NCBI GenBank assembly: GCA_964016885.1
Contig: OZ024745.1
Location: 57,784,001-57,848,000, forward strand
Origin: Eledone cirrhosa
Taxonomy: Eukaryota
Direction of reading: 5' to 3'
Length of the DNA: 64,000 nucleotides
Made by a program: the position numbers and the translations under genes. The notes under the pieces were generated by a model. It was not told where the DNA came from, did not search any database, and was given only the letters and a program-made list of their open reading frames with translations. This document shows, one piece after another, positions 1 to 64,000 of this stretch (its first letter is position 1; every line of letters begins with the position of its first letter).

Positions 1-590
1 GCTCGCCTTTATATACAAGTAGGAAATGTCTTGATCTAAATTTGGCTTTTTAGATTCATTATGTAAACAGTATTGAACTTAGACATTTTGCTCAATTTCA
101 AAATGAAATATAACAGTTTGTGATTTCACATTATGTTTGCTAACGTTATAGAAATCTCTTTGGGAGGTCCTGAATAAAGTAAAATTTGATGTGAGAAATT
201 ATGTAAAAATGGTGCGATTAAAATTAATATACAATATATCAGCAGCATGATGTGAATAGCATCTGTTCATACTAATTTCAAACAGCCCGTGGTGAAATCA
301 CCTTGGCCGATAGATTGATAATCACCGTTTCATTTATTAATAATTCTGACACGACTCTTTACAACTGTTCCTGCGATAGCACGGTTAAATACATTTCCTG
401 TGTTATTGGATTCAGAGAGAAATCATATTACATAAGTCTGCGTCAGCTTTTGTCGTACACACTCTCTCTTTCTCTCTCTATGTAAATATATATGTGTGTG
501 TGTATATATATATATATATTTATACAAACACCACACAAGTATGTCGTATATATAGTTAAAAGAAGAGAGGTGTAACACACAAGTTATTAT

Positions 591-951
591 ATATTGGTAA
601 ACGGAATAGAAAATGCTGACAAATTGTTCATAGTTGAAAAATAGTTTAATTAGGAATAAAAGAGTATTAGTAATTGTATGGGTTAGTATTCAGTTGTGGT
701 TTTAAGTTTTTTAATTTTTACCGGTTGCGCATTTCTAAATGCTTTTCAAAAATAATTTTGAGATAGAGTGTCCGTGTTGTTTGCTCTGATCTGATTAGTT
801 TTGGGAATTCTACCTGTTTTTATGTTAAAAAAAGTGGCTCCAGCGTTACTTTGGTGTTGCAAAGATTCTTGTGGTCAAAACAATTTTGATTGGTCGGTAG
901 AGGTCATGTGAATGTAAAAAATTGATTTTGCGCCAAGACTGAGAAATGACT
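591..951 (-). repeat. Inverted copy of PLE pseudo-LTR/terminal repeat (reverse complement of ~2594-2943)
   Basis: atattggtaaacggaatagaaaatgctgac...cgccaagactgag is a near-exact reverse complement of cagtcttggcg...ttccgtttaccaatat at the right end of the PLE fragment. Confidence 0.85.
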
Positions 952-963
952 CTTTCACAACAA

Positions 964-966
<3 letters not shown>

Positions 967-1043
<77 letters not shown>

Positions 1044-1136
1044 TAGTAGTAGTAAAGTGTTCGATGTTGTGATAATGGTTAGCAGGGATGTGTGTGCGAA
1101 CCGCAGCCTGTTGACAGTTCAAATGGCTATTAAGAT

Positions 1137-1194
<58 letters not shown>

Positions 1195-1208
1195 GTGTGT
1201 GTGTGTGT
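967..1208. repeat. (TG)n microsatellite tracts (interrupted)
   Basis: Direct observation; source of the CV/TH ORFs. Confidence 0.95.
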
Positions 1209-1689
1209 ATAGCAGAGTAATTCGTGGTAGCAGGACGGTCAGTAGGAATGGAGACACCATACCAAATCACTCAACTACTACGCGGATGCCTCATCGTCAA
1301 ACATAGGGAAAAGATACCACCACCATGATAGATGTAACAACTTCCCCGCTTCAAGGGGACAGCGAGGTAATTACCATTTTCTCAACTCTCGCTTCCACAA
1401 TACACAACAAACCCACACCACACGATACAACCAACAACGGAGGCCACTTATAACACCACAATACAACATGGCACATAGAAACACACACCCATACTCGCAG
1501 TACAGGAACACCCCATTCAATCTACAACCACCAACCCGAACCACATTTTACAACAACAAGGAATATAACAAACACAGGAGACCACTTAACATCAGCAGAC
1601 AACCCCTCTACCCCAACCATTTTTTAGACACAGCACACAGATAGAGGCAAACAAAATAACACAAGACAGGGAGGAGAAACCGATAGTAA

Positions 1690-2350
1690 TAAAAAGTATC
1701 AATCTTACTAGTGCAGAACCAACACCCAACCTTATCAACTTACTCTCCAAAGGTCTTAAATTCACACCGACCCCACTACGTCCTAACTACTATGAAATGA
1801 AGGAAGACATCACAGACTTCTGTAGAAAGTTACGACTTAGTGAACAACTATTCGACCAGTACAATGAGGATGAATCATTAGCCAGAAATAGAAGCAATTA
1901 CACCCCTTCAAAAGGTAGACATAAAATCATGGACAAATTCTGTGAACACATCACAAACTTCCCTAACCAACACTTGCACAGACAAAAACACAAGCCAAAC
2001 CTCAACAAGAAAGAATGGGAAGAATTAAATAGATTAAAAACCGACAGAACCATTACAATTAAAGAGGCTAATAAAGGGAGTACAGTAGTCCTAATGGAGA
2101 CAGAATTCTATATCAACTTAGCGCTCTCCACTTTGGAAAACGAAACATACTACGAAAAGGCTGAACACTACAATCAACAGAAAATTATGAGAAACCTAAA
2201 AACTCTAATCAACCAATACAAAGAAGGACTCACTAACAAGAAATTCACCTTCATCACAGACTTCACAAGTAAATCCAGCCTTTTCTACGGTATCCCTAAA
2301 GTACATAAAAGCGAATTAATAAGTAAGGCATGCAAGGAAGCCACAGACTC
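1690..2350 (+). pseudogene. Penelope-like element RT N-terminal fragment, truncated before the RT catalytic core
   Basis: In frame with ORF 1797-2387: KGLKFTPTP, DFCRKLRL, NLNKKEWEELNRLK, IKEANKGSTVVLM (IKxADKG motif), FYGIPKVHK, all typical PLE N-terminal motifs. Confidence 0.85.
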
Positions 2351-2938
2351 AGTCTTGGCGCAAAATCAATTTTTTACATTCACATGACTTCTACCGACCA
2401 ATCAAAATTGTTTTGACCGCAAGAATTTTTGCCACACCAAGTAGCGCTGGAGCCACTTTTTTAACATAAAAACAGTCTTGGCGCAAAATCAATTTTTTAC
2501 ATTCACATGACCTCTACCGACCAATCAAAATTGTTTTGACCACAAGAATTTTTGCAACACCAAGTAGCGCTGGAGCCACTTTTTTAACATAAAAACAGTC
2601 TTGGCGCAAAATCAATTTTTTACATTCACATGACCTCTACCGACTAATCAAAATTGTTTTGACCACAAGAATTTTTGCAACACCAAAGTAGCGCTGGAGA
2701 CACTTTTTTAACATAAAAACAGGTAGAATTCCCAAAACTAATAAGATCAGAGCAAACAACACGGACACTCTATCTCAAAATTACTTTTGAAAAGCATTTA
2801 GAAATGCGCAACCGGTAAAAACTTAAAAACTTAAAACCACAACTGAATACTAACCCATACAATTACTAATACTCTTTTATTCCTAATTAAACTATTTTTC
2901 AACTGTGAACAATTTGTCAGCATTTTCTATTCCGTTTA

Positions 2939-2943
<5 letters not shown>
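2350..2943 (+). repeat. PLE terminal repeat with 123-bp triplicated 5' segment, ending in (TA)n
   Basis: cagtcttggcgcaaaatc recurs at 2350, 2473 and 2596; the third copy continues to 2943 and runs into (TA)n. Confidence 0.85.
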
Positions 2944-3017
<74 letters not shown>

Positions 3018-3092
3018 GTATATTCACTTTGTTAAAGCTACACAGTGAGTCTTGTAATACAGGAGTTTCGCCTGCTTCTCACTGTGACATCA

Positions 3093-3179
<87 letters not shown>

Positions 3180-3181
<2 letters not shown>

Positions 3182-4110
3182 ATTAAGTATGTGTGTGTGT
3201 CTCTGTGTGCGTGTGTGTCTGTGTGTCTGTGTATTACCTATAGGCGTCTACATCTTACGCCCGACTTTCCTGAAACTTTACAGGCTCATAGATTAGTCAT
3301 CGTGGAGTGTTTTCTATATATCAGCGTATCGTTCTTGTTCATGCCGGAGTCATTCAGAGGATAAAAATCGATAGGGGTGTCACCTTTTTTTAGGTATTGA
3401 AAAATAAGATTTTTGGCTCTAGCTCCCACATTTTGCCACCGATTTCGTTCAAATTGTAAAGCAAAATAGAATTTATCATTGCACCTCCCTTATATGTTGC
3501 ATTTGTTGTTCAGGGACGGCGTGGGAGCTGCTTAAATATTCAAAAATACCACTTTTAGACTCAAATTTCCACTTTTTCGGCTCTAGCTTTAAATAATCAA
3601 CCTACTTTGTTCAAATGTTACACTACGCTAGATCTGATTGTTTCACGTCTTAAAGTGGCTTGACATTTTGGATTCTTTGTTCAGGAACGGCGTGGCAGCC
3701 ACTTAAATATTCGAAAATACCACCTTTTCGACTCTAGCTCCGACATTTTTCAACCGATTTCATTCAAATTCGAAACTTCGGCTCCACCTCACACATAAAT
3801 CAATTTATTTGGTTCAACTTTATACTACGATAGAACCTATCATGGCACATCTTATAGATGGTCAAAGGCAAAACGATGGCCACAGACGTCGTCTGAGATT
3901 TTAGTTGTGTGTTTTGGGAATTCATCGGTTTCCAATCAAGTAGCGTGAGGAAATTTGGCTTAGTGTTAGAGGTCATTACCTCTCTCCCCCAGCATGCCCT
4001 TTCGTCAGTCACCCGCGTTTCTCAGTGATAGAGGTCATCACCACCCTCACCCGCATGGCCTGTCTGTGGCCATAGATGAGTCATCGAGAAGCAGTCGCTA
4101 AGATCAACAC
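3180..4110 (+). mobile_element. Probable non-autonomous Helitron-like element (degenerate)
   Basis: (TA)n-AA-(TG/TCTG)n head, then 'ccgactttcctgaaacttt' and repeated 'ccgatttc(g/a)ttcaaatt' subunits; same layout as the 28.4-29.1 kb element, but no clear CTAG end. Confidence 0.4.
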
Positions 4111-4136
4111 CTTTTCATCAAAGCATATATTATTTT

Positions 4137-4201
<65 letters not shown>

Positions 4202-5699
4202 TGTGCGTGTGTTATATTCATGTTCGAGTCTATGTGCGTCCGCCATCTGTATTTGGCATTGTGTTTATGCGTCTGAGTATGTGTAGACATTTATATATGT
4301 ATCTGCGTGTGTGTGGGCGTTTTTTTCTGCATCGTATATGTCTGATGTAATCATCTATTTGTAGGACAATATATCTGTGGTCATTTTACATGATTTTACT
4401 TTCAAATTCAGAGTGCAACCCCAGGTCATGGGTGGCGGGTTGGTATTTCAACGTTTCTGAATGAGAAAATAAATACCAAAGTGTAAAATTTATATTCGAC
4501 ATTAGTGCAAATTAGAAACCCCCTACATGTTAATTCCAATCACATCCTGAAGCAATATTGCAAAGGCACAGCAGTCGTGACAGGCTCATATTTCATTTTA
4601 ATTATTCTTCCATCTCTTTGTATCACTTTCAATGAGCTCATGCCGGTATGATGACATGTGCTCGGCTTTAGAACTAGATTTTAATGGATCATGATTACTT
4701 CATCAAGGATGTCCGTTATATATGTATATATATATACCATATCCCACTGTATAATACGTTTAAGCTGACCTGTAAAACGTATATCAAATTTTCTGTTCTA
4801 TCCGTTATAAACCTTCAGGCCACACGTAACGTGAAAGTTTCCATATTCTAATTATATAATTATTCTTTCCAACTTGTTTTTTTTTTTTTTAAAAGCAACC
4901 ATATCATTAAATCAATCCTAACTTCCTTTAGGTAACAATCATTTTGTTTTTATTACACTCGCATTTCGACTTTCTTTGCACAACTCGAAAACACGTTCCG
5001 CAAAATCACAGTTCCATATAAATAACTCTTCCAGAAAGCGTATCTTCTTTAATTGAATTCGCGCACGGCTACAGAAAATAAAAATGTTTGTTGATAACAA
5101 TCTATGTAAAAGACATTTATGTAAATTGTATGTAGTGAAAATGCATTATTTTATTGAAATTAAGAAGTTCGGGGAATGTTTCCCCTCAATGCATTCCTTG
5201 ATTCTTTGAATGAATTCGTTGCAAAACCTTTCCTATTTAACATTGGTGTTTGTTAATTCTATTTTTCTCATTGTAAGATTTACTTCGTTTTTAAATAATT
5301 GGAATATCTCTGGAGCTTCATATCTTAAAATCTGGATGAATAAATTCTACAAAATACAAGAGGATGTGTGAAAATACACATTCGGTTTTGTTTTCCATAG
5401 AAACCATGTCCAGAATTCTTCGTATCCTCAATACTTGCAAACTTTTTCTGAAGCTCTTGAGGCAATATTAGAATAATGAACAACAAAATAATAATGTGTG
5501 CGAATTTTATAATATGTGAACGAGTAAGTGGTTATAGAATTCCAATGGTTGTAGAGCAAAGAAGATTTTCCAAATATGGTATTCTAAAATTGGAATATCT
5601 ACTATATAAATATATATATATCGTTGTCGTGGAGTTCACGTTTTGAAATGCAAGGCTCCATAGCATGCTCGAGGACACGGAGAAAATCGTGTGATGGCC

Positions 5700-6445
5700 T
5701 ACGCTGAGTACTGAAAAATATTGGGATTCTGGGAAGCAAAGAAATGTGTATTAGTCAGAGAAATAACTGGACATTGCTAGGACAATTGGAAATAATTCCA
5801 CTCAACAAATCTGAATGAGTGTTAGAAACCAGAGGAAAAATAAATTATATGATAGGAGGTAATAAAAAGAAATGTTACGGCAGTACAGCAGGTAGAGCAA
5901 GAGCAAATAACAACGTAAAAAGGTGCACTTATGAGATGTCTCAGTTGGAATGCCATTTGGATAAGGCCTATCGGTTGAGCTTAATCATCAGATGTGTCTC
6001 TGACCTGCCCTCAAATGAAAACATAGTGAACAGAGAGAGATAGCTCTGAGTGCGAAATATGACGGAGCAGACAAAAAGTGGAATATATCCTCAGCTCATG
6101 TGAAATAGCGGAGTCTACTATTTAAGCTACGGCGGCCAGCTGCATATTATGGCAAGGAACAGCGATGCAATCCGTGCAGTGGAAGAGTAAATGACTAGGA
6201 CAGCACAGCAGGTGTCCTTGAAACAAAATATTGCATGCAGATATCGTTAGAAAATGTGGCTTCATGGCAAACATGTTATATTTCCGTTCATCAAAGGAGC
6301 AGTTTGATTGAACTATGTGTCGATTGGAAAAAACACATAATTACAAGGCCAACATGTCTGCCAGTTTAGTAAACAACCCGAGGAAAGACGAACTACAGGC
6401 CTAATTTGTCGCCATAGCATTTGAAGCAAGAGGGTTTGTACGTAA
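5700..6445 (+). pseudogene. Decayed RLE-type non-LTR retrotransposon C-terminus (HERO/NeSL-like)
   Basis: RLSLIIRCVSDLPSNENIV resembles RISFLIRxxYDxLPSxxNL; downstream ADIV...LIELCVDW...AFEARGFV resembles the PD..IELTVPWE..EVGARGFV restriction-like endonuclease; multiple frameshifts. Confidence 0.55.
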
Positions 6446-8023
6446 ATATGTCTGAAGTATATATTTATTTGAGTGTGTGTACCTGTGTCTGTTTTATGTG
6501 CCTGTATGTGTGTGTGTGTATGTGTGCATGTGTGTGTGGGTATATGTGCGCGTGAGTGTAAATATATACAAGCTTACACTCAGCGAGAGGCGAATTCATA
6601 TGGATATAGTTTTGTGTTTATCCATTTACCTTTGGTAGCTATTCGTTGGAATTTAATGTTTGCCAGCTTATAGTAAATTAATCCTTCCTACTTCAGAGTT
6701 TATTTCAATTATCTAACAGAGATATAATAATAAGAATTTCGGAAATACTATTACAGATATGAAGATCCTTAGGATCATGAATCTAATATTGAATCGGTTT
6801 AAAGCATAGAACAGTAGTCGCGATGTCATTTATGAGACACTCTCCTTTGCTAATTAGAATGCAAACCTTGTTTCTATAATTGCATAAAACTTCATTAAGT
6901 TTCTCATGTAGTATTTCATATATAGCATTTATTATTATTTTATCTTTGATTAATTTTTCCATAAACTGGATATAGTGTGTGTGTCTCAGCTCGGAAAATT
7001 GAATATCTATTATGAATCGATAAAAATGGTACTCCTCCCCTAAAATATCCAACCTCCTACAAGCTGCAGTCCGGGTTCCATGGCGTCAGGAAACATCTGA
7101 AACTACTCGGTTTTCTGAATTTAAAATTTCAAGTGATTCTTTATGTAAACCTATATTTTTTCACCTATATTATAATCAATGTAAGCATATGAACACATAT
7201 ATGATGGGTTTCCTTATTTTATCATTATTATTGATCCAGGTATAGTTGATGAGCTTCTAATGAGTAAAGAGTGTCAAGTAATTTGTAGTTGCAAGTGATA
7301 ACTTCCTATTCCGTTATGCAATACATCTTAACGCTGCATTGCCGAATAGTGGAGCAAGTTGCTTCACAGAAATTAGGTCATGGATTTATTCTGGTTGATC
7401 GGTATCTTAGAAAAATATCTTTCAAAATAGAGTAGGGTTCACCAAAGCATTGTTGTGAAATGGTAGCTGGAAATTGAGCCGGAACCATTCATGGAAAGAG
7501 GCAGTTTTTGAGATTCACTGAGTCACACAGAGTCTTCTTGAGAACTTCATAATAGGTGCAGTGTCTATAAAATGTTCAGCTACATATACGTTAAGTTATC
7601 CCTATTTTTTTTCGAAGATAAAACAATGAAAATAAATATTTCTAAAACTAATAGAGGACCATTCCATGCGAAAAATTTACATCAAATTATCCATGGATAT
7701 TTATTTGTTGACGCCAACATATAATTGTATTTCTATTCATGATTCTTTATTGCAATTCATTTATATCTACCACTTATAAATTTGGGTACTTCTCAATTTT
7801 CACATCAGTTTTAAAAACTTATGTTCGTTTTATGTGCATATATCCCGAGGCATGTTTATATTTAAAATGTTGATAAATTTAAATAGCAGTTATCTTGGTT
7901 ATTTTTTTCCACTTCTAACATGATTGGAAAGCATTGTAACTAGATAGAATTTCTGGAGGATTCAATCAAACAAGACAAGTGTGCTAATGGTTATATATAT
8001 ATATATATATATGGTTGTGAGTG

Positions 8024-8060
<37 letters not shown>

Positions 8061-9451
8061 GTGTGTATGTATGTGTGTGTGTGTGTGATTGCACATAAAT
8101 ATATGTATATACGTGTACGTATCTATGTACGTGATGTATATGTTTGTGAATGTATGTGCATATGATTATGTTATTTGTTTGTAATTTCAAACCTCTTTTA
8201 TCTTTTGCTTTCGAACCTCTTTGAATTTCAATATCTAATGAATACATCCAAATATAATGCAATCAGTAAATGTTAACAACGATGGTCGTTAAACTGACAG
8301 CTTATAGATTCTTGATTATCAGCAGAAATATAATGCATATTTACCTATTTGAAGGCGAAAACAGAAAAATAGAAAGACGAAAGTTAGGATTTAGGTAGTT
8401 GACTGTCAAAAATAGAAAACAAAAAATTGAGTAATATTGAGTAGAAAGCCTAAAATGTTTCCCAGATACGAGAAATGTGTGAAAGCTAGTTTAATGAAAA
8501 TATTCTCAGATTTTATCCGAAATAACTACGGTTTCGATCCGAAGATCTCTACTGAATTGTTCTATAAATATGTAATGTCTATAGATTCATCATTTACAGA
8601 ATAAGAAGGATCTTCACAACTGGAGGTTTAGGTAGTTTCTGTCAGTGTAACCAGTTTAACAAGTGAAGATATATTTATTTTTTTCGGAAACTCCACCGGT
8701 ATATTGCACGTTACTAAGATTCATAGACTCGAGTAACAGAAACCGATTATTAATATCATATATATATACAGAGGGAGAGAGGGGGATGTGTGTGTGTGTA
8801 TTATATATGTATCTTATGTGATCGAGATAAATATATAACCGATTGCATTTGCATGGTCGCACTTCAAATATAAATTTCTCTACCTATATTTACAGTGTAA
8901 TTATAAACATTACCTTGTTAAACAATTAAACGTTATAGCTCTAAATTTCTAAAACATCATTTGCCAACAACTTTTGATCTAACGGAATAACTACAACCAT
9001 TATCAAGTATTCAAGCATTCTATGAAACCTTTCAAGCCCTTCAGCAAATGGATCGGATAGATATGTTATTTATTTCCGGGAGATTTCCTTTTATGGTCTC
9101 TTTTTTTTTTCCTTTTTCAGATCTTTATGTTTTCCTTAATGATACATTTGCTTTCTCATAGTTGCTGTTGGCGTGTTTTCCTTCTTCAGATTCATTTCCA
9201 ACAATCTATATATTTTTACAATTCTCTCAATACATACTCACTTTAGATATATTGTACACAATATCAACTAGTGCCTAAGGCGAAAGTTAATCGAATAAAC
9301 GGCGTTCTTTCAAACGCATGCTAGCACCAATCACAAATATATATACAAATGCCTACACGCACAGATACAGAAGCACAAACACATAAATACTTAAATGTGT
9401 GTGTGTATTCATATACATACTTACACACACCACACAAACACACATACACAC

Positions 9452-9522
<71 letters not shown>

Positions 9523-9589
9523 TAAATATTCATATAATATATTTACACAGAGCGAGAGAATGTAAAGTTAAATGCCACCTTCGATCATG

Positions 9590-9880
9590 AATGACGGTGT
9601 GTTTTGCAGCTAGAAATTTCCCTTCCGTGGAACAAGCCCGGGAAAGGTCTTTTTGATGAAGAACCATAGTCGCGAATGCATATCAGCCTGCCCTCTCAAC
9701 TCAAGTGATGTTGACCAGGGGAAAGGCAAACTTGATTCCAGTGACGCCCCTCCCTATCTCTACATTTGAGCGTAATAGAGCCATATGAAATAAAGGACAC
9801 AACTCATACCTTCGGTCCAAGAATCGACACGCAGCCTCACGTTTGGGAAACCAACTCTCTAACCTAGAAGCATCGTGACT
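9590..9880 (-). mobile_element. Degenerate tRNA-derived SINE (second family)
   Basis: Minus strand has a B-box-like gtcgattcttggaccg followed by gagttgtgtcctt (CORE-like central segment). Confidence 0.5.
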
Positions 9881-11545
9881 TCACACACACACACGTCCAC
9901 ACAAACACGACATACACACACATATGGAGGGCCATCTACCTTACCACTGCTGCTAGCTTGGGTGGATGTCGGGTTAACTATCACGTTATATCTGAAGACG
10001 GAAAAAGAGATACGATATGACATTAGCTTAAAGTTTAATTACATCATCCGGGGAGTGTGTGTGAATATTTCAGATGCAGAGTATCTAGTATGTCCGGCGT
10101 AGGCCGGTGGACTGAGTCGTTCGAATCCAGAATAGACACTACAGCATAAAAGACACCCTCGATTAATTTGCCGTTGATTAATTAGTGTCGTACTTTGGTA
10201 TCTGGCTGTTGCACGTTATTGCATGTGGACAAGTGACGAGACCAGAGTCTTGTTGAAGAGGTGTGTTAACGAAATGATGTTTAGTCTGACCACTATTGCG
10301 AGGTATGTGACCGAGTCCCCACCAACCTTCGGGCTTCTGGGGGGGGCTTTAAAATTGAACAGCTGCATCTACTCTTCCTGAAAAGTTGTTATTACACACC
10401 TGGTCGATGGTTGACACTAATGATTCAGCTGTTAGAAACTGACCGGCTTTCAGAATACTGATGACCAATCACCTCTACTATTTCAGATAGAATATCGTTG
10501 TGAAAACTTTGTCCAGATCAAACGGACTTAAATCCCTGCTGTGTTGAGCTTTTTCTATTTAAGATGAGTCCACTTGAATGTTCGTCTATGAATGAAGTTT
10601 GAGCGTGGACAACGTTCAGATTCATAGTTTTCTTGCTGAAAAAGAAATAATGTAAAAGATAAAAAGTTAACATCTAAGAAAATAAATATTTCAAATAGAC
10701 TTTTATTATGCAATTCTCTATTATAATGCTATCAGCATCACGAAATAAATTTCAAATATATCGTTTCAAGATGCGACGTAATAATATTAAGATTATGGAA
10801 TGTATTTTCCTCTGCAGTTTGTATCAAGTAGTAATGTAATTACAAATTATTTTCATTACCTTTTAATTGCTGGAAATGTAGAAACGTATAACTTACATTT
10901 CAAGAATATATTAGGTTAAACACCTTTGAAATCTTTACGTAATGTAATTGAAAATAATGTAATTATTTATTTGTTTAAAACACATATAAATCATAATTGC
11001 TGAATTAATTCATAACTGAAACAAAACCCCCACATTATGAAAATTATTACACAGTCACCATTCTTACAAATAAAATAATCTGTAATCAACGCATCTAATC
11101 ACGGGACAACATTGAAAATACAGCACACTGGAGCAATATATATACATATATATATAATGAAATATATAGAGAATAGAAATGGCTGTGTAGTTGCTATTTA
11201 AAGTAACTTAAAATGCAATGGGAATACGAAGAAAGCAAGAACGGTGAGGGGGAGTTCCTCATCAGTTTTCTACTGGGGGTCTCAGATATTTCTAAGCTTT
11301 AAAGACAAGATACCACTTCACCCCAGGGCGTCAATAACTGGATAAGTTATTGGGAAAACGAAGGAAGGAGGGAAGAAAAGCAAAGGGGAAGAAAGGAGAG
11401 AACAGTAACAAAACAGCGAAAAGAACAACAAACCGAGCAATGTGCGAGCAGCTATAGGTAGGAAATCCAAGACCACTCGATAAGAGAACTTAAGTTCAAG
11501 ACAGAGTAGTTGAGAGGAACAATACAGACGTCCGATCGCCGCAGT

Positions 11546-11576
<31 letters not shown>

Positions 11577-11580
<4 letters not shown>

Positions 11581-12517
11581 ATACTTGGGGAGGGTCATAT
11601 TTGCGTAATATTGCCAGAATTAATAACAGAACACACTCACTGTTTGGTTCGTTTTCGCTTCTCGCTGTCTTTTATATCTGCGATCTAACTTACTCGGTCC
11701 TCAATGTTGCCATTGACTGACCGACGGTCAAAAATAATACAGATACAATATAGACACAAACACATATATATAGTTTACATAATTTACATAAATCTTTCGT
11801 TGCACATCTGCAACATCGTCAGTGGTGTTATATTCTTTGTTCCTCCTGTTGTGTTGTATGTCTACGCCATTTTTTATTCAGTCTGTCTATATATTTATTT
11901 ATTTATTTGCTTGTTTGTTTATCTTATTTTATTTTGTCTTCTTTGCGCATGCGTTTGCGTGTGTGTATAGTGTTGTGTCTGCTGGGTGACTAGTGTGTGT
12001 TTATGTGCTTGTTGTTATTGTGCATGTGTATGTATTTATTTATCTTATTTTATTTTATTTTATTTTATTTTATTTACTTATTTATACTTCTCTTAGGTCA
12101 GTGTTGTTTGTTTGGGTGTTGTTGTTGTTCCACTCATTCTTTCTGTTTAGCTTTGGTCTTCTAATTTCTATTTCACTGGCCTCTCTGATTTGCCTATCTG
12201 CTAGGTCATTCCTATGTTTAGATATTATTCTAATTTATATGTTGTCTATGTTACCGTCATGTTGTTGTCTAGCATGTTCGTATAGTACTGACCCGTTTTT
12301 TCGTCCTTTTAGTTCGCCCCAGTGTTGGTCTATCCTTTCACCTATGCTACGAGCTGTCTCACCTATGTATGTTGTTGTCATGTTTCTGCAAGTACCCTCT
12401 GTACATCTTATGCTATAGACTACGTTTCTAGTTTTACAGTTTATCCGGGGGTTCACCTTACATATGATACATTTCCTATTGGTACAGTGGGTTTTCTTAA
12501 AAGGGTAGGTTTTGCTG
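11577..12517 (-). mobile_element. PLE 3' fragment: GIY-YIG endonuclease plus 3' UTR/pLTR, bounded by (TA)n
   Basis: Minus strand HCTNRKCIICK..INCKTRNVVYSIRC...YIGETARSIGERIDQH...LYEHARQQH is a PLE-type GIY-YIG domain. Confidence 0.85.
11795..11822 (-). ncRNA. Partial hammerhead core in PLE 3' region
   Basis: Minus strand CTGACGA-t-gttgca-gatg-tgcaac-GAAA with perfect 6-bp stem II; stems I and III not convincingly paired. Confidence 0.45.
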
Positions 12518-12534
12518 ATATATATATATTTGAA

Positions 12535-12752
12535 TGTATGTATGTATTAAAACAGTTATGTATCAACATTTGTATATCTTACCGCAGTCAATTATCGAAC
12601 TAACCACAATAGTTTCGAAGTCATGGAATGGGCTTTATATAAAGCCAATTCCCTGACTTCGAAACAATTGTGATTAGTTCGACAATTGATCTACAGACTG
12701 CGGTAAGATATCATACACATGTTGATACATAACTGTTTTAATACATACATAC
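12535..12752. mobile_element. Palindromic element centred on an HHR stem-II-like hairpin
   Basis: Imperfect ~105-bp arms around ggctttatataaagcc (12631-12646); right arm reads tgacttc-GAAA-caattg-tg (palindromic stem III). Confidence 0.7.
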
Positions 12753-12788
12753 ATAGATACATACATACATACATACATACATACATAC

Positions 12789-15181
12789 TACTGCCAACAT
12801 GTCCAGACAAAACAATATGACATAGATGGGTCAATACTGGAAACAGCTCTACAGAAAATGTCGAATAGGAAATCGCCAGGCCCAGACCTCATTACAGGAT
12901 ACTGGTTGAAGAATTTCACTTTCTATCGGCAAGATCTCATACGGCTGTTTACAGAAACCATTAAGGGCACACAAGAACTGCCCAGATGGTTATCAACTGC
13001 CACTACTCTCCTCATTCCCAAAAATAGCCAAACCACCCTTGCTAAAAATTACCGCCCAATTGCCTGCCAAAACATCATGTATAAATTATATACTGGGTGC
13101 CTTAACCTGTTCTTACAGGATCACTGTGCTACCAACAACATCATAACACCTGAGCAAGCTGGTGGAAAGAGGGAGGTGTGGGGTTGCATAGATCACCTAC
13201 TAACTAACAAAATGATTCAGGAAAAAACAACAAAGAATCGCAGAAACAAGACTGTCGTGTGGCTGGACTATCAAAAAGCATTTGATAGTGTACCTCATGG
13301 GTGGATTATTAAGGCTTTACAGTTAGCTAAAGTCCCACAACCATTAGTAGCTGCTGTTGAACGCCTGACCAAGAACTGGTACACCAATTTGATCCTTAGA
13401 GGTGAGAAGGAGCAGGTTAAGACTGATAGGATACATTACCAGAAGGGCATCTTTCAGGGTGATAGCTTGTCAGTACTATTCTTCGTTCTCTCACTGAATC
13501 CACTATCTTACCTACTCAGGAAACAAGGTGGACAAAGAAGTGGGCCCAGAAGTATCTCCCATCTTTTCTTTGTTGATGACCTGAAGTTGTATGGGCCAAA
13601 TATCAATGACATCAAGAAACAATTGGACCTCATTACACAATTTTCAACCGACATCAAAATGAAATTTGGTGAGTCCAAGTGTGCATATTTGGCAGTAAAA
13701 CGTGGAAGAGCTGTGCCCTCCTCTAGAAATCTAGATATGAACGGCCTGACAATACAACCTCTGCAGTCAGGTGACAACTACAGATATCTTGGACAGGATG
13801 AGAATGTCAGATATGATGGACCCATAAATAAGGAGAGAACCAGAACTGAATACCTCAGAAGAGTAAAAAAAATATGGTCATCAGAACTGTCAGCATACAA
13901 CAAATACATTGCCCACAATACCTATGCTGTGCCAATTATAACGCCAACATTTGGCCTACTGAACTGGTCATTGCAAGAACTAAGTGAGATGGATGTTAGA
14001 ACTCGTAAACTTCTCAGTGTTACTGGGAACTTTAACATCAATGGTGATGTGGATAGGCTATACTTCTCACGCAAGGAAGGTGGCCGGGGTCTAAAATCAA
14101 TATTAACAACATATGAGACCCGGATAGTAACACTGAAGCAACACCTTCAACAGAGGAAAAAGGTTGGCGACCATCTTGCTCAGGTTTATGAGCATGAAAA
14201 AAGAAATATCATTAGAATAGCGACTGATCTGGAGGAGAGATATGGAATAAAGCCTGATATAAATCTCTCACCCAGAGAAATCGGAAGATCCTATTCAATG
14301 TTCAAACAAGAAAAAAAAATTGACCAATTTACAGAGAAAGTTGTGCATGGATACTTGAGGCGTAAAACACAGACCATAGAGGGGATAAACCACTCAAAAA
14401 GCCTGGCATGGAGTTCCGACAAGTTTATGACATCACACCTTGAGGGATATCTCTATGCAATACAGGAACAAGAACTCCCTACCAAATATCTGCTGCACAA
14501 AAGAGGAGGGCCAGCAGCTGACAATAAATGTAGGCTATGTAAAACAAAGATCGAGGATGTAAGCCACATTGTTGCCAGCTGCGAAAGAATGTCATCTCGC
14601 TACTACCTCCCCATGAGACACGATGGGATAGCTAGAACTATCTGGAACGCACTTCGGAAAACAAAATTAACAACAAACGAGGAAGAATATATTGAGACAG
14701 ATGGCACTAAGGAATACTGGTGGAACCTGAAAATAAAAACTGCCACCAAATTAAAGCACAACCGGCCTGATATTGTAGTTTGGGACCACACATTGAAAAC
14801 GTGTTCTGTTGTGGAGATCAGCTGCCCACTTGATGTAAACGTTGTCAGAAAAATACAGGAGAAGGAGGACATCTACGGACCATTGATGAGGAGCTTACAA
14901 ATCCAGTATCCAAGATACACCTTTAGCTTCATACCCATCATTATTGGTGCTACGGGTTATATACCAACCCGCTTGGACCAAAGTATGACCGAACTTGGAT
15001 TTGCGGACAAAAAGCGCAGCTCCCTAATTCATAGTCTACAAATGGCTGCGATAGCTGGCACCTTCAAAATATGCAAAACATTCTTGCGATTCAAGGGATG
15101 ACAATTTCTTTTCTTTTACAACCTTGCCACCAGGAAGGTGGCCGGTCAAAAAAATATACTCGAAATTAAGAGAAAGAGAAA
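12789..15181 (+). mobile_element. 5'-truncated R4/Dong-clade RLE non-LTR retrotransposon inserted in (TACA)n
   Basis: RT-CCHC-RLE ORF with short 3' UTR; (CATA)n arrays at 12742-12788 and 15182-15245. Confidence 0.85.
12858..15101 (+). CDS. Reverse transcriptase + CCHC knuckle + restriction-like endonuclease (747 aa, uninterrupted, N-terminally truncated)
   Basis: KSPGPD, NYRPIAC, LDYQKAFDSVPH, GIFQGDSLS, LFFVDDLKLY, YRYLG, EGGRGL, CRLC..HIVASC, RHD, RPDIVV..VEISCP..K. Confidence 0.92.
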   Translation: MSNRKSPGPDLITGYWLKNFTFYRQDLIRLFTETIKGTQELPRWLSTATTLLIPKNSQTTLAKNYRPIACQNIMYKLYTGCLNLFLQDHCATNNIITPEQAGGKREVWGCIDHLLTNKMIQEKTTKNRRNKTVVWLDYQKAFDSVPHGWIIKALQLAKVPQPLVAAVERLTKNWYTNLILRGEKEQVKTDRIHYQKGIFQGDSLSVLFFVLSLNPLSYLLRKQGGQRSGPRSISHLFFVDDLKLYGPNINDIKKQLDLITQFSTDIKMKFGESKCAYLAVKRGRAVPSSRNLDMNGLTIQPLQSGDNYRYLGQDENVRYDGPINKERTRTEYLRRVKKIWSSELSAYNKYIAHNTYAVPIITPTFGLLNWSLQELSEMDVRTRKLLSVTGNFNINGDVDRLYFSRKEGGRGLKSILTTYETRIVTLKQHLQQRKKVGDHLAQVYEHEKRNIIRIATDLEERYGIKPDINLSPREIGRSYSMFKQEKKIDQFTEKVVHGYLRRKTQTIEGINHSKSLAWSSDKFMTSHLEGYLYAIQEQELPTKYLLHKRGGPAADNKCRLCKTKIEDVSHIVASCERMSSRYYLPMRHDGIARTIWNALRKTKLTTNEEEYIETDGTKEYWWNLKIKTATKLKHNRPDIVVWDHTLKTCSVVEISCPLDVNVVRKIQEKEDIYGPLMRSLQIQYPRYTFSFIPIIIGATGYIPTRLDQSMTELGFADKKRSSLIHSLQMAAIAGTFKICKTFLRFKG

Positions 15182-15338
15182 ACATACATACATACATACA
15201 TACATACATACATACATACATACATACATACATACATACATACATGATGGCTGCCCCCTCGTTATCGAGTATGGCCATTGCACGAGAAATAAAAATAATA
15301 ATAATAATAAATAAATAAAAAGAAAATTAAAAAAAGAG

Positions 15339-15403
<65 letters not shown>

Positions 15404-15437
15404 CACACACATATACACACACACATACATTAATAAC

Positions 15438-15469
<32 letters not shown>

Positions 15470-15580
15470 CAATAATAATAACGACAACAACAATAATAAT
15501 ATACATATACATATATATATACACACACACGCACACACATAAGCATATCTACACACACTCACACACACACACGATAGCAA

Positions 15581-17697
15581 CTAACAGCGCTGCGATCGAA
15601 TGTGGCTTTTTAGCCCAGCCAATGATCTAAAATGTCTTGCACAGAGTCGGCAACCAAAACATTCACTGGGAATAGTCGGCTGTGGTTGGAGTTCGTGTAC
15701 TTTTGCATGTCGCTTGAGCCCTCCTGCTGATTTAGATTCTCTATCACATGTTTGGCAAGCATGATGAGTAGCATCTCCAACAGCAGCCTGGTATCCAACC
15801 ACTGGTCTTTCTTTATGACTGCGAAGATGACTTTCGAGTCCAGCTTTGCTTAGGCAGAGTCTCGCACATACGCTGCATGTCAGCACCATAGGAGGACCCT
15901 CGCCGTCTGGAAGTGCAACAGTAATGCCCTTCCTCACATCCGGCTTTACTTTCTCGTATGCGATTCGAGATGCCTCAAAGGCAACTTTTCCCTTATATAC
16001 AGTCTTTCTCCATTTATTACGATCAGCAGCAATATTCTCCCATGTATCAGCAGAGATGTTAGCGTCTTTCAGAGAGGCTTTCAAGGAATCCTTATATCTC
16101 TTTTTTGGTTTATGTGGCGGTCGTTTTCCTTTAACAATCTCTCCATAAAAGAGTTGTTTTGGTATTCTAGAATCCTTCATCCTGGCAAGGTGACCACTCC
16201 AACGGAGTCGTTGCTTAAGCACAAGAGCTTCTATACTGTCACACATAGAGCTTTCCAAAATCTCGACATCACTGATGTGGTCCCTCCAGTGAACGCCATG
16301 GATCCGTCTGAGACACATCTGATGGAAACGCTCCAATTGCTTAAGGTGGTGTCGATATGTGACCCAGGTCTCGCAGGCATAAAGAAGACAAGAGAGCACA
16401 CATGCCCTGTACACCTTTACCTTTGTCCTCCTGCATATGTCTCGCCGACCCCAGAGTCGCCTTTCTAGCTTTCCGAAAGCATCACTTGCTTTCCTAATCC
16501 TAAGTGAGATTTCACTGTCAAGGTTGCTGTGTCGATTGACAGTGCTTCCCAGGTAGACAAACTGATCAACCACTCCAAGTCGTTTGCCATACACATAGAT
16601 GTTTGGCTCAGTGTACTGCTTACCAGGGGCAGGTTGGTACATGACGACGGTTTTCGTGAGACTGACAGTCAGACCTAGGGCAGTGCAAGCGTCAGAAAAT
16701 GCATTCAAAATGTGCTGCATATCACTCTACAAGATCGCAATCATCTGCATACAAGAGGTCTCTTATGATTGATGTAAACACTTTTGTCTTCGCAGCAAAG
16801 CGCCTGATGTTAAATATGCTGCCTGAGGTTCGATATCGGATGTAAACACCATGCTCGCAATTCCTGAATGCAATACAGAAAACCATTGCAAAGTATATGG
16901 CAAACAGGGTCGGTGCTGGAATATCCCCCTGCTTCACTCCATTTTTTACTGAGATAGGCTCTGACATGTTACCCCCGACATTAACCCAGCCTTTATGTCG
17001 TCATGGAAAGACCTAACTAAAGCAAGGAACTTATCAGGGCAACCAAGTTTCTGGAGAACCTTCCATAATGCATCTCTGTTAACAGTATCGAAAGCTTTTG
17101 TCAGATCGACAAAAACCTGATACAGATCCAAGCCTTGTCCATGCACTTCTCCTGGAGCTGTCTAGCTGAGAAGATCATATCAGTAGTGCCGCGTCCAGCA
17201 CGAAAACCAGATTGACTTTCAGGAAGAACACAATCTGCAATGTGTGTCAGCAGACGGTCCAGAAGCACCCTACATAAAACTTTCCCTACGACAGAAAGCA
17301 ATGATATACCTACGTAGTTCCCACAATCGTTCCTGTTACCCTTTCCCTTGTACAAGACCACCATTACTGCATCTCTCCAGTCCTCAGGTACGGATTCATT
17401 AGCCCATATCCTGCCAAAAAAAGAGTGAAGATGTTGCAGGAGTCTCTCACCACCATATTGTAGGAGCTCAGCATGTATGCCATCCATACCTGGAGATCTT
17501 CCACTGTTCATCTTCGAAATAGCCACTGCAACCTCCACAAGCGTCGGAGGTTCTGCGAGAGCTACTTTCACAGGACTTTCTGGAATGAGATTGAGGAAAT
17601 CTTCACTGACGACAGACGGCTGATTCAAAAGATCATCAAAGTGCTCTCGCCACCTTCGTAGAATTCCTTGTGAGTCACGAAGAAGTTTTTTTGCCAT
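15581..17697 (-). pseudogene. RTE RT domain and C-terminus, split over 4 ORFs
   Basis: ORFs 17101-17697, 16946-17146, 16722-16967 and 15581-16720 carry consecutive RT motifs. Confidence 0.9.
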
Positions 17698-18920
17698 TCT
17701 TGCTGCGAAGCGGTGTCACCAGAGAAGAAGACGGTCCATAAACCTCACGCAAGAGACTGTACAACAGCTTTGTGTTAATGGAATCAGACGCAGTTTGTAT
17801 CTCACCAGCCTTCTCACTCCACCACTGATCCTTCATCTGAGAAAGACTCCGCCTAACACGTGATTTTACATCCCTGAGTTCCTCATGCAACGTATTCCTC
17901 TCCTGTGGTTTTGCCGTCAAGTAGCGTGACAGAGCACGCCTCTTATCAGCCAACAAGTCTTCTATATGTACATCATTCTCATCAAACCAGTCCTGATGTT
18001 TATTCTGCGCCAATCCCAGAAATTGCCTGCCTACATCATAAACCGACTTTTTAAGGGTCGGCCAATCCTCACCAAGATCTGCAGCCTGCATCTCTTCTTC
18101 CAATGTCCTCTTCACATTTTTATCCTTAAGACGAGCAGCATTCAATCTTTTGGGCAGGGCAACACCAGGAGCCCGGATTTTACGTTTAGTGATTAGTTTC
18201 ACTTTTGCGCGTAGCAGGCGGTGGTCCGTCCAGCACTCAGCTCCACGAAGAACACGAACACACTGCACATCCTGTCTGTCACGCATCCTGACTAGGACGT
18301 AGTCCAAAAGATGCAATTCCTTAGATGCAGGATGCATCCATGTGGTCTTGAATTTGTTCTTTTGTTGGAACATGGTGTTGGTAACACACAGATCCAGCTC
18401 CTCACACATCTGCAGCAGGAGCATACCATTGCTGTTACACTTTCCCACCCCATGCCTTCCGATTACATTCCATGTGTTGTCTGCCTGAGGTATATTTCTT
18501 AAAACACCTTTCAAGGCATGGTAAAAGGACATCTTTTCCTCATCGACAGAACTCATAGTTGGAGCATACACACTCACCAGGGTAGCATATCTTCCCTTGT
18601 CCAGCGGAACTCTCATGGACATAAGACGCTCACTAATCCCTACTGGGAAATCTTCTAATTTGTTCACAAGCACAGTCTTAACAGCAAATCCTACCCCAGC
18701 CTCTCTTCTGGTTCCTTCATCTCTTCCTTTCCAGAAGAATGTATATTCTCCACAAAATTCCGTAAGATGACCATCTCCAGCTAGCCTCGTCTCAGATAAA
18801 GCCACGATGTCAAGATCGTAACGTCGAAGCTCCTTTGCAACAAGAGCGGTCCTTCGTTCAGGACGCCCCAAGGAATCCCTGTCAAGCAGCGTCCGTACGT
18901 TCCAACAGCCAAGACTAAAT
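17675..18920 (-). pseudogene. RTE apurinic-like endonuclease domain
   Basis: ORF 17675-18871 plus upstream in-frame CWNVRT; the GDFNA motif appears deleted (NIPQAD|NTWNVIGRHG). Confidence 0.85.
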
Positions 18921-19098
18921 GCCTTGTTTGGCTCTATTACAATGGCACGATGACGAGCGGGCCCAGGCTGTGATAACCTGGGGCCCCTGCCCTTATTCCC
19001 AATGATCTTTTTTTGTTCCAGAACCTAAATTGCCAATTATCTCTTTTATATTGTTCTGGAACATCATTGAATTGGAAAAAAAAAAAAAAAAAAAAAAG

Positions 19099-19445
19099 TA
19101 ATAATAATAGTAATAATAATAATAATAGTAATAATAATAGTACACTATTAATAATTATTAATGCACTCGTGCAATGCCTGTGCGTGACGAATATTTTTAA
19201 AGTGAGGAAAGACTGTGCACTGAGCCAATCCCACTCTCTGAGCGACAGTAGCTATAACCCGAAAAGAAGAAAAGATCAACATCATCGGTAACTACTGAGC
19301 CGCAGGTTTTATGTCGGAGTTAACCCAGTTTCCTGAGATGCCTTCTCCTAGAAGAATGCCCTGACAAGGGCTAGGGGTTCTTCACTCCCAGTGGTTTAAC
19401 TGCGCGATCGGGCATCCAGCCCGATTATTTCTATGCCCCCGCGCA
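19099..19445 (-). mobile_element. Possible short non-autonomous RTE-related retroposon
   Basis: Minus strand has gtcagggcattcttctaggagaagg (resembles an RTE 5'UTR motif) and ends in gcattgcacgagtgc + (ATT)n tail. Confidence 0.4.
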
Positions 19446-19557
19446 AAAACAAAAAAAAAATAAAAAAATAAAAATCACTTATTGACCCTTATACGTACGA
19501 CATACACACACGCGCATACATATGCGCGCACACAGCAACACTCATACATACAAACAA

Positions 19558-19615
<58 letters not shown>

Positions 19616-19734
19616 CCGTCATTACTGATACAAGATTACAAGATTATGTCAACTGTTGACTTTCAAGAGTTTGTATAGTTGAAGCTGATCGTACTACAGT
19701 CCAGTATTATTATAATTGCTTTACAGCATAGAGT

Positions 19735-19870
19735 CACGGCCCTCCACGCTCTGAGCTCAAATCCCGCCGAGGTCAACCTTGCCTTTCATCCCCACGGAGT
19801 CAACAAAAGAGAGTACCAGTGATGCGCTGGGCCAGTTGCTGGATCCGTGCCAAAAGCAAAAAAATTATTA
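19735..19870 (+). mobile_element. tRNA-derived SINE, 5'-truncated
   Basis: gagctcaaatcccgccgaggtcaaccttgcctttcatcc...gtaccagt matches the 30.7 kb copy. Confidence 0.75.
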
Positions 19871-20799
19871 TTAAAGTTGTTTTCTTAAGGCCCGGTCGCT
19901 GGTGATGGTGATGGCGGTGGCGGTAGTGGTGGTGGTGGCAGTTGATGTTGTTGTTATGTGCGTGTGTGTGTTTTGTTATTTTGAGTTTTTTTTGTTTGTT
20001 TTTTTCCCTTCTTTTTCTTTTTTTTTTTATCTTTTGATGCCGCTGTTGTTGTTGTTGTAAATGTTCATTTCAGTTCATTCTGAAGCTGTTGTTGCTGTAA
20101 ACATTAGTGCCGGTGTTGTTGTTGTAGATGTTGGGGTTGAAATCTGGTCGTTTGACTGAGTGATGTATATATATACACATTCAACAGAGAGTAGAGAGTT
20201 TGACAACAGGTCGATGACTTTAGTCTAGATAGGGTAATGACATGTGATGGTGTGGAGAGAGTGTAGAAGTTATTGTGGTGGCGGGGGGACAGTGCGATGT
20301 ATCTAGTTCATTTGACCGTTTTCTTCTCTGCAAAATTTGAATTTTAGCCATGTTATATTGAGATGTAAGTAAATGTAAAATGTAAAATATAAATAAGGAT
20401 TGCTCTGCTAAAATATACTAAAATATTTGTGTAACTTCCACAAACTTCTGTCGTGACATTCCCGAGTCCAGTGACCAACAAATTGTTGTATTTTGATGTT
20501 TCAGAATACAAAAATTAATTAAAAACTTACCCCACGAAAAGACAGCGTGTGTTGTCCTATCTATAAGCTCCCTCATACATACATACATACATACATACAT
20601 ACATACTATTCATATACAAATAAACACAGCATTCTGACATTACATATATGAATACATGATCCATGCTAACATTCAAAACAATTCTACACAACACAGAGTA
20701 TGTAAATAAAATTTAGTTGTAGAATTAAAATAAACCCGAGAGAGAAAATACCAAGAATATGATTAACTTTAAATTTAATAGTAAAATCATTTTTCAGGA

Positions 20800-21720
20800 T
20801 TTATAAAGTATATCATCATGTATTTTATAAGGTAAATAGAAATAAAAAAAAAGGTTATCATGTTTACCGATATAAGAACTTTCGGTTCATGTACACCGAA
20901 CATTCCAATTCAAACCGGACTAACAGGTGAAGAGGGCATCACTTGAATATAACTCTCCTCCTATCATTCACAACAACTAAAATAACAGACAAGCCGGTCC
21001 GTTAAATCTTGTTGTAACCAACACTACAGCAACAATTTGCGCTTGAGAATCAGAGCTTGATATCAAAGCAGAGCAATAGTGACAATGTGTTAACACAATA
21101 CAAGATCTTGGGCAATATCTTTAAGCAGGTTTACAACATAAATGTTATTGCCAGGGTATAAAACACCAATATATGCCTAAAATATTTAAAATTAGTATTG
21201 GCAATAGTAAATGCCTCAAATAACACTGCCGATTGCAATCTTCACTGAGCGATATTTTCAGTTTCCTTTTTCCGACCATCATAAAGTTCTGCACTAATTA
21301 TGTGGCTCATCCAGATAATATTATATCCCAACTGTAAAATGCGATATATACCGCGTCTATCTGCTATGTCAGGCCCTTCTAAAAGTTGCCTGGTCTTCAT
21401 ACTCCTTCCACAAGGTTGACATCCAAACATATGATAACATCAAATTCTTTGTGTCTCACCTCCGCCCCAGAATTATGGATATAGTATTGAAATAGGTAAT
21501 TCAGTTCCATTGTACCTACTGTTGCTGATGTGTATCCCAGTAGAAAGATTGCTACTATTTCTGTTGATTATTATTTACGATCAGATTATGGGATATATTT
21601 TTCTCATAATGATCTTATTCTTCGTCCTTTGTACACTTTCCAGATGCAGACACCTCCTATAGCAACAAAGGGTGGTTCTTGTGGCACTTTTTTTTTAAAT
21701 ATTATACATTGAGTAGATTC
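20800..21720 (-). pseudogene. Highly decayed PLE C-terminal fragment
   Basis: Minus strand PPFVA(Y)RRCLHL (one frameshift) and GCQPCGRS..T..LL.GP resemble the PLE linker and Cys motif preceding GIY-YIG; boundaries approximate. Confidence 0.4.
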
Positions 21721-22431
21721 TAAGTTATGTTTACAACTTCATATGTTATGCAATTAGATAGTTTTATCTGCTGTAACATTTCTAAATAAGATTTTAATAT
21801 AAGAACTTGTGATGTGAAATATAAACAAGTTTAAATTACTGAAAACAATCTTATCACACCCGACTTAGATCAAACATATCAGTAATTAATGTACATTGTA
21901 ATTATAATTTTGTTGCTTTTGATTATACCAAAAATCATCGTGCATATTTCTATAGCCTATCATGTCAAATATTTTAGATTTTTACCCAGTTTAATTGAAA
22001 CTAATGTAATTAATTGTATGTTCCAAAGCAAATAAATTACAATAATTAACCAATTTATAAAAAATAATTAATTCACAAATTAGTAGCAGGCTTCACCATT
22101 TCCATATATTATCACTACTTAGTCGTGATTATAGTTTGGAGCAAGTTGTAAATAGCAACAGATTTCAGCAGTCTATTGAATCATATAGAATGGTGCAAAG
22201 GCCGCTGTGATGTCTATTAAACGACATTTTAATTAAAGATCTTTCATAGGAATATTGCGGTCATAAAGGCAAAGGATGGGCATAGAGAATACAACTTTAT
22301 AGTGAATTGGATATTGAATTATATATCTTCAATACCATTGATATTTCAAAGTAAGCAATGCCTTTTATTTTCACTTCATAAGGTGTTAACTTAATCTTCC
22401 TGAAAAATTGGAAGGTGGTCTTAATAATTTA

Positions 22432-22499
<68 letters not shown>

Positions 22500-22500
22500 C

Positions 22501-22532
<32 letters not shown>

Positions 22533-22543
22533 GAGAGAGAGAG

Positions 22544-22760
22544 AGAAAGTAAATCCCCAATCATGACGCCTAGCTTTAGCGGCTCTGGTTTGTATTTGGC
22601 AAGCATTTGTAAGAGCTTAACAAATACAAGCCGAAACTTTTAGGCATCGTGGTTGGATTTTTACTTTCTTCTTTGCCTACTCTGTTCCTTTCCATGAATA
22701 GATTACTCCCATGATTTGTGGTCACCCCAGTCTCTAGACCACCGAATCTCTTTCCCCTCA
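22544..22760. mobile_element. Old palindromic element centred on an HHR stem-II-like hairpin
   Basis: ggtttgtatttg...caaatacaagcc-GAAA; flanks agaaagtaaatccccaatcatgacgccta / taggcatcgtggttggatttttactttct are diverged inverted repeats. Confidence 0.5.
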
Positions 22761-22785
22761 GTCTTTCACTCTCACTCTCTCTCTT

Positions 22786-22848
<63 letters not shown>

Positions 22849-25264
22849 ATATATATATGTGTGTGTGTCTGTGTTTGAGTATGTGTGTGTGTGTTTACTG
22901 CTGTCTTCCATGTATTTCCGTTTACATAACAGAGACTACACATAAAAACATTTTCCCGACGTACCACACATTAGAACTGAACCGAGTTTAAAAAATGAAA
23001 TTCTCCTCCATAGATACATGTCTGCCCTTTAACGTAGATATAATATGTACAATATTTGATATACAGTATAATAATATTACCATTTGTTTATCTCATGATT
23101 TATTTGCTTTTATTGCAAATAACTAGCTATAAATATTAATAAATGCCTTTTACACTGGTTTAGGTAGACAATATATTTTGAAGAGAATTGTATAGGGATT
23201 GTTTCAACTACACGAACAATAATTGTTATGTAATGACAAGTAGAGCAAATGTTTCCATTAATATTCACTTCTAATATCAATAATATCTTAACGACCCAGT
23301 AACACTGGAAGGGCGTCAAAGCATTCCAATTCTTGATTATAACTAATACTATATTATTGGTTTACGCAATACATAATATATAACGTACATGGCATCACAG
23401 CTTGTCAATGTTCAAATCTAGTTATGTTACACGTTGTCTTGCATCGCAATGCTGTCGATGAGCTGTGTCAGCGAAAGTCTGACAGAATTATCAGAAGTCA
23501 TTCACTTATATAACATTAATTCAAATAAATGGGTTCAATCATCCGATACTATATTTTGTATAAGTATTAGAGAATTAACATTTCTGTTAACTACGCGAGT
23601 CAGATGAAATATGGAGCCATTTCTATTTCACCTATACTTCTAATATCATGTAATATTTTCTATTTCCTCCTGGTAAATTAAATCCAAGCTCACTATTGTG
23701 TGACTTCACAAATAATGTTGATTCTCTGCTGCAGATGTTTCACTTTTCTTACAGCGCAAGTAGATTCGATACATTTTTAGATGTAAAATTTTCCAACACT
23801 CAGATAGCAGAATCAGCTTTTGTAACAAAATATAATCATTTTTATTTATTTGGAATCTTGTGCTTAATAAAATATAACCTTTAATAGATGTTTTCTAAAA
23901 TGTTTAAATGTATTCGAACATTATAATGTTATAAGCTGTACAAGTACAATTACTATTGCAGTAAATATGAATTATTTGCTGAAAGCAATACCATGTCACA
24001 AATATTATTTTCTACATAAATATGCCATATAATGAACAGGAATAAAGAAAATAAACTAATGAGAAAGTAGGGGACGAGGAGGGGAAATTAGACTCTGTGT
24101 CGCTGGCTCGCTGCATCTCGAATAGAGAGCAACAAATACTGAAACAGTCAATCTGCTTCCAGTGGCTTATACCTCTGTTGATTAGCACTCCTCCCGAGAT
24201 ATACGTCAAGCGAATCATGTAGAGACAACCTTTCTCTTTCTCGTCACCTTTTTATTACTTTTTTGTACTTACCGCAGGTCTAGGTGACACGAAAATAAAG
24301 CAGTATTTGGATATCCTTCGCTCGTTTGAATTTCGGATAGGTAGTATCCGTGGTTGTGGCTGAAGTTAGAGAGTTTGACACGGATAACATGTCACACTAT
24401 GTGACATCCCAGATTAAGAATTCACCTAATCTCAAAAGAGAAAGGCTATCTCGCCTGGATGCATAGCATCTCCACAGTCAATGTTCTCAGGTTTCTCGAG
24501 TGACACGAAACCGCCCACCTCAAAGATCCGTTTGATGATGTCATTTAATTTGATGTGTCGAGTGTTCCGTCCAGTTTAATGGTGACAAATCCTTTAACGA
24601 TGGCTCTACAAGAGCTGTTATGTGGCTCACATACGCTGAGACCAATGCCTAGGGTCAACTTGATGCGGATGCACTCATCGTCAAACGAATATCGGTTGAT
24701 AATAAGGACACTGGACTAAGCCATTCACCGCTGGTTAGATGTCCGGAAGACTGAAGACAATCGATACGGTTTAGCTTGAAGGAATACTCGATTCTCATGT
24801 AGTTCCTGTCATACCAGATACGTTAGCAGAGGTGGTGGAACTGGAAGTGGGTGGCATGAATGTATTTTACCTATAATTATGTTTTCCTACCAACATATCC
24901 ATCTATTTGTATATGCGCAACAATTTATGTCCATGTTATGTTTGTCGCATATCGAAGTTTTCTATATTTTGGTAAATATTTGATAATATATTATGTTAAC
25001 CTTCATAATATATATTTTTTGTCATGTCATATATTTTTCTCCACATATCACTATTTGCCAATTGCTAGTATGCATATTCAGAGAGAGATTTCATAAGTCA
25101 TTTTGCAGTAATCACTTTATAACTAATGAAAGCTGTAAATATAATATGACTTGTTTGGACTCCACCTTTATGATCATTTTAGAGTGCAAAGAGCTAAACT
25201 ACTCATTACAACTAAATTTACCAGATTCACCCACCTCCTCAATTCAGATATACTTCCAATGCCC

Positions 25265-25300
<36 letters not shown>

Positions 25301-25304
<4 letters not shown>

Positions 25305-25650
25305 TCTCGGGGCCCAAATAATTAGAAGAGTTGGAATAAGCGGGAGAGGCGGTGGGAACTTTTCTTAAATTCTTATTGCTGATTGGAGGAATCGGTAATT
25401 GTATAGTGAACTTCGTAAATATAGGATTTGTTATAATGTTCTAATGTTTTTTTTTGTCATATATGAAGTTTTTTTTAAAAGTAAAATCAAATCATTATTA
25501 GATTCGCCAAGTGATGTATCGATATGAATCACTTACAATAAAATGTCGCCGTAGATATAGTAGCAACATTTAATAAGCGGGAGGAGGGTGGGTGTGTATT
25601 GGAAAAAATCTGAAAGATTGATAATCGTAGTGTCGATTATTATTTACTAT
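25301..25650. mobile_element. Possible degenerate DNA-transposon/MITE fragment at (TA)n
   Basis: TA-ctctcggggcccaaataat start and internal repeated aataagcggga; no intact second TIR found. Confidence 0.25.
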
Positions 25651-28439
25651 CCCCTTTACATAAGACTGTCGATTGGGATGTTAGAAAATTACAGCAGGAT
25701 TTCTAGGTAGTGGAGTGACTATGTACAGGCGCCTTTTCTACCAAATGCATTCTTATTCCTACCTAATTTTTATGTGCTATTGTCGCATTTTATTTTATTT
25801 TTTTCGATAGGAAGATATATTTTCATATATTATACATAACGTGTTTCCTTATATTGTCTCCTTCTGCCTTTTGCAACTATTTATATTCTATATAACCCAT
25901 CGGATATCTTCCGAAATATATCATTTCACACTCTCTCGATCAACATGAATAAACATATTTGCGTGGTTATACATTATAAATGATTCACAAATATAAACAT
26001 TGGTATACCAATCTTTCTCTCTCAATCTATTTCTCTATTGAACTAGGGAGAGAAACTAGTATGGGAGTAGAGTCAGATGGCGAGTAGGATTTGGAATAAG
26101 ATAACGTTCCCTTGGGAATGATGTGTTTAATAATTATAAGCGTGTAACAATATTCTTAGCACTTCAAAAACGTACAATAACTTACGCTTTTGTATAAAAT
26201 CACATATTTTACCAATTAAGAAGTATGCTTCAAATTATCAGATTAAACACCTTATGACAACATTGAACGCTTGCTATGTAAGATAAGAGAAATCATACAT
26301 TTCGCACAGAAGTGTCTGATGTAGTAATTCTTTTTTTTTTGCAATGTTATAATCAAGCTATTCTTAAAATTATCAGGAATATTTTTTACTTTCTATGAGG
26401 GCAGTGTAATTGCTGCTCGCATTGCTACGCTGGAAGTCGTGGATTTTAAAACATTGTTCATCTATTTGCACAACAACTGGAAATATTGAAAAATTATTCA
26501 CAAGAAACAGACAAACAATAGTAAAGTTCATAATCGTAAATGCTAGACAGGTCCCTCCCTACGTATTTCTTCTCACCTGATAAGAAAGACAAATATGCGT
26601 ACACACGGGTGTAAAATCACGGAAAAGGCTTTTTTCTATACTTTTGTATATTTGCCAAAGAAAATACAAAAACATAAGATGTACTCTTTGATGTACTCTT
26701 AAAAGATTCTTAAATCAGAAGCGTATAGGACAACAGTTGTTTTGTGTTAATACTCTGCAATCGTATAACTGTCTTCTTAAATATGAAATGCGCCCAAGGT
26801 AGTTTCATAGGTGTCGCGCTACTCGTTTGCCTACAATTACAAATCACCATATTGATAAAATTAAAGCAGATTAACCTCATCGATTTTGAGGACACTTCAG
26901 AGTAGAATATCTGATGAATTCTGGTCTGCTTTTTCTCGGAGTTAAGCAACATACACCTGGATGTAAACAGAAGAGTTAGTCTGGTATCACTTGGAGAGCT
27001 TCAGAAAATTAAACCGGGAAAGACTGGATCAGATTCCATATCTCATTCTGTTCCCGAATAGGGTCGATAAACATGTCGTATTTGAGATTAGGAACCTCGC
27101 TGCTATCTATGTGGGGTAACTAAACACTTGAGAATTATTTTGCCAAGGAACCGCAGAGCCACCCCCACCTCCACAAAAAAAGAAATTACATCACCTACGG
27201 TAACATATACATCAGCAGGAATGACGGTATCACAACTGACTGCAAAAGCAACAACTCCAATAGCAACAGCTGGAACATGACTGACAGAACCGACAAGACA
27301 TTCAAATTGAGGCAAAATCTGCAATTGGTGAGGACACATATAACAGCATGATGGAGCGATACGGAGATCACAGTAGAATTTATATCTCTTGATAATCGTT
27401 CTCCAGGTTTGGTGCATTGACTGCTATGTCATAAATATAATAAGAGCTTGCATTTGATAAATCTGTGTTAAGTGTGGAGTTATGGGCTCCCAGGATAACA
27501 GGGATGCATTGACTTTCTCACTAACAATAAATAACATAACATGCGTCACAGAACTGATATTAATAGCACTCGGCTGAACCTCCGTATGTTTCAACAATCT
27601 CTGTTGCCGTTGTGGGATCCATGAAAGAGCCACTTCGTGATTTCAACGTGTACGTAGTTGAGCATTAGACAGACACGTGTACACTGATCATAGTTGGCAA
27701 GGAGATAATGACTCATGCAATATCTAAGCTGTAATAATATAACGCATGCACTACCAGCGTCTCCCTTTCTAAAACGTCGACATTTTTAAGTTCCATCTGG
27801 AGCGGAACTAGTTTTCCCCACGAACTAGTAAGTTACCTTAAATATTTATCGCTTATTCTGCTGGGAGAAAATAGGGCTTCTCATGTGCTGAAGGAATCGC
27901 TTATACATCTCCTCAGATATATTATCTTACGACAATGTAAACATTATATATAGTTAAGTGATATGTATGCCTCTTGACGTGGTGAGCCAAAAATAAATCA
28001 ATTGAAATCATAATAGAAAGAGAAACCATTTACTCTCATCAAAGTTATTTCTCAGAAGGAGCGAAACAGATAATTCATAATTTTCCAGTCGAATAGAATT
28101 TAAATAAAATTAATCAGAAATATGTCTAAAGTTCAGGAGGTACGTACAAACGTTTAATTTGGCTTTGGGCTTACATGATGTATTCAGTAAAGCGTAATCA
28201 ACACAAAACCACCTGATAGCAGAACATCTTCATGTGTATATAGATGTAAAAGTTCGAGATATGTCGGAAAATGAGCATCCTGAAGATTTGGGCAAAGGTG
28301 CACGTTTGAAAAATAAAACAAAAATTAGTAATTTTTATTTTTTCTGTTTTATTAAAACATTTCCAACCGTGAATATCCAGGCATTTTGTATAGTAAGAGT
28401 GCATTTGTGTCTTATACTACGAATAACTTTCATAATCTA

Positions 28440-29066
28440 CTAGCAGTGTTACCCGGCTTTGCACGGGATAAGGTATTTTGAAATGTGGGCCGCCAACAGA
28501 CCTAATAGTGGAAAAACTGCATGCCTGGACAATATGTAAAGAAAATAAACCGAATATTCTGATGGCTGCATAATCTAAGATTTTCCTCGATGAAGCAGGA
28601 AAAAGGCAGGTTTTCACCTCATGCGGGCCCTAAGGGATCAAGAAAATGATTTTTTTTATGTGCATAATATGCCTTGAAATGTTTCACCTAATGCAGGCAC
28701 TAGGCAATAAAAAAAAGTTGGATTTTCTTTGCTCACGGAATGAAGAAAAGACTGACTAATACATAGTTACAATTTCAAGGAAATCGGTTTGACGTGACCC
28801 ATCATAAAACCCCTAAAAAGCTGGAAAAACGCAGTTTTTCACCTAATGCGAGCCCTAGGGGATCAAAAAGTTGAATTGTTTTATGTGCATAACACTCTGT
28901 GAAATATAAGTAATACACATGTAAAGTTTGAAAACGATCGGTTGGGTACTTCTCGAGTTTCACACACACACATACACTTATACACACATACACACATACA
29001 CACATACATACATACATGCATGCATACATAAAAACATACATCCTTCCTCTGTTTTATATATATATA
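28440..29066 (-). mobile_element. Non-autonomous Helitron-like element
   Basis: Minus-strand 3' end: hairpin cccgtgc-aaa-gccggg, 9 nt, then CTAG|T; 5' end (TA)n-aaaa plus microsatellite head; internal duplicated tttcacctaatgcg..ccctag block. Confidence 0.7.
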
Positions 29067-29091
29067 CATATATGGATGAAAATAACAGATT

Positions 29092-29295
29092 AACGTTTAA
29101 GCAAAAAATCGTTGCTTTCACCCTTAACGGGATCTTCTGAAACTAAAAACATCAATCCGTGAACGCAGAAGTAAATATTTCGAAAAACGTTGCAACCGAA
29201 TGAAAACAGGAAGAAGATACTTTAGTTCGCGAAGTCTTTCCTTGGCAATGAACGGAAAATAGCGAACATTATACGTCATCAATGTTCGTCAGAAT
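29092..29295 (-). repeat. Copy of the 33.8 kb inverted-repeat family
   Basis: tttaagcaaa..gctttcacccttaacgggatcttctgaaactaaaaa shared with 33779-33832. Confidence 0.75.
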
Positions 29296-29329
29296 GTTGT
29301 AATGCAGACAGCCAGACATACAGACAGAT

Positions 29330-29547
29330 ATTATAAGAGCGCGACGGAGATGGATAACCGGCGCCTAACACCCCTTTAACAACAGAAAATTGAAAAATAA
29401 AAGCTGCAGTTAATATCTTTAGACCGGAAGGAATATATAAATGCAAGTTTGAAGTCAATCGGAGTAGAAATGTGGATTTGTATAGACTTTTCAAAAATGA
29501 GGACGCATACACACACATATATACAACATCAGTTTTATATATATAGA
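29330..29547 (-). mobile_element. Helitron-like 5' fragment
   Basis: Minus strand A|TCtatatatataaaactgatgttg head and ccgattgacttcaaacttgc internal motif. Confidence 0.55.
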
Positions 29548-29734
29548 TAATCTCAAACCTATGATGAATATTCAAATATGTTTCTTCCGCTGCAACTTGT
29601 TTGTTTGAGAGCGTCGGGTTTTCTTTTTTCCACATGACTCTCTTCTATATTAAATATCTAAGGTATTCCATTACTCGAGTCGAAAGACAATCATATTGAT
29701 TTCGATACGATATTTCATCCGTTCCTATACAATT

Positions 29735-29800
29735 TGCATTCGAATCCCACTGTGTGCTAATTTGCCTGTCATCTTTTCGGGTTGAATAAAGAACTTAATA
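29735..29800 (+). mobile_element. SINE fragment
   Basis: ttcgaatccc...tttgcctgtcatcttttcgggttgaataaa is a degenerate match to the 30.7 kb SINE. Confidence 0.5.
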
Positions 29801-30729
29801 GTCCTGTGCGGTGCAGCTCTGTTTCCTGGATGATCTACTAGAGGTAGAGAAAGGTGCGAGGTTGGCTTGTCCCCACTCATGACTACATGAGCACCTCAGA
29901 CCTTTAGCCAAATCACGATACATGTTGCAACATCATTCTTGAGTGCAACTGATGATTTTAGTATTAAGAATATACTCAATACATCTGAATAGATCTTTAT
30001 ATCTATATTCAGTTATTTGCTCCAGCATAACTCTAAATGAACACGCTAAGATCAAATGCATTCCAATAGTAAATTGTCACATATTTTAACAATAATCTCT
30101 TTATTGTGATAAAGAGTGTGTTTTCAGAGAAAATTTGATACCATTTCTCGTTATCACACTGAGGCTCCTTTATCAGTTGGCAAACTGTGTATATTTTCAT
30201 TTCTGCAAATTCTTTTCCCTGGACTTATTTATCTGAAGACCTTCCTTTAATCTATTTCCATATCAATTTCTATTAATTGTCGGAAATAAACCAACTCACT
30301 TTCAAAGGTGCTATGAGTATGACAACTTTCAATTTTCCATTTTTATCAAAGAGGCCGATATTTCATACACATAGTATTCACAATACTTAATGAAATAATA
30401 AAGATTTAAAAATCCGTTTTGTGTTTTATTCATAAAGTAAGAAATTAAAACATACCTATAAGTTAATATAACATATTGGGGCCACTACTGTTTATACGCA
30501 TATATAGCCCTTAAATAATGTTATTCGCTGAATATGATTATTTCATTATATACAAGAACCTGTTTAATGTTTCAAGGCTAAGATTCACAGGCCTGTCACC
30601 GGTAAAACATTCTAGAAAGTAAAATGTTTCTATTTAATGTTGCGAAATATTCTTGTCACATGCGAAATATTCTTATACTAACACAGAAAATGACTTCAAT
30701 CGATACTAATAATTTAAGCTCAATATTTT

Positions 30730-30912
30730 GTGGATTGGCAGTATTGGTAGAGGGTCGGACGCCATGCTTTCCAGCATAGTTACGTCCTTTTACGGTCTGG
30801 GTTCAAATCCCGCCGTGGTTAATTTTGCCTTTCATCCTTACAGGGTCGATAAAATAAAGTACCAGTAATGTATTGGGTAATTGTTGGCCTTGTGCCAAAT
30901 GTAGAAACAATT
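30730..30912 (+). mobile_element. Full-length tRNA-derived SINE (main family)
   Basis: A box tggcagtattgg, B box ggttcaaatcc, central gcctttcatccttacagggtcgataaaataaagtacc; several copies in window. Confidence 0.88.
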
Positions 30913-33609
30913 ATTTTCCAATTAAAAGTACTATGAAACAACAGAATTTATTGTATTTCTCAGCATTAACATTTGTTTTCTCAAGAAATTATTGCAAATT
31001 GGACTCTGTGAGATTTAGGTTTAGGTGTAAGTGCCGATCGTCATCTGTTCATGAACGTATTCGTTTCTATTCACAATGTCCCAGCATTAAAACTGATCAT
31101 ATTTCTGTTGACATCGCGTTTGGATCATATATGTTATATGTTTCAAATTGATATCATTATTGATTATTTACTGGACGATTCCCCCCAAAAAACGTTTATA
31201 ACATCGTAAGATATCTGAAAGTTTTTAGAGAATGTGAAATTCACAATCATAGTACTGTATATCATTTGCACATGTGCTTCATCAGAATGAGACTAAAATC
31301 CATGATACTTATTTATACGACTATCATATAAGACTAATATATATAGAACACGCAGGACCTGATGAGCTGAGGTCTATAAAGCTGATCAAAATGGGGGTAT
31401 TTCCCATAAAACCAATGGTACTAATTTATGATAAATGTTACTACAGAGGCCTGTGCATGTATAAGAGAAAATGGGAAGAAAACCAGACAGACAAATGAAA
31501 TTTAACGTATAGTATTATATTATCATGAAGGAAACATGTGAATTTGAACGTATTAATTACTCATGATAATCGGCATTTTGTTTAGTTCACTCTGATTTTA
31601 GAATTGCAGAAAAAAGGAGATATTGGTGTTGTTCAAAGGGGGAGAACTTTGCCCAAATAAAAGCCAGGTGAGAGACGTGTAAACCTGGGTTCCTCTCCGC
31701 ATTCAATTCACCAGGTAGAGATACCAGCCAATTCTTCCACATATTTCAGTGTTACTTTAAAGAGAAGACAAACCAATAAAAACAAAGACAAAAATGACAG
31801 AGAATAAGGTATTATATTATATAAATATATGTCTTTTTCTATCTCTTACCCTCCTTATCTTCCGCCTTTTCTCACTTTCTCTCTCATTCATTTCTTTCAT
31901 TGCCGAACGTATAGTAATTGATGGTATGTTACAGATGATGACAGTTTAAAAATAAAACCATTAGGATTGTATCTAATTATTGGACTGTGACCTTCATAAT
32001 ACCTTTTTATAAAATTCTCATCTTTTTATTTCACAGCTACACGAATGTTCATGAAAAATAAAGACAGAAAATGTAAAAAGAAGTAAAGTTTAAAAGATGA
32101 GTGACAATTCAATTATTATAATGTTAAATGACATTATTGGTTTCATTGACGTTGTTTTTCATTTCTTTTCTCAGAAGATTTTTTTTAATCGGATTTTGGA
32201 TTTTATCGGATTTTCACTTTTAGTGTGTGCATGTGGGGGGGGGGGGGGTTCCTTTTCCTGAGAAACGATAATTTGATATTCCTTGTTCACCTTCCGAATG
32301 CTTTCCCGTTCGATATATCTCTGTTTCTCGAAGAAACATCACAGAGGTTGTTGTGACATGCTATCTAATTGCCCCTTCTCTCCATCATTCACCGTTTCTC
32401 TATGTCTTTATTTTTCAGAAATATATTAAACGAATTTAAAATTCCATGATACGTGTTTAGCATCATCACTACACATATTCCTGCACTGCCACGGCCTCCA
32501 ATACTAATAACTTTATCATTAGTGATTGTATGATTTAAATAATCACCATCTCCAAGACATTCAGCACCATTGCATCATCTTGCAAACCTCATCTTAAATT
32601 TGTTATTTCTCTCTATGCGTGTTCTGTAGACCTACAAATATAAATAAAGGTATACCTTGACAATAAAAACAACAGATTGTAATACAAAACAGAATAGTTT
32701 TACAGGGATATTCGAGCTGTCAGAAAGAGTAATATCATCTAATTCAAATTATACCTAGCCACATACGAGGGAGTTTTTAAATAAAAAAATATTTCTAGAT
32801 ATACAATATTAGTAGGACAGGTGATCCTGGTTAAAAGGACTTTGAACATAAGTATTCTCCATCAGATTAATAGCAAAAACAACAACGTTAAAGATATAAA
32901 TATTAACAATATATTAGCCAAGTTATCTAAAAGGAATTAAGTTGAGGAGTAATGTGCTAGCATCAGTATTTAGTAATCAGAAACGGGAAGGTAGGTGTAA
33001 AACTGAAACTCATTCTCTTCAATTCGCTATTCGTAGCAACCTTATCTCGGCTAATGACCGAAAGAATACGATCACTAATACAAGCGACTGAAATGGAGTT
33101 CCACCAAAGGATCCTTGGAGTAGCTTACTAGAAATAGTGCATAGCTCGGAAACCAGAAAGTAGCTCCAAACAGACCCGTCACTTCCCCGATTTCGGAGAT
33201 TACATTTCTGATAATATAGGCATGGAGTTAGAATGTCTCACCAAAAAATCGCTGGCGAGATTTTAGGATCAAAGACCAACAGGTGGGCGACACAGAAATA
33301 GAGCCCGAGCATGATTGTTGGACAACGTGCATCATCTTGGCTGGTCACACTTGGTAATCCAGCCGGATCAGTGGGAAACGTTTGCTTCTGGCAGGACGCG
33401 CTGGAAGGAGTCTTTGAGGACTCTGCCTCCACCACCATCTTAAGAAGAAGAAAAAAAAAATATATATATAGAAGGATTTAAATGGATACAGTTCAGTTAA
33501 AAGGAATTTATTGACACGTATTTCAATAACAGTTACATAACTTGAAAACAGCTGCTATCTACAAAGTATTAATTATGCAGTAATATTCATATTACAACAC
33601 TACGGAAAA

Positions 33610-33654
<45 letters not shown>

Positions 33655-33771
33655 AAATATAAATGTGAAGACTAAAATCCGAAGAGGGCTCGTAATGATT
33701 ATATATATATAGTATATATATATATATATATATATATATTCCTGTGGAGCAAATATTTATTATAAGAACAA

Positions 33772-33995
33772 ATTAAAGTTTAAGCAAAGAAGCGCTGCTT
33801 TCACCCTTAACAGGATCTTCTGAAACTAAAAAAATTAATCTGTGGCAGTGCTGTAAACCAAAGTATCGTCTTCTTTGTTTCCTTCGGTTGTAAGGTTTTT
33901 CGAAATACTTAATTCTGCGTCCACAGATTGATATTTTTAGTTTCATAAGATCCCGTTAAGGGTGAAACCAGTGATTCTTTGCTTAAAATTTAATA
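33772..33995. mobile_element. Short inverted-repeat element (~75-bp arms) near (TA)n
   Basis: attaaagtttaagcaaagaa...aatctgtgg / ccacagattg...ttctttgcttaaaatttaat; homologue at 29.1 kb. Confidence 0.7.
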
Positions 33996-34238
33996 TGTAT
34001 ATATATATATAAAGATATATTTGTGTGTGGGGGGGGGGGAGGGCGTGTGTGTGTGTACGCATTTGGGGAATATCGCATATTGAATTAGGTGAGAAAAACT
34101 CTATAATGGATCATGTGTAAGAAATTCTAAACACTCTCCGTCACAGCTTGATTTTACTTATGGCAAGGAACTTAACTGACACCGAATGTCTGTACGTCAC
34201 ACAAAATACTCTCCGGAATCCTGCTTTCGCTAACGTAT

Positions 34239-34299
<61 letters not shown>

Positions 34300-34789
34300 G
34301 ACCCGCCACCCACAAAAAAAAATATATGTGTGAGAGAAAGTGTGTGTGTTAATGTGTCTGTGCGTTCATGTGTGAGTGTGTGCGTTTTATATTAATATAT
34401 CTTTTTTTCTTGTATTGAGAATTGTTGCCGTACACATTGATAGGCTAGATAAGACTCCCAAAAGTATCGTCAATATTATTGGTCCTGACTTGTCATGTCA
34501 GATTCTATCGGAATCATAACTTCTAAATGTTTCATGCCTTTGCTGTTTTCTGGAATATTTTCATGGGAATTGATATAATGAGCTTTTGTCTTTGGTTCCC
34601 CGTCTCTAAATGTTAAACTGATAACCTCTTTCTCTCTCCCCCTTCTCTCTTCTTTACCTCTTGCTTTATTTCATCCCCGCTGCTGGTCACACACTCTCAG
34701 CTGGCCTTCTTCTTTACACTTTCACTCACTCACTCTCTGCTACTCTCTAACTTCTTCCCGTCTGATCTGCGTGAAATTCTTTCCTCTAG

Positions 34790-35394
34790 GGGTTCAGTGC
34801 GGTCGGCGACCCCGAGGCTGGAGGTAATTTGTTGTCCATCTCGATTTATGTCCTCGATGCTTGAGTGGTTAGCCTTTTTATAGGTGGAGTTTAGGCTGCT
34901 CCTGATCAGTGTGTGGTATCTGCGGGGTTAACGAAGTAGAGGTTACCAGTTTTATCCGAGTGCACCATGATGTCGTTGGTGTTTTCATACTCTGTTAAAT
35001 TGCTACGGAGTTTTTGTAGGAATCTGTTGTGTCTGCGTTTGAATTTAATGCTCTTGACCAGTTGGAAAAGGTCATTCTCGAAGGGTGAGAGCATAGGGTT
35101 CGGAGGGGGAGATGTTTAGGTATTAAATCCGAATCTCTCCTTGGTATCGAAGTCCTGATTGTCGCAATATCTATCGTAGAAAAAAGTTCTCCATCTTAGT
35201 CTTTTCGCAAAGAGGTCGATTTTTTGCGTGAGCATCCGAAGGTAGAGTTTTCTCGGTGGGACTGGGATGTTCTTGGTGGAGAAGTCGATGTTGTGTTTTC
35301 GCATGATGCGGGTGAAAGAACTTTAGCTTAGCGGAAAAGTCTGGATAAGGCGTTGTAGGGTCGGAAAGTGTTCTACTACGGGAATAGGAGCTAA
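34790..35394 (-). pseudogene. PLE ORF N-terminus (inverted), directly downstream of the inverted pLTR
   Basis: MRKHNIDFSTKNIP...KRLRWRTFF...FGF, LSPFENDL..IKF..FLQKL, SDKTGNLY, TYKK are typical PLE N-terminal motifs. Confidence 0.8.
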
Positions 35395-35592
35395 ATAACG
35401 AAGGAAATGTGGTAATGAACCAGATGGACCATAACGCACCAAAGTGCTCAAATCTTAGGGTAGTAGAGTGGGTAATAGGAACAAGTAGGACCCCCACGGC
35501 CGGGCTCAAGCCGTTTCGACAGCTAATTCTGGACTAAATAAAAAAATGTTTAGCCTGGTAAATGAATAGCCGAACTTCTCAGGGGGTAATTC
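35395..35592 (-). repeat. Inverted PLE pseudo-LTR with HHR motif
   Basis: Reverse complement of 38029-38224. Confidence 0.9.
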
Positions 35593-36880
35593 CAAATATC
35601 ATCCTCCACGCCAGGAAGACAGTCCAACTTTTCGACAACTCCAAATAGATAAAGCAAGCTCCCGACTCCCCCTTCGACGTCGGTATGTGCGCGACTGATT
35701 CGGTTGAGGTCACAGATCTTATAGGATTATTCCTACTATTTAAACTCACCGATGTTTCCTGCATTCGGCGGTGGATTGTACCGTGATGATGGGCTCCTTA
35801 CCCTCAAAGGGCACAACCCCAATAGTACAGACCGGGTCCGTAAACAATTAATCAGCTTCTTCTGCGACTGGGGATTTAAAATAACCCTGCAAACGTCCCT
35901 AACCCGAGTAAACTTCCTGGACGTTACCCTTAACTATCTGTACTACCCATACAGGAAACCAAACGACAACCTGCACTACATCCACCGCCGGTCGAACCGT
36001 CCTAGAAACATCACCAATAACCTGGTTAAAAACATCTTCCTCCGCATATCTCGTTTGTCCGCTAATGAGCAGATATTCGAGGAAAACGCGCCTTATTACA
36101 ACCAGGCCCTCAAGTGGAGTGGCTTACGGGAGGAAATATCCTATTATCCAGCTTCCATTAGCGGAACCAACAGGCAACACCGCCGCTCACGCAATGTAAC
36201 GTGTTTCAATCCTCCCCACAATGCCGAGGTGACAACATCTATCGGGAAAATCTTCTTTAGGCTCATCGAAAAACACTTCCCACTTCAACACCGCTACCAC
36301 AACATAATCAACAAAAACACCATCAAACTCTCCTACAGCACCACACCTAACTTTGCAAAAAGCATCGTCTCCTCTAACAACAAAAAACTCAACCCCTATG
36401 GAAGAAATAACCTAGATAGCAGTGGAGAGCCGACCAGGAGGTGTAACTGTCCCGATGGATGCCTTTTCCCCCTCGACAACAGATGCAGAGATCGTAATGT
36501 GATCTACCAGTGCAACGTGAGGACGGACACCTCCAACAAAGCTTATATAGGATTAACCGCTTGTGACTTCAAGACCCGGCTCTACCAACACAGACATACC
36601 TCCGAAACCCGGCCCGGCGTCACGCCACTACACTTTCGGGCCACATCTGGGAGTTCCAAGATGATAATATAACCTACAATCTCACTCGGAGCTTACTGTC
36701 CAGAGCCAACTCTTACACGGGAGGACGCCATCCGTGTAACTTATGCTCGGAGGAAACATTACAAATGCTGTTTTCGACGGACCAACTCCTAAACAAGAAA
36801 GACGAATTGGTAACTGCATGCAAACACAGATTGCGTAGCACATACCTCGCCCTCAAACCCCATAATGGCCCGAGAGGGGG
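35593..36880 (+). pseudogene. PLE RT C-terminal half + GIY-YIG endonuclease (frameshifted)
   Basis: GLYRDDGL, VNFLDVT, PYRKPN, FNPP, IKLSYS, CNC..C..C..VIYQC..YIGLT..FKTRLYQH. Confidence 0.92.
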
Positions 36881-37317
36881 GGGGGGGGTATACAAGGGCT
36901 GAAACACCCCATTTGCCGACTTTGTAAGGGGTAACCCCTGCTTACAAATGTAGACGTAACTTTTTTATATATTCTTTTTTATATATATTTTATCGTTTCC
37001 TCTATATTTCCTTCTTCCCCCATCCCTTCCTAGTCCTTCCACCCGAGATCTCCTTCTTTGTCGTCGTTCTTTGCACCTTCTTGTCCACCCCGATGCAGCC
37101 TTTCGGTCCTCTGTAGCTTCAGTACTCACTTATTTATGATAGCATTGGCTAATTGCGCTTTTTATAGCAGATGTGCTAGATCCAAGATACTTGTTTCTTC
37201 TCTGGTTGCTGCCTCATTTCCGTGATTTCTAGATTCCTTAGTGGTATTCCTGCTTTAGTTTCTTGTATATTAGTATTTTTTTTTTGGGGGGGGGGGGGAT
37301 TTATGAATTAATATTTC

Positions 37318-37650
37318 GTATTAGTTTTTCATATATATTGTACGAGTATTTATGTAGATTGTATTAGAATTTATGTATTGTAGCAGTATTTATATATATT
37401 GTATTAGTTTTTTATATATATTTTATGAGTATTTATGTAGATTGTATTAGAATTTATGTATTGTAGCAGTATTTATATATATTGTATTAGTTTTTTATAT
37501 ATATTTTATGAGTATTTATGTAGATTGTATTAGAATTTATGTATTGTAGCAGTATTTATATATATTGTATTAGTTTTTTATATATATTTTATGAGTATTT
37601 ATGTAGATTGTATTAGAATTTATGGCAGTACTTTTATATATATTGTATTA
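37318..37650. repeat. 83-bp AT-rich minisatellite (~4 units) in the PLE 3' region
   Basis: gagtatttatgtagattg at 37344, 37427, 37510 and 37593. Confidence 0.9.
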
Positions 37651-38028
37651 GTATTCATGTTTCGGGATTTTGAATTAATATTACGTATTAGTTTCGGGAT
37701 TCTGAATTAATATTTCTTATTATTTTTTTTAGTATGTTCGTCCTCATTTTTATAATGGCTTTTTTGTTTACTCCCTTTAGATTTACTTATTGTTTCAGCC
37801 CGCCCCTCCTTCTCTAGTATACTTTTTCGACCTTCTATACACTATCCTTAGAATCTGCTGTATTTTCCACTTTCAACGCTTGACTGGGTTTCCTCCACTC
37901 CCTCTCCCTCTTTCTTCTACTGGCAAGTTCAGCTACCCCTACCTTCCACAAAATGCCATGATAGAATCATATGTCTTAACAACAAACTTTTGACCAATCC
38001 TTGTGACAATCACTTATACCATAAAATA

Positions 38029-38224
38029 GAATTACCCCCTGAGAAGTTCGGCTATTCATTTACTAGGCTAAAAATGTTTATTTAGTCCAGAATTAGCCGT
38101 CGAAACGGCTTGAGCTCGGCCGTCGGGGTCCTACTTGTTCCTCTTACCCACTCTACTAACCTAAGTATTGAGTACTTTGGTGCGTTATGATCCGTCTGGT
38201 TCCTTACCACATTTCCTTCGTTAT
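38029..38224 (+). repeat. PLE 3' pseudo-LTR ending in (TA)n
   Basis: Matches 35395-35592 (inverted) and 45920-46060. Confidence 0.9.
38034..38129 (+). ncRNA. Type I hammerhead-like motif with variant core CUGAGAA
   Basis: Stem I acccc/ggggt; stem II cggcta-ttc/gaattagccg; GAAA-cggc..gagctc..gccg-TC (GUC site). Confidence 0.65.
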
Positions 38225-38320
38225 ATATATATATATACACATATACATATACTTATATGTTTTTTTCATATATGTATATACATATATATATATATACACA
38301 CACACATATATATATATATT

Positions 38321-38360
<40 letters not shown>

Positions 38361-38363
38361 TAA

Positions 38364-38575
38364 TGGTTTCTTATATAGGCACAAAGCCAGCAACTTTGGG
38401 GGAGGGGGAAGTCGATTAAATCGACTCCAGTGCCCGACTGGCACTTTAGTTTCTCGACCCCGTAAGGATGGAAGGCATAGTTAACCTCGGCGGATTTGAA
38501 CTCAGACCATAAAGGGCCGTAACTCTTTGCTGCAAAGCATGGCATCCGACCCTCTACCGATACTGCCAATCCACC
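38364..38575 (-). mobile_element. tRNA-derived SINE with (ATT)n tail
   Basis: Reverse complement match to 30730-30912. Confidence 0.88.
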
Positions 38576-38590
38576 AATAATAATAATAAT

Positions 38591-38888
38591 AATAATACAA
38601 GGACAAGTGGTTACTTCTTCATACGCTTATTGGTTTGTGACGCGCGTTTCGCTAGTGATCAGCTCAGGGTTCGATCTGTATCGATCTAGCCTGACTCTAG
38701 ACAGATCGAACCTTGAGCTGATCAGTAGCAAAATGGGTGTCACCAACCAATAGATGTAATGAATGAGTTACTATTTGTCGTTGTATTATTACACTCTGTC
38801 TAGCTCTACACCTCAATACTGACGTGAACCTAAACATTGAGTGCTCACCTGGGTGAACATACAGTAACTCCGCGCGAAATTCCCTGTA
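38591..38888. mobile_element. Palindromic element centred on HHR stem II
   Basis: 29-bp stem gctagtgatcagctcagggttcgatctgt / acagatcgaaccttgagctgatcagtagc; left arm read on minus strand gives GAAA-CGCGCG-TC; inverted arms extend 38591-38790. Confidence 0.75.
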
Positions 38889-38973
38889 TATATATATATA
38901 TATATATACGCTGTACTTCTGGCATTTATCCCTCATTAATATTGTTCTCTATACACTAATAGATACACGAATA

Positions 38974-39068
<95 letters not shown>

Positions 39069-42000
39069 TTCTCTCTGTTTATGTGTTTCTTTGTTTTTGT
39101 GTGTGTGTAATTCATAAAATTATGATCGTATTTTTTTAATTCTAAGAGACAGTGATTTTGAAACCAGATAAGTTTACTTCATAAACAAGATTAAGCAATA
39201 AGCTTATCATGAAATTAAATTAAGAATAACATATCTCTGCTATAAATAATATATTACTACAAAAATGTTGCCTGCTTCTGAATTTTATCACTATTTACTC
39301 AGAAATATTTAATCACCTGAGAGTAAATATGTTATTGTCAATTTCTTAGATTTTGTTCTGTATGTTTTTTGTTTTTGTCGATTCTGAATTCCGCCTTCTA
39401 TACAGCGTATCGTTCATCGCTTATGCTATTATAATTCACATTATCAGTTGGAATATAGGCTACCAGGAACCGTTGTGATACTTTTGTATTATGGTGTTCA
39501 TTGTCTAATAAATACATGATATAGTATCGTACATTTGTAATGATATGAAAGTTTCATATCAACTGGAAATATTCAGGCAATATATAGGCAATGCTTCTAA
39601 GTGCTATTCAATATCTTAAAAAAGAAAAAAAGGAAATAACGTTATTCTAATAAAATCCGAAATTATTAGTTATATGCCCCCTAAGTTACTGTTTAATTTT
39701 AATAAAAAGCAAATCAACTAGTTGATTCAATAAATTTTATTTTAAAGAGAACGCATTTAAATAATATCGATTAAACATTTTCCTTTCCAGACATGGTGTA
39801 GGTTTCCCGGCAAAAATACAATTTCTCAAATAAATAAAGTTTATTAAACTAAAGAGAAAATGTAATAAAATCTGTACGATATAAATTTGGTTTTAAATCT
39901 TGAAATAATGTTTCGATATTATGTTTAAACTTTTATTTTATAAGAAATACAAATCTTGGAAAAATAAATTTCCATAGGGAGGATGTCAAAAACTGTCAGC
40001 GTACGCAAATATATTTAGTATAAATATTCGAAGGAATATAAGTTTAGAGCCAAACATGTTTCTCAAAAGATGGTAGATTATGTCTCAGGATGGCGTTTGT
40101 AAATTCTATATTTATTTTCCACAAGCTTGGCTGAGAAATTTGGTTGGTTATGCTAGTGATGCATTGTTTGTAATTTGGCATATATAGTTGTCACGCTCGG
40201 GGATGTTGTCATCTTACCTATTGCAATTGCCACATAGATAGAAGACCATGTGGTTATGTTTTTTTCAAAGATTTTGTAAACATTAATCGGAGACTATTAC
40301 TAAATTGATATCACTGTTTTTTTTTTAAAGACTTCTATATATCATATCTATATCCTCTGAATGCGACAGGAGACGTCCTTCTAAACCTTGAGAAATATCA
40401 AACAACCAACGCGAAAATACCTGCTATTAATAGCTTAAGTGACATTATCAAACTCAAATCATGGTACGACAGATCAGGCAAGACAAAATTGTAGTTCAAA
40501 ATCGCAGTCGATTGCACACAACCAGCCAGTTTTACAAACATGCATTATTTCCACAGGAACGGTCTAAAATGCGTGTATCTTCACCGAAGGCAAAAATATC
40601 TTAAAGAGTTGTAATGATCATCTGAAGATGCATTGCACCTCTGATGAGAACTTCCTTAAACACAGAACCAGTATGGTTTGCACTATATCATAACGCAGTA
40701 GCACAATACCTGGAGTAAATCCAAAGAATTATTAGAAATGTATTATATATAAAAGCCAGATTCTGCACAACAATTTCAAACTGGGATATATATTGTTTAC
40801 AGATATTGTGTTATAATGGCTTTCAAACAGATAACACCTTGCGTGAGTCACTATATTTCAAATTATCTCGAACAATATATTACGAGGAAACGTGTACAGA
40901 ACATGAGCACCAAACTCTACGTTTTCTACTTTCCTACAGCCTGTAAAATATTTTGATATAGAGCAAACATCTGTAATATTGGCGGTTTTAAATTATTGTT
41001 GCATTTATCACTGATGTCTTCAGTATTATTTTACTAGCCAGGGTCTCATAAAAGTATATTTAGATGTTATTCAAATTCGAAACAATGTTATTTACTTGCT
41101 TTTAAACTTTTTCCGTGATCGGGTCCCTTGTAGCGAATGCTAAACAGCAGTGACGATTAATGATGGCTTCTTTACTCACCTTTTCTAGCAGTCACTCTTT
41201 AAAACTCACAAACATCATAAATGTTGAACTCAAGATGAGTGAGGTATCTCCGTAACTAGGTAGTTCATAAGACATCTGAACACACTCACCAAATATCTGC
41301 TCATACGTCCTGTTTCCGAGAACATGACTTGACACCAAACAGGATGTACAGAACTCCTGTCCGTTCGCAGGGAAAACATTGGCACAAATTCAAATATATA
41401 TGTGTGTGAATGTGTGTGTGTGAGTGTGTGTGTGTGAGTATGTGTATGTGTGTGTATGTGTGTGTATGTGTGTGTGTGTGTGTCTCTGTGTGTGTGTGTG
41501 TACAACTAAAAAAAGTGTCATTAGAAAATAGAAATGAATACATCTACCCATCTATCTATATATGAATATAAATATATATATATATATATATATGCCTGTC
41601 CCTGAGCGCGTGTGTTTCTACGTGTGTGATTGTGTATGTGTAATTAATAATATCAATTGCCTAAGCCTGAACGTAAATATATAAAATAGCACTGCAGGTA
41701 GTCTTACTTACATGGACCATACTGTACAAGTAAAATTAACATTCACACACGTCCTTCTACAGAATATTGCACCCTTTCCAACAAAACAAACACCGAGCTG
41801 CGACAATTGCTGTTATGAGGAAAACAGATGTCATCACACGGCAACCGCTTCTGCATTAATACTTGCAGTAATTATAATCCCATTGGAAAATTGACCATGC
41901 AGCCCCACGTATATTCATACGTACAATTATATGTTCCCAAATATATTTGATCATCCATGAACAGTTAATCTGATTCTGAGTGCGTGGCTATACATAAGTG

Positions 42001-43204
42001 TGCATATGTGTATGTATTTGTGTGTATGAATTAATATGTTCATACACATTCGCACCTGTGTGTGGTTATGTTATATAGGATGAAAATAGTGTATGCTCTT
42101 ATATATTTCAATCACACACACGGTTATTTTATAGTAATTATCATATTTAACTATTTATATAAACACATTTTTAAAAGCCTCTTCCAAATCAAAGGTAGGA
42201 TCATGCGATGCATACTAATATATAGTGTATTTATTTACCGAATAATATTATTCCACAACGCAAAACACGATTATGTATTTGTTAAGTATTAATTTAATCA
42301 ACTTGTATTCATTCAAAAAATTAAACTCGATTTGATTCTCAAAAGCTTTTACATTTGTATATATGTATATGTTATTATATTTTCTCACTTTCTTTATATT
42401 AAATTTGACAATTTGTTTTTCAAACTAATACACTTTTCCTAAATGAATGTTCATTGTATCAATTCATTCTGTTTATTAGATATGAAAGATGAAAATTTCC
42501 TCATTGATATATGTGGAATCTGTTTCGTAAATAACTTCTCTGTATATTGTTTGGTTTCATTCCTGGGCTTTTAATCGTGTAAAAAGTGTTATGGTGTATG
42601 TGATAATTATTTCTCTACGTTGTTAAGTCAAATTCTAATCATTTTCTATACATCAATGAATGTATAATAGAATGATTCCATCCCTTATACTGTAATAATT
42701 AATAAATTAATTATATTGATATGAATATCACTATCCCCTGCATATATGTATGATTTTCAGTGATTAGATTGTTTTTAACTCGCAGCATTAACGACTATGA
42801 TACAAGGGAGATTGTGAGGATGAGAGAAGAATACAATTATACTAGGATGTATACTTTCAAATGAAAAAGCCGATACGAAATATATTATTTAGTTTGGTTG
42901 TATAAAAACCGTTTAAACATTTCCTTGTTCTATTAGTCCTGGCAAGATAGTTAGAGGGTCAAACAGTAGAATGGAAGAATATAACCAGAAATATTATTAA
43001 AGCATATATATATAGGGAGAGAGAAGGTGAGAGAGAGATTGAGAGAGATGTATAATATCTATGTCTATCTATATATTAGTGAAAATATATACTCACTCTA
43101 CATCTTACCATGTATCGAGTACTTTGATTTGTGCTGATTTTCAAGGTTCCAGTAACGCAGCCTATCATTATATATATATATATATTAATACACACACACA
43201 CACT

Positions 43205-43240
<36 letters not shown>

Positions 43241-43241
<1 letters not shown>

Positions 43242-43655
43242 GTAAAGTTATATTTAAAATTGTTGGGTTACAACTAGTAAATATTTATAACTGATATAAA
43301 AGCATTCGACAAATATTTGGAGTATATTTACAATATTAAATAAATGGAAAACTATATTTATAAAACCATATTTATTTCATTATATATATTTCGGGGATAT
43401 CATATTAACAATATGCTATGCCTTCATCAGACAAAATACAATATAAACAGTTTTATAGATAAATAAATACTGCTAGCGTAAACCTCTTCAAATGAAGTTG
43501 ATGTTTATTACGGTATGTCGAATATATTTATCTATAAAACTGTTTATATTGTATTTTGTCTGATGAAGGCATAGCATATTGTTAATATGATATCCCCGAA
43601 ATATATATAATGAAATAAATATGGTTTTATAAATATAGTTTTCCATTTATTTAAT

Positions 43656-43661
<6 letters not shown>
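43241..43661. mobile_element. Inverted-repeat HHR element between (TA)n tracts
   Basis: 137-bp identical arms 43329-43465 / 43525-43661, each containing a complete HHR; same family as 63.6 kb. Confidence 0.85.
43552..43617 (+). ncRNA. Type I hammerhead ribozyme motif (identical mirror copy on minus strand in the left arm)
   Basis: tattttgt-CTGATGA-a-ggcatagcatatt(gtt)aatatgatatccc-c-GAAA-tatata-TA^-atgaaata. Confidence 0.75.
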
Positions 43662-43692
<31 letters not shown>

Positions 43693-45788
43693 GCACTTGA
43701 GCTCATAGACGTGAGTGATATACTTAGATGAACATTTTCTCTCCCGTCACGCTGATGTTCATAAATTCATAGTCCGATTGATTATAGCGTGTTACATTTT
43801 AAAATGCTATCCTTATATTATCTATCGTTGTGAAATTGAATGGGAGGTCTAAGTTTGGTTTCTCAGAAGAGAAATGAGCTGAAATTAGATTATGTATCAA
43901 TAACAAGTTTATAGAAATTCATTTCACTTTAAAACTATTATTATCCTTCGTATATTTATCACCACGTTCCATAATATAGTCCAACTATACGATTATTAAA
44001 TTACACAAACCATTGTTTAAACTGGAGGTATCCCTCCTATGAGCCACGCTTCTATTAACAATACATTAAATATGTTTTAAAATACCTGTTAAAATCAACA
44101 CAAAACGAAATCATTCGCACATAGAATGACATAGTTAAATGCGATAGTAAGAGTTATGTGTAGATCTATAGCTATGATATATGAAGTTCTTCTTGACCGG
44201 GTGGGGGTTGATTTATAAAGAAAATCGTACTTTCTGAAATGTTTTGATAGAAAGGGAGGTGAGGAGATGTGTAGGTAGAACCAAGTTGTCCTAATCTAAT
44301 GTATATATATGTTTGAAAATAATTACAGAAATTCCCAGAGAAAATTATTTTAATTGATGACCTGAGTGACTAGATAGACATGGTAAAAAAAAGAGGATTC
44401 TCTTATCTCCTCTTAGCATAATGGACTCAAAATCATTAAAGTTACGGATTACATATTTCAAACCCAGGCAGTTTTACTTGCACTATGTTTATTCAACACA
44501 TTGACCCCACCATCTCCTTTTGTTGGAAGATTCTCCTCCCATATTTATCTTTAAAGATCATATATTGAAGTGTTCGTTTGCCACATTAGAAAAGCTTAAC
44601 ATTTTCGGAGATTCTATGACAAAACTTGTAAGATATTCTGTAATATCTCGCATGAAATGTAAGAAATGGCCAAGTACTGAACTGACGTAGGGAAAAGTAG
44701 AAAAAAAGGAACTATATCCCTCACTCGGAAATATCAATGAACCTTTTGGAATTGAAATTTTAATATCATCTTTCAGATCGAGCAGAGAAGCCTTATATAG
44801 AATTGCCCCTATTAGAGAGCTAAATGAAATATAATATTAGCACATACTATATTTAGATTCTCTTACAATATATTAATATTACCCAGGAGAGATAAATTTA
44901 GGAACGTATATTGACACATTAAATTAGCAATATGTAGAATAAATAGTTCCAATTCTTTGTACAAATCATCTAAATATACGTTACATCCCACTTCCTACAT
45001 AACAATAATCAGTTGGATAAATCTTGCATCACAGAGAATATTTACAAATCCAATTTTATATATTTCCAAATCACGAACAATGTTCCGAAATAAAATTAGT
45101 TTAACAGAATGCTGTTCAATAATTAAGAGTTTTCACAAATATTATGAATGCCCTTGAGGTCATCCTATGACCTCAGGAGTATTTATAAGATTTGTCACTA
45201 ATTATATAAACATTTCTGAAAGATGCTTTCGATAAAATATATTCTAGTCTTTTAGTATTCTATCTATAGATATTTTTCTCTTTGTATACATGTTTACAAT
45301 TTCGTAACATTTGGAACCAGTAATTGCTGCAATAGTTGATGTATATTTCTGCGAGACCAACATATTTTCATCTCATGTGGATATAAGAAAACTTAAAATA
45401 TCATCAATTGTCTCGGCGTATAATTACAACCCCATTCTACATGTATTAGATGTCAAAATGTTTTCGCTTAATTGCATTTCCCTATGTTCATTTGTGTATG
45501 GGGTTTGAATATGTATATCTTTACTGAAGACTATTGGGGAAACTCGTAAAGATTTACGAGAAAAATAGAATAAATTGCGATTTGGGATTACATCATGTAG
45601 GTTTGAGGTGCAGAAGCATTCCCTCGTCGTTAGCATCTCTTGTGCCTTGAAAATTTGACTGTCCACTCATTTGAAAATAATATATTACATATTTTCCTCC
45701 ACTATAAATTTTCCAGAGGAGTAAATGTGTACATTTTATGCTTCAAGATTCGTGATCCACAAGAGGGATCAAGTTCCTCCTTAATCTG

Positions 45789-45832
<44 letters not shown>

Positions 45833-45837
<5 letters not shown>

Positions 45838-46058
45838 AACCAGTAAGACCCCGACAGCTGAGCTCAAGCCGTTTCGACGGCTAATTCTGGACTAGAATTA
45901 GCCGTTTCGACGGCTAATTCTAGTCCAGAATTAGCCGTCGAAACGGCTTGAGCTCAGCTGTCGGGGTCTTACTGGTTCCTATTACCCACTCTACTACCTC
46001 AAGTATTGAGTACTTTGGTGCGTTATGGTCCACCTGGTTCCTTACCACATTTCCTTCG

Positions 46059-46060
<2 letters not shown>
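45833..46060. mobile_element. Solo pLTR palindrome of the 35-38 kb PLE family in (TA)n
   Basis: Perfect arms 45833-45905 / 45910-45982 around ttcg; right side continues as the pLTR 3' end. Confidence 0.88.
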
Positions 46061-46101
<41 letters not shown>

Positions 46102-46469
46102 GCATGTATAAAATGTCAGAGAAATCAACAACATATTTTTGAATATGTATATTTACTTTCTGTAAATGATTACTGGTCCGAAAATCAATAAACGTACAGT
46201 GAAAACTAATACTACATTCAGCGCATTCATCAGAGCCAAGAGTAAAGAAATAAACATATTAATTCAAGTAATTATATACATATCATCGAAGAGAAGATCC
46301 TACAATAAAAGCGATACTGGGATAGATATCGTCCACATTTTGAAAATGTCCAACATTTCCATCTTACATTTCCATCTTATATTTCAATGTAACCTCTGAT
46401 CAGACTCAATTTTCTATAACCGGCATGATTATTGAAATGTTAACGGCTTTTCGCCATATGCACCTTTGA

Positions 46470-46812
<343 letters not shown>

Positions 46813-47853
46813 GTACATTACGAAGAGAGAAGAAACATTTAGATATAATTAGTAATAAAATGTATCATACCTAAACTGCTCCTAGATTCCTCGACTACGT
46901 AGTTTCGTGGCATAAACAAAAACAATACATCATAAAGATATAGAGTCCTTGCGAGGTCTGCCGACTTATCAAGAGGATACCTCATTTTACTAGTCTCAAG
47001 AACGCGTCTACACGACGTGAGAAAGAATCCCAAAAGGCGGAGGGGGAGATAGTCACGCGATATAACGGTCGAGAAACAGAGCTAAGCCTCTTATAACCCC
47101 GAAGAAAATACCACAGAGGCGGAGGGGGTATTTATATCGAAGCCGTAGAAGAGGTGGTGAAGGAGGCGAGAAGTATGAGTAATGGAAGCTTTCCAGCAGT
47201 CCCCACACTTCAAAGATTGCTCGACCAGAGGGAGTTATTAACAATATATTTAGAAACACACAGATACATGCGGACACACACATATACATGAATGCATCCG
47301 CACCCAACCGTGAGTTAAGGGTGCCAACTTCACCGATGTTGCTCAATGAATGACTGACGGCTTCGATATAAATACACCCTCCGCCTCCGTGGTATTTTCT
47401 TCGTGGTTATAAGAGGCTTAGATTTGTTTCTCGACCGTTATATCGCGTGACTATCTCCCCCTCCGCCTTTTGGGATTCATTCTCACGTCGTGTAGACGCG
47501 TTCTTGAGACTAGTAAAATGAGGTATCCTCTTGATAAGTCGGCAAACCTCGCAAGGACTCTATATCTTTATGATGTATTGTTTTTGTTTATGCCACGAAA
47601 CTACGTAGTCGAGGAATCTAGGAGCAGTTTAGGTATGATACATTTTATTACTAATTATATCTAAATGTTTCTTCTCTCTTCGTAATGTATTTTTAACTCT
47701 GATACTGGTTCAGTCTAGTTCAACCGGATTGGTCTGTCCCAGTGATTCATTGAGCAACATCGGTGAAGTTGGCACCCTTAACTCACGGTTGGGTGCGGAT
47801 GCATTCATGTATATGTGTGTGTCCGCATGTATCTGTGTGTTTCTAAATATATT
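46813..47853. mobile_element. Retrozyme-like non-coding HHR element: two inverted, circularly permuted partial copies of a ~590-nt unit
   Basis: 46813-47146 is the reverse complement of 47357-47690; 47243-47356 is the reverse complement of 47740-47853. Confidence 0.8.
47526..47615 (+). ncRNA. Type I hammerhead, U3-A8 core variant (mirror copy 46888-46977 on minus strand)
   Basis: tcctc-TTGATAA-gt(c)ggca...tgccac-GAAA-ctacgtag-TC^-gagga. Confidence 0.8.
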
Positions 47854-47884
47854 ATAAATATATGTATATATATATACACACATA

Positions 47885-47922
<38 letters not shown>

Positions 47923-47988
47923 CATATATATTTATATATATACATATATATATATGTGTTTGTGTGTGTAAATATATGTAAATATATG

Positions 47989-48030
<42 letters not shown>

Positions 48031-48058
48031 TGTGTTTGTGTGTGTAAATATATGTAAA

Positions 48059-48090
<32 letters not shown>

Positions 48091-48092
48091 AA

Positions 48093-48274
48093 TGTTTCTA
48101 CTTTAGGCACAAGGCCAGCAATTACCCAGTGCATTACTGGTACTTTATTTTATCGACCCCGTAAGGATAAAAGGCAAAGTCAACCTCGGCGGGATTTGAA
48201 CTCAGATCGTAAAGGGATGTAACTATGCTGGAAAGCATGGCGTCCGACCCTCTACCGATACTGCCAATCCACCA
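48093..48274 (-). mobile_element. tRNA-derived SINE
   Basis: Reverse complement match to 30730-30912. Confidence 0.88.
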
Positions 48275-48959
48275 CCCTATATATATATATATAAAGAGAG
48301 AGAGACAGTATATATATTGTGAGTATGTGTTAGGTTTTGAGAAACTCTGAAGACATGAAACAGAAGTTGCTTGGAAAGAGAGTTTGTGAAAATATTTCTT
48401 TTCTCATACGATATGACTTAGAATATATCTCAGTGACTAATCTCCATTGATATATCAGGCAATTTTTATATTCTTTGTGTTCAACGACTATTAAATGGAT
48501 AAATGCCAGTATACAAATCAAATATTCTTCTTTCTTTGATTGTATAAACAACGTTAAATCAACACCACTGAAAACCATTCATTCAGGATTTATTTATCTC
48601 TGTTGCAAAGTAAATATCGATTAAGCTTTCTATTTGACACAAATTTATTCGTTGCACATAAGTTCGTTTCTTCATTTCGGTAGAGTTTACTTTTTTTGCT
48701 TTCTTTGTTTTAGATGTGTTTATCTATGTTTTTCTTGTACTTCGAAATGTCTCATGAGAGGTCAAAAGCGCGAAGAACGGGATAATCTAATATAGAACTA
48801 CTCAGACATCTTCAATAAGAAATATACAGACGCAGTTGATGAGCTTGGTTTTCATTAGTTATGAGAAGAGCAAATACACCACATGAATACAAAGCGTTGG
48901 AAAATACAAAGACGAATATGATGGTTTCTATGAACGTAACTGGGCGTAGTTACACGACG

Positions 48960-49082
48960 AAACATTTTGGCATTGAGGGAAATCGATTAAATCGACTCTA
49001 ATGAGTTACTGGTACTTTAGGTTCGGCGAGATTTGAACTTTGGACGTAAAGGTGTCTAAAAGCATGTTGCCAGACGTTCCAA
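48960..49082 (-). mobile_element. Degenerate SINE
   Basis: gattaaatcgactc...actggtactt...cggcgagatttgaact...aagcatg matches the 38.4 kb copy. Confidence 0.6.
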
Positions 49083-50936
49083 ATAATTTATTTTTATTGG
49101 TCACAAGGGCTGATACATGAAGTACAATACAGAATATCGTATACAAAATACAAAATATATGACAACACGTAGGGAGTGCTACCCATGGATGCATCGGGAA
49201 ATACATTAATTATAAACCACCTTATTCCCCAGAAGCACCTAGGAGCACCAATCTTTTCTGTCTAAAGGTGTGTGGTTATAGTAGGTTGATATATACAATT
49301 ATCCTAGCTACATTCACCAACCTCTTAACACTCTTGCACTCTTACCCTCCCATTCCTTTCCATGTGGAAAATTGATGAGGGCTTGGCCGAGCCCACCATA
49401 CAGTTACTTTTGCAAAAGCCACCAGGAAGAGGAAATCTGATGTTGTTATCAGTGCAGCTGTTGTTGTTTTCGATGTTGCAGTTGGTGTTGTTTCTAACTT
49501 CGTTGTTGCTCTTGGAGTTGTTGTCGTTGTTCTCTTTACTTGTATAAATGTTTTTGTCATAACTGTTGTTGTTGTTGCTCATGTTTGTGGTGGTTTTAAA
49601 TTTGTTGTTGCATCTTGTGTTTGTAATTATATATTTTTTTTATTTTGTGTCTAGAATGGGGCTTGATGTTGTTGCGGTATCCCTCCTCTCAATGTTTAAG
49701 TTACCGTCACGCGACAGGGTGGGTGGTATGCCATGCCCACCTGTTTTTCTTCTTCAGAAAAATAAAGTTTAAAGTTTAAACTTCCAAATAGTTGGGCCAA
49801 AAGGCCTAAAAATTAAAAAAAGAAAACACCCCTTCACAGAGCAAAAACTTAGGATATTTTTGCTTAGGATCTTTTTGCCAAAAATATAACAATTAATACA
49901 AATGCAAAAGTCTTGAAAATGCACTACCTTGATGAGAAGAAATTCGTCATATCAAACCATCACATACCTCATACACCTGATAGAGAATCATTGGTATGTG
50001 AATGTACATGTATCCAATGAAATAAAATTGGTGATATTAAAAATAATTTTTTCAAAGGAATTAAAAGAATAGAACTTATTTTGAAAATAATAATTAGTAT
50101 CTGCAAAGGATAGTGCACTGATAACAAATTACCATTCACAGATAAATAGAACAAAATAAAAAATGTTAGCGAAGTAATTTCTCAAATATTCTATGATGTT
50201 TGCAGCTAAATAACTACATCACAAAAACAAAATACGAAACCGATGTTACTTGCAAATAGTTTATATGAATAGACAACACAGAACAAGAAATTCTGGGAGA
50301 TAATCAAACGAAATTCACTACGGAAATTCAGCAATCTAAAAAAAATAAAATGAAAGGAAAAATGTGTTCATATTAGTTTATGCAGAAAAGCGATACTTTA
50401 ACATACATCACGGTAACAAAAACGAAGTAAACAAATAAAAAAATTGAGAAGCTAAAATGTACGGAACTATCGATTAAAGAACAAAGAGGATTCAGCGCAA
50501 ATGTTGTAAAGAATTTAGAAAACAAGTAAATATTATAATATTTATTGGCTTGATATCAAAGGAGAGGTTTCAAAGATGTGTACTTGCGTATATAATCACG
50601 TAGAAATCAGATTTGGAAGTTTTCACAATTCAAAATTTAGTTATAGAAAAGCAGATATGGTGGTATGCCGGTCAATGATATCAATAAACGATTCTACATA
50701 GCAGCATGATCGATTATTCAGAATACACAACATGTTCTATATAAATGAAATAAACTTGGTCTGGACAATTGGAATTGTTTCTTTGTTTTTTTTTTGTCTT
50801 GCTACTGTTGTTCTTATTGTACTATTCAATGTATGAGGGTTGGTAGATGCGCTCAAGATCATAGAGCAAGCACACAAATAAATAAATAAATATATATATT
50901 TATGTGTGTGTGTGTGTGTGTGTATGTGTGTGTGAG

Positions 50937-51382
<446 letters not shown>

Positions 51383-51650
51383 ATATATATATATATATAT
51401 ATATTAGTTAGGCGCCTGTCAGGAAAGTGTCTAAAAATTAAGATATATTAAATAGAGAGAGAGAGAGAAAGAGGGAGAGTGAGGGAGAGAGAGAGAATGC
51501 AACAGAGAGAGGCCGATGGCAACTTCGTTTTCAATCTTTAAATGTCTTCACCCAATTTTATAAGCTTTTATGTAGCATCTACGCAGATAATCACATCATT
51601 CTTTATATTAACTGTATCCCATATTCTGTGAATTCAGCTACGAATGCACA

Positions 51651-51717
<67 letters not shown>

Positions 51718-52567
51718 CATCCTTGGATACAATAAGTTTTTGTTGTATAATCTTTCATGTAATATTGAATTCCATAAATTAAATAATTAGTGATAAACTA
51801 AATGATACAAAATATTCTAATATATCGATGAAATGATTAGGTAAATTATATAAGATAATATGTAATTACATATGAAAATAATGTTATGAGTTATAATTAA
51901 GTATTTTGATTAGAAATATTAAAATGTTTAGAGTTAAAATAGAATCTTCTGTTGGTTCAGAACTTTAATGTCACATAACTGAATCATGTTATAGTGATGA
52001 AAAGAGGTAATCAAAGTATTTCTATTGCATTGCATTAGTTTAACAGTATATAACATTTCATTCGCATGAATCATTACAGCTGACAAGCATACATCTCTCA
52101 TTATATTTCCATATTCCCCAGAAGACCAGTAACAATTTATGCCCTATTTATTTCTGATGTATGATATTGCGAGTAGTTTAAAAGGTTACACATATAGCAT
52201 TAAACATGATTATGTCTTTGATCATTAAATATTCTTTGATCTAAATATATTTCGAAACATATATGTGAAAGTAACAAATGTGATGTACTATTAGCAAGAA
52301 TGTGCGTCCAGAATATATGACAAATACCAAGGATAAAAGCATTATGTTCATCTCATTTAACAAGGCATTCACTTATCAAAATCAATTTTACCATAGCAAA
52401 ACCTAGATATAGGCTCGGAGGTGTGAGCATCTTCATTTCTATATGGTATATATACACATTCTATATAAATCACTATACCGTTATATTTAGGTAAATAGAG
52501 AAAATATAAATATATGTATTGATAAATGGATAGATAAATCGACAGTGAGATAGAGAGAGAGAGAGAG

Positions 52568-52615
<48 letters not shown>

Positions 52616-52978
52616 CATATATGTGTGCGTGTGTGTGTGTGTGCGTGTTTGTGCGTGTGTGTGCGTGTGCGGGTTTAATAGGGGGTAACCACAGTTAGTA
52701 AGGTACTCAATACATTAGTAGAATATTTGGATTCATATATTTTATGCAAATATGACTGTATATCGATCCCTGTTCTCAACAGTTACTTTAAGTAAACGTC
52801 CTAGGGAAAAGGAAATTTAAATTTGTCTTCGGCTAGATTTTCAGTAAAGGACTGAACTCAACAAGGGCATCTAATAGTGTACCATGGCCAATTCACTTAA
52901 TGAATTTGAAACTATTACTGAAACAGCATTTCACAAATACACATGGGCAGATATGGCACAAAGTAATGAAAGTTAATA

Positions 52979-53162
52979 ATTGTTTCTACTTTTGGCCCAA
53001 GGCCAGCAATTACCCAGTGCATTACTGGTACTTTATTTTATCGACCCCGTAAGGATGAAAGGCAAAGTTAACCTCGGTTGGATTTGAACTCAGAATGGCA
53101 AGGGCCATAACACTATATGTCAAAGCATGGCGTCCGACCCTCTACCGATACTGCCAATCCAC
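52979..53162 (-). mobile_element. tRNA-derived SINE
   Basis: Reverse complement match to 30730-30912. Confidence 0.88.
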
Positions 53163-54223
53163 AGGTTAATAATATAGAGAAATATGTATGATGGTTCGTG
53201 TCTGTTGTTCTATCTCGGAGAACATCTCGCTTGTAATGTCGTTTGGTTGTGGAGTATGTAGAAATATCTAGAACTTTTCTCAGAAATAATCTATATCTAT
53301 AACACGTCCCGGTGGAATTCCATTATTCCTATTTCAGAGTACAAATGATTTTTCTGTCGGGTTTGTATGTCAGAGGGTGTGTAATTGAGACTATGTGTTT
53401 GTTTATATCATTGTGGCTATTCAAGTGAGGGAGGTTCGTGATGGAGTAACTTAGTGTAACTCTGAATATCTCTTGAAGACTATATCCGTTAATAAAAGGG
53501 TAAATAAACGAGCGCATTTGGTAATGTCTGCCGGTAGTCATGATTTCAAACGTCGGTAGAATAGTGCTTATTATTTACATAATGAGCAAATACAATTTTA
53601 GGGTGCTGCAAATTTATATCGGTCAAAAAAATGTTTCGCTTTACAGAAGGCAACGTACGTCTACAGTTAGCAGCTTGTGTTCAATATCTAGATGTATTAG
53701 CTTGATACTTATGAAAAGGAATTACATTATTATCATTTGTGTATGTTGATGAAGCCTTTCCTTTCCCAATTGAATTAATTGTGTAATTGAAGACACACCT
53801 TATTGCTGATAAATTGTTCATATAAACAATGGTTATCAGAAGCAACATCAGATGGCAAACATAACATATTCCATTCCCTTTTATTGCCTCACACGCAATA
53901 ATAATCACACCAATGCAGAAAATATTAGAAATATAGAAAGCGCCATTATACTTCGCAACTAAATAAAATAGATGACTATGAAATAAGGAAATAGATATGA
54001 TGAAACGTTTGAAACAGCATTTGGTATAGGTCTGTTACCTGAAGGGTGATTTGTTGTTAACTATCATCAGCATATAAATACAAAAATCTAGGAAAAGAAA
54101 CAACAACAATCCTAATAGCATTGGCATTTTAGGTTATCTCAGCGCAATCACCAACACAACTACTCTTGCTATTACTGCTGTGCCTGCTACAACTACTACT
54201 ACGAATCCGACTGCAGCTAATGC

Positions 54224-54234
54224 TAGTAGTAGTC

Positions 54235-54271
<37 letters not shown>

Positions 54272-54385
54272 GAGTGGTGGTAGTGGTGGCGGTGGTGGTA
54301 GTTGCTGTTGTTGCTGTTGATGTTGTTGCAGTAGTAGTAGTAGTAGTAATAGTAGTAGTAGTAGTAGTAGCTGTAGTCGTAGTAA
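54224..54385. repeat. (GTA/GTG/GTT)n trinucleotide tract
   Basis: Direct observation; source of the poly-Val ORF. Confidence 0.9.
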
Positions 54386-54952
54386 TATTTTCCGGATATG
54401 CGAAAGTTATTTCAAGCTATTCTACACTTTTAACAAAGAGAGTGATCTCTAAATATATATTGCTGCAGATAGGTATCGTTATTTCAATTACTTTTTTCAC
54501 ATTTCAGTAACTGAAAGTTTCGCTACATGCACAGGAACTCCATCAACTATAGCATCATAATAATAGAAAAGTGATTATACAATAGTCAGATCATAAGCTT
54601 CAGTCAATTAATAGAACGAGCTTGCGATAAAATGATCCTATGGTGACTGTATTCAATACATCAACACTTATATGATGATTTTCACTGAATCCATATCCTA
54701 CATTCAGATTTAATTGAATTCTTTTATTACGTACGTCAAATTATTTTCAACAGATATATAAGTGAAGCATAAAACAGCTGTTGCAGGCATAAACGTTAAA
54801 GAATCGCATTTGATTTTCTGATTCCATTCTGTCACTCGAAAACATTCTTTGTATGCAGAGGAATTCCAAAATAGCTAACAATGCTTACATCTATATGGTG
54901 TATTTCCTTTATATACATGCTCACTTATATGCACACATAGGCACATAAACGC

Positions 54953-55107
<155 letters not shown>

Positions 55108-55652
55108 AGTGTGTTGTATCTATGTGTGTGAGTGTGAGTAAGTATATACACAAATATAAGAATAATCAATAAAAAAAATTACAACACAGAAAGCAATAAA
55201 ATACAATTATGGTATATTAGTTTATCGCTTGATGTAGGTGGATGCAAGTACTCCACTGGAAGATGAAAAAAGAGAAAAGGAAAATGATACTGGCGAGAGT
55301 AAAAAAAGTAATCGTGTCAGAGAAAAAAGTGTATATATTAGGGAAGTGTGAGTGGGTGTTTGTCCACACTGGTTATTGTATGAATATAGTTAGGGTCCTT
55401 TACTTTGTGACTTTATTAGAGGCGATACATCTCTCTCTATCGTTAGCTCTCTTTCTCTCTCTTTCTCTCTCTTTCTCTCTCTTTCTCTCTCTTTCCCTCT
55501 CTTTATATATATAGAGAGAGAGGGAGAGAGACAGAGAGAGAGAGAGAGAAAGAGAGAAAGTGAAAGAGAAAAATAGATAGATAGATAGATGTGTAGATAG
55601 ATATATAGATATATAGATAGATATATAGATAGATATATAGATAGATATGTAT

Positions 55653-55690
<38 letters not shown>

Positions 55691-55691
55691 T

Positions 55692-56357
55692 GAGATATTT
55701 CTTTATTAGCCCCAAGGGCACAAAAGAAAGGGACAGATATAAATGGGGAGTTTACATACAGGTATATGAAAATAAAACTATTAATAAAATAACAAATAAC
55801 AATTGAAATCCCCAATAGGAGGGAGGCGTTACACAGGGGTTGTACACACCCCGAAAAAATGTACAACCCTCATCACCAGGAGCACCAAGAGTGAGTACTC
55901 CCTTTCTCTCTTCCTCTTTTTCCTCAACCTACAGGCTTATATAGAGAGAAGGCCAAATCACTCGGGCCATCTTTGCCACATTCATCCACCTTTTATAAAA
56001 TTTGCTGGGGTACAGCACCTCTCTCTCCATCCTGATTCTTCTTCCAAAATGATATTTGAAAAAACGAATCAGTTGCTCGCCGGAGAGAAAGGTGTCTGAC
56101 CTCAACCCTTTTAACCTCGTCCACCATATAACCTCTTTCACCATAGACATAACACATAGGAAAACCGCCTCTCCCTTGTCTTTGAAGGAGGGTGGCGGTT
56201 TGATCATGACAATGGACTCGGTGGTCAACCGGATTGGTCCCACCCGCAACAATAGTCGTTCTACATAGCCCCACATGTCGGTAACGCCCGGGCAGTGTTC
56301 AAATGCGTGCGCGACGGTTTCCCCGTCGCGCACGCATCTCGGACAGATCTTTTCGAA
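55692..56357 (-). mobile_element. Short 5'-truncated Tx1/L1-type LINE 3' end, flanked on both sides by (GATA)n
   Basis: CPRC..ETVAHAFEHC zinc knuckle; clearly homologous to 56425-57087; (GATA)n at 55574-55690 and 56359-56424. Confidence 0.85.
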
Positions 56358-56424
<67 letters not shown>

Positions 56425-59400
56425 TGTTTCATTATTAGCCACAAGGCCACAAAAGAAGGGGACACATACAAAGGGGGAAGTTTACATACAATAAAAACGT
56501 GTAAAATATTATCACAAATGCAATTTAAAAATTAGTCTATTTTCCCCAATAGGGGGAGACATTACATATGGGTAACACATACCCTCGAAAAAAATGTGCA
56601 AACCTCATCTCCAGGTGTACGAAGAGTTTGTACTCCTTTCCTCTCCTCCTCTTTTTCCTCAACCTACAGGCTGATATAGAGAAAAGGCCCATTCACTCGG
56701 GCCATTCAGGCCACTTTCACCCACCTTTTATAAAATTTGCTGGGATACAGCACCTCTCGCGATCCTGATTCTTCTTCCAAAGTGGTATTTGAAAAAAAGC
56801 ATCAGTTTTTGGCCGGAGAGAATGGTGTCTGACCTCAGCCCTTTCAACCTTGTCCACCATACAACCTCTTTCGCCATAGCTATCACACAAAGGAAAGCCG
56901 CCTCTCCTTCGTTTTTGAAGGAGGGTGGCGGTTTGATCATGACAATGGATTCGGTGGTCAACCGGATTCGTCCCACCCGCGACAATAGTCGTTCTACATA
57001 GCCCCACAGGTCGGTAACGCCCGGGCAATGTATGAATGCTTGCGCGACGGTTTCTTCGTCTCGCACGTACCTCGGACAGATCTTTTTTGCAGGGTCCCTG
57101 CCCGGGCGCCCATGTCTGTAGAGCTTGTCTCGAACTGGTAGAGCTCCTCGGCAGCACGGCCAGGCCAGGGACTTTTGGAAGTTGTTCATCGGTCCCGGGC
57201 GGAAGGTACTACCGAACAGACCGGCCAGTTCGTCTTCCTCTACGCCTAGCGTTTCACTGAGCGCGTCGTCGCACTTGCTGCGGATCAACCCTCTATAGAA
57301 TGACGAAGTGGAGTCTCCACTGATCGCCGGGTCCGCCTGTCAGAGGGCTGTGAGCTCCTGAGCACATTCGATGTGCCAGTCGCCCATTTTCCTCGGTCTT
57401 TGCTTGACCCAGGACTGCAGCTCGGTCAGCGAGACGAGTCGTGGGAAAGCTCGCCTCACGAACGGGTCCCACACCGGTTGTCCGGTGAGGAATACGTAGA
57501 GATGCCGCAGCCTGAGCGCGTGTTTGCGCATCGTCAACCACGGAATCCCCAGCCTTTCGTTGGAAGGGTGTTGGCAGCAGATGGATCTTCTCACCAAAGG
57601 AGCCCGCCTCTTCCAAAGGAATTGGAAGAGCGCGTTGTCCATTTTGGTGAGCGTTTTGTCTGGACAAGGCACGACTGTCAAGCAGTAGTAGATGGCGGAC
57701 GCTATAAAAGTGTTCGCCACCTCCCCTCGACCTATCAAGGATAGTTTGCACTGGGCCCACTTCTGGGTGAGTGCAAACTCCTTGGCCGCTACCTCGTTCC
57801 AGTTCTTCTCCACCTGGAGGTCCGGACCAAACCAGAGCCCGAGGAGCTTTACCGGTCCTTTCCTCAAGCGTCCGACGACGCCATTGGAAGGCATCGGCTT
57901 GCCTCTCGACGATCCAAGTTGCAAAACGATGGACTTCTCCCGGTTCAGCTTCGCTCCTGTGAACTTTTCGTATTCCTTCATGTAAGGTGGCGACTACCTC
58001 GATTTACGAGTCGCTCCACACCATTACTGTGACGTCGTCGGCGTAGGCCGACCCCGCTTTCGGCAGTCCCGGTTGCAGAGGGATTCCCTGCAATAGCTCC
58101 AACTTCCACAGTAGTGGCTCGAGAGTCAGTACGTACAGAAGGGAGGAGAGAGGGCATCCCTGTCGAATGGATCCCGTGATATGGAACGGCTCCGATTGTA
58201 GCCGTTCACCTTGACCCTTGAGCAGATGTTTCTGTTGTGCATTGCAGCAATCCAGCCCCTGAACACAGGTGTGAAGCCTGCAGCCTCGAGCACCGCATCT
58301 AGGTAACGATGGTCAACCCTATCGAAAGCCTTAAACTGATCCAAGTTGATCAGGGCCCCACGGAAGCCGGGTTTACACCCTACCCTCTCTATGATGTATC
58401 GCATGAGGTGGAGGTTGTCGTGTATGGACCTGGACGGGATTGCGCATGTCTGCGCTTCTCCCACCAGGTTCTCGGCGACAAGCGCCAGCCTCTTTGCCAA
58501 CACCTTGGCCAAAATCTGTAACTCTGTGTTTAGCAGAGTTATGGGCCGGAAATTGCCTATGTCATCCCCCTTATTCTCGTCCTTCCTGACTAGTGTAACT
58601 ACGCCCCCGGTCACAGAACTTGGAATTCTCCCGTTCTGTTGCTAGTTGCAGTAGACCGCTTCCAGAAGACCGGAGAATAATCCGGCATTGCTACGTAAAA
58701 TTCGAAGGGTACACCGTCGAGACCTGGAGATTTGCGTTTGCCGCATTGGCTCAGCGCATCCCCTATCTCAGCGGCTGAAATTGGCTTTTCGCAGAATTTC
58801 GCCTCTCTGGCCGAGAGTCGCGGTAGGCCGTCGAGGAATGGACCGAAATCCATAGCCCCTCCCAGCGCGCCGCCCTGCCCGAATATTTGAGGAAAGTGCC
58901 GCTGAAAGGCCGCACATATGTGTTTCGGCTCACGTTTCACGCATCCGTCTTGGTATTTCAAAGACCGAATCATGGACTTGTTGCCACTTTACGCCTCCGG
59001 CACCCGGTCCAGCTAACAGCTTTGGCTCCCTCGTTTCCCAGAGCTCGTATTTTGCTTCTGACAACGCAGCCCTCGTGCTTTGCGTCGAACAACTGGTCCA
59101 AGGCCGATCTCGTTGCTAGCACGCTGGCTACGTTGCCACTTCTAACTGCTTCTTCAACTTTATCTACCAGTTCCTTCTCGGTTCTATTTCTATCTAACGC
59201 TAATTCTTTACTAAAAACTAACGAGTCTAATCTAACTGCCCTCTTGAGAGAGTGCCACCATCTGTTCTTGACAATGGCCCCTGTCAAGTGCTATTTAACT
59301 AAAGTGCTAATCCGTCTACTGTAGGCTTTGCATGTCGGTAACGGCAAGTTCATCTTCCAGTAGCCGGGTCCTTGTCTATGGTTTCTATCAAGCTTGACCA

Positions 59401-59548
59401 TGCAGAGCGCTAGTTTGTGATCTGAATAGGCAAGCATGAAAATTTGTGGACAGCTTAACATGTCCCTAACCTTATTTCTAACTAGAACCCTATCTAGGTA
59501 CGATCTAGATGTTCCGCTACGATTAGTCCACCACCACAGTGGCACATT
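56425..59548 (-). mobile_element. 5'-truncated Tx1/L1-clade LINE ORF2 (end of APE, RT, zinc knuckle), frameshifted
   Basis: SYLDRVLV..SDHKL..PGYWKMN; KSPGLDG; FRPITLLN..KVLAKRL..QTC; LDQFKAFDRV; AYADDVT; GAKLNREKS; LPVRDKL; ETVAQAFIHC. Confidence 0.9.
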
Positions 59549-59553
59549 GATAG

Positions 59554-60183
59554 GAACGCTGTACTAGTTTGTCAGTGTTGAACAAACGAGCAACGATGGT
59601 TGCTAGACACTACGGCTTAATACGGGATGTTTGTTTACAAACACACCGAGCATTATAATAAATGTTCGGTGAATCCATACGTACATATATATATGTGTGC
59701 ATGTATGTATATATATATACATACTGCTATACGTCTGTATACATATATGTATGTACGTGTACATACTTATATTTAAGTAACAGCCGTACTAAGAGTGGGA
59801 AATGAAATTTTGTTTCATTTTTTCCGTTTATCGTTTTCGGTGCACCCGGCCGATTAACCCACTCGATATGCAAATTGGGCTACTCAGCCGTTAATATGCA
59901 TAAGGTAAGTATATATGTTCAACAATCTGGCAGGAAGGTATACGTTGCTGACGATAGCTAATAAGCTTGAAACTAGTTCAGCGTTTCTTTGTCAGTGTTG
60001 AACAATCGAGCAACGATGGTTGCTAGACACTACGGCTTAATACGGGATGTTTGTTTACAAACACACCGAGCATTATAATAAATGTTCGGTGAATCCATAC
60101 GTACATATATATATGTGTACATATATGTATATATATACATACTACTATACGTCTGTATCCATATATGTATGTACGTGTACATA

Positions 60184-60190
<7 letters not shown>
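59554..60190 (+). mobile_element. Retrozyme-like 420-bp tandem unit (~1.5 copies) with HHR and short inverted 5' stub
   Basis: gtcagtgttgaac at 59571 and 59991; 59555-59570 is the reverse complement of the HHR 3' half; ends in (TA)n. Confidence 0.8.
59942..59984 (+). ncRNA. Minimal type I hammerhead ribozyme motif
   Basis: acgttg-CTGACGA-t-agct-aata-agct-t-GAAA-ctag-TT^-cagcgt; palindromic stem III aactagtt. Confidence 0.8.
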
Positions 60191-60277
<87 letters not shown>

Positions 60278-61274
60278 TGCATGTGATAGTGTCGCGTATG
60301 GAAAATTGAATTTCGGCAAATATGTTTGTTCAAATATATGTTTGATCTGTCATCCAAAAATATCCCGTAGGTAAATCAAATATTCTCACTTTTACTACCT
60401 GATTGTGAGTGCATTCAGATTTTAAATGTCTCCTGGCAACCTATACATGGCATTTTAGCTTCGTATCCTATAGATCTTCGAAACGTCGGATGCCAGCTGG
60501 AAGGTTTAAAAGTCGTGGATAGACGTGTTCCACTTCGAAACTCTCTTCAGTTTTCTTTTCGGATTTATTTTTTCTCTGTCCTCCATGTATGCAAGGGCAA
60601 TCACAAATCACCAGCAAATATCAATGCCTTGTTGCTTGTCGATTTCTTTTATGGTTGATGCGTACTTTCATTATGTTGTTGAGAAGAAAATTTTAAAACG
60701 TGTGCCACGAAGATTAACTCATGACATTAAACTATAAATTTGCAGAGGAATATATCATATCTGTCAACTTATTCTCGAAAGAATATAACCAACATGATTA
60801 TTTTAACAATTTCATTGCAAAAACCTATTTATTCTCCTCAATTATGGACAATAATAGATACACGCTCTTGTGACACATAATGTGTAAAATATAATATGTT
60901 ACAATTTTTATGGTCTATAAAATATTGCGCTTCATAGATTTCTCTCGTGGCTGTTTAGGAAACACAGAACAGTTTTAGAGTGGAGAGTAACAAAAGGAAG
61001 AACAAATATAAGCACACACACTATAAATATACGTCTATATTTGAAACGTTCGAGTCCAATAGCAGAGGTCACTCTTTATTAATAATAATAGCTTTTAGAA
61101 AACCGAGTAAGATGACATTAGGGATATGTCAAAAATTGTCTACAGTCGCTTCGTTCCCTATGGAATGCTGTTGCTAAATCTATGATGATTTATAGCGATA
61201 TTTATCGAGTTCTTTTGTTTGGTTTCCCATATTTTAGATTTTAAATCGACCAAGGGCCTTCATAAATCATATGG

Positions 61275-61353
<79 letters not shown>

Positions 61354-61392
61354 GAAAGAGGTGACTTTGCTTTTGCGTTTCAACATCTAGTT

Positions 61393-61426
<34 letters not shown>

Positions 61427-62020
61427 AATTAGTATATCTACCAACATATGTATACAGATGTATACCTATGCTGGCAAATATATATGTTATGTCTTAGTAA
61501 CGTTGTGGTTCTATGCAAGGGGATGCAGAACAATTATATGAAAGACGTAAAATAAGAAAATTATTAAAATTAACTTACTTACTGAAATTTTCACTCCAAC
61601 TAATTAGTTTAGTAAGTAAGTTAATTTTAATAATTTTCTTATTTTACGTCTTTCATATAATTGTTCTGCATCCCCTTGCATAGAACCACAAAGCTACTAA
61701 GACATAACATATATATTTGCCAGCATAGGTAAACATCTGTATACATATGTTGGTAGATATACTAATTCTTTATATTTATCTCCAAATTATTTGTTGAGCA
61801 AAACTTGCCGAAATTACTGCTATGGTTCATGGTAGTAGTTAGGCTCTTGTTTTATTACACCCCACTCCTCACTGATTAAACCCAGTGTCACTGACCAAGA
61901 AGGCAGTGAATTTTTTCAGTGTCCTGGAATCTAGTCCCGCTCGCTTTTTTCCATCCACTGAATTATTTTTATATGAATTCCTTGTGTCCACGCATTGCCT
62001 GGGAACTTAGCTGAGAATAG

Positions 62021-62102
62021 ACTCCCTGATGACGTAAGGATTTCTCTATGGTTGCGTTGCGTAACTATATTTATTCCCTTACAGAAACTAATTAGTTGGA
62101 GT
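62021..62102 (+). ncRNA. Type I hammerhead ribozyme motif
   Basis: actcc-CTGATGA-c-gtaagg...ccttac-a-GAAA-ctaattag-TT^-ggagt. Confidence 0.82.
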
Positions 62103-62548
62103 GAAAATTTCAGTAAGTAAGTTAATTTTAATAATTTTCTTATTTTACGTCTTTCATATAATTGTTCTGCATCCCTTTGCATAGAAACACAAAGTTACTA
62201 AGACATAACATATATATTTGCCAGCATAGGTATACATGTGTATACATATGTTGGTAGATATACTAATTCTTTATATTTATCTCCAAATATTTGTTGAACA
62301 AAACTTGCCGAAATTACTGCTATGGTTCATGGTAGTAGTTAGGCTCTTGTCTTATTACCACCTCACTCCTCACTGATTAACCTCAGTATCACGTGATTGA
62401 TTCTTTAGAATTTGTCACTGACCAAGAAGGCAGTGAATTTTTTCAGTGTCCTGGAATCTAGTCCCCGCTCACTTTTTTCCATCCACTGAATTATTTTTAT
62501 ATGAGTTCCTTGTGTCCACGCATTGCCTGGGAACTTAGCTGAGAATAG

Positions 62549-62630
62549 ACTCCCTGATAACGTAAGGATTTCTCTATGGTTGCGTTGCGTAACTATATTT
62601 ATTTCCTTACAGAAACTAATTAGTTGGAGT
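62549..62630 (+). ncRNA. Second hammerhead copy with G8A change (CTGATAA)
   Basis: Same architecture, 528 bp downstream of the first. Confidence 0.65.
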
Positions 62631-62675
62631 GAAAATTTTAGTAAGTTAATTTTAATAATTTTCTTATTTTACGTC

Positions 62676-62876
<201 letters not shown>

Positions 62877-63517
62877 AGTGGGTGTTGGTTTTATTCCGTT
62901 GGTTTTATTTCCGTTTCCGTAAAACTGCAATGAGATGTGAATTAAAACGTAACAAGCTAGCTGCTGTGGTAGTGTAGATATGTGTATGTACGCGCGCGCA
63001 TGAGCTAACCCACTCAGGGAGATATACCTATGTATTTGAAATTCAGGATACCCATTCAGATACACATAGATGTAGATACACACACAAATGCTTGTAGTAA
63101 AAGAGAGCCGCTGGTGAAGATGATTGTATTCCTCTCTCATTACGTGGGTATGACTAAGAGAAACTACTTAGCTTTGGGTACGACAATAAGGTGGTACAAT
63201 AATAAGGCTGAACTACGATGTGTGAAGTTACTTCGTGCATGGAGAATAATGGAGCCGAACGTTAATAGGGATGTGCACTAAATGTTGGGAAACATTTCAC
63301 AAGGATTTCGTCTGAAATAAAGTTTGAATCCGTAAAGACATATAATTTCAAAAATGAAAACAAAAATATATTAGACGCTGTCACACATATTCCTTCTTTC
63401 TCACACTACATATGTTTTTGACCCTTTGTGCTCGTGTATATGTGTGTATATTTTCACAAGAGGATATATAGGCATATGATGATTCTTCAATGCATAATAA
63501 CGAAATTAAAGTTATTC

Positions 63518-63584
<67 letters not shown>

Positions 63585-63588
<4 letters not shown>

Positions 63589-63960
63589 AATGTTTAATTT
63601 GTTGGTATTTCAACAAATATATTTATAACAGATTCGAAGCACCCGACAAGTTTTCTGGAGTATGATATCAATGATATTAATAAATTGAAACTATATTTAT
63701 AAAACCATATTTATTCTATTATATATAGTTCAAGGGTACCAAAACTTTGGTACGCTCACATCAGATAAAATACAAGTTTCACCTGGATAATCTATCCAGG
63801 TGAAACGTGAACCGTTAAGGTCTCATTCCTGGATATGTCAATATTTATAAAACAAACTTCGTGTTTTATCTGATGAGGGCGTACCAAAGTCTTGGTACCC
63901 TTGAAATATATATAATAGAATAAATATGGTTTTATATTTATAGTTTCCATTTATTAATAT

Positions 63961-63967
<7 letters not shown>
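63585..63967. mobile_element. Inverted-repeat HHR element between (TA)n tracts (43.3 kb family)
   Basis: Arms ~63669-63779 / 63854-63965; shares aaactatatttataaaaccatatttatt with the 43.3 kb element. Confidence 0.82.
63862..63922 (+). ncRNA. Type I hammerhead ribozyme motif
   Basis: tgttttat-CTGATGA-gggcgtaccaa(agtc)ttggtaccctt-GAAA-tatata-TA^-atagaata; left-arm copy mutated (CTGATGT, GAAC). Confidence 0.75.

Positions 63968-64000
<33 letters not shown>

Follow-up and report, generated by a model that had tools for sequence, protein, structure and literature searches.

A protein-free 593-nt repeat of Eledone cirrhosa with two fixed 3' ends: very probably a non-autonomous retrozyme of Penelope-like type

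Results and discussion

Layout of the locus

The window analysed here (64,000 nt, positions 57784001-57848000 of the forward strand in a 3.0-Gb host genome) contains two inverted arms of one repeat, joined blunt, 5' to 5', with both 3' ends facing outward into a TA-rich microsatellite (Table 1). Unit positions (m) are counted from window position 47357 and define the segments A (m1-334), B (m335-383), C (m384-497) and D (m498-593), which sum to a unit of 593 nt (334+49+114+96). When the two arms of the window are aligned, their A copies are identical at 326 of 334 positions and their C copies at 113 of 114. An earlier note, made from the sequence of this stretch, had arranged these pieces into an A-B-C-D cycle of about 590 nt. 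Both coordinates and order hold, and a natural head-to-tail unit at locus L009, where two matches on contig C15 lie exactly 593 apart, has the same order and agrees with the window pieces A, B, C and D at 326/334, 49/49, 113/114 and 95/96 positions, respectively. The D-A and B-C junctions that such a cycle implies occur together in one copy at L005, L006, L008, L009, L016 and L020. Between m20 and m189 the right arm (47357-47545) departs from the L009 unit at six places where the left arm does not; this is well above the 0.4% typical inside a locus, and a template switch, clustered reverse transcriptase (RT) errors or sequencing error may account for it.

Table 1. Features of the repeat locus. 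Positions are those of the window; m, unit position.
Feature	Position	Strand	Detail	Basis
Left (TA)n-rich microsatellite	46470..46812	.	Target	
Left arm, 0.92 unit	46813..47356	-	m384-593 then m1-333/334; 5'-truncated at m384 (47356); 3' end at fixed site m334 (46813/46814), outward, into (TA)n	
Second hammerhead-like copy, left arm	46888..46977	-	Predicted cut after 46893	A copies aligned
D segment	47147..47242	-	Completes cycle from C to A	Alignment
Right arm, 0.84 unit	47357..47853	+	m1-497; 5'-truncated at m1; 3' end at fixed site m~497, outward, into (TA)n	
TATA-like TATAAATA	47367..47374	+	m11-18, inside 5'-end-enriched zone	Sequence
Type I hammerhead-like motif, right arm	47526..47615	+	Predicted cut after 47610	Motif scan, alignment
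Predicted long hairpin just 5' of m334 end	47611..47681	+	Occupies 3' strand of hammerhead stem I	Prediction
Splice-donor-like AG/GTATGA	47631..47638	+	m276/277	Sequence, one contig
B+C, between the two fixed 3' ends	47691..47853	+	163 nt; equivalent of the tail of Penelope-like elements	
Predicted long hairpin just 5' of m497 end	47781..47841 (approximate)	+		Prediction
Right (TA)n-rich microsatellite	47854..48090	.	Target	

Several other repeats lie in the window. These include a palindromic element of about 145 nt between (TA)n runs (45836-45980), which has a 33-nt internal repeat and is also found at L135; part of a Neptune-type Penelope-like element (PLE) of the L132/L138 family (1250-3005), whose frame 1590-2387 matches the N-terminal part of the L126/L127 proteins; and LINE remnants (12726-15101 and 17675-19024), with frames that carry RT and zf-RVT domains and an Exo_endo_phos domain, respectively.

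A dispersed family without coding capacity

The window locus is one young copy of a protein-free 593-base repeat that is present thousands of times. An exact 23-mer of the hammerhead occurs 7,458 times genome-wide against 0 for the reversed control, which excludes a chance origin. A variant hammerhead pattern gave 334 further genomic sites, and most of the 30 that were fetched are older subfamilies (69-87% identity) with the same ends. Head-to-tail arms reach 4.9 units elsewhere in the genome.

The absence of a credible open reading frame (ORF), as the earlier note had it, is borne out by a longest stop-free stretch of 134 codons in the unit, by the lack of a Pfam match for the overlapping 117-aa frame of the window, and by seven full older units (567-596 nt) whose longest ATG frame is 38-77 aa. 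No ORF combining RT and GIY-YIG endonuclease was found in the family (window, variant-pattern loci and free 5' flanks), nor did the locus maps show an LTR pair; the (TA)n flanks make any target site duplication unreadable. A longer, ORF-bearing element with A and C as its ends was looked for in the variant loci, in 70 PLE loci and in the 5' flanks, and was absent from them. We classify the family with high confidence as a non-autonomous retrozyme of PLE type (non-LTR retrozyme).

Two further observations concern the family at large. Near-identical unit sequence is present at low depth in public runs of two other organisms (X5 and X6; kind of run not on record). In four older copies, an element of about 0.9-1.0 kb sits exactly at m333/334, in both orientations (L242:1589-2494, L250:445-1435, L258:553-1432 and L239:468-1427), making this position a possible insertion hot spot; its TC...CTAG ends and 3' hairpin give the nested element a Helitron-like look.

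Two fixed 3' ends and their pairing

Ends were mapped in two samples. The first comprised the 23-mer places listed first on contig C1, which are ordered by position (50 stretches, 48 of them with arms of at least 88% identity, 75 arms in all). Here 36 of the 3' ends fall at m334, 35 at m~497 and 4 elsewhere, and 68 of the 71 canonical ends have a TA-rich flank. The scatter of start points around the circle that the earlier note anticipated is thus found for the 5' truncation points and not for the 3' ends, which occupy two sites in 71 of 75 arms. Genome-wide there are 1,935 m334-to-TATA junctions and, for m497, 978 forward-strand matches (the reverse count being inflated by a variable gap), and judging from these match counts the two ends are used about equally.

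The second sample consisted of 60 loci on the m334 junction, drawn from the first 100 listed of the 1,935, with 1 segmental duplicate and 1 stray fragment dropped; it contains 29 inverted 334/497 loci, 28 single arms, 2 complex loci and 1 locus with an odd partner end. When both samples are pooled, leaving aside 3 complex loci, an m334 end is combined with an m~497 end at 50 of the 53 two-arm inverted loci, and two ends of the same kind at none; the remaining 3 have an odd end. Neither fixed end coincides with the predicted ribozyme cut. A predicted long hairpin, kept across subfamilies, precedes each of them by a few bases, and two-sided changes are seen in 4 of the 62 predicted pairs of this end-hairpin region.

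The one-of-each pairing matches both the PLE tail and the two internal RT starts of PAc, a Poseidon element whose tail spans the interval from one internal RT start site to the other (PMC11167929). The insertions have further hallmarks of PLE anatomy, namely 5' truncation, partial tandems, an inverted 5'-truncated copy, a tail at one end only and a (TA)n target; the sections of PMC8557442 on insertion structure describe the same set, with microsatellites as targets. It is important to note that the same appearance results from any partial tandem of a PLE that is accompanied by an inverted, 5'-truncated copy (PMC8557442), and the permutation and inversion seen in the window are therefore no proof of a circle. 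Where the earlier note took them to imply a circular RNA or a head-to-tail multimer, as in retrozymes, the head-to-tail multimers and the retrozyme reading stand, and the circle requires other evidence.

5' ends and passage through the predicted cut site

Unlike the 3' ends, the 5' ends are scattered along the unit. Over 159 arms, drop-off amounts to 1.22 per kb in the background, 3.25 per kb at m1-85 and 2.55 per kb at m420-490, both zones having been picked after inspection of the data. Around the predicted cut it is 1.83 per kb (7 events) vs 1.22 in the background, with no clear pile-up of 5' ends. The cut site is crossed by 140 of the 159 arms, at least twice by 57 and five times by 2, so that the template is not simply a cleaved linear monomer. 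Past the first lap, arms drop off about 1.5 times as often (p = 0.04), the excess lying at 900-1,200 nt travelled.

The enrichment at m1-85 is spread across 80 nt with no sharp start site. The sequence at m11-18 is TATA-like; it may act as a promoter, and given the enrichment near it some templates may be linear, promoter-started transcripts.

Twin priming of the L1 type was considered and set aside, as m497 arms show no cluster of 5' ends in the stretch immediately above m334 (2 of 31 at m335-360). A literature search returned no published work linking 'retrozyme' with 'twin priming'.

Hammerhead-like motif and RNA structure

The earlier claim of exactly one hammerhead per unit agrees with a motif scan, in which the sense strand of the unit has a single type I hammerhead-like motif and the antisense strand has none. 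It is built of a 5-bp stem I, the core UUGAUAA (a U3-A8 variant), a bulged stem II with a hairpin extension of about 50 nt, GAAA, the palindromic stem III ACUACGUAGU and GUC at m252-254, m254 being window position 47610. The hammerheads of PLEs are described as having U3-A8, a small palindromic helix III and a large helix II, and as cleaving weakly, as dimers (PMC4209133, in part). Measured against the minimal hammerheads of that source, the motif shares U3-A8, the short helix I, the large bulged helix II, the palindromic helix III, G10.1-C11.1 and a build suited to dimers, and differs in the hairpin extension of helix II and in having no unpaired base between positions 9 and 10.1.

In an alignment of 30 motif copies, the 3' half of which is preset by the search pattern, 96% of cells pair, which does not exceed the shuffle control, and a covariation test of the hammerhead stems in these copies found no pair with two-sided change. 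Rfam returned no hammerhead for the window at gathering score or at E<=10, the only matches at E<=10 being weak ones to miRNAs. The hammerhead is also not the predicted equilibrium fold, the probability of stem I being at most 0.08 in 15 of 16 folding windows. The predicted circular fold of the unit, in which 64% of bases are paired, has z = -6.2 for the sense strand vs -0.5 for the antisense strand (60 shuffles), and seven older units give -2.9 to -6.1 vs -0.1 to -2.7 (20 shuffles each). The predicted fold is far better than its shuffles on the hammerhead strand only, which speaks for selection on RNA structure in that strand.

The stability of one strand only also bears on an exceedingly improbable alternative, in which a DNA-level repeat (a satellite, a fold-back element or a Helitron-like rolling circle) or an assembly artefact carries a ribozyme-like motif by chance. 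Tandem and inverted arrays can form in DNA, and the hammerhead stems lack two-sided covariation, as such an origin would allow. Against it stand, besides the folding, the fixed 3' ends combined with random 5' truncation, the strict 334/497 pairing and the short, dispersed arrays, as well as contigs of public run X1 (perhaps from the same sample as the assembly) in which the D-to-A joint and each of the TA junctions are present.

At the unrelated loci L131, L134, L136, L142, L283 and L267, further short type I hammerhead-like motifs were noticed, these having CUGAUGA-type cores; their recurrence points to more ribozyme-bearing families in this genome.

Variants shared between units

Variants were compared among 129 young loci (374 fragments), after removal of five older-subfamily loci and of duplicates and masking of gap-prone sites; the latter included apparent shared polymorphisms at m213-215, 368-371 and 496-500, which proved to be artefacts of gap placement. 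Sequences from the same locus diverge by 0.41%, about a third of the 1.25% seen between loci that share a subfamily; for all other comparisons the value is 2.46%. Both arms belong to the same subfamily at 37 of 38 inverted loci, the two main subfamilies being represented 21:14, and the sole exception, at one site, is the window locus itself.

Rare variants were defined as those in at most 3 of the 129 loci (i.e. under about 2%), which are themselves a sample of several thousand. Among 88 multi-unit loci, a rare variant is present in all units at 30 and in only some at 5; counted as variants, 44 are full and 6 partial. Fifteen loci have a rare variant common to both arms, and at L089 a private variant is found in 8 of 8 units. 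Both arms would thus derive from one RNA or one source locus. The predominance of rare variants present in all units indicates a recurring one-unit bottleneck, suggesting that a single unit is often amplified to many in a repeated monomer-to-multimer step. Variant sharing across so many loci calls for a monomer-sized template, a demand that a circle answers directly and that in-register template jumping answers as well; the sharing does not discriminate between them. Mosaics of two haplotypes or partly shared variants are present at a few loci (L020, L008, L013, L072 and L159), and mosaics such as L020 show that template switches or conversion occur. Given the sampling of 129 loci, there may be some dozens of homogeneous master arrays.

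Transcription

The four public runs used here are assembled contigs, from which ends, strand and level cannot be read. In run X4 (kind not on record), a single contig follows the unit up to m276 and then continues in sequence that has one genomic match (with one mismatch), located behind a pyrimidine-rich AG; this acceptor lies 3,690 nt downstream of AG/GTATGA in another family copy. Of 115 occurrences of the motif in L207-L266, some counted repeatedly because loci overlap, 109 have the GGTAT donor core. The single contig suggests a spliced sense transcript. At L267:5624-9900 (contig C22), a family copy may supply promoter and splice donor to a putative downstream exon.

A cyclic 621-nt contig in run X6 was not counted as evidence for a circle, as tandem DNA gives the same result. 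Nor can RNA reads across the GUC site, which the earlier note had suggested looking for, tell a circle from a tandem transcript, since the ligated junction is identical to tandem DNA.

Candidate partner enzymes

A Pfam search for GIY-YIG gave 10,597 candidates, of which 150 were scored and 70 loci fetched. These include autonomous PLE candidates with RT-endonuclease (EN) ORFs of up to 1,096 aa, and nearly all fall into six families with WKRYLDD and a CxxCxxC linker and one family with RYVDD. We label the former Neptune-type and take the latter to be Penelope/Poseidon-type. The CxxCxxC linker is given as a Neptune mark in PMC8557442. Three loci, L126, L127 and L128, have long open RT-EN frames (938, 844 and 1,096 aa) and may be PLEs that were active in the recent past.

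A U3-A8 hammerhead core, a palindromic stem III and (TA)n ends are common to four of the Neptune-type families; inverted copies in the L138 family pair one-of-each ends about 40 nt apart, and tails in three Neptune-type families of this genome measure roughly 30-60 nt. By analogy of ribozyme and target, the putative partner enzyme would be Neptune-type. An autonomous partner was not found via the GIY-YIG search, among the 70 loci, with variant hammerhead patterns or in 103 free 5' flanks. In particular, the 70 endonuclease-bearing loci, compared with young and old units, contain no terminal repeat homologous to the unit; the only family sequence among them is one inserted copy.

These data weigh on the proposal that the copies are 5'-truncated 3' terminal repeats (pLTR plus tail) of an autonomous PLE and not a self-standing family. 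Their end anatomy is that of ordinary PLE insertions (PMC8557442, in part), and at L167 (818-4010) 2.1 kb of PLE ORF is joined directly to m425 without intervening (TA)n. That ORF is of the L136 family, which is Penelope/Poseidon-type and not Neptune, and the remainder of it is not present on the other side within the locus; the fusion reflects either a template switch or an insertion with deletion. It is the one direct fusion in the 103 free 5' flanks (195 stretches), where only three PLE protein matches were found, the others being a neighbouring Neptune copy beyond the other arm at L198 and a weak match in L190. Arms with up to five consecutive units and nothing between them, the 70 PLE loci without a homologous repeat apart from the inserted copy, and older subfamilies that are likewise ORF-less units of about 590 nt also speak against truncated PLEs, an explanation that we regard as largely refuted and very unlikely.

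Some apparent leads were dismissed. Possible joins of Neptune elements and units at L198, L232 and L241 are separated by (TA)n and represent neighbouring insertions, short matches of the unit to Neptune loci (17-22 nt) are weak, with the 22-nt one antisense inside an ORF, and the sequence common to the L242, L250 and L258 flanks is an unrelated nested insertion.

Relation to known systems

Like metazoan non-LTR retrozymes (PMC7229834, in part; bioRxiv 10.64898/2026.07.22.740005), the family is made up of head-to-tail repeats that code for no protein and contain one type I hammerhead motif each, has thousands of copies and a predicted highly self-paired RNA, and shares its genome with PLEs; a circular template has been proposed there too. 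The unit is longer than the 170-400 nt given for retrozymes in part of PMC7229834 and lies within the 51-972 bp range of bioRxiv 10.64898/2026.07.22.740005. Whereas most animal retrozymes are predicted to leave the hammerhead free, the one described here has PLE-type features (U3-A8, long stem II) and would, by prediction, be blocked in the circle. Short dispersed arrays, inverted twin arms and two fixed ends characterize the present family, and end mapping of this kind does not appear in the cited parts of the retrozyme papers' main texts. No homologous PLE repeat was found here, whereas in Xenopus 24 of 57 retrozyme families matched a known transposable element, 21 of 22 matched elements being PLEs (Li, Clavereau and Pollet, bioRxiv 10.64898/2026.07.22.740005).

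With the endonuclease-bearing (EN+) PLEs PAc (PMC11167929) and Neptune/Naiad (PMC8557442, in part) the family shares 5' truncation, partial tandems, an inverted 5'-truncated copy and a tail at one end, as well as two internal RT start sites downstream of the hammerhead, AT-rich or (TA)n targets and a likely 5' intron donor. It differs from them in having no ORF and a tail of 163 nt vs 30-40 bp. The sequence at both of its ends is similar to the TA target; the start site of PAc, by contrast, has no homology to the DNA that is cut. Non-autonomous Chlamys elements such as MRC1 (PMC8557442) are likewise PLE-type and inserted in multicopy head-to-tail form; unlike the present family they are algal, their 3' ends resemble those of their autonomous partners, and most Chlamys are described as lacking canonical hammerheads. 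In the literature as searched by title or abstract opening, with Repbase, Dfam and most subscription journals outside that scope, neither the family nor a one-of-each rule for a retrozyme has been described.

Proposed mechanism and the nature of the template

The reading we favour, with a probability of roughly 0.55, is that a borrowed PLE RT-endonuclease cut (TA)n and began copying a single RNA, probably a circular monomer, from two fixed internal sites. Under this proposal, arrays would be transcribed on the hammerhead strand, and the hammerheads, likely as dimers or with protein help, would release 593-nt monomers that would then be ligated to circles. A PLE protein, probably a Neptune-type dimer, would nick both (TA)n strands, and the two cDNAs would start at different sites, m334 and m~497, in both cases immediately on the 3' side of a long hairpin. 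Each polymerase would circle the template and drop off at about 1.2-3 per kb, leaving 0.1-4.9 units; two cDNAs joined 5' to 5' would give an inverted locus, and one cDNA kept would give a single arm.

Circular RNAs have been demonstrated for other animal retrozymes (PMC7229834, in part), and a circular template for PLE or retrozyme tandems was proposed in 2014 and in 2020, as a proposal and not a demonstration in the passages concerned (PMC4209133, PMC7229834). The circle in our scheme is weakened by the poorly predicted hammerhead fold, the absence of covariation, the blank Rfam result and the behaviour of PAc in vitro, where hammerhead cleavage is dispensable and uncleaved RNA is the dominant substrate (PMC11167929). 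The scheme as a whole is further weakened by the absence of a homologous terminal repeat among the 70 endonuclease-bearing loci and by the L167 fusion, which involves a Penelope/Poseidon-type ORF in place of a Neptune one.

A serious competitor, at clearly less than even odds, retains the same element and enzyme and replaces the circle by a linear template. Uncleaved read-through transcripts of arrays would be copied, length would occasionally be regained by in-register template jumping of the RT or unequal crossing-over, and the hammerhead would be weak or have another job. PAc does take unprocessed multimeric RNA in vitro (PMC11167929), and the poor prediction of the hammerhead fold, the 5' ends enriched at m1-85, the greater drop-off after the first lap, the hint of a spliced, linear transcript from one contig, and mosaic loci of the L020 kind, which require a switch between two haplotypes, are all in keeping with such a template. 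Linear copying alone, however, shortens arrays every generation and should transmit unit-specific variants, which is at odds with the 44 full vs 6 partial variants; jumping off the end of a cleaved monomer should leave 5' ends at m255, of which few were found; and the m1-85 enrichment, spanning 80 nt as it does, is no sharp start site.

Conclusions

The fullest form of the circular-template reading, which we place just short of even odds, is that these thousands of insertions record a dimer of PLE enzyme on a single circular ribozyme RNA, priming both strands of one broken microsatellite at two fixed sites 163 nt apart and rolling round twice over. If true, they would be a direct genomic footprint of rolling-circle reverse transcription, and a protein-free lineage would have kept this anatomy across about 25% divergence without a homologous autonomous parent. 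As the family is short, young and abundant, it yields statistics that long, truncated PLEs cannot give, including (i) a strict one-of-each start rule, (ii) read-through of the ribozyme site, and (iii) variant sharing that demands a monomer bottleneck. The family is a ready substrate for deciding between circular and linear templates and, judging by its sequence, may scatter a likely promoter and splice donor across thousands of sites in the genome.
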